From: a virus
Lineage: Duplodnaviria; Caudoviricetes
Virus record (IMG/VR): IMGVR_UViG_3300042332_000520
Coordinates: 1-53,828 of that record
DNA: 53,828 nt
Reading direction: 5' to 3' (one strand)
The notes beneath the pieces are model-generated. The model made no database searches. It was not told where the DNA came from and saw only the letters and a list, made by a program, of their open reading frames with translations. This document shows, piece by piece, positions 1 through 53,828 of this stretch. The stretch's first letter is position 1. Each line of letters opens with the position of its first letter. Position numbers and translations under genes: made by a program.

Positions 1-369
1 ATCAAAGATAAAGGCATTGATCAAAATAACGCAAAAGAAGTCCTTGACGGTGTTATCGATGTAATGGTCACTGCACTAGGTCTATTGCAAAAGCTTGAAT
101 ATCTCGGTGTAGATGGTAATCGAGCAATGCGTGATACTGCTTACAATAACTTAACCAAGTATCCTGCAAAAGAGTTAACAGCAATTCAAACTGCTCAGAA
201 ATACGAAGAAGATGGTACTATGGTTATGGTAGAATATAATTCTTTATATGATCTATTTGTAATTAAGAATATGCATGACAAGGTTATGAAACCGATTGAT
301 TTTGAATCCAACGATTTATCTAACTGTATCCCTAAAGAACTATTGGAGAACGGTTTTGACACAGAATAA
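1..369 (+). CDS. MazG-like/all-alpha NTP pyrophosphohydrolase (5'-truncated by window edge)
   Basis: Frame is open from base 1 (IKDKGIDQNNAKEVLDGVIDVMVTALG...). The ExxDxxxD, NNLTK and KVMKP..F...DL motifs resemble DR2231-type MazG-like dNTPases. Confidence 0.6.
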   Translation: MKDKGIDQNNAKEVLDGVIDVMVTALGLLQKLEYLGVDGNRAMRDTAYNNLTKYPAKELTAIQTAQKYEEDGTMVMVEYNSLYDLFVIKNMHDKVMKPIDFESNDLSNCIPKELLENGFDTE

Positions 370-919
370 TATTACATTGCTGAATATAGATTACATTGCA
401 CAAGCTGATCCAGATTATTCTTGTGGAAATAATACATGTCATTTTTCTGCAATAAATTGTGACGCTGTGCAAGAATTAGGTAAGTGCTATGAAAAAGGCA
501 TCTTTTGGGTAAGAAAGGAAGATATGAAATCAATTACACAAGAAATTAAAGAATGGAAAGACAAAGAAATCAGTGATCAAGTTCCCGGAACTAAATACGA
601 CCAAGGTAAGTTGCAATATACATTAGTACCTCCGTATGCATTACAGGAAGTTGCACGTAATTTAACAGAAGGTTTGAAAAAATATAAAGAGCGCAATAAC
701 TGGCAAAAAGTTGAAGGTGCAGAGCAGCGTTATATGGATGCCCTTATGAGGCATTTTGAGGCCATTAGAAGGGGTGAAATCTATGACGTAGATAGCAGTG
801 ACCCAACTATCAGTCATATGTCTGCTGTAGCCGTTAATGCGATGTTCTTGCTGGAGTTCATGTATAATCCTGAGCTACAAAAAGAAAAAACCGACCTTGC
901 TTTACCAAAAACCCTGTGA
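356..919 (+). CDS. dATP/dGTP diphosphohydrolase domain protein (DUF5664-like)
   Basis: GTKYDQGK...LVPP...GLKKY..NNW...RYMDALMRH...SHMSAVAVNAMFL signature. Likely TTG start at 356 after GGAG; the ORF track starts at 296. Confidence 0.75.
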   Translation: MTQNNITLLNIDYIAQADPDYSCGNNTCHFSAINCDAVQELGKCYEKGIFWVRKEDMKSITQEIKEWKDKEISDQVPGTKYDQGKLQYTLVPPYALQEVARNLTEGLKKYKERNNWQKVEGAEQRYMDALMRHFEAIRRGEIYDVDSSDPTISHMSAVAVNAMFLLEFMYNPELQKEKTDLALPKTL

Positions 920-925
920 TATAAT
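897..925 (+). promoter_or_regulatory. sigma70-type promoter
   Basis: TTGCTT-17 nt-TATAAT with extended TG, upstream of ORF 956 and nrdB/nrdA. Confidence 0.65.
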
Positions 926-955
926 CACTATTCTCTTAATTTTTAAAGGTAGTAT

Positions 956-1375
956 ATGAACAAAAAATTAAAGTTCCCACCTCGTCCAAGTGCTATCATG
1001 GCACTATGCATTATCTCTGAATCTGAAATTGTAAAAGTAATGCCAAATTATTCAGCAGAGTTTGAAAACCAAGAGATTAAGTTTAAAAGCTTTCTGTACT
1101 CACTAGGAATGGATATCAATAAGCCATTCCAGCGCCAAGATGGTTTGCAGCACAGAAACCGAATGAATGAGATCGTGGTTTGCAGTCGATGGGTAGGAGA
1201 AGAGAGAATTGATGAAGCTTGGATTATGAGTGGCTATGCAAGTAAGCCAGCCATTGATAAGGCAAGTGGAAGTAAACTAACAGAAGACCTCTATCGAGCC
1301 AGATATGAAACAGAAGACGCACAAGCAATGCTGGAAGCTAGAGATCGATACAATACAATCACAGAGGAAGAATAA
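956..1375 (+). CDS. hypothetical protein
   Basis: 139 aa ORF with RBS (AAAGGT); its stop overlaps the nrdB start. Confidence 0.75.
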   Translation: MNKKLKFPPRPSAIMALCIISESEIVKVMPNYSAEFENQEIKFKSFLYSLGMDINKPFQRQDGLQHRNRMNEIVVCSRWVGEERIDEAWIMSGYASKPAIDKASGSKLTEDLYRARYETEDAQAMLEARDRYNTITEEE

Positions 1376-2361
1376 TGCTAGATAAGCACCTGTTGCCAAT
1401 TAACGAAAGAAAAGAACCAATTGAGTTCGCAGATCAACAACTAAAAGTATTTTGGCTACCAGATGAAATTAAAGTAGAGAAAGATATTCAAGATGTACTA
1501 GTAAACTTCACTCCAGCTGAAAAGCATGCAGTTATTACTACATTGAAACTATTTAGTATCTACGAAACACACGCAGGTTCTGAATATTGGGGTGGACGTT
1601 TTAAGAATATGTTTGATGGTGCAGAATTCCATCGAATGGCTTCAGTCTTCTCTATGTTCGAACTTGCAGTACATGCTCCGTTTTACAATAAGATCAATCA
1701 ACTATTACACATTGATACGCCAGAGTTTTACACATCGTATTTGAACGACCCTGTTTTAAAGCAGCGAGTAGATCATATTGGTGAGATTATTGATCACGAG
1801 GATGACCTAATCTCATTAGCTGCTTTTTCAATGGTAGAAGGTGTAATCTTATATTCATCTTTCGGTTTTTTGAAGCACTACCAATCACAAGGAAAGAATA
1901 AGCTAATGAATGTTGTGCGTGGGATCAATTTCTCAGTGCGTGATGAAAATATGCATTCTGTAGGTGGTGCTTGGGCATTCAAATATAAACTAGAGCAATT
2001 AAAGCAAACTCTTTCACCGCAAGCTTTTGAATTGCACAAGTTGGCAATTGAAGAACAAGTTCGATTAGTTGCACGAAAGCTTTATGAACATGAGTGCCAG
2101 ATTATTGCCAAGTTATTTGAGCAAGGTGAAATCAAAGGTATCACTGCACATCAACTTGAAAATTTCGTGCAATCTAGAGTCAATGAGTGCTTGAAGCAAC
2201 TTGGATTTGAAAAAGAATATGATGTAAAATATAACCCGATTGCAGAGTGGTTCTATAAAGGTATTAATGATTATTCCTTTAATGACTTCTTCAGCGGAAT
2301 GGGTAATCAGTATCACCGTAATTGGGATGAATCAGCGTTTGTATGGAAGGCAGCAGAATGA
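1375..2361 (+). CDS. nrdB: class I ribonucleotide reductase beta subunit
   Basis: FWLPDEI, ELAVH..FY (radical Tyr position), VEGVILYSSF and RDENMH di-metal motifs. Confidence 0.95.
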   Translation: MLDKHLLPINERKEPIEFADQQLKVFWLPDEIKVEKDIQDVLVNFTPAEKHAVITTLKLFSIYETHAGSEYWGGRFKNMFDGAEFHRMASVFSMFELAVHAPFYNKINQLLHIDTPEFYTSYLNDPVLKQRVDHIGEIIDHEDDLISLAAFSMVEGVILYSSFGFLKHYQSQGKNKLMNVVRGINFSVRDENMHSVGGAWAFKYKLEQLKQTLSPQAFELHKLAIEEQVRLVARKLYEHECQIIAKLFEQGEIKGITAHQLENFVQSRVNECLKQLGFEKEYDVKYNPIAEWFYKGINDYSFNDFFSGMGNQYHRNWDESAFVWKAAE

Positions 2362-4055
2362 GTAAGAATATCTATAAAGAGTTGAGTGAAGAGCGTAAGA
2401 AGCTACAAGAGCAAGATTTAGTTCCACAGTGGTACACCACAGCAGGTTATCAGATGTTCAAAGAGAAATATGAATGGGATACTAACGGTCGTTCTGTTCG
2501 TGGTCAGTTTGAACGGATAGCCTCTACTGCAGCAAAACATGTTCCTATGCTTCCTGAAGCTGAAGCAAAGTTCTTTGAGTTGCTATGGAAGGGTTGGCTG
2601 TCTCCTAGTACTCCTGTATTGGCTAATATGGGTACGACAAGGGGTATGCCAGTATCATGCTCAGGAACAGTCGTTACGGACTCAATTGATGGCTTCTACA
2701 GTAATTTGCATGAAGTAGCTATGCTGACTAAAAACGGTTTCGGCACTGCATCTGATTTCAGTAGTATTCGTCCTCGTGGTTCTAAGATCAGCATTGGTGG
2801 TAAAGCCAGCGGTGTATTACCAGTCATTAAAGAGCACGTTAATGCAATGCGTAACGTTGCACAAGGTACTGCACGTAGAGGTGCTTGGGCTTGCTATCTG
2901 GATATTGAGCATGGTGATTTCCATGAAGTAGTTGAGCATATTTCTGCAGAACCGGATGACCTGAATATTGGCTGGACAATTCGACAGTCATTTATTGATC
3001 GTTTAGATGCTGGTGATCAAGAAGCTGTTACTCGTTTCCAGAAGGCCATGAAAGTAAAAATGGTTACTGGTAAAGGTTACTTCTTCTTTATCGATAAAGC
3101 CAATGCTAAACGTCCAGTAATGTACAAAGACTTAGGGCTAATGATTAATAACTCTCAGTTATGTTCTGAGATTATGTTATTCAATGATGAAGAGCACACA
3201 TATACTTGTGTACTATCATCTAAGAATGCAGCAAAATATCCTGAATGGAAGAATACAGATGCTGTATATTGGGCCACGATTTTCTTGGATTGCGTTGCTA
3301 GTGAGTTTATCGAAAGAGCACAAGGTGTTCCGGGCTTAGAAAAGGCTGTACGATTCACTATCAAAGGCAGAGCACTAGGTTTGGGTCTGTGCGGTATTCA
3401 TACATTGTTTATGCAAGAAAGTCTACCGTTTGAAGGATTTGAAGCACATCGGTTAAGCCAAGAGATTCAAAAGCACATTGATGAAGAGTCACTACGTGCT
3501 TCAAAAGATTTGGCTAAACTGCTAGGTGAACCTGAATGGTGTAAAGGTTATGGATTGCGTAATACGCATCGTATTGCTATTGCACCTACAAAATCTACTG
3601 CATTATTAATGGGTGGTATTTCCGAAGGTATTAACCCCGATCCTGCAATGAGTTATACTCAGATGACAGCTGCTGGTGAAGTAGATCGTTTGAATCCTGT
3701 ATTACTTGAGTCGATGAAACGCAAAGGTGTTTACACCAAGAAACACATTCAAGAGATTACGGACAAGCAAGGTTCTGTTCAGCATGTGAGTTGGTTGACT
3801 GCAGAAGAGAAAGAAATTTTTAAGACTGCGTTCGAAATCAACCAGAAAGCTGTGTTAAGATTAGCTTCTGCACGTAGCATGTATATTGATCAATGGCAAT
3901 CATTGAACTTATTCTTTGCTGCAGATGAAGACCCTGCTTGGATTGCTGAAGTTCACTCTGAAGCCTTCCGTGATCCAAACATATTAGCTCTGTACTACAT
4001 TTATACTCAAGCTGGTGTACAAGCCGCTAAAGGTGAATGTGAAGCTTGTCAATAA
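2358..4055 (+). CDS. nrdA: class I ribonucleotide reductase alpha subunit (no ATP cone)
   Basis: SPSTPVLAN, VSC, SQLCSEI, APTKST, YYIY and C-terminal CEACQ. ATGA overlap with nrdB gives start 2358. Confidence 0.95.
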   Translation: MSKNIYKELSEERKKLQEQDLVPQWYTTAGYQMFKEKYEWDTNGRSVRGQFERIASTAAKHVPMLPEAEAKFFELLWKGWLSPSTPVLANMGTTRGMPVSCSGTVVTDSIDGFYSNLHEVAMLTKNGFGTASDFSSIRPRGSKISIGGKASGVLPVIKEHVNAMRNVAQGTARRGAWACYLDIEHGDFHEVVEHISAEPDDLNIGWTIRQSFIDRLDAGDQEAVTRFQKAMKVKMVTGKGYFFFIDKANAKRPVMYKDLGLMINNSQLCSEIMLFNDEEHTYTCVLSSKNAAKYPEWKNTDAVYWATIFLDCVASEFIERAQGVPGLEKAVRFTIKGRALGLGLCGIHTLFMQESLPFEGFEAHRLSQEIQKHIDEESLRASKDLAKLLGEPEWCKGYGLRNTHRIAIAPTKSTALLMGGISEGINPDPAMSYTQMTAAGEVDRLNPVLLESMKRKGVYTKKHIQEITDKQGSVQHVSWLTAEEKEIFKTAFEINQKAVLRLASARSMYIDQWQSLNLFFAADEDPAWIAEVHSEAFRDPNILALYYIYTQAGVQAAKGECEACQ

Positions 4056-4059
4056 CAAC

Positions 4060-4079
4060 AAGGGCTTCGGCCCTTTTTA
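4060..4079 (+). terminator. intrinsic terminator-like hairpin after nrdA
   Basis: AAGGGC-TTCG-GCCCTT followed by a T run. Confidence 0.65.
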
Positions 4080-4091
4080 TAAGGAAATGAA

Positions 4092-4334
4092 ATGAAAAAC
4101 TTAGTAGTATTTAAAGCTCACTGGTGTCAGCCTTGCAAAATGCTTGGAAAAACATTATCTGAAACTGATCTTGGTATTCCAGTCAGTACAATCGACATTG
4201 ATGCTGATCCAACAGCTACTGTAGAATATAATATTCGTGGAGTTCCTACTGTATTATTGATGCAGGATAATATGGTTGTAAAGCGCAAAAGCGGATATAT
4301 GACCTCTGAACAATTAAAAGAGTTCTGTGCATAA
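4092..4334 (+). CDS. thioredoxin
   Basis: WCQPC active site and IRGVPT cis-Pro motif; adjacent to RNR. Confidence 0.9.
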   Translation: MKNLVVFKAHWCQPCKMLGKTLSETDLGIPVSTIDIDADPTATVEYNIRGVPTVLLMQDNMVVKRKSGYMTSEQLKEFCA

Positions 4335-4345
4335 AGTACAGACGT

Positions 4346-4389
4346 AAAAATACCCCGAGTCCTGTAAAGGATATCGGGGTTTATTTTTT
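4346..4389. terminator. bidirectional intrinsic terminator between convergent units
   Basis: A run, ACCCCGA...TCGGGGT stem, T run. Confidence 0.75.
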
Positions 4390-4855
4390 AAATTTGAATG
4401 CCGGGTAAGTATATAGTCTTACCGTTCTGTTTTACAGCAGTAAGCACTTGGCATTTTAGATCAGCAGGGTTGTAAGATACATGGACCCATCCGCTATCTG
4501 GAACACCTTGTGTATAAAACTCTAGAATAACTTGAGTAAACTTAAAGTTTTCTACGATCCATTTTGCTAAATCACCGTTAGCAATACCTGCGATTTCAAT
4601 ATCAGCAGCTTGACCTCTGCAATGATCAGAGTTAGTACTACCACCAACAGAAGCATTCACAGCTGGAGCACGATAACCGCTATTAATTTTAATTGGTTTG
4701 CCCTTTTTATCTCGAATTGGTTGTAGAATATTGTCTACTAGAATTTGAAGACTTGCGATAGCTTCTGGACTTGGAGTATTGTCTAGACCTTTACTTACAG
4801 CTGTTCCTGAATAGGTAAGTTCAGCGAGTGAAAAGTTTTTAGAAAGTTGTGTCAT
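4388..4855 (-). CDS. endolysin, peptidase M15 family
   Basis: LSKNFSLAEL, SGYR, S-D-H..GQAADI and WVHVSY zinc-peptidase motifs. Confidence 0.9.
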   Translation of the reverse strand: MTQLSKNFSLAELTYSGTAVSKGLDNTPSPEAIASLQILVDNILQPIRDKKGKPIKINSGYRAPAVNASVGGSTNSDHCRGQAADIEIAGIANGDLAKWIVENFKFTQVILEFYTQGVPDSGWVHVSYNPADLKCQVLTAVKQNGKTIYLPGIQI

Positions 4856-5301
4856 TTAATATCCTTATTTGTAGGCCAAGCCTGTGTTAAAGTTTTTGCG
4901 TCAAGGGCGTGTCCATCAGCTTTTCTCGCCATTTCTGTAAGAGCAGCTGAACACTCTCCGAATACGGTTGTTGCGGTTGTTGCGTAGTCTCTAACGGAGG
5001 TGCAGGAAGCTGTAGAGATGGCGGTGCTATTACGTTGGTTGTACTCCCGCACCCACTCAAGCTCATCACGAGCATTAGAGGCAGCAACAGCGTTTTGTTT
5101 AGCTTTGAGACTAGCTTCTTCAATAGCTGCATCTTTTTTCCTTTGTAGTCTGTTAGAATCCTCCATAACTTGGGCCGTAGCGATAGCTAAAGCTTTTGTA
5201 TTGGAGGCTTCCATATCACTTATGATAGAATTCATACGCCAACCTTGAACAACAAAACCGGCTACAAAAGCCGCTATAGTTAATCCAACGGTTAGTTTCA
5301 T
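4852..5301 (-). CDS. Rz-like inner-membrane spanin
   Basis: N-terminal TM (MKLTVGLTIAAFVAGFVVQGWR) plus coiled coil; contains an embedded lipoprotein gene. Confidence 0.85.
   Translation of the reverse strand: MKLTVGLTIAAFVAGFVVQGWRMNSIISDMEASNTKALAIATAQVMEDSNRLQRKKDAAIEEASLKAKQNAVAASNARDELEWVREYNQRNSTAISTASCTSVRDYATTATTVFGECSAALTEMARKADGHALDAKTLTQAWPTNKDIK
4887..5132 (-). CDS. Rz1-like outer-membrane spanin lipoprotein (embedded in Rz)
   Basis: Lipobox LSGC after a hydrophobic run; Pro-rich mature part; alternative frame within Rz. Exact start uncertain. Confidence 0.8.
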   Translation of the reverse strand: MQLLKKLVSKLNKTLLLPLMLVMSLSGCGSTTNVIAPPSLQLPAPPLETTQQPQQPYSESVQLLLQKWREKLMDTPLTQKL

Positions 5302-5302
5302 A

Positions 5303-5641
5303 TTAATCCTTATTTGATTCATGTAGGGAGGTGCGGATATAAGCTGTAGCTGCCATAAAAGCAACAACAATAGTACCCATAGCTGCAGCAAATGTAGTTG
5401 CAAGACCCATTAGTAATCCTGCTTTTTCTGCAGTTACAAATGGTAGGCTCATGAAAATAATGATTGCGAAAGGAAGACCTAAAGCTGCCCATGCCATTAG
5501 ACGCTGTTGATCAGCAAGCTTATCCATATTTTCAATCTGCAGCATTCTTTCACTGCGATTAAGTTCTTCGTCTGTTACAACACCATCACCATCCATATCG
5601 AATTGGTTATATACTGAGTTAGATTGTAATTGTTTTGACAT
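5303..5641 (-). CDS. holin-like membrane protein with N-terminal EF-hand-like loop
   Basis: DMDGDGVVTDEE loop and two TM segments; position in the lysis module. Confidence 0.55.
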   Translation of the reverse strand: MSKQLQSNSVYNQFDMDGDGVVTDEELNRSERMLQIENMDKLADQQRLMAWAALGLPFAIIIFMSLPFVTAEKAGLLMGLATTFAAAMGTIVVAFMAATAYIRTSLHESNKD

Positions 5642-5642
5642 A

Positions 5643-6140
5643 TTATTTACCTTTTAAAGAACCAGCACCTAACTGGTCGATTGCTTTCCATTGATCATCA
5701 ACATCTCGTTTGAGAATCACCATGCTTTCTCGCATTGATTGCACATCACGAGTAAACACACTTACACCATCTACAGTAGTTTTTAAAGACGCAATAGACC
5801 CTTGAAGTTTTGCAACATCGTTGGATTCAATCAGAGTCTTCATACTTCCTAATTCTGTGGTATGTTTATTTGAAACAGCTTCTAGATCACTTTGTTTAGC
5901 AATAGTAGCATTGTGATTCTTTTCTAAAGTGTCAACTTGCTCGATTAATTTTACCAATGGTTCACCATCAGGCATTTTAATAGCATTAACTGTAGTTTCT
6001 AATTGTTCAAAACGGGCTACTTGCTTACTAGCCCACCAAACACCTCCACTAACGGAAGATACAATTGAAAATACTACGGCAATTACAATGCCTCTAAATT
6101 TGACACCACCGACTGATAATTCTGTAGTCTCAAGACTCAT
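5643..6140 (-). CDS. membrane-anchored coiled-coil protein
   Basis: One N-terminal TM followed by a heptad-rich region. Confidence 0.7.
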   Translation of the reverse strand: MSLETTELSVGGVKFRGIVIAVVFSIVSSVSGGVWWASKQVARFEQLETTVNAIKMPDGEPLVKLIEQVDTLEKNHNATIAKQSDLEAVSNKHTTELGSMKTLIESNDVAKLQGSIASLKTTVDGVSVFTRDVQSMRESMVILKRDVDDQWKAIDQLGAGSLKGK

Positions 6141-6907
6141 TATCTATCTCCATATATTTGTGGTTGTTGAAAAAATTGAGTTGCTGAAACTTGACTATCT
6201 TTAAGAAAACCTGTAAAACTTAGGGAGTAGCTATTAGGTATCTCAATATTAAGCATATCTTTAGAATAGCCATAAGTTACACTAGAGTTGTAAAGACTCT
6301 TATTATAATTTGTAGCTGATAAATCAATTTTGTCTGTAAGGGGTTTATTATTAGCTGCAGCCAGAAAAGCACCTGCTTTAGTTGCGTATTCGTTTACGTT
6401 TGCTAAAGAAGTGTTATAAGAAGCTACGTCAGATTGCTTAATGTCTTTATTAAGTCCTGATGCTGTGATTGCAGCCTGAGCAGCCTGAGCTGTAGGAGAA
6501 TCGTTTGCTGTGTTTGAGATTTGATTTACAGTAACAGCTGACTGTAAAGCTACAGCAGATTTAGCAAGTTCCGAGATAGAGTTTTGCATAAGTGTTTTAT
6601 TAACTTTTGCATTATCTTCTAGTAATTGTCTAGCTGTATAAAAATTTGTAGCCTGAAAAGTAGACAAAGAACTATTATATTGTTTTACCTGAGCATCTGT
6701 GATTATACCCGTTTGATATATATTCGGATCAGCAATAAGATAGTTATTCGCAGTTGTACTTAGATTATTACTAATCTTAATACCAGAACTAATTTGATTC
6801 TTAATAACTAGACTACTGTTTTGTAGATTAGTTATCGTTGCGCTCTGTTGAGCTGTTAGTTGAGCGTTTGCTTGTCCTGAACTTATCAGACAAACTGCCG
6901 CTATCAT
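6140..6907 (-). CDS. exported hypothetical protein
   Basis: Likely start MIAAVCLISSGQANA-Q (signal peptide, AGGA RBS); Ser/Asn/Ala-rich. Confidence 0.7.
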   Translation of the reverse strand: MIAAVCLISSGQANAQLTAQQSATITNLQNSSLVIKNQISSGIKISNNLSTTANNYLIADPNIYQTGIITDAQVKQYNSSLSTFQATNFYTARQLLEDNAKVNKTLMQNSISELAKSAVALQSAVTVNQISNTANDSPTAQAAQAAITASGLNKDIKQSDVASYNTSLANVNEYATKAGAFLAAANNKPLTDKIDLSATNYNKSLYNSSVTYGYSKDMLNIEIPNSYSLSFTGFLKDSQVSATQFFQQPQIYGDR

Positions 6908-7445
6908 CAATCCTAATGCCTGTGCTTGTAGAGATTGGCTTGAGTGTTTTAAAGATACCATAATCTGGCCTCATTGAAGGATTTTGTTGCCACAATAAAG
7001 TAGCTTGTTTACCAATAGCTCCTAGATATGGACAAGGTGTACCTGCCATCGCCATGCCCTGATAAACTCGTGGGTCTTGGCATAAAGTTGCTACAGCAGC
7101 TACTTTAAGACCAAAATCATTTAAAGTTTTTGATAACTTTAATAGTTCGCATTGCTCATCTCTCATATAAGAACCTGCACTAATCCCGATAATAGTAGAA
7201 CTGACACTCCCACCATAACCTAATAAACATGAATCTGAACCTCCAGACATAAAGCTTGGAGCCATAGCACTAGGTGGGGGTGTTGAACCGGGTGCATTAC
7301 CATTATAGGTAGTACTACTAGAGGAATTATTTGAGTTATTACTTATATTCGAACCCTGTTGATTAGTGCTCAAATTATCAACCGAAGCACTGTTTTGAGC
7401 TAAAACTACTAAAGGAAACAATAATACCAATAGCAGTTTTTTCAT
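6828..7445 (-). CDS. exported Cys-containing hypothetical protein
   Basis: Signal peptide MKKLLLVLLFPLVVLA; core PPPSAMAP...DSC...EQCE..KLSK...LCQDPRV...GTPCP. Confidence 0.75.
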   Translation of the reverse strand: MKKLLLVLLFPLVVLAQNSASVDNLSTNQQGSNISNNSNNSSSSTTYNGNAPGSTPPPSAMAPSFMSGGSDSCLLGYGGSVSSTIIGISAGSYMRDEQCELLKLSKTLNDFGLKVAAVATLCQDPRVYQGMAMAGTPCPYLGAIGKQATLLWQQNPSMRPDYGIFKTLKPISTSTGIRIDDSGSLSDKFRTSKRSTNSSTERNDN

Positions 7446-7672
7446 TACATTCCAATAAACATTTTAAGAATATTTGTAATTCCAACTGATTGAGCTACAA
7501 TTACAAATACGGCACCCATTGCTAGGTACTTAATTTGGTTTAAAGTTTTTTCTATGCCTGTTAAAGAATTGCGTAGATCAGTAGAAATGTCTTGAAGCTT
7601 CTTCAATTCTTCTGCATGATCTTCAACTTTTAATTCAAGTTTAATAACACGGTGTTCAATTTGCTCTGCCAT
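7445..7672 (-). CDS. small coiled-coil + TM protein (XhlA/holin-like)
   Basis: N-terminal coiled coil and C-terminal TM; first gene of the lysis unit. Confidence 0.55.
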   Translation of the reverse strand: MAEQIEHRVIKLELKVEDHAEELKKLQDISTDLRNSLTGIEKTLNQIKYLAMGAVFVIVAQSVGITNILKMFIGM

Positions 7673-7741
7673 ACTTCTACTTTCACTATCTGAGTTATAA
7701 ATGAATAAACCACCCGAAGGTGGTCTATTATGATAACTACT

Positions 7742-7770
7742 ATTATATCATTAAGGTTGATAAAAATCAA
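7742..7770 (-). promoter_or_regulatory. sigma70-type promoter for the lysis unit
   Basis: TTGATT-17-TATAAT with extended TG on the minus strand. Confidence 0.7.
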
Positions 7771-7773
7771 GGG

Positions 7774-8130
7774 TTAATTTGTGATCAATTTACCAGCTAG
7801 TTCCAATGGATTTACACCTTCTGGAATCATACTAGGATCAATAATATCATTGGTTTCTTTATCACGTAATGCATGAATACAGTATGCAACTGTTTGATCA
7901 GTTAAAGCGGTAAGCTCATGTACTTTATCTGCTTTAATATAGATCATTTGTGGTGCAGTGAAAATTGACTCTTTACCATCTACAACTACTTTTAACCGTC
8001 CTTTAGCCAGAAGAGTTAAGTGATCAAACTGATGAGTATGTCCAATTTCTACATCACCAGCTTTTTGAAAATGCATCATTCTGGAATAAAGATTAGCTAC
8101 GCATCCGATGTTAATGTCTGGTTGGTTCAT
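7774..8130 (-). CDS. cupin-fold protein
   Basis: GHTHQFDH...G...AP..IYI.A...HEL cupin motifs. Confidence 0.75.
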   Translation of the reverse strand: MNQPDINIGCVANLYSRMMHFQKAGDVEIGHTHQFDHLTLLAKGRLKVVVDGKESIFTAPQMIYIKADKVHELTALTDQTVAYCIHALRDKETNDIIDPSMIPEGVNPLELAGKLITN

Positions 8131-8396
8131 AGAATCTCCACTGGAATTGTTGCAGGTTGTCTTGTGATAATTTCTACAATAGGTGGTGGAATATAATCAG
8201 TGATAATACCGTATTTACCAGTAACAATATCGTTAAAAATATCTCTACCGTGTTGTTCAACATCGTTTATTGAAGCTGTGAAAGGTAAAACCTCATCCCC
8301 AAACTGGCTTGTGGTAATTTCACAATCAATTTGAGTTTTTTCAGCATTCGCCCAACGTGGATTTGTTATAGCATTTAACTTAGATTGCATAATCAT
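8127..8396 (-). CDS. tail fibre assembly chaperone-like protein
   Basis: NPRWAN...IDCEI...LPFTAS.ND...GR.IF..I..G.YG.I motif; follows the fibre gene. Confidence 0.7.
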   Translation of the reverse strand: MIMQSKLNAITNPRWANAEKTQIDCEITTSQFGDEVLPFTASINDVEQHGRDIFNDIVTGKYGIITDYIPPPIVEIITRQPATIPVEIL

Positions 8397-8399
8397 TCC

Positions 8400-9392
8400 T
8401 TAAGAAATACGAAGAAAAACAGTAGCGCCGGGCATATAAAAATAATTATATCCATCAGAAGTAACTCCCCATGCCTCTCCCAGCGCCCTCCATGTTCCGG
8501 CAGGGGCAAGAGTACCACCTGTACCAGTGCCGCTATAACGCAAAGATGAACCAGCGTGAGTTGTGCCCGGTCCATATGATGCGGTTACATTTGCAGTCGT
8601 CTGGGAAAAAGTTGTTCTTAAAAATGCATAAGAACCTACAGAACCAGCACCTGCTGCTGCTGTAGCATTCAAAACTTGTTGTGGTGAGATAAAATTAACA
8701 GTATTAGCATTATTAACGTTGAAATTACCCGGATTATATACGTTTACATTACCCGGAGTTTCTCCTCCAAATATCCAAGTAGGCTGTCCACCAAAACCGG
8801 ACCAATTAAGTTGAATAGCTGTACCGTCACCACCACCTGAAGCTACAGTAGAAGCTTTAGCAGCTAAAGTAGCATTAGTTGCCGTGCCTATAATTGTAGA
8901 CGTAAAAGTCTTAGTTCCAGCAATAGTTTGATTACCAGTATTATACACACCATTTGTAACTGTTCCAGCATTACCTGTTACACTTCCAGCAATGGTAGAT
9001 GTAAACGTCTTAGTTCCTGCAATTGTTTGATCACCAGAAGTGGATACATCTCCTGTACCATTAACTTGTTTATAGTTACTTGTATCTGCAGATGGGTCAG
9101 TTGTTCCAGAACCAGAAGCAGTAATTCTACGATAACCTAAACCATTGATTGGACTCCATACAACAGCGCCATTATCGTATGTTGTACCACTCACCCATTT
9201 TACAATATTAGTTGCTGCTAGTACAGCAGCTGCAGAATTAACAGCATTAACTTCGCTGGTATTTACGTTAGTTTGAAGAGCATTAGCTTCGGTTTGAAAT
9301 TGAGGTAATGCACCTAAAAATGAATCAGCCCTGTCATTAAAGTTTGTAGGGTCTTGTCTACTTGGTGGTGTTGGTAAAGCTGTAATAGCCAT
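8400..9392 (-). CDS. tail fibre protein
   Basis: Thr/Gly-rich; two GxQTIAGTKTFTSTI repeats; C-terminal VGSYAFL...GTWR.LG...FLRIS fibre tip. Confidence 0.8.
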   Translation of the reverse strand: MAITALPTPPSRQDPTNFNDRADSFLGALPQFQTEANALQTNVNTSEVNAVNSAAAVLAATNIVKWVSGTTYDNGAVVWSPINGLGYRRITASGSGTTDPSADTSNYKQVNGTGDVSTSGDQTIAGTKTFTSTIAGSVTGNAGTVTNGVYNTGNQTIAGTKTFTSTIIGTATNATLAAKASTVASGGGDGTAIQLNWSGFGGQPTWIFGGETPGNVNVYNPGNFNVNNANTVNFISPQQVLNATAAAGAGSVGSYAFLRTTFSQTTANVTASYGPGTTHAGSSLRYSGTGTGGTLAPAGTWRALGEAWGVTSDGYNYFYMPGATVFLRIS

Positions 9393-9404
9393 ATTATTTC
9401 CTTA

Positions 9405-10745
9405 TTAAATTAAACCTTCAATTTGTAAATTACAAATCGAATGAGTAGGGTATGAAATTTCAGTTGAGAAATCACGATAGAAACCATATGTAATTAATGG
9501 CTCTTCAAATTGAATATCTGTACTAGCCAGCCAGAGTACAGGTGTAGCTCTAATTTGATATAAAATACGTTGTACTTTATTTAAGTTAGCATTTGTAAGG
9601 GAAACACTGGCATTAATTCGTTTACTATAGTTTCTTTTAATGAAAGTTATATTACCAAATTCATCAGTATCTTTTCTGGAGTAATCAATAATACCAGCAC
9701 TAACACCGTATTGAGTATCTCCAATAAATTTCATTATTCCTGTGATAAAACTTCCTAAACTAATAGTCCCTGTACCAGAAATTTTAATAGTAATTAAAAC
9801 ATTAGAGGCTGTAGGAATATCCATATAAACACTCATTGTTCTTATTGTATCAGAATCATAGAAGAAATAGCTATACCAATCTAAGGAATCTCCACCAGTA
9901 AGTTGTTGAGCATTATGATAAATTTTTGTTTTTAAACCAGTATCAGTTACCGCTATGCTAGTTTTACTTCCGGTCACATTAAGTAAAGCTACCGTGTCAA
10001 TAGAAGAAGCAGTAACAGCAAAAATAATATCTGAACTTGAGCTAGATATACTACTAATTTGGTCATCGAAAACCGCCATTTTATTTGTTGGACCTGTTCT
10101 TGACCAATAAGAGGTAGCAGTTATAGGATTCTGATTTAAATTACTATTCTGTAAACTAATATACGTACCTAAAATACCATATGATACAGAAGTACCTAAT
10201 GCATAAGTTGTTCCAGAAGACCACTCAGCATAAGCATTAGTTAAGTTTGTATAAACTAATCCAGAGCCGGTAATAATATCTGCGGCACGAGTAACTGCTG
10301 TTGCTGCTGTATTTATCCAACTTGTTGCACTACCATTTAATTCTAACTGGGCTTTTGTGACTGTGCCTGTCACGGTTAGTGTTAAACTTCCAGCTGTCGG
10401 TGTAAACGTATAAGTTGTTCTAACAGGATAAGTACCAGTTCCAACCACTGTAGCAACGTTTGCTCCCGATAGTACGATAGTACCTGTACCATAGAAAGAT
10501 AAGGTATAAGAGGTAGCTATTACAGTTACACTTTGAGTTGTCAGAGTGGTACTGTTAAGTAAAATATTAGTAGCAGCATTTTCAATTAATACCCCTAAAA
10601 ATTCATGAGTAATTGGATCATAATTAATACGTACAGTATCAATTGCTGCAGTTTGCATTACCCCAGCTATATCAAAATAAGTACCTACAGTACTTCTAGT
10701 AATAGAGCCAGTAGTTGTCACTGGTTCTGGTTTTACTAAGTTCAT
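9405..10745 (-). CDS. tail tip/distal tail structural protein
   Basis: Position downstream of the tape measure gene; carbohydrate-binding-like WSSGTTYALG motif; C-terminal GIIDYSRK.TDEFG. Confidence 0.65.
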   Translation of the reverse strand: MNLVKPEPVTTTGSITRSTVGTYFDIAGVMQTAAIDTVRINYDPITHEFLGVLIENAATNILLNSTTLTTQSVTVIATSYTLSFYGTGTIVLSGANVATVVGTGTYPVRTTYTFTPTAGSLTLTVTGTVTKAQLELNGSATSWINTAATAVTRAADIITGSGLVYTNLTNAYAEWSSGTTYALGTSVSYGILGTYISLQNSNLNQNPITATSYWSRTGPTNKMAVFDDQISSISSSSSDIIFAVTASSIDTVALLNVTGSKTSIAVTDTGLKTKIYHNAQQLTGGDSLDWYSYFFYDSDTIRTMSVYMDIPTASNVLITIKISGTGTISLGSFITGIMKFIGDTQYGVSAGIIDYSRKDTDEFGNITFIKRNYSKRINASVSLTNANLNKVQRILYQIRATPVLWLASTDIQFEEPLITYGFYRDFSTEISYPTHSICNLQIEGLI

Positions 10746-10757
10746 AGTTTATCTTTC

Positions 10758-11090
10758 TTATTCTGGTTTTGGATATTTTAATTTAACTGCTAGACATTTA
10801 GCAATATATTCATCTATTTGTTGTTGATCACCTTTTACAAGACCATCAATATAATCTGTAATTGGAGGATATTCTTGAGCACGTAGCATTCTATATTCAA
10901 TAGCAGAATTATCTGGAACTTCATTAGGAACTAGTACTAGATTATCTTCAATGCACTCGACTCGATTACCTTTATTAACACCTTCAATTAAATTTTGATA
11001 TTCAATATCTGAGATAGTAATAAAATTATCTAGTGTGTCTACTTGCGGAATTGCGAAACGCTGTTTATCTTTTAAATAATATTTAGGCAT
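10758..11090 (-). CDS. fibre chaperone-like protein
   Basis: YRMLRAQEYPPI...D...CLAVKLKYPKP C-terminus typical of fibre-associated small proteins. Confidence 0.6.
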   Translation of the reverse strand: MPKYYLKDKQRFAIPQVDTLDNFITISDIEYQNLIEGVNKGNRVECIEDNLVLVPNEVPDNSAIEYRMLRAQEYPPITDYIDGLVKGDQQQIDEYIAKCLAVKLKYPKPE

Positions 11091-11662
11091 TAATCGATCC
11101 TCATAATACGAAGGCAACCCATATAACCAGCAGCGGCATACGAAATGTTTGTTTGTAGACCTGTAGGAGTACCTGCTGTTATTAATTCACCTGCATATAA
11201 ATAACCCCAATAACTTGATTCTGTATATGCAGCATTATAACCTGCGTGACTATGTTCCCAAGCACCTAATGTTCTAGTTTCTAAGTTAGTTCTATTACCA
11301 TTGGAACCTAATCCAATATAAGTATCACCAACACCATTAGCTCTTGCTGTAGCCCTACAAATATATAATCCTGATTTTAGTACATAAATACCATCAGTAG
11401 AAGATACCCAATCTAAACTTGATCCGTTACCTTGACCACTATTGTATCTAAATTTATAATCAGATATCCAGCTTGTTTGACCAATCTTAGCTGCCCACTC
11501 ACCACCTAGAGTTGTAGCTCTGTAAGCAGTTGTAGAACTCGCCACTGCAAATCTATTTTCATCGGTAATAAAAAGGGGTTCACCTTCCAGTAAACCCCTT
11601 GTAGAAGCTAGGGCATCGATCTTAGCCCTAGTACCTCGTTTTAATTGTAAAGTAGTTGTCAA
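11090..11662 (-). CDS. small fibre/receptor-binding protein with Mtd_N-like N-terminus
   Basis: LQLKRGT...LLEGEP.F.TD.NR N-terminus and beta-rich C-terminal domain. TTG start overlaps the tape measure stop. Confidence 0.6.
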   Translation of the reverse strand: MTTTLQLKRGTRAKIDALASTRGLLEGEPLFITDENRFAVASSTTAYRATTLGGEWAAKIGQTSWISDYKFRYNSGQGNGSSLDWVSSTDGIYVLKSGLYICRATARANGVGDTYIGLGSNGNRTNLETRTLGAWEHSHAGYNAAYTESSYWGYLYAGELITAGTPTGLQTNISYAAAGYMGCLRIMRID

Positions 11663-14600
11663 ACGACACCTCCATCAATAGTAGCTGATACACTTAGTGT
11701 TTCACCATCTTGGTTAGCACGTTCTAGAATCTTAGCTGTCTTAGCATTGTGAGATACATCAGCTCTTACTTCAGCACGTAGGCCTTGAACTTCTGTAACT
11801 AATGCAGATAACAATTCTTGATTACTTGAAGTAGCACTAACAGTTGCTGTTGCACCTGTACCTGAAGCAGAAATAGCAGAAATAGAAGTAGCAGTAGGAG
11901 AAGCACTCAAGAATCCATTTGCGCCTGTATAGCCTAAAGTATCTTGTAAAGATTGTGCAAGTCGAGCACGAGCCATTACAATATCAGTAGCATTGACAGC
12001 AGTAGCGCCAGCAATCTGTTCTAAGCCTTTTGTGACCTCTGGTAACTTACCTAGTGCGGTAGTATCACCAGCTCTTGCTTGAGCAGTTAGAATAGCAAAT
12101 TGAGCCTCTAATCCAGCTTGGTTAGTATCAACACCACGTAAACGAGCAATCTCATCGACAACTGATTTAGTAGCAGATTCCAATGCAGCTTTATAAGCCT
12201 CTTCAGCTTTAGTCTTGTCTTGCAATGCTTGGATTTGATCGTAGATACCACGATTTTCATCACTTAGTAAAGCAGCACGATCAACTGCAGCTTGAGTTGT
12301 CTTACCTTGTAGAATTGCTAATTGCTGTTCGAGTTTAGTTTTCTCGTCTGTAACTTTTGCAGCAGCTTCAGCAGCGGCTTTTGAATCTTCTAGGGCTTTA
12401 ACTTGGTCAAATAACGCTTGATTAGTTTCATAGATTTTATCACGTTCTCTAGCTCGTAAAGTAACTGTATCCCCTTGTAGAGTTAGAAGCTGTGTTTCTA
12501 AATCATAACGCTGTTGTAAAACTTGTTCACCAAGTTTCTCTAAAGCATCGTATGATTCTAAGCCTAGTTTTTTAGCAAGGTCATCACCAAAACCACTAAG
12601 ATATTCATCAATCTTTTTCTGACGTTCTTCACCAGAAAGACCTTTTAGATTTAACTCAATACTCTTAGTAACATCTTTCAATCCAGAAGCATCTAAGCCT
12701 AACGCATCAGCATATTTCTTAGTAGTTACATCTAAACCAACTAAAGAAATATCTAAATATTCTTGAAGAGTATCAGATACCTTAGAAAAGTTTCTACCTG
12801 ATTTATTACTTCTAAACCAACCGCCTTTTTGGAACCAGTCTTCAAATGCTTTTACATCAGCACCTTGAGTTGTAAGAGTACCTACAATACCTTCACCAGT
12901 AATCTCCTTAGCCTTCATACCAAAGGCACGATTAGCTACACCACTTACAGCACCTACACCTAATGCAACTAATGGACCTAGACCCGGAATAAAAGCAGCA
13001 GCGACAGTAGCTACGTCTTGTAGTTTTGTCATTGTCTTGCTGATTTCGTAGTCTTGACTGATTACTCTATTTGCAGCAACACCAGCAACAGCACCCGCAG
13101 TAGGAGCAGCAGCAGCACCTGCATTGAATGCACCAGATGTTGCAGAACCTATAGAAGACACAGGAGCACCCATACTGAAACCAGAGACTACACCTTGACC
13201 AAAAGCACTAGCAGCAGCACCTAGTGTTGTACCACCTATAGCGATACCACTTATTTGACTTCCAATAGTACTAGAAAGAGTACTACCTTTAGCGCCACCA
13301 AGAAGGCTATTTAAACCTGATGAAACTATATCAACCACAGCTCTAATGTTAACAGTAATCTCTTTTCTGAGTTCAGCTTCTAAAACACTTCTCAATGCTT
13401 TACCTGTATTTTTCCAACCTTTACCTAGATTGTCTACAAGAGCTTTAGTAATCTCTTCATTGACACGATTGTATTCTTGTTTATAGTATAATATTTCAGC
13501 ATCAATACCAGCTTGTACAATACTAGTTCTAGCAATATCGATTGCTTTGTTAGCATTGGTCATCGCAGTAATATATGCGCTATAAGCAGCACCTCTTTCA
13601 GTACCAGAAGCATTAGGATTGTTCAATACAATTAAGTATTGTTTATAAGCTTCTTCTTGTGCTTTAGTGAACTTGGAAACTTCAGCAGTCTGTCTCTTAG
13701 TTTCATCAGCAACAGCTTTAATACTTGCAGCTTCTGCACCATACGCATTAGTTAGTCTATCTTGTAATTCAAGATCAATTCTTTTATTTTCAGCAATATC
13801 TTCCTGAGCTTTAGCATACTCTTTAAAAGTCTTTGTACTAGCAAAAGCTGCTTTCTCAAACTCTAATAGAGCAACTTGTTCTCTTGCGCTAAATGCGGAG
13901 TCTATTTTTGATTTTGTATCCTCAACAGTAGCATTAAACTCTTCAAAATCTTTAGTTAAATTAACTAGTTGTTCTTGAAGTTGTTTTTTATTCTCAGGGT
14001 CTTTAGCTTTGCCGAAAGCTTGTGCTAGTAAAGTAGCTTGAGCTTCGTAAGCTGTCTTATACTTAGCACTAAAACTATTAATAACCTCTAATTGCTTTTG
14101 TTCAGAACGGCTTAATAAGTCAGTATCTTGTGCAATAAAATCAGCACGTTCAATTAGACCTGCATCAAAACGAGCTTTTAAGATAGAGCGTTCATCTTTC
14201 GCAAAACCTTCAGCAAGTCTCAATTGTTCGTTATAATCTTTTTGGATTATGCTTAAATCTTTGCTGGCTGAAACTGTTACAGCTGGACCCTTCTCATCTT
14301 TATATTTATCTCTAATATTTTGAAGAAGTTTTTCATATTCCACTTGAGTAATTAAACCTGCTTTAACAAGCCCTTGATATTTAGATTGAGCTTCAGCAAT
14401 TTCTTTTTCTCGTTTATCTTTATTAGATGAAAACTGAGAAACATCTTTAGCGTATTCTCCAAAAACTTTACTTAGTCTTGCTTGATCTGAAATACGAGTC
14501 TGATCATTATCACTTGCTTGTTGAGAATATTTCAACTGTTCTTTTAACGCTGCGAGCGTAGCCTCATTATTAGCCTTAGTCGCAGGAGAAGCTTGAGTAC

Positions 14601-16593
14601 CTAATCTAATAGTTTCCTCTACTTCTTTAATCTGTCTTTTTAAATTCTCAGTCGGTGATGCTTTTCTCCACAGTGCTCTGAAAACCTCGTCAAAGAAATC
14701 TCCAACATTAGAAGATAAGCTCTTCATAAAAATTGCAAAATCGGATAACTCTGTTTTTAATCTATCTTTCTGTTGTATAGTAACATCAGCATATGCCTTC
14801 ATTGCTACAGCAGCTGCTTCACTTTCCTTACCTTGCTTCGATAATTCTAATACAACTTTTAATACCTCAGGAGCCACCAAACCAGTTGCTTTGGCTATCT
14901 CATTTAATGCTTCAACTGGCTTCTCTTTCAATTTAGCAAATTGTTTAACTGTATCTTCAATAGCTACACCTGCAAATTTTAAATTATTTGCTGAGGTTAC
15001 AACCATATTGATCTCACCAGCCAAGAAACCACCTTCTTTAGCCATCTCTTGCATAACTTTTAAAGCTGTACCTGAATTGACTCCAACACTATTTAAAGCT
15101 TCTGCATAAGCTACTGCACCAGTCGTATTAATGCCTAATGAAGCTCCAGTTTTAACTAGTTGAACCGTCATTGCATCTTGCTCTTTTACTACATCGTACA
15201 AGCCTTTAGCTAAAGCAATAAAACCTGCAATTGCGGAAACTAAGAGAACACCTGTTAGAATTTGTAGTCCAGCTGCAGCACCTTTAAATAAAGACATTAA
15301 CTTACTATCAGAACCTGCTGATAAAGCAATACTATATCTTAGTCTTTCAAGCACTTGTTCAGTACCTGTAATCTGCATAGCAAAATCTGTTACAGCTTTA
15401 CCACTTGCCTTAATTGCATTAACAAAGAATCCACCAATAGCTTGACCAGTTTGCAAGAAGGAAGTTGCAATCTGTGTTGCAGCACCAGCCATAGCTTGCT
15501 CTAATTGTTTACCACTTGCACCAGCTTGTTGAATAGCACCACGAATCTGATCACCTTGTTGGATCATAACCAACAGAGGATTCATACCAGAAGCTAATGA
15601 GATACCAACGTCACCCATCTGAACAGAAATAGCACGAGCCAAGTATTGTAATTTATCTGCTTGCTTTTTATCTGCAATGGCATCGAACTGAGTTTTAGCT
15701 TTAGCTAATTTAACTGCAGCTTCGTCCGAACTCATACCTGTTTGACGTAAGGCTTTCTCGTATTTGACCAGAGCATCGCTACCAGCCTTATCGAGTTTGG
15801 CGTTAGAAACATCTAAAGCAGCAGCTAAACGAGCGTCCGCATCTGCAAGATAGGCTGTAGCCTTAGCTGCATTAGAGGCATCTTTTTCTTGTTGCTTAAT
15901 CGTACCAGTAATCACGTTTTGCTTTTGTGCAAGAGCACCAGCAATACCAATAATTTTTTGATACTCAGCTTCTACTTGTTGCGTTGACTTACCCTCCATT
16001 ACGGATAAGGCGATTAGACGTTGCTTTTCAATAGCAAGTTCTTGCATTTGCGTCTTAGTTAGACCAAGACTTTTATTATATAATTGCTCAACTTCTTCAG
16101 CAACTTTTAGTTTATTTGTCCATGACTCTAAAGCACCGATACTTTTATCGAATGGATCAGTGCCCATTAAAGTACGTTGTGTGCGTAAAGTTTTACTTAG
16201 TTCGTCAATCTCACTACTAACAGCACCAGCTACTTTAGCTGTAGCCATCATTGAAGCTTGACCTCTTGAGTGACCCTGAGCCATATACTCTAGGACCATA
16301 ATTTGTTTCTCTAAAACAGATACTTGATTTTTTGAAGAACCAGTAGCACTATCTTGAGACTTAGCTAATCTTTCAGCAGCAAGGGCGGCTTTAGCATTTG
16401 CTTCCTCTGTCTTAGCGGCAGTCAAGGCTGTCTTAGCTTGAGCCAGTGCTAATTTTTCTGCATCAATAGCAGCTTGTTTAGTTGGTTTATTTACTTTACT
16501 AAGTGCATCACCTAATGCACTGATCTTCTTGGTGGCAGCATCAAGTTCTGTAGTGTCTACGGTAAACTTTAGTTCTTCTAAATTTAGTGCCAT
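11659..16593 (-). CDS. tail tape measure protein
   Basis: 1644 aa, Ala-rich and helical; lambda-H-like Q.GD..ISLASGMNPL.VMIQQGDQI motif; follows the tail chaperones. Confidence 0.92.
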   Translation of the reverse strand: MALNLEELKFTVDTTELDAATKKISALGDALSKVNKPTKQAAIDAEKLALAQAKTALTAAKTEEANAKAALAAERLAKSQDSATGSSKNQVSVLEKQIMVLEYMAQGHSRGQASMMATAKVAGAVSSEIDELSKTLRTQRTLMGTDPFDKSIGALESWTNKLKVAEEVEQLYNKSLGLTKTQMQELAIEKQRLIALSVMEGKSTQQVEAEYQKIIGIAGALAQKQNVITGTIKQQEKDASNAAKATAYLADADARLAAALDVSNAKLDKAGSDALVKYEKALRQTGMSSDEAAVKLAKAKTQFDAIADKKQADKLQYLARAISVQMGDVGISLASGMNPLLVMIQQGDQIRGAIQQAGASGKQLEQAMAGAATQIATSFLQTGQAIGGFFVNAIKASGKAVTDFAMQITGTEQVLERLRYSIALSAGSDSKLMSLFKGAAAGLQILTGVLLVSAIAGFIALAKGLYDVVKEQDAMTVQLVKTGASLGINTTGAVAYAEALNSVGVNSGTALKVMQEMAKEGGFLAGEINMVVTSANNLKFAGVAIEDTVKQFAKLKEKPVEALNEIAKATGLVAPEVLKVVLELSKQGKESEAAAVAMKAYADVTIQQKDRLKTELSDFAIFMKSLSSNVGDFFDEVFRALWRKASPTENLKRQIKEVEETIRLGTQASPATKANNEATLAALKEQLKYSQQASDNDQTRISDQARLSKVFGEYAKDVSQFSSNKDKREKEIAEAQSKYQGLVKAGLITQVEYEKLLQNIRDKYKDEKGPAVTVSASKDLSIIQKDYNEQLRLAEGFAKDERSILKARFDAGLIERADFIAQDTDLLSRSEQKQLEVINSFSAKYKTAYEAQATLLAQAFGKAKDPENKKQLQEQLVNLTKDFEEFNATVEDTKSKIDSAFSAREQVALLEFEKAAFASTKTFKEYAKAQEDIAENKRIDLELQDRLTNAYGAEAASIKAVADETKRQTAEVSKFTKAQEEAYKQYLIVLNNPNASGTERGAAYSAYITAMTNANKAIDIARTSIVQAGIDAEILYYKQEYNRVNEEITKALVDNLGKGWKNTGKALRSVLEAELRKEITVNIRAVVDIVSSGLNSLLGGAKGSTLSSTIGSQISGIAIGGTTLGAAASAFGQGVVSGFSMGAPVSSIGSATSGAFNAGAAAAPTAGAVAGVAANRVISQDYEISKTMTKLQDVATVAAAFIPGLGPLVALGVGAVSGVANRAFGMKAKEITGEGIVGTLTTQGADVKAFEDWFQKGGWFRSNKSGRNFSKVSDTLQEYLDISLVGLDVTTKKYADALGLDASGLKDVTKSIELNLKGLSGEERQKKIDEYLSGFGDDLAKKLGLESYDALEKLGEQVLQQRYDLETQLLTLQGDTVTLRARERDKIYETNQALFDQVKALEDSKAAAEAAAKVTDEKTKLEQQLAILQGKTTQAAVDRAALLSDENRGIYDQIQALQDKTKAEEAYKAALESATKSVVDEIARLRGVDTNQAGLEAQFAILTAQARAGDTTALGKLPEVTKGLEQIAGATAVNATDIVMARARLAQSLQDTLGYTGANGFLSASPTATSISAISASGTGATATVSATSSNQELLSALVTEVQGLRAEVRADVSHNAKTAKILERANQDGETLSVSATIDGGVV

Positions 16594-16689
16594 AATATGC
16601 TCCAGTTATATATTTATACAGTATAAATTCTTTCTTATATATACTATTAGTAATATACATAAGAAAGCCTCCGAATAGGAGGCTGACTG

Positions 16690-17088
16690 TTATTTCTTTT
16701 GTTGATTGCGCTTCTCAGCTTCCTTAGCTTCTTTTGCATAAGCAGTTAAAGCTTCATTATCTAATCGTTTAATTAGTATAATTTCCCACTCTTCGGGTAT
16801 TACATCTATCAAATCGAAATATGCTTTAATCTCTGTGTAGTTGATCGGATTAATACCGAAGCCATTAGAGCCTCTAGCATTGTGTAAGTCAATAAACCAT
16901 TTCCAAACTGACATACAGCTTTCAGGAAGTTCAATTAAATCATTGAACTCCTTAGGTTTAATGCCTGTTTGTCTCCATACAGAGTTGAGCTGATCTCTTA
17001 AAGTTGAACCATCTTTTGATCGTTTACCAAAAGCGAATTCTTGCTTTGCATAATCAACAGTAGTATCTAACTCAAGCGGGTCGAAAGT
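16690..17088 (-). CDS. tail assembly chaperone, gpT-like part (predicted frameshift product)
   Basis: Frame is open from 17088 to 16690 (…LELDTTVDYAKQEF…MSVWKWFIDLHNARGSNGFGINPINYTEIKAY) and overlaps the end of the upstream chaperone in the +1 frame. Confidence 0.75.
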   Translation of the reverse strand, partial: TFDPLELDTTVDYAKQEFAFGKRSKDGSTLRDQLNSVWRQTGIKPKEFNDLIELPESCMSVWKWFIDLHNARGSNGFGINPINYTEIKAYFDLIDVIPEEWEIILIKRLDNEALTAYAKEAKEAEKRNQQKK

Positions 17089-17485
17089 TTAGAATCTGAC
17101 CAGATTCCTCCGTTACCGCTTCACGAATCCAAGGATGCTCTTTAAAGATACGCTCTGCATTCTCTTTGGTAAATGGAACATCTTTACCACTCTCAGCGAT
17201 ACCTTTCCAATCGATAACACGAACGACAGCGGACTCAATGGCTAACTCTTCTGCCTCGTCTAGTGTCATATCGTCAGCTTCTTTGCCACGGCGTTTAGCT
17301 TGTTGTTCTTTTAGTTTAAATTCTGCATACTTCTTACGGGCGTATGCTTTAACGGTCTTAGACTGATCGCCACGAATAGTAATAAAAGCACCAGTGCCTT
17401 CACCAGTACCGGGAAGCTTTAGTTCGAACTCATAACCGGCTTCTGCAGTTTCTGCAAAATTGTTTTTACTTAGGTCAAATGACAT
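17072..17485 (-). CDS. tail assembly chaperone (gpG-like)
   Basis: Between tube and tape measure genes; VIDWKGI...PFTKENA...PWIRE.V...NF motif. Confidence 0.8.
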   Translation of the reverse strand: MSFDLSKNNFAETAEAGYEFELKLPGTGEGTGAFITIRGDQSKTVKAYARKKYAEFKLKEQQAKRRGKEADDMTLDEAEELAIESAVVRVIDWKGIAESGKDVPFTKENAERIFKEHPWIREAVTEESGQILNFRPA

Positions 17486-17540
17486 AATATTTCCTTTCAA
17501 TGTTATTAAAATAAGGTTTTCACCTTGCTATTGAAATACA

Positions 17541-17569
17541 ATTATAGCATATATTTCAAAGAAAATCAA
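17541..17569 (-). promoter_or_regulatory. sigma70-type promoter
   Basis: TTGATT-17-TATAAT with extended TG. Confidence 0.7.
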
Positions 17570-17593
17570 GAGGGTATAATCAGTTCTACAAAT

Positions 17594-17625
17594 GAAAAAA
17601 CCCCTCGGAGTTAACCAAGGGGTTT
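17594..17625 (-). terminator. intrinsic terminator after tail tube gene
   Basis: AAACCCCT...AGGGGTTT stem with U tract on the minus strand. Confidence 0.7.
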
Positions 17626-17634
17626 AGACAGCTA

Positions 17635-18843
17635 TTAAGCTAGTGAGTCTTGAATCTGAATTGTAGTTGCTGGTAGACCGGCAGTAGTTACATCGTTCAA
17701 TAGGGCTTGGAAGCTTGTAGAAGCTACAGCACCTAATTCACCGTCATCCACATCAAAGCTAGATAGCTTGACTTTAGGGATAGTGAAAGTGATAAAATCA
17801 GCAGTGGCTGTTGAATTTGAAGTCAAAGCCAGAACTAGTGATACTGGAGTTTCAGCATCAAAGTAACCACGGAAAGTATTATCTTGGAAGTAAACACTTA
17901 GATTACCAGTAACACGGATACGACCAGTGAAGATATCAGCAATAGAGTTAGAACCAACAGCAGTAGCATTCTCAGTAGCACGTTCAATAGTGAAATCAGC
18001 AGAAGTTACTAGAGCAACTGGAGCGCCTTGTACTAGCATTACACCGTTAACAGCAGCAAAAATACCGTTAGTATTTTGAGTAGTAGGACTTGTGTAGTAT
18101 TGTGAAGTACCAGTTTGGCCTAGGTCTTTACCCACGAAACCAACGTCAATCGTTGAAAGACCAGAAGCAGGTAGTTGAACAGCAATGCTATTAACTTTCA
18201 TACCTGTGAAGACTTCAGATTGAGCAATATCAGAGTACCACTCTTCGATAGAGTAAGATTGATCAGTATGGCCTGTTAGAGGAACTGAAGTAGCTTTACC
18301 TGTAGCAGTTACTGTGCAACCAGCAATTGGGCCTTCAGCGGTCATTGTAGTACCGTTAACAACAGCAACTGTTAATACAGTAGCGGTCATAGAAGCGATC
18401 AATAGGTTTTTGTTGATGTTAGCAGCGTTTAGAGTACCAACACTTAGACGTACAACCATACCAACTTGGAAACCATCTGTTAAGAAAGAACCAGTAGCAC
18501 GAGTTACAGTGTAGAGTGAACCAGAAGCAGCGATAGTTAGTGATACTGTAGCAGCTGTAGGAGCAGTTACAAAGTCTTTACCTACGATAGAACCCATGAA
18601 ATCAGAATAGGTTGCAGGGGATAGTTCACCATTTAGACTACCAACTGCACTACGTACACCGTGGCGGAAATCCGCTACTTGACGGTCTGTACGAATTTCA
18701 TTTGATTCGTATGCTTCTTTATTTAAGTTGAAACTTGCAGTTACTCTGCGTAGAAGTTTACCGCCAGTATTACCTGCAATAGTACCCCAAGTAGTTTCTT
18801 TTTTGTAGCCAACTTGTTTAGCTGTGCCTTTTGCGATTGCCAT
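17635..18843 (-). CDS. major tail (tube) protein
   Basis: KKETTWG, ESNEIRTDRQ, G.LNGELS and VTGNLSVYF motifs; no sheath gene nearby, so a non-contractile tail. Confidence 0.88.
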   Translation of the reverse strand: MAIAKGTAKQVGYKKETTWGTIAGNTGGKLLRRVTASFNLNKEAYESNEIRTDRQVADFRHGVRSAVGSLNGELSPATYSDFMGSIVGKDFVTAPTAATVSLTIAASGSLYTVTRATGSFLTDGFQVGMVVRLSVGTLNAANINKNLLIASMTATVLTVAVVNGTTMTAEGPIAGCTVTATGKATSVPLTGHTDQSYSIEEWYSDIAQSEVFTGMKVNSIAVQLPASGLSTIDVGFVGKDLGQTGTSQYYTSPTTQNTNGIFAAVNGVMLVQGAPVALVTSADFTIERATENATAVGSNSIADIFTGRIRVTGNLSVYFQDNTFRGYFDAETPVSLVLALTSNSTATADFITFTIPKVKLSSFDVDDGELGAVASTSFQALLNDVTTAGLPATTIQIQDSLA

Positions 18844-18907
18844 ATATATTTCTCCAATTAATTCATTTTGCAAAATGACTGATTTAAGGTATCAGAAAAC
18901 CCGTTGA

Positions 18908-19315
18908 TTAGTTAGAATAAACTTCTGCAACTAATTCGATTAACACAGGGCAAATTACCCGATCTGAAGCAACTGAGTTACCAGCTATTTGAGGTGTGTT
19001 AAGTACATGAATTCTTACGTTACCTTCTAGCGCAGTAAAACCTTTGCTAAAATGCTCTCGAATTAATTCTGCACGATTTATTACTTCAGCAGTTCCTTTA
19101 TTTGTAGCACCTACAACAAAAACTTGCATTGTAATATTTTCTCTATGAAAACCTCTGCCCAATACAGGATCAGTAGGTCTTTGAATCATAAACTGAACTC
19201 TCTGGTACAATTCAGATGGAGGTGTAAAACTAACACCTTCCCATGCTGTAGGTATAACAGGAGTTAAATTTTGTAGATGCCTTTCAGCAGCTCTTTTGAC
19301 TTCTATGATTGCCAT
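18908..19315 (-). CDS. tail terminator-like protein
   Basis: TAWEGVSFTPP...QVFV...GT; position upstream of the tube gene. Confidence 0.7.
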   Translation of the reverse strand: MAIIEVKRAAERHLQNLTPVIPTAWEGVSFTPPSELYQRVQFMIQRPTDPVLGRGFHRENITMQVFVVGATNKGTAEVINRAELIREHFSKGFTALEGNVRIHVLNTPQIAGNSVASDRVICPVLIELVAEVYSN

Positions 19316-19836
19316 TAGCTTGCCTTATAATATTCGTTTAACTGTAGTTGATAAACACCCATAATCTCGTCTTTTGTTGGTTGCATAACACCATTAGGAG
19401 CTTGACCTGAGTATCCTTTTTCTAATGCACCAAATCTTCCTTGCGTGAATCCGACTGTAGCCATGTAAGGAACACTGTTGGTGATGTAAACTTTATCACC
19501 TAACTTGTATGTCATCGAATCTTGTTCAGCGTTTGTTTTGATATTAATAGCTTCTCTGTTTTCAGCTCGTTCTGGCACTAATATGCTCGAAGGAAGATTC
19601 ATAGTAACAGTCCAACCACCTTTAGCTGAACCTTCATACGGTAAGAACCAACGTAATCTACTCTTGAGATTATAGTATTTTGCATAAGTCTCAGAATCAC
19701 CAAAAGGAGTATTTTCAATAGCTTTCCATGCAATATGATAAGCAAAAATCTGGACCATTCCTTCGAGTTTCTTAATAGCTTCTTCGTGGAACTTCTTTAG
19801 TTGGTTTTCTAGTTTTGAAGTATCGCACTTAATCAT
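19315..19836 (-). CDS. tail completion/neck protein (HK97 gp10-like)
   Basis: TP...G..KGGW...YITNSVPY...LEKGYSGQAPNG motif. Confidence 0.75.
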   Translation of the reverse strand: MIKCDTSKLENQLKKFHEEAIKKLEGMVQIFAYHIAWKAIENTPFGDSETYAKYYNLKSRLRWFLPYEGSAKGGWTVTMNLPSSILVPERAENREAINIKTNAEQDSMTYKLGDKVYITNSVPYMATVGFTQGRFGALEKGYSGQAPNGVMQPTKDEIMGVYQLQLNEYYKAS

Positions 19837-19837
19837 A

Positions 19838-20197
19838 TTAACCCTTAGTTGCGATAATACGATAAAGAGCTAAATCGTGCTGTGCTCTATGTTCAACAAT
19901 AGAACCAATAGTAAATGTTTCAGAGTTTACTGTAATTTTATCGTTTACAGAAGGTACGAAAGATAAACCAGTATTAACTAAATAGAACATAGCTGATGTT
20001 TTACCGATTAAATTAGGATAGTTATATTGAGTAGCATTAATATGCTTTTTATACATTGTAACAGTATAAGCTGTTTCTGTATTAGTTGTTTGTCCGGTCT
20101 CAACATCGTATTCACTTTCTGTGATTACTGAGTAAACCATTGGTTCACCGTGGGACTCTACTAACCTTTTACTTGACACTAAAAACTGATTAGTCAT
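19838..20197 (-). CDS. head closure/head-tail joining protein
   Basis: YDVETG motif, size and synteny. Confidence 0.65.
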   Translation of the reverse strand: MTNQFLVSSKRLVESHGEPMVYSVITESEYDVETGQTTNTETAYTVTMYKKHINATQYNYPNLIGKTSAMFYLVNTGLSFVPSVNDKITVNSETFTIGSIVEHRAQHDLALYRIIATKG

Positions 20198-20205
20198 TTA
20201 GCACC

Positions 20206-20607
20206 TCAAATTCCGAAAAAGCTATTTGGAAGACTTGGTGAAGTAGAAGGTTGTATAATAATGTTATTGTCAGATGTAGCATTATTTGCTTGCATGTCTG
20301 AAATACTGATACCACCAGCATAACCTAGAAGATTTTGAAGATTTTGATTTAGATCAGGATTCTTAATATACATTTGTAAGGCTTGCATATATTGTTTAGC
20401 AGTGCCAGTACCTTTTACACTAAAGATATCTACTGATTCATCTGAACGCATAGAGAGTTTTAATAAAATACTTTTTGCAGCATCTAAAGCAGCTCTACGA
20501 ATAGACCAATCATTTTTGTCTAGGAAATAACGATATTCAATATCAGACATAATAGGCAAAGTAACATCAGTATCGCCTAATTCCATACGAAGTGCGTGAA
20601 TTGTCAT
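20206..20607 (-). CDS. head-tail adaptor protein
   Basis: LRMELGDTD...MSD.EY.YFL and YAGGIS motifs; directly after the capsid gene. Confidence 0.7.
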   Translation of the reverse strand: MTIHALRMELGDTDVTLPIMSDIEYRYFLDKNDWSIRRAALDAAKSILLKLSMRSDESVDIFSVKGTGTAKQYMQALQMYIKNPDLNQNLQNLLGYAGGISISDMQANNATSDNNIIIQPSTSPSLPNSFFGI

Positions 20608-20684
20608 AATGTTTCCTTTTGTTATTTCTAACATAAAAACTGCAGAATAACATTCGATCTGTTACAATGCAGTGCTTATGTTAG

Positions 20685-20704
20685 AAAGCCCCCGTGAGGG
20701 GGCA
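20685..20704 (-). terminator. terminator after major capsid gene
   Basis: GCCCCC stem with a 4-nt loop and short U tract. Confidence 0.6.
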
Positions 20705-20713
20705 ATCTCAACT

Positions 20714-21730
20714 TTAGTTAGAAGTTGTTAGCTTGACTAGAGCACCGGGACGGCGAACTAGGTTCAAGAAGTTAGATTCAGTTTCAATACTGATTTCTGA
20801 ATCCTTAGGATCACGGTATGTGAATGCATAAGCTTGTTCACCTAGAGTGTTAACGTGTGTGAACTTGTTAGCAGGTGAGAAGTAGCTGATGAACATATCG
20901 TTAGTGCCTGTAGGTAGCATGTAAGCTTCGCCAGCAGGGATTAGAGCTGTACCGTTGAATGAACCACGGTATTCGATGTATGTAACACCACCGTGTACGA
21001 AACGGCGATATACACCAGAACCTAGACGGTTACGTAGTGGCTCTTGGGTGCTAGTGTAATACTTGTAAGCTTCTTTAACAGATGCGTGAGCGATTAACTT
21101 AGCGAAGAAAGTTGGTGAGCAGAGAACGATGATTTCGTTAACTACTTCGCCACTTAGGATGTTGTCCTGAATGTGGGCAATACCTTCTTCAGACTTAGCT
21201 GTTAGGTCAGTTGTGCTTGTACCTAGAACAAAGTCGATTGACTTGCGGGTTACGCCAAAGTCAGTGTAGAAGTTACCAGCTACAGTGCCGTTAGGAGCGT
21301 AGATAGCGCCAGTTGTAAGAGCATAAGCACGAGCAGCTTCTAGAGTTACAGCGTGGTTCATGCGGATACGCTCTAGCTTACGAGCGATAACAGCAGCCTC
21401 AGTTTCAGCCATGTCAGCAGAACCGTAGGCACGTTTGCCTTGAATGTCCTGTGGCTTGATAGCGTCATCTAGAGGGAAGTGAGGGATAGCGAATGAACGT
21501 AGGTTACGTGTATCGTCCTTGTTCATAGTGTTACGAGCGCCACGAACTTGGTCAGTTACTAGACCTAGTGTGCCTTCGCTGGCTTCAACAGTGATAGAAT
21601 GTTGGGAAACAGATTCATCACGGAAAATGCCGAGTTCATTAATTAGACCCCATTTATTAGGAACTAGAAGAAGTTCTTGTGTATAATCAACGAGTTCAAA
21701 TGGTTTTTCAAAGCTACGTACTTGTGCCAT
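20714..21730 (-). CDS. major capsid protein (lambda gpE-like family)
   Basis: 338 aa; IPHFPLDDAI.PQDIQG.R, T.E...AL..G and C-terminal E.ESN.L..RP.AL motifs; strongly biased codon usage. Confidence 0.9.
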   Translation of the reverse strand: MAQVRSFEKPFELVDYTQELLLVPNKWGLINELGIFRDESVSQHSITVEASEGTLGLVTDQVRGARNTMNKDDTRNLRSFAIPHFPLDDAIKPQDIQGKRAYGSADMAETEAAVIARKLERIRMNHAVTLEAARAYALTTGAIYAPNGTVAGNFYTDFGVTRKSIDFVLGTSTTDLTAKSEEGIAHIQDNILSGEVVNEIIVLCSPTFFAKLIAHASVKEAYKYYTSTQEPLRNRLGSGVYRRFVHGGVTYIEYRGSFNGTALIPAGEAYMLPTGTNDMFISYFSPANKFTHVNTLGEQAYAFTYRDPKDSEISIETESNFLNLVRRPGALVKLTTSN

Positions 21731-21768
21731 GTTATATATTCCTTATAAGTTATTAGATTTAATGCAGA

Positions 21769-22104
21769 TTAGACTGCATCGTTAACTGCGATACCCTTGG
21801 CTTCTAGAGCAGCGTATACGTCAGCAGCAACAAGACCACCTAGAACGATACCGCCCTTAGATACGATAGCTGGACCTTTTACGAGGGCTAGAACTTTAAC
21901 GCCAGTGCCACTCGCTTCTTCCATAGCGATACCAACTACATCGGCAGCTGCAGCAGCAATGCCGTCAGCGTCTAGTAGAGTACCGGGAACAATGTTCGTA
22001 CCAGTTACGGTTAGAACTGCACGAGTATAGCCGCTTTCAGGCCATAGTTCTTGTTTAACAACGTTAGAAAGACGTTTTGCTTCTGTTGCAAATGGATTTG
22101 CCAT
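21769..22104 (-). CDS. head decoration protein
   Basis: 111 aa upstream of the capsid gene; YTRAV.TV, KGPAIVSK, LEAKGI. Confidence 0.75.
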   Translation of the reverse strand: MANPFATEAKRLSNVVKQELWPESGYTRAVLTVTGTNIVPGTLLDADGIAAAAADVVGIAMEEASGTGVKVLALVKGPAIVSKGGIVLGGLVAADVYAALEAKGIAVNDAV

Positions 22105-22127
22105 AATTATTTCTCCAATTAATAAAA

Positions 22128-23093
22128 TTATTTAGTGAGCTTGGCTTTTAATACTTTTGCCACAGCGGATTCTTGAATAACAGGTTCTTCTTGAGTAGAA
22201 GCACCTTGCTCGTTGAATAGAGCAGATTCCTGCACTGATTTTTGAATATCAGCTAGGGTTTTTACAACTGCTTGGAAGTCTTCATCAGAAGCATCCTTAA
22301 CAGCTTTAAATAGGGTTTCAGCTTTAGCTTCATCTTCAATTACTGCTACGAGTTCGCTCTTACGGGCTTTTTCGACAGCGGCTTTCTTTTCGGCTTCAAA
22401 CTGAGCAATTGTTTCCATAGCTTTTTCGAGCTGTACTTTTTGCTCTTCAAGAGCTTTTTGTACTAGTTCGAATTGAGCTTTTTCAACGGTTTCGACTTTT
22501 AGGTCTTCATCCATGTTAGATTTCTCCAATTCTTGTTTTACAACAGAGGTAGATACCTCTTCATTAATAACCTCGCATGCGGGTGAGGTATCAGCAACCT
22601 GTGCGGTTGTAGATTCGGTAACTGTGTTAAACGCTTTTTCAATTAAAGCTTGATCATTTAACATAGCTAAATATTCGGTTTCATCCAAAGTAGATAAGAC
22701 TTCAGCAAGACTCTCAGCTTCATTAGCAGCTTTTAGAATCTCAAAAGCTTCCATACGTGCTTTAATCCAATCTTGAACTTCAGCTTGAGCTTCTTCAGTT
22801 TCCATTGCTTGTGTATCTGCAGGTTCTACATAACCCATCATAGTTGCTAATACTTTAGCATCTTCAGACCACATATTAAAGAACTTTGACAGAAAATCAG
22901 GCAGTTCCATAGTTACACGGACTTGTTGCATTTTCTCAATAAATTCTTCGCTGAAATTATTTGATTTTAGAACTAAAGCATAATCATGGCTATTAGCTGG
23001 ACCACCTTGTTCTTTAGATGTTAACGCTACGTGAGCGCCTTCTTTCTCAAATGAAATATCTGAGAGTTTTCTTTTTGCTTTACGAGTAGCCAT
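22128..23093 (-). CDS. capsid scaffolding protein
   Basis: Acidic, helical, with many [VIL]xK[AS] motifs; between protease and decoration genes. Confidence 0.7.
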   Translation of the reverse strand: MATRKAKRKLSDISFEKEGAHVALTSKEQGGPANSHDYALVLKSNNFSEEFIEKMQQVRVTMELPDFLSKFFNMWSEDAKVLATMMGYVEPADTQAMETEEAQAEVQDWIKARMEAFEILKAANEAESLAEVLSTLDETEYLAMLNDQALIEKAFNTVTESTTAQVADTSPACEVINEEVSTSVVKQELEKSNMDEDLKVETVEKAQFELVQKALEEQKVQLEKAMETIAQFEAEKKAAVEKARKSELVAVIEDEAKAETLFKAVKDASDEDFQAVVKTLADIQKSVQESALFNEQGASTQEEPVIQESAVAKVLKAKLTK

Positions 23094-23896
23094 TAATCTT
23101 CCTCTTCAATTGTTTCGACTGCAGCTAATGCTCCAATACTTAATCCGTTAATTTCGCCTGATTTAATAAGTTCCCATAAGCTATCATCAAGACATTGCAC
23201 AGTAGCAACCCAAGTGCCTTTCTTAACGAACTTGTCACCAAGAACAAAATCAGAAGGACAGACATAACTTTCACAGAATTCGAAAGTGCTTGTTTCAACT
23301 AAATGAAACAAATTAGCTTTCATACTGTACTTATTAAAATTATGACAAGCTTTACGAACCTCTTGTTCGCTAGTAATATCGCCATGAAGATCAACTTCAT
23401 CTGGAACCATTACTATAAAAGTAGCTTGCTTTAATTCATCATTGGTAGCTTTTGTTACAGGAAGTTTTACACCCGGAAGACTATCTTCTGAATTAACTTC
23501 TTCTTCTGTAATATCTTTAGTGTAGCTTTTTAAAATCTCTTCTTGTTTAAGAATTCGTCTTGCAAAAGCTAAACCGGCAGAACCACCCCAAAGAAGCCAT
23601 GCGATAGTACCTGCGGTTGGACCACCATCTGGCATTTTCTTTTTAGGGTCATAGTTCTTTTCGTGGCGACTAAAGAAAGAATACATTCTTTTTACAGTGT
23701 CTAGAGAAAGATTACCATTAATGATATCTCTTGCTCTTGCTACACCAGAACCTACTCCTTCTGTTTTAGCTTGGGAAGCATCTAAACCACCTCTACCATA
23801 TTTTTCACGTAAAGCTAGTCCACGTTTGGCATTATTTTTCATCGCATCCGTAGGAGCGTAACTTTTAGCTTTACTAATTTTCTGCTCTGGTTGCAT
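23093..23896 (-). CDS. prohead protease (XkdF-like serine protease) with extra N-terminal domain
   Basis: VMVPDEVDLHGD...H...ESY...KGTW...W..IKSGEINGLSIG. Confidence 0.82.
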   Translation of the reverse strand: MQPEQKISKAKSYAPTDAMKNNAKRGLALREKYGRGGLDASQAKTEGVGSGVARARDIINGNLSLDTVKRMYSFFSRHEKNYDPKKKMPDGGPTAGTIAWLLWGGSAGLAFARRILKQEEILKSYTKDITEEEVNSEDSLPGVKLPVTKATNDELKQATFIVMVPDEVDLHGDITSEQEVRKACHNFNKYSMKANLFHLVETSTFEFCESYVCPSDFVLGDKFVKKGTWVATVQCLDDSLWELIKSGEINGLSIGALAAVETIEEED

Positions 23897-23928
23897 TTTA
23901 GCCTCTTTTAATATACATATTAAACATA

Positions 23929-23957
23929 ATTATATCATATTTTTATTGGAAAATCAA
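23929..23957 (-). promoter_or_regulatory. sigma70-type promoter for head genes
   Basis: TTGATT-17-TATAAT with extended TG. Confidence 0.7.
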
Positions 23958-23969
23958 GATAAATATGAA

Positions 23970-24230
23970 TTATGCTTCAATAATTTGCTCTGAACGAACC
24001 TTAGCAGTAATTACATAACCCCTGTCAAAAGCTAAATTGACGATCTCTTCTTTAGAATTAGGGATTTGTTCTCCAATTTCCAATAGTTTTTGAATAGCTA
24101 ATGAAACAATTTCAGTCTCTGCTTGATTAGATCGCCCGATTGCTATACTATTAAAAAGAAACTCTGGATCAATTTCAGAGTAGGTAAAGCACTTATATTG
24201 ATGATCTGTTAAATTAATTGTAATTTGCAT
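23970..24230 (-). CDS. small fibre-associated protein
   Basis: 86 aa ORF directly after a fibre-like gene. Confidence 0.6.
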   Translation of the reverse strand: MQITINLTDHQYKCFTYSEIDPEFLFNSIAIGRSNQAETEIVSLAIQKLLEIGEQIPNSKEEIVNLAFDRGYVITAKVRSEQIIEA

Positions 24231-24233
24231 TAT

Positions 24234-25064
24234 TTATCCTAAATATTCGATTGTGACTTCTGTGTGCATTGGGGCAGTATAGCATTGAAAAGCTTGTAAA
24301 TATGCATTTAAGTAGATATACTGATTTGCTGTCATATTAATACAGCCTGAAGATGAATATGTACCATCTCCAGTTGCGGTAATTTCTGTAAAACAAATAA
24401 TACCTCCACTACTACTTTTAACTTCTAAGCGTCTTCCAGATACACCACCTTGTTTATATACGTTCAAAGTTACTCTGTATAAACCATCCACAGGGACATG
24501 AACAACAAGGCCGCCGCCGCCAATACTACCCCCATTATAAAATCCACCCCTATTAATAGTGAATTGACTTCCTAACCCATATGAAGTATTGGCTGCAAAT
24601 GTCTCGGAACCATTATTTCTTGTAACTTGACAAATAGGTTGATAAGGTGTTTTAATTGCTCCATTAGCATCTATACTTAAACGAGAAGTGCCATTAGTAT
24701 ACATATTTAATGTATTGACTGTACCATCTCCTTCTATTTTTTGTGCAGTGGCTGCACCAGAATTAAATGTTAAAGTTGCATAAGGATCGTTAGCTGATCG
24801 TCTTCCAATTACAACTCCTTCGTATAAAGAACTTGCTACTGAAAATCGAGAGTATCCATTTTTATATACTTCAAGATAATTTGAAGTATTAGCACCGATG
24901 CCTAACCCAACAGAGTTTACAATTAATTGATCAGTAACACTTCCATTAATTCCATTACCAAGACGGACAGTTCCGTCTGGTACAGTTGGTTGATATAATG
25001 TAAAGTTTTGGGTTGGTGTACTTGACTGACCAACTTGAAGATTATTAATTTTTAATGTACTCAT
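24234..25064 (-). CDS. fibre/adhesin-like protein with C1q/TNF-like C-terminal domain
   Basis: YTNGTSRLSIDANG repeat-type segment; VPVDGLY.V.L...M.ANQYI C-terminus. Confidence 0.6.
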   Translation of the reverse strand: MSTLKINNLQVGQSSTPTQNFTLYQPTVPDGTVRLGNGINGSVTDQLIVNSVGLGIGANTSNYLEVYKNGYSRFSVASSLYEGVVIGRRSANDPYATLTFNSGAATAQKIEGDGTVNTLNMYTNGTSRLSIDANGAIKTPYQPICQVTRNNGSETFAANTSYGLGSQFTINRGGFYNGGSIGGGGLVVHVPVDGLYRVTLNVYKQGGVSGRRLEVKSSSGGIICFTEITATGDGTYSSSGCINMTANQYIYLNAYLQAFQCYTAPMHTEVTIEYLG

Positions 25065-25252
25065 TATATAATTTCTTTCTCTGTTTGATCAGGAGGTAAT
25101 GGAGTATTACCTTCAGCAAGCCAAGTTAGGTAAGCTTGGTAATCGGTATTGGCGGGGTCGAAGGGGATGAAGGCGCTGTCTACAATACGTTCTACAAATG
25201 TAGCTTCTTCAGTACCTAGAAAATTCATGTGTTTTTTATAAGGTATAATCAT
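25064..25252 (-). CDS. small fibre chaperone-like protein
   Basis: IPFDPANTDYQAYLTWLAEGNTP motif. Confidence 0.7.
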   Translation of the reverse strand: MIIPYKKHMNFLGTEEATFVERIVDSAFIPFDPANTDYQAYLTWLAEGNTPLPPDQTEKEII

Positions 25253-26202
25253 AATTCAACTCCTTCTGCAACAATAAATGCTCCAGTACCGGGAGCTTGA
25301 GCATAGAAACGACCTGCTGCAGTGCATCGTAATTGCCATGAATACAAAGATGGGTTGATTGCGGACACGTTATTTGTAAATATATTACTTAATGTAAATG
25401 CAGCCCCAGTAAATGACATAGTTGGTGTTGCACGCATAGTTACAGGAAGTGGGATATTGTTAACTGTATATGATTGTACAATGTTTTGATATGCGTCTTG
25501 GAAATATGCTCCACTTAATTGTTGTTTCAAGTAATATCTTTGACACAACTCCAACTCGGTTTGTATAGGTCTAAACTCAAAAGGGCTTGCTACAGAGCCT
25601 TTTTCAAGTTGCAATTCTCCTATTGTTAAAGTCGCACCAGAGTTTAAAGCACCAGTACTGATAACTATAGCAATACCAGAGCCTGTAGCAACTGGAAAAG
25701 TCGCAGAATATTTATTTTCTGTACTATTAATAGTAAAAGTTCCAGTAGCTATTTGAGTCTGTGTTGGTGAGTTAAGAGTGCCAAAAGCATCTGTACTGTT
25801 TGCATAATATGCTGTCCAATTGATAGATGTTAGACTTGAACTACTTGCTTTAATAGAAAATACAGCCGTATTACCATAGATATCAAATGTATTTGCTCTT
25901 TCTAATCGAGTACCAAAAGTAATTCCAGTACATCCAGTAGCACCTGTAAATCTATAGCGTTTTTGATTTAGTACTGTAACAATTTGGCCTGTGATAGCTG
26001 CACCAAAAGAAGTTCCAAAAAATCTGTCTACTAAATATACAGCATTACTGTTTTGAATAGTATGCGAAGCAAAAAATTTATACTGATCTACTTCAAAAGA
26101 ACCATTAATAATTCTATTTCGAAAACCAGTATAACCTGCAGAACCTTGAGAAGAAGAATCTGCAAAAGATATCCCATTTGTACCATTAATTGTTACTGTC
26201 AT
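25249..26202 (-). CDS. fibre/carbohydrate-binding-like protein
   Basis: RNRIING...DRF...QLEKGSVASPFE.RP...EL.LCQRYY...MRATPT; paralog of 26396..27490. Confidence 0.7.
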   Translation of the reverse strand: MTVTINGTNGISFADSSSQGSAGYTGFRNRIINGSFEVDQYKFFASHTIQNSNAVYLVDRFFGTSFGAAITGQIVTVLNQKRYRFTGATGCTGITFGTRLERANTFDIYGNTAVFSIKASSSSLTSINWTAYYANSTDAFGTLNSPTQTQIATGTFTINSTENKYSATFPVATGSGIAIVISTGALNSGATLTIGELQLEKGSVASPFEFRPIQTELELCQRYYLKQQLSGAYFQDAYQNIVQSYTVNNIPLPVTMRATPTMSFTGAAFTLSNIFTNNVSAINPSLYSWQLRCTAAGRFYAQAPGTGAFIVAEGVEL

Positions 26203-26387
26203 TCTTGTACTTCCTGCTGTGTTTGTGTACCCCAGATAACCACTGGAGCAGTATTACCTTCTTCTACCCAACTTAAATATGCTAAGTAATCAGAGTTATC
26301 TTCTGACATTGGAATACATGCGCCATCTTCTCTTAGAATATGCTGTTTATTATGATGGAAATTATCCATTTGTATGATTGTGTACAT
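26199..26387 (-). CDS. small fibre chaperone-like protein
   Basis: IPMSEDNSDYLAYLSWVEEGNT; paralog of 25064..25252. Confidence 0.7.
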   Translation of the reverse strand: MYTIIQMDNFHHNKQHILREDGACIPMSEDNSDYLAYLSWVEEGNTAPVVIWGTQTQQEVQE

Positions 26388-26395
26388 AACTATCC

Positions 26396-27490
26396 TTAGG
26401 TAATTTCATTAGAAGCGATCCAAGAACCTTCAGTAATTGCAGAAGTTCCACTATTAGACCCTTTTCCAGTTACATCCATATTGGCAATAAAACCACTTGA
26501 ATGCACAAAACCTACAGTTGTTGCTACAGATGGATACTGCCAAGTAGTACCATTACTATACAGAGCTAAAGCATTAGCATGTCCAGTACTATGACTAGGA
26601 CGGTAAAATGTAATAGTAGGTGTTCCTCGCATTGTTGTGGCAAACGGAATATAACACGTTTCTGCTGCTACACCGTTATAAGTAGAAGCAATTCCGCATC
26701 TTAAACTATAAGCTCCAGCATAAGGAGCTACCCAACCGTAAGGTGTGCTTTGCTGATAATATCTTTGACATAACTGCAACTCAAGTCCAAAAGGTCTTTG
26801 CTCAAATGGAGTTGCAACAGAACCTCCCTCAAGTTGTAATGAATAAAAAGTCTTCTGAAAAGTTCCAGCAACAGGGATAATTATAGTTAATGCGCCATTA
26901 TCTGCTGCAATTGTTTTACCTGCTACCGATGGTACATTAAAAACTAAAACTCTACGATAAATTGTACCTAATACTAGTACTGATGTATCTGAAATAGGTG
27001 CTGTGTCTACACTAGTACTTCCACCAGAGCCAAATGCTTGTCGTAGATAAGGAGGTGTACCTGTTTCTGTACCACTTACATTATTGTAGTAATAAGATAA
27101 TGTACAAGTTTGACCTGCAAATGTTCTTACGTTCTCTACAGTATGTAAAATATAACCGCCAACTAAAGATGTACCTCCTAGTAGCATATAATTACCTAAA
27201 TCAGAACTTATACTTGGTTGAACATCTACACCTTTTACTACTGATAAAGAGCCAGAAGACCAACCAAAATAAAAACGATCTACAGAATTATAACCTCCAG
27301 TTGTTTGAGAAGTATTTCGTTGCCATACCTGTAAACCACCATTAATAATCTTATTTCTAAAATTCTGTAATTGATCTGTAGTTGCAATTATACCACTTGT
27401 TGTTGGAACTGTAAGTGTATAAGCTGCAGTAGTAACAGGAGCATTAAGCTCCACGCTACCACCAGCAGACGATTGTAATTTAACTCCCAT
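26396..27490 (-). CDS. fibre/carbohydrate-binding-like protein
   Basis: RNKIING...WQR...DRF...QLEGGSVATPFEQRP...LCQRYY. Confidence 0.7.
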   Translation of the reverse strand: MGVKLQSSAGGSVELNAPVTTAAYTLTVPTTSGIIATTDQLQNFRNKIINGGLQVWQRNTSQTTGGYNSVDRFYFGWSSGSLSVVKGVDVQPSISSDLGNYMLLGGTSLVGGYILHTVENVRTFAGQTCTLSYYYNNVSGTETGTPPYLRQAFGSGGSTSVDTAPISDTSVLVLGTIYRRVLVFNVPSVAGKTIAADNGALTIIIPVAGTFQKTFYSLQLEGGSVATPFEQRPFGLELQLCQRYYQQSTPYGWVAPYAGAYSLRCGIASTYNGVAAETCYIPFATTMRGTPTITFYRPSHSTGHANALALYSNGTTWQYPSVATTVGFVHSSGFIANMDVTGKGSNSGTSAITEGSWIASNEIT

Positions 27491-27499
27491 TAAAACTCC

Positions 27500-29158
27500 T
27501 TAAATTATTGTCCATGTAGAACCATTAGGTACTGTTACAGTAATACCGTTTGTGACAGTAATTGGACCTGCTGACATAGCATTATTTCCCGTGGCTATAG
27601 TATAATTTGCGCTAATTGTATTTGAATTCTCAATAATGCCGCTACTGACTTTTAATGCAGTTACAGTAGCAGTTCCTCCAAACACATTGGTAGCTGTACC
27701 CGCGATATTAATATTCCATGTTGCGTAACCACCACCACCATAAGGTCCGGGCCAGCCAATATCTGCCCAAGTTGTAGCATAATCTGTATTTGAAGATTTT
27801 ACTAGAACATAGTTTGTAGAACCTCCAGCAGCTACTCCGGGTCCGGGTTGACCGGGTGGACCGGGTTCTCCCGGAGCACCATCTATACCATCGACACCAT
27901 TCAAACCATCGACACCGTTTAAACCATCGGCACCGTTTAAACCATCAGCACCGTTTAAACCGGGCGCTCCATCCATACCAGCTGGTCCTGCCGGTCCTTC
28001 TGGTCCTTGCGGTCCTACTGGCCCGGCTGACCATGTACCATCGCCTCTCCAGAACGTAGTAGCCGAAGCATTTGTACCACTATTTAAACGTGATACAGGC
28101 AAGTTAGCTAATAAATTAGTAGCATTTGTAGCTGTACCATTTAAAGTAGCAGTAATAGTTCCTGCTGAAAAATTACCAGAAGCATCTCTTAATACACTAG
28201 AATTAGCAGTATTAGTGCTAACGGAGTAACCGACTTGTGAATTAGCTATTGTGGCGGTAACGTTTTCAAAAGCTAGAGTTTGGAATCCAATAGCCCAGCC
28301 GGAGGTATATGAGGCGGACATGCCGCCATAACCAAGTTGAACGTCCGTAACATATACCTGAGGATATTCCCATGTTGAAGATAATTCCCCTACGTATACG
28401 ACTGCTTTACCTGCTGCATTATAACCAAAACGTACTGTAAACCTACGATCTACTTGAGGATTTCCTACAATATAAGCAAAAGGATTATTAGCCCAAGTAT
28501 TGCCGGGGCCATAAGCATAACTACCACAATGAATTTCAAAAGATTCGTTTGTAGTATATTCGTAGACTTTAATAGTCATACGAATCATCGTATTAGTCAT
28601 ACCAACTGGAAGCGTAATAACCATTGCACCAGTAACAGTTCCAGCACCTGTGGTATAAACAGCACCACCGGGGTTAGTAATTCTGGTGAATCCTCCGTCA
28701 TAAATACTAGGTACTACAATATTAGCACTACCATTAAATGAAATACCATTAATTGTTCTGGTTGTTTGTAGTGTAGTGGCTGTACCTGCATTACCTGTTA
28801 CGTTGATACCCCAAGTACCACTAGCTCCTGTACCTGTTAGAGTTGGTGAATAACTATTATAATTACTACTATGCAGAGCTATTGCACCATTAATAGTCAG
28901 ATTGCCAGAACCTCCGGGAGTAAATTTTAATAATCCTACAGTACTGTTACGAACCCATTTATTACCAGTATCAATCAGTGCTACATCATAAGCATTAGCT
29001 ACGGATACACCTGCTGCAATAACCTTTGCAGCTGCACCACTGATATCTATACCCCAAGTTCCAGTAGCTCCTACACCTGCAGTACTTGGTCCTGCAGTAC
29101 TTTGTATGGTATTGTCGGCAAATTTTATGCCATTTTTTACTTTAAATTCATTTGCCAT
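27500..29158 (-). CDS. fibre protein with collagen-like segment
   Basis: GTWGI.I.G repeats, a Gly-X-Y run, and C-terminal [10 protein letters not shown]...VP.GSTWTII. Confidence 0.8.
27880..27965. repeat. 18-bp tandem repeat encoding collagen-like G(A/V)DGLN units
   Basis: ACCGTTTAAACCATC(G/A)(G/A)C-type units repeated about four times. Confidence 0.85.
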
Positions 29159-29184
29159 TTTGTTTCCCTATCCACAAATATGTC

Positions 29185-30393
29185 TTACACTGCAAATAGT
29201 GTACGCTCGATAATTATCGATGCATTAGTTGTTGCTGCGTTTGTAATAGTGGCACTTAATGTTAGTGTGCCTGTAGCGATTGCAGCTGAGAAAGTCACTG
29301 GAATTGGAGATGCAGCATTTGTTTCTAAAACAGAATACTCGTTCATTACTACGTTAGTTCCATCGTGAAGCATTCTTACTTCGCTTACTTGATATTTAGT
29401 TCCTTGAGTTACTTGAATTGTGTATTTAGCACTTCTGTATGTTGCCGTGGCCCATGTATCTAGAGTTGAAATAGTATTGACTGTAATATTGGCAGGTGTT
29501 ACAGCTTGTTTAGCTATTTTTGTAGCTGCACTTACAGCTAAAAGTAGTGCAGAATTATTTAACTGAATATTTGAAGTAGTTGTACTACCTCTTCCAGTAA
29601 CAGTAGATAAAGTATCTGATTCAGTTGTCAGATAACTTACGTTTGATGCTGCAGTAACTAGACCTTTTGCATTAACTGTTACGTTATTGTAAGTGCCTAC
29701 ATTAGAGTTTACAGTTGCTAGGGTTGCTGTTCCTGTTACGTTTGCGGAACCATTAAAAGAACCTGATGTGTATGTTACATCACCAGTCATAGCGATTGTA
29801 CGACCAGTGGTTAATGTAGCTGCGCTACCTGTAATATTGCTGTCTGTAAAAGCTACATCTTTGTAAGAAGCATAAGCTGTTGCAGAACCAAAAGCTTGTT
29901 GCCAAATACGCATTCCAATAGCGTCTTTACGGAACATAACTAGATTATCATTACCTCCGCTAGAATCAGTATAACTTCTCAGATGTAAAAAGTCAGCATA
30001 TGGACTAGCACTATTATTTGTCCAAGAAGTAAAACCAAATTTTAATCTGCTGGTTCCTAATTCACTTGGGCTAATTGCCCTATTATCTTCACCAGATAAT
30101 AATCCAGAAGTCGATGCTGTTGCAGCATTACCAGTTGTACTTTGGTTAAAAGTGGGCCATGTTTGACCAGCTGCAAAGGTAATAGCGCCTGTCATTGTAC
30201 CACCAGTAAGTGGTAAATAAACACTACTTAGTGAAGTTACAGAAGGAAAATAATCAATCGTTATACCGTCTGATTTTTTGTAGTATAATTTTCCATCTGC
30301 ATAGTTTAACGCTAATTCTCCATAACTCAAATCTGTTGTTAAAGGAATTTTTGCTGCTACAGATGATTTTTTAAGCTGGACTAAATTTGCCAT
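29185..30393 (-). CDS. fibre protein with Mtd_N-like N-terminus
   Basis: VQLKKSS...GELALNYADGKLY; VTVNAKGLVT repeat; C-terminal YRSAKY.IQ...HDGT domain. Confidence 0.75.
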   Translation of the reverse strand: MANLVQLKKSSVAAKIPLTTDLSYGELALNYADGKLYYKKSDGITIDYFPSVTSLSSVYLPLTGGTMTGAITFAAGQTWPTFNQSTTGNAATASTSGLLSGEDNRAISPSELGTSRLKFGFTSWTNNSASPYADFLHLRSYTDSSGGNDNLVMFRKDAIGMRIWQQAFGSATAYASYKDVAFTDSNITGSAATLTTGRTIAMTGDVTYTSGSFNGSANVTGTATLATVNSNVGTYNNVTVNAKGLVTAASNVSYLTTESDTLSTVTGRGSTTTSNIQLNNSALLLAVSAATKIAKQAVTPANITVNTISTLDTWATATYRSAKYTIQVTQGTKYQVSEVRMLHDGTNVVMNEYSVLETNAASPIPVTFSAAIATGTLTLSATITNAATTNASIIIERTLFAV

Positions 30394-30447
30394 CAAGACT
30401 CCTAAAAAGGTATAAAATAAAAGGGGCTAAAAAGCCCCTTATGAATA

Positions 30448-32736
30448 TCAGTATGTACCGCCGTCAATAGAATTTGACCAGTAAGGATTACCAGCTGCAT
30501 CTTCACGTAAGAAGCTACCATCAATAGTAGAAGCAGCAGTTACACCCATTGCAGATGTACCATTACCATAGATTATACCACGAGCAGTAGCTGTTGTCAA
30601 TCCTGTACCACCGTTTGCTACTGCAATAGTTGTACCATTCCATGTACCAGTACCAATAGTACCAACAGTAGTAATAGTACCTTGACCAGCATAAGTAGAC
30701 GCAATATCTATTGCATCAGCTGTAACACTAATTCTATTAGTTGTACCAACTACAGCGAGAACACCTGAAGTGTATGTTAAACCGTTACCAGCTACAGTGC
30801 TTGCTAGAGCAATATCATTAGCATTAACTGTAATACCTAAACCTGCACCTACATCAAATGTAGTACCATTTAATGTTAAACCATTACCAGCTACATATGC
30901 ACCAGCACCTGAGAATTGTGTCCAAACCTGACCTGAGAAACTTGTCAAATAGTGATTAGTTTGGACCCATCCTGTTTTAGCATAATTTAGACCTTCCATA
31001 ATATATACAGAAGAACCAACAAGTTCTTGATAAGTATCTGCATCTGCAGAACGAACTAGAGCATATGTTGTACCATTGTCGGTGTAATTGTATACACCAT
31101 TATCAGCTGCAGTTGTTTGACCAGTTAATAGTAAACGATAGCCTACATGGGCAGTGCCAAGAGCAGCATGTCCATCGATAATCAGTGTATTAGTAGAACC
31201 AGTTAATGCAACGTTTGTTGTGGCTAATAAGTTAGCTGCAGCTTTCCAATCAAGACCTGAAACTGCATTATCTACATAGGCTTTGTTGGCAGCATCTGTA
31301 GAATTTACTGGAGCAGCAACACCTGTAATTCTGTGATTTGCTACGTCTACGGCACCAGAGCCATTTGGACTAATAATGATATTACCATTAGCATCTAAAG
31401 AACTTAGTGTATTTCCGTTTAGATTTAAGTTATCTACTGTTAATTCTGTAACACCTGCTAGAGAAGTAGAAGTTGCGCCTAATGCTACTGTTGTAGAACC
31501 AATAGTTACAGAACTATAAGTTAGAGATGTATTGGCAATATTGGTAAGTGTATTATTAGCACCGCTAATAGTCTTACCTGTAAATGTTTCTGTGCCAGCT
31601 AATGTAGCTAATGTACCAGATGTTGGTAAAGTAACTGTTGTATTAGCAGTAGAATTAAGAGTAGTAACAAACGCACCAGTTGTTGCTAAAGTTGAACCGT
31701 TAGCGATTGTTAAAGTCGCTGAAGTTGCAGGAGCTGTTAGCGTAAGTTTGTTAATTGATGTTGCAGTAGCGGCACCTAGAGTAGGTGTAACAAGGGTTGG
31801 ACTTGTTGCAAAAACTAAAGAACCAGAGCCTGTTTCATCAGAAATAACGCCAGCTAACTGAGCAGAAGTTGTAGCTGCAAAATTACCTAATGTATTACTA
31901 GTTAAAGCTAATGTACCAGTACCAGTTGGAAGTGTAACAGTGTTAGTTCCAGCAACAGCATTGGCAACAAGAGTTGTAGAGCCAGAAGTTGAACCGTCAT
32001 ATTTTGCACCCGTACCACCGATAGTTGGTAATGTTAGGGTTTTATTTGTAAGTGTTTGAGTGCCTGTTAGAGTAGTAACAGTACTATCAATATCGAAAGT
32101 AACTGTGTTATTTGTAACAGCAGATGTGATACCAACACCACCAACAAAACTTAATGTATCCGTTAATAAGGCAACAGCATCTGTACCAGTATCACCAGAA
32201 ATATTTAAATTAGAGGCTACAGCAGCTGTAGATACACCTGTAACTAAACCTTTAGCGTTAACTGTAATAACTGGAATAGATGAAGCAGCACCAAATGTAC
32301 CTACATTAGTATTTACAGTAGCTAGTGTTAAAGCACTAGATACATTGGTTGAACCGTCTACAGAGCTAAAAGTAGCTGTTGCATCACCAGTTAAGGATAG
32401 GTCACGAGCAGTAGCCCATTTTGTAGCAGTACTTGCATTACCAGCAAGAGCTGCAGTAATTGTACCAGCTAAAAAGTTACCTGATGCATCTCTTTTTACG
32501 ATTGTAGAAGCAGTATTGGCATTTGTAGCTGCACTCACCATATCGGTGAAAAATTTACCACCGATTACAATATGATTCGCCGCATTACCAGAGGTTTCTG
32601 TACCCATACCGATGTATAAGCGATCACCACCATTTGAGCCATTATCAGCTAATGCTGAATACGCTAATTCACCTTGAGCTAGTGTAGTAGGATTACCTGC
32701 CACATCAGAGCGTTTGAGTCTTAAAATTGAAGCCAT
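30448..32736 (-). CDS. long fibre protein
   Basis: LRLKRS...GELAY N-terminus; QTLTNKT and DAANKAYVD fibre motifs; Thr/Gly-rich; ends IDGGTY. Confidence 0.8.
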   Translation of the reverse strand: MASILRLKRSDVAGNPTTLAQGELAYSALADNGSNGGDRLYIGMGTETSGNAANHIVIGGKFFTDMVSAATNANTASTIVKRDASGNFLAGTITAALAGNASTATKWATARDLSLTGDATATFSSVDGSTNVSSALTLATVNTNVGTFGAASSIPVITVNAKGLVTGVSTAAVASNLNISGDTGTDAVALLTDTLSFVGGVGITSAVTNNTVTFDIDSTVTTLTGTQTLTNKTLTLPTIGGTGAKYDGSTSGSTTLVANAVAGTNTVTLPTGTGTLALTSNTLGNFAATTSAQLAGVISDETGSGSLVFATSPTLVTPTLGAATATSINKLTLTAPATSATLTIANGSTLATTGAFVTTLNSTANTTVTLPTSGTLATLAGTETFTGKTISGANNTLTNIANTSLTYSSVTIGSTTVALGATSTSLAGVTELTVDNLNLNGNTLSSLDANGNIIISPNGSGAVDVANHRITGVAAPVNSTDAANKAYVDNAVSGLDWKAAANLLATTNVALTGSTNTLIIDGHAALGTAHVGYRLLLTGQTTAADNGVYNYTDNGTTYALVRSADADTYQELVGSSVYIMEGLNYAKTGWVQTNHYLTSFSGQVWTQFSGAGAYVAGNGLTLNGTTFDVGAGLGITVNANDIALASTVAGNGLTYTSGVLAVVGTTNRISVTADAIDIASTYAGQGTITTVGTIGTGTWNGTTIAVANGGTGLTTATARGIIYGNGTSAMGVTAASTIDGSFLREDAAGNPYWSNSIDGGTY

Positions 32737-32750
32737 AATTTTTCCTTGAT

Positions 32751-33014
32751 TTAATAATGTCCAGATTCAACGCTCTGGTTTTCGAGAAGGGTTGTTGCAA
32801 CCCATTTTTGTACTACATCTGAATAGACTAAAACTGAACCGTTTTCCTTATTCGTAGCATCTACATCAACAGCCCCTTCTATTTGAGTAACACCTTGCGG
32901 TCCGGGTTCATTAGCTGTAATAATAGTTTGTGGTTGATCAGTATCAATAATCAGTACAGAAGAAGCTCCTTCTTCAATTACTAAAATTGTTTCACTGATT
33001 ACAGTTTCAATCAT
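32751..33014 (-). CDS. small virion adaptor-like protein
   Basis: DVD...NGSVLVY....KWVAT motif; ends ESGHY. Confidence 0.55.
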   Translation of the reverse strand: MIETVISETILVIEEGASSVLIIDTDQPQTIITANEPGPQGVTQIEGAVDVDATNKENGSVLVYSDVVQKWVATTLLENQSVESGHY

Positions 33015-33370
33015 CTAGTTACCTCCGGGATCGCTGCAAAGCACCCTTCTAAAATACGATAGACTGGACCTTCACTTGGATAAATAATTTCTAGATCATA
33101 AACTCCGCCAGTAAAAGTATAACTAGTGCTCACTGTATGTTCGATATCAATTCTTAATTTTCCTAGAACTGGATCATATATAGATAATTTACCATTTTCA
33201 GTAGTAAGTGTATCTAAAATTTCAGAACTATTTACTGATTTTCTAATTTGCATTCTAGCTGTACAACCTGTTAGATTCACAGGTTCAGCAGGTGTTCCAG
33301 TCTTCCACTGGATTAGTTTAGAAAAGGTAGAACCTTTATAAACTGTTAAATCTAAATTTGCTGGTTGCAT
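33011..33370 (-). CDS. BppU/collar-like fibre attachment protein
   Basis: LTVYKGSTF...VNLTG.TARMQIR...GVYDLEI...RILEG.F...PEVTR motif. Confidence 0.65.
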   Translation of the reverse strand: MQPANLDLTVYKGSTFSKLIQWKTGTPAEPVNLTGCTARMQIRKSVNSSEILDTLTTENGKLSIYDPVLGKLRIDIEHTVSTSYTFTGGVYDLEIIYPSEGPVYRILEGCFAAIPEVTR

Positions 33371-33379
33371 GTTGTTCCT

Positions 33380-34801
33380 TTAAAATAACACCAGTGAAGC
33401 GAGTGATGTACGATAATCTACGTAGTTTTCGCCAGTATCAGTACTAACTGTTCTAGCTTTAGGTATGTTTGTGTAAGAATTCGCACTCTGAAAAATGACT
33501 GAACCCATTTTTACAAACTCTAAGAAAGGCAAACCTGTCATTTCTTTTAGTTCCACTTTGGCTCCTGCTCTTGCATTAGATTTTGTATTATATGTATTTC
33601 CTAATACTGCAACAATTGGATTTTCAACGTCATTAGTAGCAAGAACATGCACAAGTAAGAATTCATTATTTGGAACCTCACTCAATATCCAACCAGTTCC
33701 ATTGTAATGATTATATGCAGGGCGGGTAGTGCCAGAATAATGCGAAACTTCATTTGGAAGAATTAATGCAAAATTACTTGAATTTTTTCTATACCAATTT
33801 GTATTAGCACCAATCCGATAGAATACTGGAAGATGAGCAATAGTTGAAAAATCTTGTGGCGAATTATCAATAATATTTATAGTTAAATCCTCATCTGCAA
33901 TAACGCCATTATCGCATCCAAATTGAGCTGCACTAGATAGTGATCCATTTTGTTCAGTAAGAATATTTGAGATGCCTAAACCTGATCTATATTGAGCACC
34001 AATTGATAAGTGCAAATGCTGATGGGTAGCACCATCCATTATAATGCCGTGTCTTTCATCTGCAAAGTAAATATGCTTTTGTTGGTCTTGTCTCCAATAT
34101 ACCAAAGCAACTAAAGCTGCATTCAGAAATAAGTCTGGAGTAACAGTAGTACTTGTTGTTAATGCTTCAGATGGATAATCAAAATAAATAAAATGCACAC
34201 CAGTAGTATCAGTAAGCTGAATAGACTCTGAGAAGTATGTATGTTCCTTTGCATGCAACCAAACATTAAAACCTTGCTGCATATTTGTAGCTGCAATAGT
34301 AAATGTTCTTGAGCTATCATCAAAACTGATAGTGCTTGTGGTTCTGGTTTGAAAACCAGTTGGTTCTTGCATTGCTAGAACTGCGCTATTATCTTGAGTT
34401 ACATTGACTGTTTGAGTAATATGCTCTTCGATAGCTTTATTTTTTGTAGTTATTTTCTTGCCATCTTTAAACAAGATAACCAAATGCCCTACGGAGTCGA
34501 ATTCAGCCCCTACAATAAGGTTTGGATCATTACTAATAGGTTGATCGCCAACAGCCTTAGAAGTCATCTCATACGGGCTTCCAGATAGGCTTCTTAGTGC
34601 TTGCATGTGAGCAGGTACTTTAGGTTTTACTGGTTGATTCTTTTTCTCTTTAATCTTTACAGCACTAAGGCCAGCAAAGATTGCTTCTTCTTGTGTTTGT
34701 TCTTTATCCAGAGCAGCATTGGCAACTGTAGCAAATAACTCTTTTAATTCTTTTGATTTTCCTTGCATAGCAGGAATAGTGTTAGTTGCACTCCAAGCCA
34801 T
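33380..34801 (-). CDS. virion-associated protein with ChaB-like N-terminus
   Basis: The first ~50 aa resemble the adjacent 76-aa protein; the remainder is beta-rich. Confidence 0.6.
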   Translation of the reverse strand: MAWSATNTIPAMQGKSKELKELFATVANAALDKEQTQEEAIFAGLSAVKIKEKKNQPVKPKVPAHMQALRSLSGSPYEMTSKAVGDQPISNDPNLIVGAEFDSVGHLVILFKDGKKITTKNKAIEEHITQTVNVTQDNSAVLAMQEPTGFQTRTTSTISFDDSSRTFTIAATNMQQGFNVWLHAKEHTYFSESIQLTDTTGVHFIYFDYPSEALTTSTTVTPDLFLNAALVALVYWRQDQQKHIYFADERHGIIMDGATHQHLHLSIGAQYRSGLGISNILTEQNGSLSSAAQFGCDNGVIADEDLTINIIDNSPQDFSTIAHLPVFYRIGANTNWYRKNSSNFALILPNEVSHYSGTTRPAYNHYNGTGWILSEVPNNEFLLVHVLATNDVENPIVAVLGNTYNTKSNARAGAKVELKEMTGLPFLEFVKMGSVIFQSANSYTNIPKARTVSTDTGENYVDYRTSLASLVLF

Positions 34802-34859
34802 AAACTCTCCTTATAAACAATAATAACCCCGAGAGTAACCTCGGGGTATTTGTAAGACT

Positions 34860-34888
34860 ATTATATCACAAAATTACTATTAATTCAA
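34860..34888 (-). promoter_or_regulatory. sigma70-type promoter for the fibre block
   Basis: TTGAAT-17-TATAAT with extended TG; a terminator-like hairpin lies at 34825-34848. Confidence 0.65.
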
Positions 34889-35115
34889 GATAAATTAGAG
34901 TATTTTGATTTCATTAAATCTTCAACTGATTTTTTAACTTTATCTTTTTTGAATGACTCTTCTGCATTCTTCATAGCAGCAAGAGAAGCAATACGAGCCT
35001 TTTCTTCAGACCCTGTATCTTTCAAGGTCTGATTAAAAACACGAATAGCAACTTCTTGCACTGCATCACTCTTTTTAGAGGCCCATTGTGGAGGGTTAGT
35101 TTTTGAATAAGGCAT
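34885..35115 (-). CDS. ChaB-like small protein
   Basis: MPYS..NPP......A....FN.......EE.A...A.AA pattern. Confidence 0.6.
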   Translation of the reverse strand: MPYSKTNPPQWASKKSDAVQEVAIRVFNQTLKDTGSEEKARIASLAAMKNAEESFKKDKVKKSVEDLMKSKYSNLS

Positions 35116-35117
35116 AA

Positions 35118-36593
35118 TTATCCTGCATTCTCTAAGTTATCGGAACTGGTATCATTACCAGATGGATTTGTTGAAGTACCTTCGCCAGCTGTTTTCATGC
35201 CGTCACCACTTCTAGAGGTCTTTGCAGGAATAAGGGCAGCATTAGGTTCTTCATCTTCAGGTAGACCGTCTACACCTACTGATTCACGAATACGATTTAG
35301 AACAGCACGATCAACTTCAAGTACAGAAGTACTAGCAAAACGTTGAATAGCTTTACTGAATGATTCTAAATCTTCGGTCTGGATATTATCATAATCCATG
35401 TAACCCATTCTGGAAGTATCCCAACCATTGAGTTCATAGGTTTGACGAATTAAATCTTCATTGATTACTTGTGTAATCTTATTGAGCATTGATTCAGCAG
35501 CTGAACCAGATAAAGTACTCTTGATCTGACCAAGTGCAAAAGAACCACCACCAGTTTGACCCATAGTTAATAGATCGGCGAATAAAGAAGTAAGAATTAA
35601 GTTCTTGTAGTATTCTTTAATCTTAGATGTATCCATTGCTTTGCCACCATTAAGGCTTAGAAGCTCTAGATTGAATAAAGGCTGGCGAGTATCTGCATCA
35701 AAAGCTTGTGGTAGAATCAAAGCTGATTGCTGATTTACCTGCAAATTCCGCATTACATTTTCGTAGTAAGCACGAATTGCTTTTTGTTCTGGAGATGCAT
35801 CGTTAGATAGATACTGAGGTGGAAGCTTTAGAACTGGAAGACCAGCTAAATCTTTAGCTACACCGTTGGCTTCGATCTCTTCGATAACAGTGAGAAATCG
35901 CCAAGCTAGATAAGCATCACGCAATGGAGACTTACCGAAAGGATCGCCTTTATGTTTACCTGCTCTAAACAGCATGATCTTGCTGCGAGGAAGTACAATA
36001 GCATTTAAACTACGACTAGCAAAACGATTATACGGATCACTTACTTGAGATAGATTCTGACGAACACCAAGAATTTCATTACCATCATCTGAGAAAACAA
36101 AACGCTCAATAGTCTCTTGGTTACGAATTGGAAGCTTTCTCCATCCGATTAATCCATCATTGTATTTGGAGCCAGCAGCTTTTGTGCGCTTACGATAGAC
36201 TTTTTCATGCACTGAGAAACCAAAAGTATTTGCACTTAGAGCATCACTAATAAATTCAGACCAAGTTTGATCTTGTAAGTCTTGCATCATTTCATTGATG
36301 GCTTTTACTTGATTAAGTTCTTCTTCAGTAGCGTTATCAGGAGCCTTAAATTTCCAATCTACCTTACTAATTAGATTATCAAATAAAGATAAAGCTGAAT
36401 TAATAGTACTGTGGTAGGACATTTGTTTAAATGTATTAACTGAAGCTGGAAAGTTGAGTTCTTTCTTTAGTTCAGTATCCGTTACTCCTGCATAAATATT
36501 AAGGCCAAGATAACCACTTTCAGATAATTTAAATCGTTCAGGTGTATCGCCCATTGTAGCTTTAGTAACTTCTTGTTTTCTTGGTCTTGCCAT
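35118..36593 (-). CDS. portal protein
   Basis: 491 aa after TerL; GFSVHEKVY, GDPFGKSPLR.AY, E..GVAKDLAGLP and GSFALG motifs. Confidence 0.9.
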   Translation of the reverse strand: MARPRKQEVTKATMGDTPERFKLSESGYLGLNIYAGVTDTELKKELNFPASVNTFKQMSYHSTINSALSLFDNLISKVDWKFKAPDNATEEELNQVKAINEMMQDLQDQTWSEFISDALSANTFGFSVHEKVYRKRTKAAGSKYNDGLIGWRKLPIRNQETIERFVFSDDGNEILGVRQNLSQVSDPYNRFASRSLNAIVLPRSKIMLFRAGKHKGDPFGKSPLRDAYLAWRFLTVIEEIEANGVAKDLAGLPVLKLPPQYLSNDASPEQKAIRAYYENVMRNLQVNQQSALILPQAFDADTRQPLFNLELLSLNGGKAMDTSKIKEYYKNLILTSLFADLLTMGQTGGGSFALGQIKSTLSGSAAESMLNKITQVINEDLIRQTYELNGWDTSRMGYMDYDNIQTEDLESFSKAIQRFASTSVLEVDRAVLNRIRESVGVDGLPEDEEPNAALIPAKTSRSGDGMKTAGEGTSTNPSGNDTSSDNLENAG

Positions 36594-36604
36594 TCAAGGC
36601 TCCT

Positions 36605-38077
36605 TTAATTAATAATACTTGAGAATGCAGGTAAGTTTGTCTGTACTTGCATACTTTCAAATGGATTAGAACCTGAGAAATCAGGTAATGTGAAATTAGG
36701 GATTGATGTATCTTTATTCAATAAAAGCATACAGTCTGAACAGCAGTCTACTTGGTCGTCTTTTTTCTTAGGATCGCCATCAAAGATTTCAAGTTCATCG
36801 AAGAAGTCTTTATTCCAGTTCGCTTTTACTACATTAACGAAACCAGCTTGAGCAATACTAGAGAAAGGAGCAAAACGGGTAATCTTGGATTTAACTGGCT
36901 TTGTTAGTCTGCAACTAAAACCCATTTCAGCTAATTTACGTTGCAAGTCTTTAGCATAAGCACCAGCAGCAGCTGCAGGATCAAGCGGAATAGAAATAAT
37001 CACATCTTGTCCATCTTGAATAGCTGTTTGGAAAACTAGTTTCTCAACTTCATGCACTCTATCTCGCAGACCAACTACATCTTCAACTGTGTAGACTTTA
37101 GCTGCATCCTTGGACATTAAAACTCCACGAGTCCAGTCAGGATTAGGATATTGTTCGGACGGTTTACTAAAAGCAAAGTCCCATGCTCGGATTCTTTGAC
37201 GAGCTTTACCATTGGCATGATCTACTAAGCCTACCCATTCTCGTTTAAACAAGCCAGAAGACTCTTGACGAGCAAACCAAGACCCATCTAGCAAGCGTTC
37301 CTTTTCAACCCTTGGAAGGGACATTAAACGGCTAATATAGTCAGGTTGTGCTTTGAGCAAAGGTGGGTTATCTCTGCAGGTAGCACCAATGAAAGTAAAA
37401 GAGCTGATACCGGACTCATCACCGGAACCATGTACAGTTTCTGCAGCTTCGAGGCTATTATACCAAAGCATGGTATTGCCTTGTCTAAAGAAGAAACGCT
37501 TATAACCAGTTTTCTCTTGTAAAGGAATACCTGTTTGAGGGTCTAGATAAAAGTCCTCTAACCAGCCTCTTAAAAAGCTGTTATAATCAGGGTTGGTCAT
37601 TAGGAACATCTGTGGTTTGTAATCCACGTAAGCATTTCGCATACGAGATAACAAATAGACGACCATTTCTTCCTCAAAGTCCGTAGCTTCATCAAAAATA
37701 ACTAAACTGTATTGACCACCTTTGTGATCGTACATGTTACTTGAGTGCTGCATGTGACTGAATTTGAGAAGTGCTCCATTAGGGAATATAATTTCTAGTT
37801 CTCGTGTACGAATACGTAAGTTTGGAAACAAAGCACTGTATAAGTTACAAGCTTCTTGCCAAACAGAACCGGGAGCAGTAAGCATCTTAGATGTTCTACG
37901 GAAAATAACTCCAGTAGCTCTAGGATGCTGCATGAATTTTAAAGCAATAAGCAGTGAGGTATAAGTCTTACCTGAACCTGCTGCTCCACCAGCCAGAGTA
38001 ATAGTTGAATCACTATTTAAAAATAACTCTTGCTTTTTAGAGGCTGGTCCAATTACAACTTGTTTCTCGTTCTGCAT
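36605..38077 (-). CDS. terL: terminase large subunit
   Basis: Walker A GGAAGSGKT, Walker B IFDEAT, TNP coupling motif, RAWDFA and DDQVD nuclease acids. Confidence 0.95.
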   Translation of the reverse strand: MQNEKQVVIGPASKKQELFLNSDSTITLAGGAAGSGKTYTSLLIALKFMQHPRATGVIFRRTSKMLTAPGSVWQEACNLYSALFPNLRIRTRELEIIFPNGALLKFSHMQHSSNMYDHKGGQYSLVIFDEATDFEEEMVVYLLSRMRNAYVDYKPQMFLMTNPDYNSFLRGWLEDFYLDPQTGIPLQEKTGYKRFFFRQGNTMLWYNSLEAAETVHGSGDESGISSFTFIGATCRDNPPLLKAQPDYISRLMSLPRVEKERLLDGSWFARQESSGLFKREWVGLVDHANGKARQRIRAWDFAFSKPSEQYPNPDWTRGVLMSKDAAKVYTVEDVVGLRDRVHEVEKLVFQTAIQDGQDVIISIPLDPAAAAGAYAKDLQRKLAEMGFSCRLTKPVKSKITRFAPFSSIAQAGFVNVVKANWNKDFFDELEIFDGDPKKKDDQVDCCSDCMLLLNKDTSIPNFTLPDFSGSNPFESMQVQTNLPAFSSIIN

Positions 38078-38085
38078 TTATATCC

Positions 38086-38439
38086 TTACGCAGCTTTTTC
38101 TTCTTGCTCAATTACTTTGAGAGAGAATAAAGGTGCATTATGTTGTTGAATTTCAGTGCCTTGTTCTTCTGCATGATCTTCATCGTAAACATCTAGTGTA
38201 AGTCTGCGATAATTGTCTAAAAGAACAGTAGCTGCTTTTAATTGGTTTTGGTGACTAGCTTCTTCATTCTTCATGATTTTGGCAGCTTGCATAATGGCTT
38301 CTGCTACATGAGGTTTGATTTTGCGAAGCAGCATGATTAACTCACGCTCTTTTAGTTCACGATTAGTTGGTTTATCTAAAACGCTGTCCTTCTTAGGGCG
38401 ACCGTTTGGATTACCTGATTTGCCTTTTGTAAAAGCCAT
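38086..38439 (-). CDS. terminase small subunit (putative)
   Basis: MAFTKGKSGNPNGRPK N-terminus; directly upstream of terL; AAGGAG RBS. Confidence 0.7.
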   Translation of the reverse strand: MAFTKGKSGNPNGRPKKDSVLDKPTNRELKERELIMLLRKIKPHVAEAIMQAAKIMKNEEASHQNQLKAATVLLDNYRRLTLDVYDEDHAEEQGTEIQQHNAPLFSLKVIEQEEKAA

Positions 38440-38454
38440 AATATCTCCTTGAAT

Positions 38455-38735
38455 TAGCTCTGGTGACGACTCCAGAGTAGCCTTTTCGTATCTACCGCAG
38501 AAGGAACGCTGTATTCTTTGCATAAGCACTTGGCAATGCTTACCTGAAGCTTCTACACTTCATGTTACCTCGCAACAGATTCGAGGGACGCCTAAAACCG
38601 AGGTGACTTCGGACCTAAGGTAGGTTCGGTACGTCCTTTGTCTATGGACAGTGGACAAAATAAGTGTGCGTTTTAACTTATAGCGTAAGTCGCACCCCTT
38701 GCTACTTCCCGTAATAGCCTAAGCTATCTCTCGAA
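38455..38735 (-). ncRNA. candidate structured ncRNA (multi-hairpin)
   Basis: About ten consecutive hairpins and a multibranch element between tRNA-Ser and terS; no convincing ORF. Confidence 0.5.
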
Positions 38736-38742
38736 CGGTTTC

Positions 38743-38832
38743 TGGCGGACAGGGACGGAGTTGAACCCTCAAGGCCCGTTAAGGCTCGGCTGCTTTCAAG
38801 GCAGTTTTCGTCGCCAATCGATTTGCCTGTCC
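38743..38832 (-). tRNA. tRNA-Ser(UGA)
   Basis: Loop CT-TGA-AA, long variable arm, encoded CCA. Confidence 0.88.
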
Positions 38833-38837
38833 GTATA

Positions 38838-38923
38838 TGGTGGGCACTCTAGGACTCGAACCTAGTAGTCTTTTGGACGGCGGATTTACAGTCCGCTGCA
38901 GTCACCAGTGCTGCTCAATACCC
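38838..38923 (-). tRNA. tRNA-Tyr(GUA)
   Basis: GCGGA-CTGTAAA-TCCGC arm, GTTCGAG T loop, CCA. Confidence 0.9.
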
Positions 38924-38954
38924 TTTGTTGTTTGCTATTTGCGAATAGCGAATA

Positions 38955-39032
38955 TGGTCCGTAATGAATGATTCGAACATTCGATATCTCGGCCCCAAAC
39001 CGAGTGACTTAACCAGACTAGCCTAATTACGG
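38955..39032 (-). tRNA. tRNA-Pro(UGG)
   Basis: CTCGG-TTTGGGG-CCGAG arm, CCA. Confidence 0.9.
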
Positions 39033-39041
39033 ATGTTAAGA

Positions 39042-39117
39042 TGGCGTATCCCGTAGGAGTCGAACCCACAACCTGCGGATTTGGAATCCGCCACTCTGCC
39101 AGTTGAGTTAGAGATAC
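39042..39117 (-). tRNA. tRNA-Trp(CCA)
   Basis: GCGGA-TTCCAAA-TCCGC arm, CCA. Confidence 0.9.
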
Positions 39118-39123
39118 ATTTGT

Positions 39124-39201
39124 TGGCAGAGGATACTGGATTCGAACCAATGATACTAATTTCAAAGACTAGTGCTTTAGGCCAGACTAAGCTAATCCCC
39201 A
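39124..39201 (-). tRNA. tRNA-Gln(UUG)
   Basis: CTAGT-CTTTGAA-ATTAG arm, CCA. Confidence 0.88.
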
Positions 39202-39207
39202 ACAAAC

Positions 39208-39299
39208 TGGCGGAAGATACAGGATTCGAACCTGTGGGACAGCTTTCGCCGCCCTATTGTTTAGCAAACAACCGCAATCGGCCTCTCTGCCAATCTTCC
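39208..39299 (-). tRNA. tRNA-Ser(GCU)
   Basis: GTTGT-TTGCTAA-ACAAT arm, long variable arm, CCA. Confidence 0.9.
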
Positions 39300-39304
39300 T
39301 TATT

Positions 39305-39379
39305 TGGCTGGCAAAAGTGGGATCGAACCACTGACCGGACGGTTAACAGCCGTCTGCTCTACCTCTGAGCTATATGCCA
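39305..39379 (-). tRNA. tRNA-Asn(GUU)
   Basis: GACGG-CTGTTAA-CCGTC arm, CCA. Confidence 0.9.
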
Positions 39380-39384
39380 AAATT

Positions 39385-39552
39385 CTTCCAACTGTTACCT
39401 TATGCTCTTTCCGTTGGCGATTGAGCAGCCGAACTTTTTACGTAGTTGACGAACCCTTAGGGACGTACAGCGGAATACACGTTTATTGGAAAGTTCCGAT
39501 AGCACCCATCGTCACTAACAACCGTTGAATGGATGATCCTACCAGTTCCATT
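39385..39552 (-). ncRNA. candidate structured ncRNA within tRNA array
   Basis: Ends pair (AACTG 39390-94 with CAGTT 39543-47); internal GAACTTT/AAAGTTC helix; flanked by tRNAs. Confidence 0.4.
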
Positions 39553-39560
39553 ATTTGCCT

Positions 39561-39636
39561 TGGTGACCTCACCGGGATTCGAACCCGGCTTATCTGCGTG
39601 AAAGGCAGATGTTCTAACCTACTAAACTACAAGGTC
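39561..39636 (-). tRNA. tRNA-Glu(UUC)
   Basis: TCTGC-CTTTCAC-GCAGA arm, CCA. Confidence 0.9.
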
Positions 39637-39644
39637 ATATTTAT

Positions 39645-39728
39645 TGGTGCTTCAGGAGAGACTCGAACTCTCAATCCTCTCGGCATTGGTTTCTAAGACC
39701 AACGTGTATACCATTCCACCACCGAAGC
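39645..39728 (-). tRNA. tRNA-Leu(UAG)
   Basis: TTGGT-CTTAGAA-ACCAA arm, variable arm, CCA. Confidence 0.9.
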
Positions 39729-39730
39729 TT

Positions 39731-39806
39731 TGGTACGGAAAACTGGACTTGAACCAGTGACCTGTCGCTTATCAAGCGAATGCTCTACCAACTGAGCTAT
39801 ATCCGT
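39731..39806 (-). tRNA. tRNA-Ile(GAU)
   Basis: TCGC-TTGATAA-GCGA arm, canonical D arm, CCA. Confidence 0.9.
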
Positions 39807-39819
39807 ATTATATTGTATT

Positions 39820-39904
39820 TGGTGCTGAAGGTGAGACTCGAACTCACGTAAGATTTCTCTGACGGCTTACAAAACCGTTGCAATTGCCGCTATGCGACTT
39901 CAGC
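39820..39904 (-). tRNA. tRNA-Thr(UGU) with long variable arm
   Basis: ACGGT-TTTGTAA-GCCGT arm; 14-nt variable region; CCA. Confidence 0.8.
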
Positions 39905-39908
39905 TTAT

Positions 39909-39982
39909 TGGAAGCGGGTACTGGATTCGAACCAGTGATGCTGCGAGCTTATGAGACTGCAGTAGTGACCACCTTACCCGCT
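39909..39982 (-). tRNA. atypical tRNA with CAU anticodon (Met or Ile2-like)
   Basis: Perfect acceptor and T arms and CTCATAA loop, but a minimal D arm and an extended, bulged anticodon stem. Confidence 0.65.
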
Positions 39983-39991
39983 ATGTGTTCT

Positions 39992-40186
39992 TTAGATAGA
40001 ATCTCCAGTATCATTATCATCATAGATATGAGCCTGTGTTCTACCTGTTGGATTTTTAAGTAGACTAAATTCTACTTCTGTTTCTGAATCAATTTCATCC
40101 AGTACTATACTTCTGCACTCATTACACTCATAGGTGTTATTAAAAATAGTGTGTTTAAAGTACTGGTTGCAAATAATGCATTTCAT
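39992..40186 (-). CDS. small CxxC...CxxC (zinc-ribbon-like) protein
   Basis: MKCIIC...YECNEC. Confidence 0.6.
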   Translation of the reverse strand: MKCIICNQYFKHTIFNNTYECNECRSIVLDEIDSETEVEFSLLKNPTGRTQAHIYDDNDTGDSI

Positions 40187-40451
40187 AATGTTCCCAAATA
40201 TATATTCTGATTGTATCTCATTATAGTCAATATAGAGTATTTTGTCCATTATGAGATACACTACCCTTACGGGGATAGGTGACGGTTCCTACCTTCTACC
40301 GATAAGTGGTGTTGAAAGGAGGGAAAGTACACTACGAATCATAGACGGTTATTATCCTGTAGGTTAATAGCTATTAATCAGCATGCAGGGTATAGGCGCT
40401 TAAAACCTATATTTACGTAGCTAGTTGGCTATTATTTACAAGATAAGTCTA

Positions 40452-40480
40452 ATTATAGCATGACTTATTGTATTTTTCAA
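40452..40480 (-). promoter_or_regulatory. sigma70-type promoter for tRNA/terminase unit
   Basis: TTGAAA-17-TATAAT with extended TG. Confidence 0.7.
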
Positions 40481-40486
40481 GGTAAA

Positions 40487-40972
40487 TCAATCAAATATAC
40501 AATATTTACTTAAAATTTTAGCATACTTCAACTGCAATTTATTAAACATACGTCTTGCAACTACAATATCTTGCACAACTAAGATTCTATCTTTACCCTC
40601 TTCTCTCCAATGCAGCACATAGCTGAACATATCTTGAGCATGAGGGACTATACGTAACGTACCACTTAGATTTCTTTGTGCTTCCTTTATGGAGTTATGC
40701 ACCTTTCTAGTTACGGTAGTTAGATTTTGTAATTTATAGTTACTCGTATCTAAGTTCTTATGCAGTACAACCTTATCTTTAGGCACAAGTTTGTTATTAC
40801 CTAACTCTATGGCTGTCTTGTTAGCTTTAATTTTATACTTCTTACCCTTTTTATAAAAAATTAGGTATCCTTCTTCATCTGGAAATATCTGACGATAAGG
40901 CACATTCCCTTTTAATAAAAAGAAAGCACCTAACATTGGATCATAGTTTATTAAATCTTTCATATTGTCCAT
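40487..40972 (-). CDS. HNH endonuclease-like protein (divergent)
   Basis: YDP..G.F...GYL...VLHKNLD..NYKLQNL resembles phage HNH_3 proteins. Confidence 0.55.
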   Translation of the reverse strand: MDNMKDLINYDPMLGAFFLLKGNVPYRQIFPDEEGYLIFYKKGKKYKIKANKTAIELGNNKLVPKDKVVLHKNLDTSNYKLQNLTTVTRKVHNSIKEAQRNLSGTLRIVPHAQDMFSYVLHWREEGKDRILVVQDIVVARRMFNKLQLKYAKILSKYCIFD

Positions 40973-41000
40973 AAGTATAGGTTGAATTCTGAATTTACTG

Positions 41001-41029
41001 ATTGTACCATTGGATTAGTACGTTGTCAA
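41001..41029 (-). promoter_or_regulatory. sigma70-type promoter
   Basis: TTGACA-17-TACAAT. Confidence 0.7.
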
Positions 41030-41213
41030 GCACATCTCAGAATATTTCTATGTTTTATGACATTCATGGTTATAGTATGTACTGTTGTATTTATACAACA
41101 CATAGCATACGGTACAGCTTTATCAAGTTAGAAAGAGAGAAAGCCTAATGTATATTATAACGTACGTATAATATAAATATTATTATTCAATCTTAAAAAT
41201 AAATCTTATTAGT

Positions 41214-41277
41214 GTGCAGAATTCGCCATATGGTGTGTGCAAATTTCGCCATATCACGAGTGCATTTTTCGCCATAT
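41214..41277. repeat. three iteron-like direct repeats (putative origin)
   Basis: GTGCAnnnTTCGCCATAT at 41214, 41237 and 41260 (23-bp period), next to an AT-rich tract. Confidence 0.75.
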
Positions 41278-41645
41278 CAGAAAGGATCAGACTCTTCATG
41301 AGTTGGTGCTTTGGGTTTGTACAAGTTGTATAGATCATGCACAACGTAGCTATGGGAAATGACAGATCGCTCTGCATTGTGTAACTTGCGTTTATAGATA
41401 GAAATCAACTTAGCCTCTTCCAAAGCTTTGATGCTGTCGTTAACTGTCTTACGAGCTAACCCTAGTTCTTCTCCAATTTCCTGCATATTCTCATGATAGG
41501 CTTTACTTAGCCTACTAAAGAACGTGTACTTATATAGCATGTGAGTGTAGACTAACTTAGCATTAGATGTAAGGTCTTTCCTGCTCTTTAGGGCATTAGA
41601 CATACGCATCCAAGTGTTTGGTGTTTCGTTTGTAGTGATGGGCAC
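41277..41645 (-). CDS. winged-helix DNA-binding protein, replication-initiator-like
   Basis: LTSNAKLVY..ML...MQEIGEELGLARKTVNDSIKALEEAKLI HTH; GTG start after AGGAGG; acidic ESDPF tail. Confidence 0.65.
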   Translation of the reverse strand: MPITTNETPNTWMRMSNALKSRKDLTSNAKLVYTHMLYKYTFFSRLSKAYHENMQEIGEELGLARKTVNDSIKALEEAKLISIYKRKLHNAERSVISHSYVVHDLYNLYKPKAPTHEESDPF

Positions 41646-41753
41646 AGTACCTCCTTTTCTAATTTGGATTCTAGCACCAAAAAGGCACAAGTCAACTGTT
41701 GTGTTTAAAAATTTTTATGGTATAATGTAAGTTCAACTTAACAAAGGAGTCCC

Positions 41754-41972
41754 ATGACTAAGAAAATTGAAGCTTATAGTTTATACGAATTCTGTCAACT
41801 AGTTCAAGATGCTGTACTGGAAGGTTATCGATTTGATTTCGACAGCAATGATAATTTCCCTACTGCTTTCGGTTCATTGCTAGTAGCTGGTATGGTTTTA
41901 CCTGCAAAAGCTACTGAAGCACCTAAGGAAGATAAAGCACCTAAAAGAGGTCGTCCAGCATTGGCTGAATAA
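41754..41972 (+). CDS. hypothetical protein with C-terminal KRGRP (AT-hook-like) motif
   Basis: AAGGAG RBS; extended -10 TGGTATAAT at 41718-41726. Confidence 0.7.
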   Translation: MTKKIEAYSLYEFCQLVQDAVLEGYRFDFDSNDNFPTAFGSLLVAGMVLPAKATEAPKEDKAPKRGRPALAE

Positions 41973-41993
41973 TTAACTAAAGATCGGAGCAGT

Positions 41994-42776
41994 ATGAAAA
42001 GATCACATAAAGAGCAACAGCAAAGAGTCCAGAAGGAAAAGTTCCAAAGAGTTCAATTCCCTGTACTGCATGCAATGAATGATAAACAAGGTGAATTACT
42101 AGAAGCATTAAAGTATAATACTTTAGTAGTAGCTAGAGGTAGCGCAGGTACAGGTAAGACTTTACTAGCGGTATGGCATGCTGCTAAGAAACTGCACTAT
42201 GGTGATATTAAGAAAGTTGTTCTGATCCGAGCTTACCAACCCTTAGCTGGTCGTAGCATTGGTTTCCTTCCCGGTACAGCTGAAGAGAAGCTATTGCCTT
42301 TCTATCAACAGATGATTGATTACTTTGAAGATTACTTGGGTAAAGCAACTACTGAGATTCATCTAAAAAATAAAACTATTGAGATTTGCAGTTTAGAGAC
42401 TATTCGTGGACGCAGCTGGAATGAAAGTATTATTATTGTGGATGAAAGCCAGAACTTATATGTTCCAGAGATTCAAGCATTGACTACTCGGGTTGGTAAT
42501 GACAGTCAGATCGTATTCTGTGGAGATAATACTGGACCTCAGACTGACGTTAAAAAAGGTATGGACGGTTTGACTTACTTAGAAAAAGTATGTCTAAAAT
42601 ACAATATTGATGACTGCAGTTTTACTACCTTTGGTCGTGAACACGTAGTACGCAGTGGTTTGACTAAAGAATTCGTTATTGCTTTTGAAGAAGAATTAGA
42701 GCAAGAAGTACTAGGTCAAGCTATTACACAAACATTGACTAAAGGAGTTACAAATGCAAAAGCTAAAAAATTATAA
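41994..42776 (+). CDS. phoH: PhoH-like ATPase
   Basis: GSAGTGKT, IGFLPG, IRGRS, IIVDESQN, TRVG, GD..Q.D and VVRSGL motifs. Confidence 0.93.
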   Translation: MKRSHKEQQQRVQKEKFQRVQFPVLHAMNDKQGELLEALKYNTLVVARGSAGTGKTLLAVWHAAKKLHYGDIKKVVLIRAYQPLAGRSIGFLPGTAEEKLLPFYQQMIDYFEDYLGKATTEIHLKNKTIEICSLETIRGRSWNESIIIVDESQNLYVPEIQALTTRVGNDSQIVFCGDNTGPQTDVKKGMDGLTYLEKVCLKYNIDDCSFTTFGREHVVRSGLTKEFVIAFEEELEQEVLGQAITQTLTKGVTNAKAKKL

Positions 42777-43428
42777 AAATTTTACATTGGTTGGCAAAGC
42801 TAACGAAGATGATGACGATGAAACTCCTAGTCCTAGCAATAATAATCATCTTGCTTTCTTTCAAAGTACTCAGACTAATCGATGTATTAAAGCAGCTATT
42901 GATGAAAATGTAAGAGAGGCTAAGTATTATAGATTACTTATCCAAGCTATGGATTCATTAAGTTCTGATGATTTATTTTTACTTAGTATTAATACTTACG
43001 GTGGACACCTAGATGGTGCTATCGCTTTGATTAATGCTATGAATAATACAGAGGCTAATGTGCATTGTTCTATTGATGGAGTGGCAGCTAGTGCAGGTAG
43101 CTTAATTGCTCTTGCATCACCTAGTGTCAGCGTCAGTCCTTATGCCAGTATGATGATTCACTCAGCTACATTTGGAGCTTTTGGTAAGCAGTCTGATGTT
43201 ATCTCTCATGCTTCTTTCGTAGATAAGCAAGTCAAGAGCTTAATGTCTGATGTGTATAAGGATTTCCTTACTGATCAGGAACTGTCGGATGTATTTATGG
43301 GTAAGGAACTTTGGTTTAACTCAGAAGAAATCGTCCAGAGACTAGAACGCAGACAAGAACTGGTACTAGCACGACACAAGAAAGCTGAAAGAGAAGCTAA
43401 GAGAGCTCCGGCTAAAACTTCTAAATAA
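42754..43428 (+). CDS. ClpP-like serine protease
   Basis: INTYGG, AASAGSLI (catalytic Ser), MMIHS (His), ELWF. Confidence 0.85.
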   Translation: MQKLKNYKNFTLVGKANEDDDDETPSPSNNNHLAFFQSTQTNRCIKAAIDENVREAKYYRLLIQAMDSLSSDDLFLLSINTYGGHLDGAIALINAMNNTEANVHCSIDGVAASAGSLIALASPSVSVSPYASMMIHSATFGAFGKQSDVISHASFVDKQVKSLMSDVYKDFLTDQELSDVFMGKELWFNSEEIVQRLERRQELVLARHKKAEREAKRAPAKTSK

Positions 43429-43447
43429 AAAATTTTTATAAGCATAC

Positions 43448-43482
43448 AAGACCCTTGGTTAACTCCTTGGGTCTTTCTTTTT
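43448..43482 (+). terminator. intrinsic terminator
   Basis: AAGACCC...GGGTCTT stem and T tract. Confidence 0.75.
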
Positions 43483-43951
43483 TGTACAAATGATTTATAG
43501 CCCCTATAGCGCCCTAAAGCTTTGTAGGGTTACTTTGGTATGCGATTGGTTTTTGCGCTTGCTGTACGCCCTTATAGCGCCCTTTATGCGTGTCTGATTG
43601 CAAATAACCAGTTCTACTTTTAAAAAAATTATTGTTCTTTTGTTCTTTATTACTTGTAGTTATTTTGTTTGCTATTTATATGCATTAATCCGGGTATAGG
43701 TATAAGCAATATGACAGGGGTGCTTGACGAGAGAGCACAGATATATTCTATTTATTTCTACGATCTTAAAATATCCGCATGATATTGAAGGATTCTATAT
43801 CTGATATACCACAATTCTATAACGCAAGGCTGAGGAAATTTTTTTTTAGCCTATTTTGGGTCTATAGGTTTTGCCGCTTGGGTTGTATGCCTTCCCGCAT
43901 ACTGCGAGACCTTCCGCATAATCTGCCCATTATCTGCCCGATAATCTGCCA

Positions 43952-43983
43952 ACAAAAAACCCCGGTTTTAGGCCGGGGTTTTC
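43952..43983 (-). terminator. intrinsic terminator ending the GC-rich gene unit
   Basis: AACCCCGG...CCGGGGTT stem with U tract on the minus strand. Confidence 0.75.
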
Positions 43984-44103
43984 TGAGGGTTTAATGTCTG
44001 GTGAGCGTTCGGGCCAGTGCCGCTAGGTAAGCTGCAGCGCATACGGTAAGGACAATCGCCCATAATACGGCATACCCTGCGACGATGCATAAAATGATTG
44101 TCA

Positions 44104-44799
44104 TCATGCTGCAGCTTTCTGCAGTCGTATCACTTTCTGCATTTTGCGCCCGTGGGCAGGGTAAGCTATAACGGCGGTCCCTTTGTCCCAGCATGCTCGG
44201 CATCCGTTGCATTTGCCGCCTCTGCTGTAGGCTTCGCATACGGTCACACCTTCGGGGATATCCTGCGGGTCTGCGCTTGCCGTTATTGTGCTGCCGTGAA
44301 GCCCTGCCGTAAACTCGCCCGTGATGCTATCGCTTGAAAATCGAACGCTAACATTAGGAAGGTTTTGCATGCGCTGCAATGCTGGGTGCCACTTGTCAAA
44401 CTTCATCATGCGGGTAGGTAGCCAATGCATGCACCATGGGGTTTGCTGCATCACTTGGAAAACCTTTTCCGCCAGCTTTACGCTGAAGAGGTCGCCCGAG
44501 TCCAGCCATCGAAAATAGCGGTCGTTTTGTAGGGCTTTCACCATGTCGCTAACCCAATCGGGGCGGGTCCAGTCCTCTTGGTTGTGCTGCCGTGGGGCTT
44601 TCACGTTCGGGTAATTGTAATTTCCGGTTGTTGCATAACATCCAGAGCATGCGGGGACTAGTTCTCCGCCATTGGTACGGCTTCCGGGGCATGTTGTAAG
44701 GGCTTCAAGGGACCATGAACGGATGCCGTCAAGCTTAGATGTGATGCTGATACGGGGGCCGCTGGTGGGCTTCGTGGTGGTTTTGCTGACTTTGATCAT
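44104..44799 (-). CDS. Gp88-like (radical-SAM-related, Cys-rich) phage protein
   Basis: SWSL...TCPG...C.GCYA..GNY, FRWLDSGD, HWLPTR and C...GKC.GCRACWD motifs. Confidence 0.75.
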   Translation of the reverse strand: MIKVSKTTTKPTSGPRISITSKLDGIRSWSLEALTTCPGSRTNGGELVPACSGCYATTGNYNYPNVKAPRQHNQEDWTRPDWVSDMVKALQNDRYFRWLDSGDLFSVKLAEKVFQVMQQTPWCMHWLPTRMMKFDKWHPALQRMQNLPNVSVRFSSDSITGEFTAGLHGSTITASADPQDIPEGVTVCEAYSRGGKCNGCRACWDKGTAVIAYPAHGRKMQKVIRLQKAAA

Positions 44800-44828
44800 G
44801 TTGTGACCTTTGGTTGTCTACTGGTGGG

Positions 44829-45041
44829 TTATGCGGTGGCGGTGTCTTGCTCGCTCATTCGCTGCAGCTGGCCGTGTGCGGTGTCGATTGCGTCCTGCTT
44901 GTCTTCTGTGTGGTAGTCGGAATTTTGCAAGTGCTGACCGGCTTTATAGAATTTAACCCGGTATTCGTTCCAGTCGGTGTCCTTGTAGATTTTGGCGGTT
45001 GTTTCGGCTGCTGCTTTGTGGATGGTGTTAATGAGGCGCAT
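44829..45041 (-). CDS. hypothetical protein
   Basis: KIYKDTDWNEYRVKFY...DYHTEDKQDAIDTA; 70 aa. Confidence 0.7.
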   Translation of the reverse strand: MRLINTIHKAAAETTAKIYKDTDWNEYRVKFYKAGQHLQNSDYHTEDKQDAIDTAHGQLQRMSEQDTATA

Positions 45042-45107
45042 GGTTAGGCTTTCAAGGTTTGAGGGGGTGATGGTACCCCGGTGGTTTTCCGGGGTCTTGG
45101 TGGTGGT

Positions 45108-45335
45108 TTAACGGGCGAATTTAACGGCGAATTGTCTCAGCTGGGCGGTGCATGCGTTGCGGATTTTCTGGTGGTGCTGACTGGTGTTGTAGTGCATCAC
45201 CTGAGTGCCTGCCTTAGTGGTTCCCAGATACTGGCCTTTCACGCCGTCCAGCTGCTGCACCCATTGGCCCGGTTTTGTATTGGCGGGGATATCGGCGAAG
45301 GTGGAAACCTGAATTGTTTTGGTGTACTTTTGCAT
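45108..45335 (-). CDS. hypothetical protein
   Basis: MQKYTKTI...KPGQWV...KGQYLG; AAAGG RBS. Confidence 0.65.
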   Translation of the reverse strand: MQKYTKTIQVSTFADIPANTKPGQWVQQLDGVKGQYLGTTKAGTQVMHYNTSQHHQKIRNACTAQLRQFAVKFAR

Positions 45336-46080
45336 GATAGTGTTACCTTTTGTTTTCAAATTTAGATGAAGTGGCTGATCAAGGGGAGAATTGCAAACCA
45401 GAGTATTACATTTGCGAGAATGAGGATTTGATTGTCTGACATTTTCATTTTCTCCAGTTAATAAATAATCCATTGATTTTTAATGCGGCAAAATCTAGAA
45501 ATCTTGCCATTATTAGAAAATCCTAAGCATGAAAATTCTAGGCGTTCTCTAATGGCTTGAATTAATGCATTTTCTGATTCTAATTTGAAATTCATCATTT
45601 TGTGAACCTTTGTTTTCAAGAGTTTTGGGGTAGTGTATACCTTTGTTCGCATACACTATAGAAAACTCTCAATTTTTAATGAACTGTGAACCTTTGTTTT
45701 AAGGTTCTGAGGGCCAGTCCGATCACTGCCGCCATGTGTTCAATTATATCGGGTAATGTGTTGTTTTGACGCAACAATGCATTTATTTTTATAGGATAAA
45801 CCCTATGTAAACTTCTGTTTTCAATTTTGGGTTATTTCCTGCCTTATATAGAGGAAAGTGAACCCTGCATTTTGAGAACTTCTGTTTTCAACTGTAAAAA
45901 GTTATCCACATGTTATTAGTCTTATATAAGAGTTAAAATTGTGGATAACTATAACTAGTGCTGTGGATAACTTTTTCTGAGGGGGTAGGTGCTGCGGGTG
46001 CTTTGTGGGCCTTGCTGGTCGTTCTAGAGCGTTCTAGCGGCATGTCTTTTCATACAGTATTCATTTTGGGCGTGTAATAC

Positions 46081-46095
46081 TGGCACGGTTTTTGC
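46081..46095 (+). promoter_or_regulatory. sigma54 (-24/-12) consensus site
   Basis: TGGCACG-N4-TTGC; no downstream + strand gene. Confidence 0.6.
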
Positions 46096-46342
46096 GGTTG
46101 TAAACTTTTGTTTCTCATTTATTATTGCAAACAAAATAGTTACATTTCCAGCTGATGCATAAATTGTAACAAAATGTAACAGTGTCAGCTTCATGTAAGC
46201 TTCGCATGCTAGGTCCAGGATGTAGTACTTTTGTTTCTTATAGCATTTTGTGAACCAGAGTATTACATTGTAAGGTTTGCGTAAATTGTAACCAATTGTA
46301 ACAAATTGTAACTGTAAGCTTCTTGTAAGGTTTCTGTGCTAA

Positions 46343-46362
46343 TACTGGGTTTTCATACAGTA
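46343..46362. promoter_or_regulatory. LexA (SOS) box
   Basis: TACTG-GGTTTTCATA-CAGTA matches TACTG-N10-CAGTA; imperfect second copy at 46040-46059. Confidence 0.65.
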
Positions 46363-46616
46363 GTACCTTGGTTTCTCATATGGATTTGAAAACAAAATAG
46401 TTACATTGTGGATAAACCTGTGGATAACCTGTGGATATGTGGATAACCCTGTGCATAACCTGTGGATAACTCGGGATAACCTGTGGATAACTCAAAATGA
46501 GTACTTTGGTTCTCAAATCGCCCAAAATCCATTAGTTTTGAGCATTTTATTTCCGTAGACCCCCAAGGGTTTTTTAGTCAAAAATTTTCTGCACCTCCCT
46601 ATGGGTTTTTAAAACA

Positions 46617-46648
46617 GAAAAACCACCAAGGATTTCTCCAAGGTGGTC
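46617..46648 (-). terminator. intrinsic terminator ending the early unit
   Basis: ACCACC...GGTGGT stem with U tract on the minus strand. Confidence 0.7.
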
Positions 46649-46667
46649 TAGGGGTTTTTAGTTCAGT

Positions 46668-47090
46668 TTAATTCTTGAATTGATAGGGTTTATTCCAACG
46701 ACCAAGACGCATACTAACATAATAAGCGCAATGGAAATAATCAGTCATGAGATCAGATTTATCCCAATGATCAACCATCATGATAGCCTTGGCTTTCTCC
46801 AGATACTCCAGAGCTTTACCTTCAAAAGAGCTGTCAAGAAAATAGTGATTGATATTGATATTGCCAGTTTCTTTTGCATAGCTGATTACAGCCTCAATAT
46901 CACGCAATGAACGCTTAGTTGTAATGGTATTAGCAAAGCTTTGAATGAAGTCAATACTGCCTTCTGAAACGGTCAAGCACAGTTGACTACCACCTTTACC
47001 TGACAATGTAGCCTTAACACCGTACTCTTTGTTCAAAGCCTTCAAAGCAATACGAGCTTTGTTGATGGTTTCTTCGGTAACGTAAGCCAT
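46668..47090 (-). CDS. hypothetical early protein
   Basis: MAYV...KYGVK.TL...D.SD.MTDYFH..YY.....G.WNKPY pattern seen in phage early proteins. Confidence 0.75.
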   Translation of the reverse strand: MAYVTEETINKARIALKALNKEYGVKATLSGKGGSQLCLTVSEGSIDFIQSFANTITTKRSLRDIEAVISYAKETGNININHYFLDSSFEGKALEYLEKAKAIMMVDHWDKSDLMTDYFHCAYYVSMRLGRWNKPYQFKN

Positions 47091-47153
47091 GATGATTTCC
47101 TTGATGAACAATCCTGATAAGGGTTGTGATTTTGTTTGGTTGGTATGCCTAGA

Positions 47154-47384
47154 TTATAGCACAACTTTGCCAGTTTTATCAACAACGCACAATTTTCTTA
47201 CGTTGCTACCTTTTTGTTTCCACAGCTCATACATTGCACGACTGATGGCATGACCTAAGATACTGATGCGAGTTTCACGGGTAGGATGTGTAACCATAAC
47301 TAGGTCTAATTCGATTCTTTTAAAACGAGCAATTTTGATTGCTTGATCAAGTTGAATCTCATACTGAAGGCGAAGATTGTGCAT
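47154..47384 (-). CDS. hypothetical early protein
   Basis: AAGGAAA RBS behind a repeated promoter element. Confidence 0.65.
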   Translation of the reverse strand: MHNLRLQYEIQLDQAIKIARFKRIELDLVMVTHPTRETRISILGHAISRAMYELWKQKGSNVRKLCVVDKTGKVVL

Positions 47385-47582
47385 AAATTTCCTTGGTTGG
47401 TATGCCTAGATTATATCACAATTCTCCACCAGCCATATAAGCCAATGTAAAATCTTCAATTTCTTCCTTTGTTGCCCATTTAAGACTCATTATATGCTCT
47501 TCTGACAATACCATCAGAAAGTGCTCCATTCTGTGTTTAGCACAACTAAGAAAGAACGGGTTGTGCATTTTACTATACAAGT

Positions 47583-47831
47583 TCATACGCTTACCATCAT
47601 CTGAGCTTCTGTTACAAACTTTTCATCAACAAGGAAATGGTCCCCAATCTCTCGCAGTTCATCATTCACATAAGTAGGAGAATCACTCAGGATGCTGTGC
47701 TGGATAGCTCCACCGTACTTTACACGAGTCTCCATGACCGTACCAGTGACCCATGCTTGATCAAGATACTTGGCAATGACCCATTGACCTTTACGATCAA
47801 AATTAGAACCTGCATTGAATTTGCATTTCAT
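47583..47831 (-). CDS. hypothetical early protein
   Basis: GGAG RBS; G.V.ETRVKYGG..QH motif. Confidence 0.7.
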   Translation of the reverse strand: MKCKFNAGSNFDRKGQWVIAKYLDQAWVTGTVMETRVKYGGAIQHSILSDSPTYVNDELREIGDHFLVDEKFVTEAQMMVSV

Positions 47832-47863
47832 TGTATACTCCAGTTGTTGAAGCCTAGATTATA

Positions 47864-48037
47864 TCACAAGTTTTGAGGTGCTAGTGGAGTATCACCTGTT
47901 CTATCGCAATATTTTATGCAGTCTTCTTTTGTATTAAAACGCATGACGGATAGATGACCTTTTGGATTATAAGCTGTCCATTTTGTCGCATGATATAGTA
48001 CAGGTAATCCTGCTTTTTGTTGATGCCAATTATTCAT
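47864..48037 (-). CDS. hypothetical early protein
   Basis: MNNWHQQKAG start after AGGTGGTG. Confidence 0.55.
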   Translation of the reverse strand: MNNWHQQKAGLPVLYHATKWTAYNPKGHLSVMRFNTKEDCIKYCDRTGDTPLAPQNL

Positions 48038-48239
48038 ATCACACCACCTGATTAAAACATTGCAAGGAATCAAAATCTGAACCATGATCAACATTTAGAT
48101 CACGATATACCCATGAATAGTACACTGTATCACGAGTTTGTTCATCATCATACGAACAGATATCGATTACGATACCATATTGCAAATAGATTAGATAGTA
48201 TTTCATGTTAGTCTTTCAGTTGTTGAAGCCTGTATTGTA

Positions 48240-48431
48240 TCACAATTGATCGTTGATTTCGTAAGGGCTAATGCAATCACCATAAATATCTAGCAAGATT
48301 TTATTTTTGGTTTGAACTTGCATTCGTTGATCATACACCCCATGAAGATCAGAACATTCACCACAAGTCCAAACAATACTTGCATTGTACTTTTCCAATA
48401 GTGCTTTCAATTCATTTGCAAAATCGTTCAT
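48240..48431 (-). CDS. hypothetical early protein
   Basis: GGAG RBS behind a repeated promoter. Confidence 0.65.
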   Translation of the reverse strand: MNDFANELKALLEKYNASIVWTCGECSDLHGVYDQRMQVQTKNKILLDIYGDCISPYEINDQL

Positions 48432-48470
48432 TGTATTCTCCGTTGTTGAAGGCTAGATTGTAGCAGCTTT

Positions 48471-48653
48471 TTAAGCCATTACAGCTTTTCTTTTATTTAT
48501 TTCACGAGTGATGCAATTTTTAGCAGACTGCACTGATTTGCGTACCTTCATTTTGCTGTCTTGGTCTACGGTTTCAACTCTGGTTGTAACGGCTTTAGTA
48601 CCAAGCTGCACAATAAAAGAACCACGATAGGTTTGAACTTTTTGAATTTTCAT
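48471..48653 (-). CDS. hypothetical basic early protein
   Basis: MKIQKVQ start after AGGAG. Confidence 0.65.
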   Translation of the reverse strand: MKIQKVQTYRGSFIVQLGTKAVTTRVETVDQDSKMKVRKSVQSAKNCITREINKRKAVMA

Positions 48654-48675
48654 GTTAACTCCTGTTTGTTGAAGA

Positions 48676-48972
48676 TTAGATTGTACTGCACTTTTCATAC
48701 GCTTCTTCCCATTCTTGCATAAATTTATTGTCGTAGTAATCCACAACTGTTTCATCATCTGCAAGACCGAAAGCTGAAACCTTTACCCAAGTGATAAGAT
48801 CATCCAAGTCTGCACTGCGGATTTTTAATTCAGCTTCTTCAACGGATTCAATAGCATCTACAATTCTCTGATACTTACCTGAGTGAGTAACTTGCCACTC
48901 TTCACCATCCCATACACTGCAAACATAACCTTGAGCAAGTGCAAATTTAACCAAATGCTTGTAAGCTTTCAT
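48676..48972 (-). CDS. hypothetical early protein
   Basis: AAGGAG RBS; SVWDGEEW motif. Confidence 0.7.
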   Translation of the reverse strand: MKAYKHLVKFALAQGYVCSVWDGEEWQVTHSGKYQRIVDAIESVEEAELKIRSADLDDLITWVKVSAFGLADDETVVDYYDNKFMQEWEEAYEKCSTI

Positions 48973-48981
48973 GCTAACTCC

Positions 48982-49155
48982 TTATGCGTAAACTTCTTCT
49001 GTTTCAATGTCGTATTCTACATCAGAACCATTGGCTTTCTTCTGTTCAATGTATTTAAGTGCAGCTTCTTTTGTAGCAAACACTCGCTCATTGTACCATA
49101 CCGAATGCTCATTGCCACTGTAGGAATTCTCAGCCATTACTATAAAAACTTGCAC
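48982..49155 (-). CDS. hypothetical early protein (not in ORF track)
   Basis: GTG start after GGAG: (M)QVFIVMAENSYSGNEHSVWYNERVFATKEAALKY...EEVYA. Confidence 0.55.
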   Translation of the reverse strand: MQVFIVMAENSYSGNEHSVWYNERVFATKEAALKYIEQKKANGSDVEYDIETEEVYA

Positions 49156-49290
49156 TTTGCTCTCCAGTTGTTGAAGCCTCTATTGTATCACAACTTTTTA
49201 GACCTTTTACCAATCCTATAGCCAATGTAACCAGAAATTCCAATTACACCGACTAGACCGATTGCAAAAATTAATTGCAATAAGAACATA

Positions 49291-50316
49291 TCAATCCCAA
49301 CTTGAGCTAGAACTAGAGTCAGAGCTAGAACTTGAATCCGACCAGCTACTAGAGCTATCAGAGCTACTAGAAGACCAGCTAGACGAGGATTTAGAGCTAG
49401 AGCTACTGTCGTCATCCCAAGAGCTAGAACGGCTTGGTTTATCGTCCCATGATGTATCTACTTTAGGTTCTGGAGCTTCCCAACTAGAGCTAGGGGCTGG
49501 AACTTCTCGCACTGTTTCTCGAACTACTTCACGAGTACTATGGTCAGGTTTATTGCTCAAAATACTGTGCATAGCAGCGCCAGCAATCATACCAGTCAAC
49601 ATGTCACTTGTACTGTTCGATGTATTATTAATAACAGTTGTCGGTGCAGGACTATGAACTACAGGTGCAGTATAGGTTGCTACAGGGACTTCTGGCACCG
49701 GATAATTTGATGCAGATTGCACTCGTGTACTGCTTTTAATAGGAGCTACACTGGCAGCAATAGTGGGTTTAACAGGATTATCTACCTTAATAGTTGTTGG
49801 CTTAGTTGCCTGAGCTTCTACTCTGCGCTTTTGAGCTTCTTGATATTTAGTAATAGCCTCTTGTTCTAGAATTTTTTGGCGTTTAACTTTCTTCTGGTGG
49901 CTATCATAAAGCACATAGCCGACATAACTAGTCAAAGCTATAATCAAAAGAATAGCTAGATTACGTCCAAAATGACTTTCTTCAATTACTTCAATTTTAG
50001 CTACCTGAGGATGAATCGCTTGCTTTAAATTCTCTACAGAAGATTGTGGTGCAAAATCCAAAGTAGGATTAAGACCCATAGCCTTATCAAGAGCATGTTG
50101 AGCCTTGGTTAGATTACCCAGACCAGCCTGAGCTTGAGCCATAGCATAGAAAGCCTTGGCTGATTTTGGATGGTTAGCAATAATCTCTTCCAAACCTTTT
50201 TCAGCTGCTCGGTACTCTTGGCTTGCAATTAGTGTTTGAACTTGATTAAAAGACGGTTCAGCATTTGCAAACAAAGCAAAGAAACTGAACATAATTGCAA
50301 TGATAATATTCTTCAT
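49291..50316 (-). CDS. membrane-anchored TPR protein with Ser/Asp-rich tail
   Basis: Signal peptide, TPR helices (HPKSAKAFY...A..LNP.L.FA), a TM segment and an SSSWD-repeat C-terminus. Confidence 0.75.
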   Translation of the reverse strand: MKNIIIAIMFSFFALFANAEPSFNQVQTLIASQEYRAAEKGLEEIIANHPKSAKAFYAMAQAQAGLGNLTKAQHALDKAMGLNPTLDFAPQSSVENLKQAIHPQVAKIEVIEESHFGRNLAILLIIALTSYVGYVLYDSHQKKVKRQKILEQEAITKYQEAQKRRVEAQATKPTTIKVDNPVKPTIAASVAPIKSSTRVQSASNYPVPEVPVATYTAPVVHSPAPTTVINNTSNSTSDMLTGMIAGAAMHSILSNKPDHSTREVVRETVREVPAPSSSWEAPEPKVDTSWDDKPSRSSSWDDDSSSSSKSSSSWSSSSSDSSSSWSDSSSSSDSSSSSSWD

Positions 50317-50323
50317 ATTTTCC

Positions 50324-50530
50324 TTAATTGAATTTGTTTAGATTAAACATGCAGTTAGCATAAGCTTGCCACAGTTCTGTTTGTCGTTCTTGATCAGAGA
50401 TACAGATACCAGAGATACTTGAGGTATAAGCATCTGTTCTGCGTTTAATCTCTTGAAGAACAGCAACCAATTCTTCTTTTTGCATACCATAGAAGAATTG
50501 ATTATCGGCTGAGTTGTAAGTAATATTCAT
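50324..50530 (-). CDS. hypothetical protein
   Basis: ORF overlapping its neighbour by ATGA. Confidence 0.6.
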   Translation of the reverse strand: MNITYNSADNQFFYGMQKEELVAVLQEIKRRTDAYTSSISGICISDQERQTELWQAYANCMFNLNKFN

Positions 50531-50739
50531 TGCCCAATTTTATGTGCTAGGTTTTCCCAATAGCTGTGGCCTTGAATAGTATCTCCCCAATAGACAACAG
50601 CCCACAAACTACCATCAGGTTCAAAATCCACTTTATTTCGCATATCAGTCTGCATATATACTGCAGCTTCAATATCGTGCATAGCTACTTTATTGATCAA
50701 CTCAAGATATGCTAGTTCATCTTCTGCTTTAAATTTCAT
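50527..50739 (-). CDS. hypothetical protein
   Basis: W..T.QG..YW motif; AAGGAG RBS. Confidence 0.65.
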   Translation of the reverse strand: MKFKAEDELAYLELINKVAMHDIEAAVYMQTDMRNKVDFEPDGSLWAVVYWGDTIQGHSYWENLAHKIGQ

Positions 50740-51224
50740 GATTTCTCCTTTTCATATTGAACAAGTGTTACGGAGCCTCCATTGTACTCCACAATGTGAG
50801 CGAAAAACTCCAGTTTTTGTAAAATTGTTTCTGAATCTCCACCAGCTAGGCCCATACCAATGTAAGGGAAGCCAATGTTACAACCTTTGTATACAGCTGC
50901 AAGCATCAGTAGAATTTTACTAAAAGCCTCGTAATTAAAGTGGTCTTTAGCTGGTTGACCTTTACGGTTGTAATCGTATTGGGTATAAGCATTGATGATA
51001 TTGAACTGCTTACCAACCATTACAGAGTAAGAACCAAGCTTTGTTTTATCGCCTTTGATTGTTTGGCAATCCACTGCATAGGCTTCTGGATACTCTTCTT
51101 TGATTTGTTTGGCAATACCACTACCCATAGTACAAAAGCAATTGCAGCCTTGCACAATAACGTGGAAATGTCCCTTACGAGCCAGATCAAGCAAATCCCC
51201 TTTTGCGTGTTTAAGTTTCTGCAT
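50736..51224 (-). CDS. macrodomain (ADP-ribose-processing) protein
   Basis: KGDLL...IVQGCNCF.TMGSGIA...NAYTQ...FPYIG.GLAGGD. Confidence 0.85.
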   Translation of the reverse strand: MQKLKHAKGDLLDLARKGHFHVIVQGCNCFCTMGSGIAKQIKEEYPEAYAVDCQTIKGDKTKLGSYSVMVGKQFNIINAYTQYDYNRKGQPAKDHFNYEAFSKILLMLAAVYKGCNIGFPYIGMGLAGGDSETILQKLEFFAHIVEYNGGSVTLVQYEKEKS

Positions 51225-51444
51225 CTTCTTCTCCATATGAACTGTAGTTTTTCCAGTATTTTTTCAATAGACCATCGTAATTATCTTCTGCAGCATCGTG
51301 ATTGTAAAGATGCTTTGAAGAAAAGAAACGACCATAACCAAAATAGCAAGATTTACAGCAGTTGTTTGCAAATAAATTCTCACCACCTTGGTTATATCTT
51401 GGTAAATACTTCAGTTTTTGTTTACGTTGTTTCCTGATATTCAT
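51211..51444 (-). CDS. hypothetical protein
   Basis: 77 aa ORF coupled to its neighbours. Confidence 0.55.
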   Translation of the reverse strand: MNIRKQRKQKLKYLPRYNQGGENLFANNCCKSCYFGYGRFFSSKHLYNHDAAEDNYDGLLKKYWKNYSSYGEEDAET

Positions 51445-51593
51445 GCTTCGTCATAAGCTTTGCCTAGACCAATACTAATATACCAGAATAGAATATTAAT
51501 ACTGATAGTGTGTTTAAATGGAAACTTAGTATAGAAAATACCAAGACCAAAACCATTAGAATTACCAAATGTAAAACGATCACCTGAACCCAT
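51441..51593 (-). CDS. small hydrophobic hypothetical protein
   Basis: MGSGDRF start after AGGAGG. Confidence 0.6.
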   Translation of the reverse strand: MGSGDRFTFGNSNGFGLGIFYTKFPFKHTISINILFWYISIGLGKAYDEA

Positions 51594-51715
51594 ATTAATC
51601 CTCCTTATGTTGATTTTTTGCTTCACGTTTACGATCTTTGTGCTTCTGTACAGACTTTCGCATAACAATAGCCACAAGATGATTGCGCTGTTTAAGCTTG
51701 AGTTTCTTTAACTTT

Positions 51716-51955
51716 TTAGACAAGATAATCTCGCATTGCTCTATGAATACAAGTGAGAAGATGCTGGCAGTGATTATACACAGAATCACGTTCGTTTGTA
51801 TCTGCAGAACGATCTGTAATCATTTTAGGAATACTTTCATTATATCCTACAATATCTAAGAGCATCATAAAATCTTCTTTGTTATCAAAATTCAAAACCA
51901 CTTGTACTGGTTTAAAAGCTGGAACTTGAAATGTTTCTTTAATTTCTACTTTCAT
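51716..51955 (-). CDS. hypothetical protein
   Basis: AAGGAAA RBS; FKPV.V.L.F motif. Confidence 0.65.
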   Translation of the reverse strand: MKVEIKETFQVPAFKPVQVVLNFDNKEDFMMLLDIVGYNESIPKMITDRSADTNERDSVYNHCQHLLTCIHRAMRDYLV

Positions 51956-51970
51956 ATTTTCCTTTCAGTG

Positions 51971-52291
51971 TTAAACGCCTTGTTCTTCTGCCATTGTAGC
52001 AGCAAATTTAAGCCATGCATAACGAGCTTGTTGATTTTCTTCATCGAACCTACCTTCATCTCCAAAAGCATTTATTGAAGAGACAGGACAACCCATGTTT
52101 TTTAAACCAGTTTGAATTCGTGCAATATCTTTATCAAAATCCTCATATCCATGCAATTTAAAATACGCTTCCTCTACTGCACAGCAAGAGTATTTTTCTT
52201 TTCGACCACCATTAGACCAATATTCATAACGTTCAGCAGCAAGGCAATTATCTGCAGCATAATGCAAAATTTCAGCGATAGTAATAGACAT
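51971..52291 (-). CDS. hypothetical protein
   Basis: YSCCAV...QQARYAWL.FAA..A motif. Confidence 0.7.
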   Translation of the reverse strand: MSITIAEILHYAADNCLAAERYEYWSNGGRKEKYSCCAVEEAYFKLHGYEDFDKDIARIQTGLKNMGCPVSSINAFGDEGRFDEENQQARYAWLKFAATMAEEQGV

Positions 52292-52292
52292 A

Positions 52293-52613
52293 TCAATCTC
52301 CAAGCTGTTTGTAGTATTTAATCAAATCATCCATGAAATTCAAACGAGTTTGCTGCATTTTCTTAGGGTCATTTAGAATATCATTCTGAGTTGCATGGCC
52401 TTTTGCAATAAGCCAATCTGAAAGAGAAAAGTTATGACCAATTAGTTCAGCAATTTTATTCTTAATTTGACGACCTTTGCCGTACAATTCATGTTCATTG
52501 CAGACTTCTCCAATTTGATCACAAATATAAGGAGAGATAGCATTATCATGCCGACCAGTAAAAGTCATAGGCATTTTCTCTTTTGCCAATTCAATAATTT
52601 TTGAGCTTTTCAT
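52293..52613 (-). CDS. hypothetical protein
   Basis: PYICD.I...WL...QQTRL..MD.LI..Y motif; AGGAG RBS. Confidence 0.7.
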   Translation of the reverse strand: MKSSKIIELAKEKMPMTFTGRHDNAISPYICDQIGEVCNEHELYGKGRQIKNKIAELIGHNFSLSDWLIAKGHATQNDILNDPKKMQQTRLNFMDDLIKYYKQLGD

Positions 52614-52623
52614 ATTTATCTCC

Positions 52624-52965
52624 TTATTTCCAGAATTTATACCAAGGTTTTTTAACCGTAGATGGAATATCAATTGTATCTTTCAAATACTCTGCAAGGA
52701 AAAGGCACATGTATGCTCGTTCTTCCCATTCTTCGTAGGTATTTGTATACTTTCCTAGAAATTCATCGGTATCTTGGAAGATTTCACGCAGAAGTTTTCC
52801 CATTTTATCGTAATATCTTTCATCATTTGCTTGCTGAGAGATAGCATTGCAAATACCACAATGAGTATTTACACCTGTGTCATTGAAATATTTCTCAGCA
52901 CAGATCAAGAGTTGGTTATGCAAGTCAATGCGCTCTTCGAGAGTAAGTTTTTCAGTGTTCTGCAT
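52624..52965 (-). CDS. hypothetical protein
   Basis: GICNAI...R...CLFLAE; ends KKPWYKFWK. Confidence 0.7.
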   Translation of the reverse strand: MQNTEKLTLEERIDLHNQLLICAEKYFNDTGVNTHCGICNAISQQANDERYYDKMGKLLREIFQDTDEFLGKYTNTYEEWEERAYMCLFLAEYLKDTIDIPSTVKKPWYKFWK

Positions 52966-52977
52966 GTTTGTCTCCTT

Positions 52978-53241
52978 TTAAACAGCAACAGCTTCAATAC
53001 CTTGCATACGCAAAGCTACGATTGTATTGCGGTTGATGCTGCGATAGCCTTTATTTTGCACATCATAGATGTTGATATACTCATTGGTGTTTGTACTGAG
53101 CTTACCACCCTTGAGGTATTTCTTAACACCAAGGCGACCATTGAGAACTCGCAAGGAGCCATCTTGTTTGATAAAAGAGACAGTAACCATCTTACCGTTG
53201 GATTGTTCGATCATACTGGCGAAAATTTTAGAGCTTTGCAT
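52978..53241 (-). CDS. Sm/SH3-like beta-barrel protein (WYL_2-like)
   Basis: TVSFIKQDGSLR.LNGR...YDV...GYRSI motif. Confidence 0.6.
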   Translation of the reverse strand: MQSSKIFASMIEQSNGKMVTVSFIKQDGSLRVLNGRLGVKKYLKGGKLSTNTNEYINIYDVQNKGYRSINRNTIVALRMQGIEAVAV

Positions 53242-53289
53242 TTGAGTTCCTTTACGTTTGTTGAAGATTAGATTGTAGCACAGATTTGG

Positions 53290-53739
53290 TTAAATTCCGA
53301 AGTCACTATCAACTTTTTTGAAGACAGCCACAACTCGTTTGCCAGCTGGATTGTCGAAAGTATCGATGATCTTACCATTGACCACAGCAACTGCATGACC
53401 AGTAGTATTGACAATGTACTCACCCAAACCAAGAGTAGGCAAAAGCTTTGCCAATGTAGTACCTGCATTTGGGTATTGCTTGGTGATATTGGCTGTATAA
53501 CGAGCAGCACGAGTTGTACCATACACACCGTACAGAACAAATCCAGCTTCTTCGTAGGCAGGTTTCATCGTAGTGAAGAAAGCACCTTTGCAATCCTTAC
53601 GACCGTGTTTCTTGAGCAAAGCATGTGCTTTTTCATAAGGCATTTCAGTTGCATTAGCCAAGGCACGAACAGTGCAATCATTGCGTTCATTGCCAGAGGT
53701 AGAAGTTGCACCACGGTAAACAGCTTGAATCTTACGCAT
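53290..53739 (-). CDS. papain/C39-like cysteine peptidase-fold protein (putative)
   Basis: NDCTVRA (Cys), GHAVAV (His) and IIDTFD (Asp) triad-like arrangement. Confidence 0.55.
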   Translation of the reverse strand: MRKIQAVYRGATSTSGNERNDCTVRALANATEMPYEKAHALLKKHGRKDCKGAFFTTMKPAYEEAGFVLYGVYGTTRAARYTANITKQYPNAGTTLAKLLPTLGLGEYIVNTTGHAVAVVNGKIIDTFDNPAGKRVVAVFKKVDSDFGI

Positions 53740-53828
53740 CTTAAACTCCATTAGTGTTGTCGATGGAAGAATTATAGCAAACTTTTTGGAGTCATGCGTA
53801 TAACCCTTCAATCTAGTCAACTTTTATG

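Follow-up and report, generated by a model that had tools for sequence, protein, structure and literature searches.

The window analysed here is the whole of a 53,828-base IMG/VR contig, whose completeness is estimated at 67%. The large terminase of the window phage shares 86% identity with the enzyme of Limnohabitans phage DC31 (76 kb) and 48% with the one of Curvibacter phage P26059A. Sequence comparison indicates that the window phage is close kin of DC31, which the accessible part of its description gives as long-tailed, its G+C content being 37.6% against 59% in the host (PMC12195039).

The genes that flank the control region all lie on the minus strand. To its right is a conserved gene for a 140-aa protein (46671-47090, minus strand; phrog_10415) with no assigned function, and to its left are small genes and one GP88-family gene. 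A profile search placed the 140-aa protein in no Pfam family, and the small neighboring proteins matched no Pfam family at useful E-values. Could the 140-aa neighbor be an initiator? Its structural model was confident (pLDDT 87) and gave no PDB fold match at E ≤ 0.001; it is at best a tentative candidate.

The initial annotation had described the region as lacking a credible gene, and our results agree. Open reading frames inside it span only 30-56 aa. In tblastn searches, frames from both strands matched relatives at similar scores, which argues for conservation at the DNA level and not at the level of protein; we therefore rejected these small frames as genes. The equivalent region of DC31, 930 bp long, has no annotated CDS. 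An Rfam scan of 44800-47200 returned no known RNA family, its sole match being sub-threshold (E = 0.62) and located at the terminator described below. All the motifs that the initial annotation had listed could be read in the sequence where it had placed them. Nor is this sequence an assembly artefact, since independent contigs agree: a 7,686-nt contig, from the probable source run, is identical to the window over 44000-46861 with zero differences, a 151-nt contig from a second sample is identical across 46424-46574, and a diverged relative spanning 46402-46593 keeps the DnaA array.

Just downstream of the 140-aa gene lies an intrinsic terminator on the minus strand (46612-46649), a hairpin followed by UUUUUCUGUUUU, which closes the upstream (rightward) operon. 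The hairpin folds at -19.7 kcal/mol (z = -4.0), and none of 200 shuffled sequences folded as well. Repeat-family analysis placed three copies of the motif GGGTTTTT(A), which reads TAAAAACCC on the gene strand, at 46566-46660; similar AAAAAYCY motifs occupy the equivalent position in DC31, P26059A and the relatives L004 and L007. Toward the small genes, a leader hairpin on the minus strand (45631-45658; -12.8 kcal/mol, z = -3.75) stands upstream of the ATG at 45598, and DC31 preserves its stem through two compensatory pair changes. A promoter-like element with a TATAAT -10 can be read on the minus strand at 45743-45774, facing the downstream small genes. In L007 its place is taken by TGATATAAT, within a conserved block of ~150 nt. 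A consensus promoter scan did not flag the TATAAT element at 45743-45774, which we regard, from its sequence, as a candidate promoter.

The DnaA core and the sigma54-type element

All eight perfect DnaA boxes (TTATCCACA) of the 53.8-kb window fall inside 45902-46490, and none lies outside. Markov-simulated windows held a mean of 0.59 perfect boxes, and 0 of 100 reached eight. With up to one mismatch allowed, the window has 27 box matches, a count reached by none of 100 shuffles (mean, 16.5). Consensus and near-consensus boxes together number eleven per genome copy. The DnaA-box cluster is thus dense and non-random, far beyond chance, and the excess of DnaA sites suspected in the initial annotation is borne out. 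In three complete relatives and in DC31, perfect boxes also form one cluster per genome, with at most one stray single box each.

Three of the perfect boxes belong to a core of ~80 bp (45896-45976). One box, on the plus strand at 45902, and two on the minus strand at 45940 and 45962 were read in the sequence; they face inward and flank a very AT-rich center of 29 bp that contains the palindrome CTTATATAAG at 45921, its one occurrence. The 15-bp arms of the core, AAAAAGTTATCCACA and TGTGGATAACTTTTT, are a perfect inverted match. The 30-mer at 45910-45939 is the least stable of 45000-47200 and belongs to the least stable 0.5% of the window.

We fetched relatives by using the right-hand gene as an anchor, which yielded 14 viral loci (9 close, 5 distant) in addition to DC31. 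The core was found in DC31, in seven of the nine close relatives and in P26059A, and in none of the five distant loci. In L005, where the core was not seen, there is a homing-endonuclease insertion and the contig stops before the region. L009 has the repeats and the sigma54 element, and no DnaA boxes were found in its region or anywhere in its 39-kb contig (49% complete), so that DnaA boxes may be dispensable.

Some 160 bp from the core is a sigma54-type -24/-12 element, TGGCACGGTTTTTGC, on the plus strand at 46081-46095. It is the sole exact match in the window to TGGCAC-N5-TTGC, with GG and GC exactly ten bases apart. Among 100 simulated windows, 6 contained the exact pattern one or more times; with one mismatch it was not above chance. 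GG-N10-GC is retained in all nine aligned sequences, and the DNA directly upstream of it has been deleted or replaced in four of the nine. Retention of the element while its flanks vary points to selection that acts on the element.

The core and the sigma54 element form a unit (45896-46095) that runs opposite to its counterpart in DC31 and the IMG/VR relatives and has the orientation seen in the more distant P26059A. Their separation in the relatives is about 125-160 bp. Because the unit is inverted, the sigma54 element here points against the flanking genes, and its original downstream stretch has been lost. The initial annotation had remarked that this site has no gene to drive; the remark holds for the window and fails for relatives, seven of eight of which place genes downstream of the element. 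Whichever way the unit is turned, transcription from the element would lead away from the DnaA core, a hint that the two work together.

What would activate such a promoter? None of five phage genomes encodes a Sigma54_activat domain, the enhancer-binding ATPase, and a host activator would therefore be needed. Our literature search returned no account of a sigma54 promoter in the genome of a lytic phage. The RpoN dependence of phage Felix O1 was considered as support and dropped, because the part of the report available to us explains it by glutamine supply and RpoS (PMC8744999). We also considered whether TGGCACG...TTTTT might be an intrinsic terminator and rejected this, as L004 and L007 do not preserve the stem.

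Repeat arrays beside the core

Alignment and repeat-family analysis resolved 46040-46500 on the plus strand into three paralogous units, A, B and C, of ~123-138 bp each. This stretch is a triplication of a unit of ~130 bp. In each unit, two copies of a ~20-nt motif in inverted orientation precede a short helix-phased array. Units A and B carry TGTAAC arrays with a period of 10 and TGTAAG arrays with a period of 11, and unit C carries eight DnaA boxes.

The DnaA boxes of unit C run head to tail on the minus strand at 46407-46490, with a period of 11 and 7.9 copies. Five are perfect (46407, 46419, 46438, 46461 and 46482), one is TTATGCACA (46450) and two are degenerate (46430 and ~46471); the start-to-start steps are 12, 11, 8, 12, 11, 10 and 11, mostly 11-12 bp. 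Region comparison showed the 8-box array to be missing from DC31 and from all nine close relatives. Hence, it is not essential to the family.

On the plus strand at 46283-46330, three copies of AATTGTAAC with a period of 10 precede TGTAAG-N5-TGTAAG (46313); at 46161-46203 the arrangement recurs in weaker form. AATTGTAAC occurs four times in the window and is individually rare in simulations. The phasing of the arrays has an OmpR/PhoB-type look, and their hexamers may match GTTACA-type half-sites. In those relatives' regions that we read by eye, no TGTAAC/TGTAAG arrays were seen.

The initial annotation had also placed a LexA box in this stretch. The palindrome TACTGGGTTTTCATACAGTA at 46343-46362 is the window's only exact match to TACTG-N10-CAGTA. 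Its core is CTGG-N8-ACAG and not the consensus CTGT-N8-ACAG, which has no exact match in the window or in any of ten relatives' regions. Within unit C, the palindrome aligns to the sigma54 segment of unit A. The pattern arose at least once in 14 of 100 simulated windows, and with one mismatch it was not above chance. The LexA assignment therefore fails, being off consensus and not conserved. A further palindrome, ATAGG-N6-CCTAT, occurs once, at 45791. The LexA, sigma54 and palindrome motifs had all been picked post hoc from a repeat-rich region. The claim that motif density exceeds chance is thus sustained for DnaA and not for one-mismatch sigma54 or LexA sites. The expectation that site types persist in relatives is borne out for sigma54 (9/9) and not for LexA (0/10) or for the OmpR-like arrays, which were not seen in the relatives' regions that were read by eye. 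Judged from sequence, the 8-box array, the TGTAAC/TGTAAG arrays and the LexA-like palindrome are probably, for the most part, lineage-specific.

The ~20-nt motif, which is TTGAAAACAAAGGTTYACA-like, is present in at least 13 copies in both orientations across 45338-46520. A PWM scan found 11 sites of at least 13 bits in the region and 2 in the other 52.6 kb, and since the matrix was built from the same copies, what informs here is solely how scarce the motif is outside the region. In relatives there are 0-4 copies per 2 kb. Two start codons, at 45598 and 45335, have copies immediately upstream of them, and the motif may resemble OmpR or TyrR-type sites. Might it have a more general role? The two strong copies elsewhere are too few for a general ribosome-binding site or promoter, no -10 hexamer stands at the correct spacing for a sigma70 promoter, and the inverted pairs fold unconvincingly as RNA hairpins (z = -2.2 and 0.09). 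We rejected all three possibilities.

The close relatives share a common plan. In gene direction, the terminator with several AAAAACC-type motifs is followed by a slot that holds a tandem array, and then by the core, with three DnaA boxes, CTTATATAAG and two boxes on the opposite strand. About 125-160 bp farther on, TGGCAC-N5-TTGC points downstream into a CGCGTGCG-rich stretch with a TATAAT-like element, beyond which come the conserved leader and the small genes. The content of the array slot differs: 16-bp TATATAAG-type repeats in L004 and L007, a 49-bp repeat in L008, and 21- to 22-bp CAGTCA-type repeats in DC31, L003 and L009. Comparison of these sequences indicates that the slot beside the core turns over between close relatives.

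Tandem DnaA-box arrays in other genomes

A blastn search with the region matched DnaA-box arrays in unrelated phages. In a T7-like Shigella phage and a Klebsiella phage the arrays lie no more than ~210 nt from the record ends, and a microvirus carries twelve TGTGGAAAA repeats. We then scanned for three consecutive perfect boxes, a pattern that matched at least 120 viral contigs. Among the viral matches listed (120 arrays), there were 3-7 perfect boxes per array, 284 of 311 steps measured 11 or 12 bp, and 28 arrays lay no more than 400 nt from the locus end. The viral contigs with arrays may include small genomes of microvirus size.

The same three-box scan matched at least 120 bacterial contigs. 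In five of six hand-picked bacterial loci the array adjoins dnaA or dnaN, and in the sixth, which is the start of a complete chromosome, its neighbor is yidC. The origin spacers of Thermus and Deinococcus contain boxes, a triplet run and an AT-rich stretch. From the position of the bacterial arrays beside dnaA or dnaN and from these spacers, we conclude that the 11- to 12-bp box spacing is a real origin architecture. The window array is a large member of this recurrent class. In our literature search, tandem DnaA-box arrays came up in two contexts only, the T5 stop signal and routine predictions of origins.

How far does the resemblance to origins go? The E. coli oriC is a DnaA-oligomerization region with clusters of consensus boxes. 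Like the chromosomal oriC of Thermus and Deinococcus, the phage region has head-to-tail clusters of TTATCCACA at 11- to 12-bp steps and sub-arrays in opposite orientations, and its AT-rich center lies on the same side of both box sets as the unwinding element in the Thermus and Deinococcus spacers. Unlike in oriC, where the unwinding element lies outside, the two sub-arrays here converge on the 29-bp AT-rich center. A run of DnaA-trio triplets beside a box is part of the basal unwinding system. Such runs are visible in Thermus and Deinococcus, whereas sequence reading revealed none beside the core or the array, and neither dnaA nor dnaN is adjacent. The element also differs from chromosomal oriC in belonging to a lytic phage that brings a helicase and a polymerase of its own.

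In plasmid origins and P1 oriR, DnaA boxes stand next to AT-rich DNA and to arrays of short direct repeats, and further arrays lie beyond the minimal origin. The phage region likewise has DnaA boxes adjoining short direct-repeat arrays and AT-rich DNA, and the 16-, 21- to 22- and 49-bp repeats that stand beside the boxes in relatives presumably resemble the iterons of plasmid and P1 origins. It departs from this pattern in that the repeat unit depends on the lineage, the array here is made of host DnaA boxes and no initiator gene was identified. The datA locus, which is not an origin, needs IHF and promotes hydrolysis of DnaA-ATP; the phage array is like it in grouping high-affinity boxes with the potential to bind DnaA in large numbers. 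The T5 injection stop, as far as the available part of the report describes it, is similar in its large untranslated stretch, boxes 2-3 bp apart, direct and inverted repeats and palindromes (10.1101/866236). That same part places eight T5 boxes as pairs 3 bp apart inside IRC/IRD, within a 10-kb terminal repeat (10.1101/866236), whereas the boxes of our phage form one tandem array and a three-box core and not four pairs in inverted repeats.

Readings of the region

We consider the odds about even that the region is a DnaA-dependent replication origin and transcription hub of DC31-like phages. Under this origin reading, host DnaA would bind the core and open the AT-rich center, transcription from the adjacent promoter would aid opening or supply a primer, and the phage helicase-primase would load onto the opened DNA. 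The slot beside the core would gain and lose helix-phased short arrays, with eight DnaA boxes as its content in this lineage. Box steps of ~11 bp would match the DnaA oligomer scaffolds of chromosomal origins. The 8-box array may be an accessory platform on which DnaA occupancy is increased locally and, as phage copy number rises, may also drain host DnaA.

Several observations speak for the origin reading: the clustering of all perfect boxes here, a core shared with DC31, P26059A and seven of nine close relatives, its easily melted center, the single box cluster in three complete relatives and DC31, the 11- to 12-bp steps of viral and bacterial arrays, and the iteron-like repeats of relatives. 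It is also supported by the retention of GG-N10-GC and by the arrangement of core and sigma54 element, which is kept though the unit is inverted here. A DnaA C-terminal domain is encoded in none of five phage genomes, a gp4-like helicase in four of them and polymerase A in three; the window, at 67% completeness, shows neither helicase nor polymerase A. For a related Pseudomonas phage, the accessible part of the report gives a predicted origin with DnaA boxes and terminal repeats of 628 bp (PMC11512268). Against the origin reading stand the distance of the replication genes (20-26 kb), the lack of DnaA trios, the box-free L009, the absence of the array from most relatives and a box layout unlike that of oriC. 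GC skew was tried as origin evidence and set aside: in the window and in two complete relatives it follows the gene strand, with no switch at the core.

Perhaps the region simply controls transcription between two operons, with its terminator, promoters and operators, DnaA and the binder of the ~20-nt motif as regulators, and arrays that arose by neutral slippage? The upstream terminator and downstream leader hairpin, the conserved TATAAT and sigma54 elements, the copies of the ~20-nt motif just upstream of the starts at 45598 and 45335, and the differences between arrays from lineage to lineage all agree with this. However, inward boxes around the region's least stable DNA are unlike the usual promoter layout, the inverted sigma54 unit cannot drive the downstream genes and yet keeps a perfect consensus, and the DnaA array is retained in a diverged relative. 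We judge pure transcription control to be unlikely. By analogy with datA, the 8-box array might instead be chiefly a DnaA sink, through which multiplying phage genomes would stop host initiation. Each genome copy brings its eleven boxes, the array was added to a core already present in relatives, and tandem arrays recur in many unrelated viral contigs. But the same array architecture serves real origins, most relatives do without the array, and a lytic phage with its own replisome would gain no evident benefit. A role chiefly as a sink thus seems quite improbable.

The proposed T5 injection stop suggests a further analogy, in which membrane-bound DnaA would pause the entering DNA at an element for genome entry or at a genome end. 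In T5-like phages a large untranslated region contains DnaA boxes together with repeats and palindromes, and the parts of the reports available propose a stop based on DnaA (10.1101/866236; PMC13250531). The arrays near record ends in the T7-like Shigella phage and the Klebsiella phage point the same way, as do the 28 of 120 listed viral arrays close to a locus end and, in complete relatives, the small genes that extend over ~13 kb to one side of the region. Yet the repeats at the ends of the relatives' contigs turned out to be a tandem repeat or else overlaps left by assembly, of 55 and 127 nt. The closest grouping of the large terminase is with phages for which short terminal repeats have been reported, and no long terminal repeat is evident. 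An entry element is accordingly a faint prospect. Least credible to us, and very improbable indeed, is the proposal of the initial annotation that the region is a decoy, a sponge that would titrate DnaA, LexA, RpoN and envelope-stress regulators together. A span of 741 bp does contain all four motif types, each of them rare when taken singly. The LexA-like site is off consensus, however, aligns to a sigma54 segment and has a counterpart in none of ten relatives; the OmpR-like arrays were not seen in the relatives' regions that were read; one sigma54 site cannot titrate holoenzyme; and the motifs were chosen after the fact in a repeat-rich region. Conservation of the site types had been set beforehand as a test of the decoy, and because none of ten relatives' regions has a LexA core and no OmpR-like arrays were seen in those read by eye, the many-operator decoy fails it. 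The outcome named in advance as speaking against a decoy, a DnaA-dependent origin architecture, fits the region as its sequence reads, and we gave up the decoy in favor of such an architecture.

Returning to the origin reading, we can ask whether the arrays reflect something more general. Each DC31-like lineage might fill a fast-evolving slot at the side of its origin with a different helix-phased motif array, and this lineage might have captured the host DnaA box. Together with the arrays of the 120 or more viral contigs, this would amount to a widespread, largely undescribed phage strategy to seize or drain the host initiator. We hold this broader idea to be doubtful, if conceivable. If true, the strategy would start phage replication, silence the host origin or hold entering DNA.

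The origins of most environmental lytic phages are unknown, and the region described here is a concrete candidate, in a family with a cultured member, DC31, whose host Limnohabitans sp. DCL3 is likewise in culture. Its compact layout goes beyond the routine: inward boxes surround a putative unwinding element and are tied to a conserved sigma54-type promoter, with no activator encoded by the phage. Tandem DnaA-box arrays at 11- to 12-bp steps are common in viral contigs (at least 120). Should these arrays serve to manipulate DnaA, they would connect phages with the control of host replication in a general way.

Repeat tracts and tandem DnaA-box arrays

In the relatives' counterparts of the control region, the gene-free DnaA-box stretch, alternating CGCGTGCG-type tracts follow the TTGC of the sigma54-type element. 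A tract resembling the CGCGTGCG type was also observed in Microvirus mar31, where it lies upstream of a DnaA-type array (L020 540-610). Tandem DnaA-box arrays are present in two further phages, Klebsiella phage ZK1, a member of the Molineuxvirinae (L018 640-830), and Shigella phage A7, a Berlinvirus (L019 700-830). Both arrays lie no more than about 210 nt from the record ends, though the start of a record may not be a physical genome end. A different tandem array was found at the contig boundaries of one relative (end of L024, start of L023): the direct terminal repeat assigned to it by IMG/VR is a 49-bp tandem array with CTTATATAAG. We conclude that this "terminal repeat" is probably an assembly break inside the repeat rather than a genuine terminal repeat.

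Conservation and insertion around the control region

Downstream of the control region, a leader hairpin (window 45631-45658, minus strand) precedes the first downstream gene on its 5' side. In its counterpart in the cultured Limnohabitans phage DC31 (L017 4068-4095), the stem is preserved through two compensatory base-pair changes. The hairpin also falls within a block of about 150 nt conserved between the window and the relative L007.

The conserved anchor gene (46671-47090, minus strand) encodes a 140-aa protein of phrog_10415 with an invariant D-x-S ... DYF-x-CA-x-Y motif close to its C terminus. Its structure is predicted confidently (pLDDT 87); the model matched no PDB fold, and the protein matched no Pfam family. 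In two relatives (L009 4585-5069; L005 from about 4582), inserted genes separate the anchor gene from the control region; judged from their sequence, they look like homing-endonuclease genes.

Other window genes

Ten tRNA genes are clustered at 38838-39904 (minus strand), and genes for PhoH, a ClpP-like protease and a macro-domain protein lie nearby. The G+C content of positions 44001-45000 is 54%, compared to about 38% elsewhere, and both GC and AT skews there are reversed relative to the other minus-strand genes. This stretch holds a GP88-family gene (44104-44799), which may be a recent acquisition.
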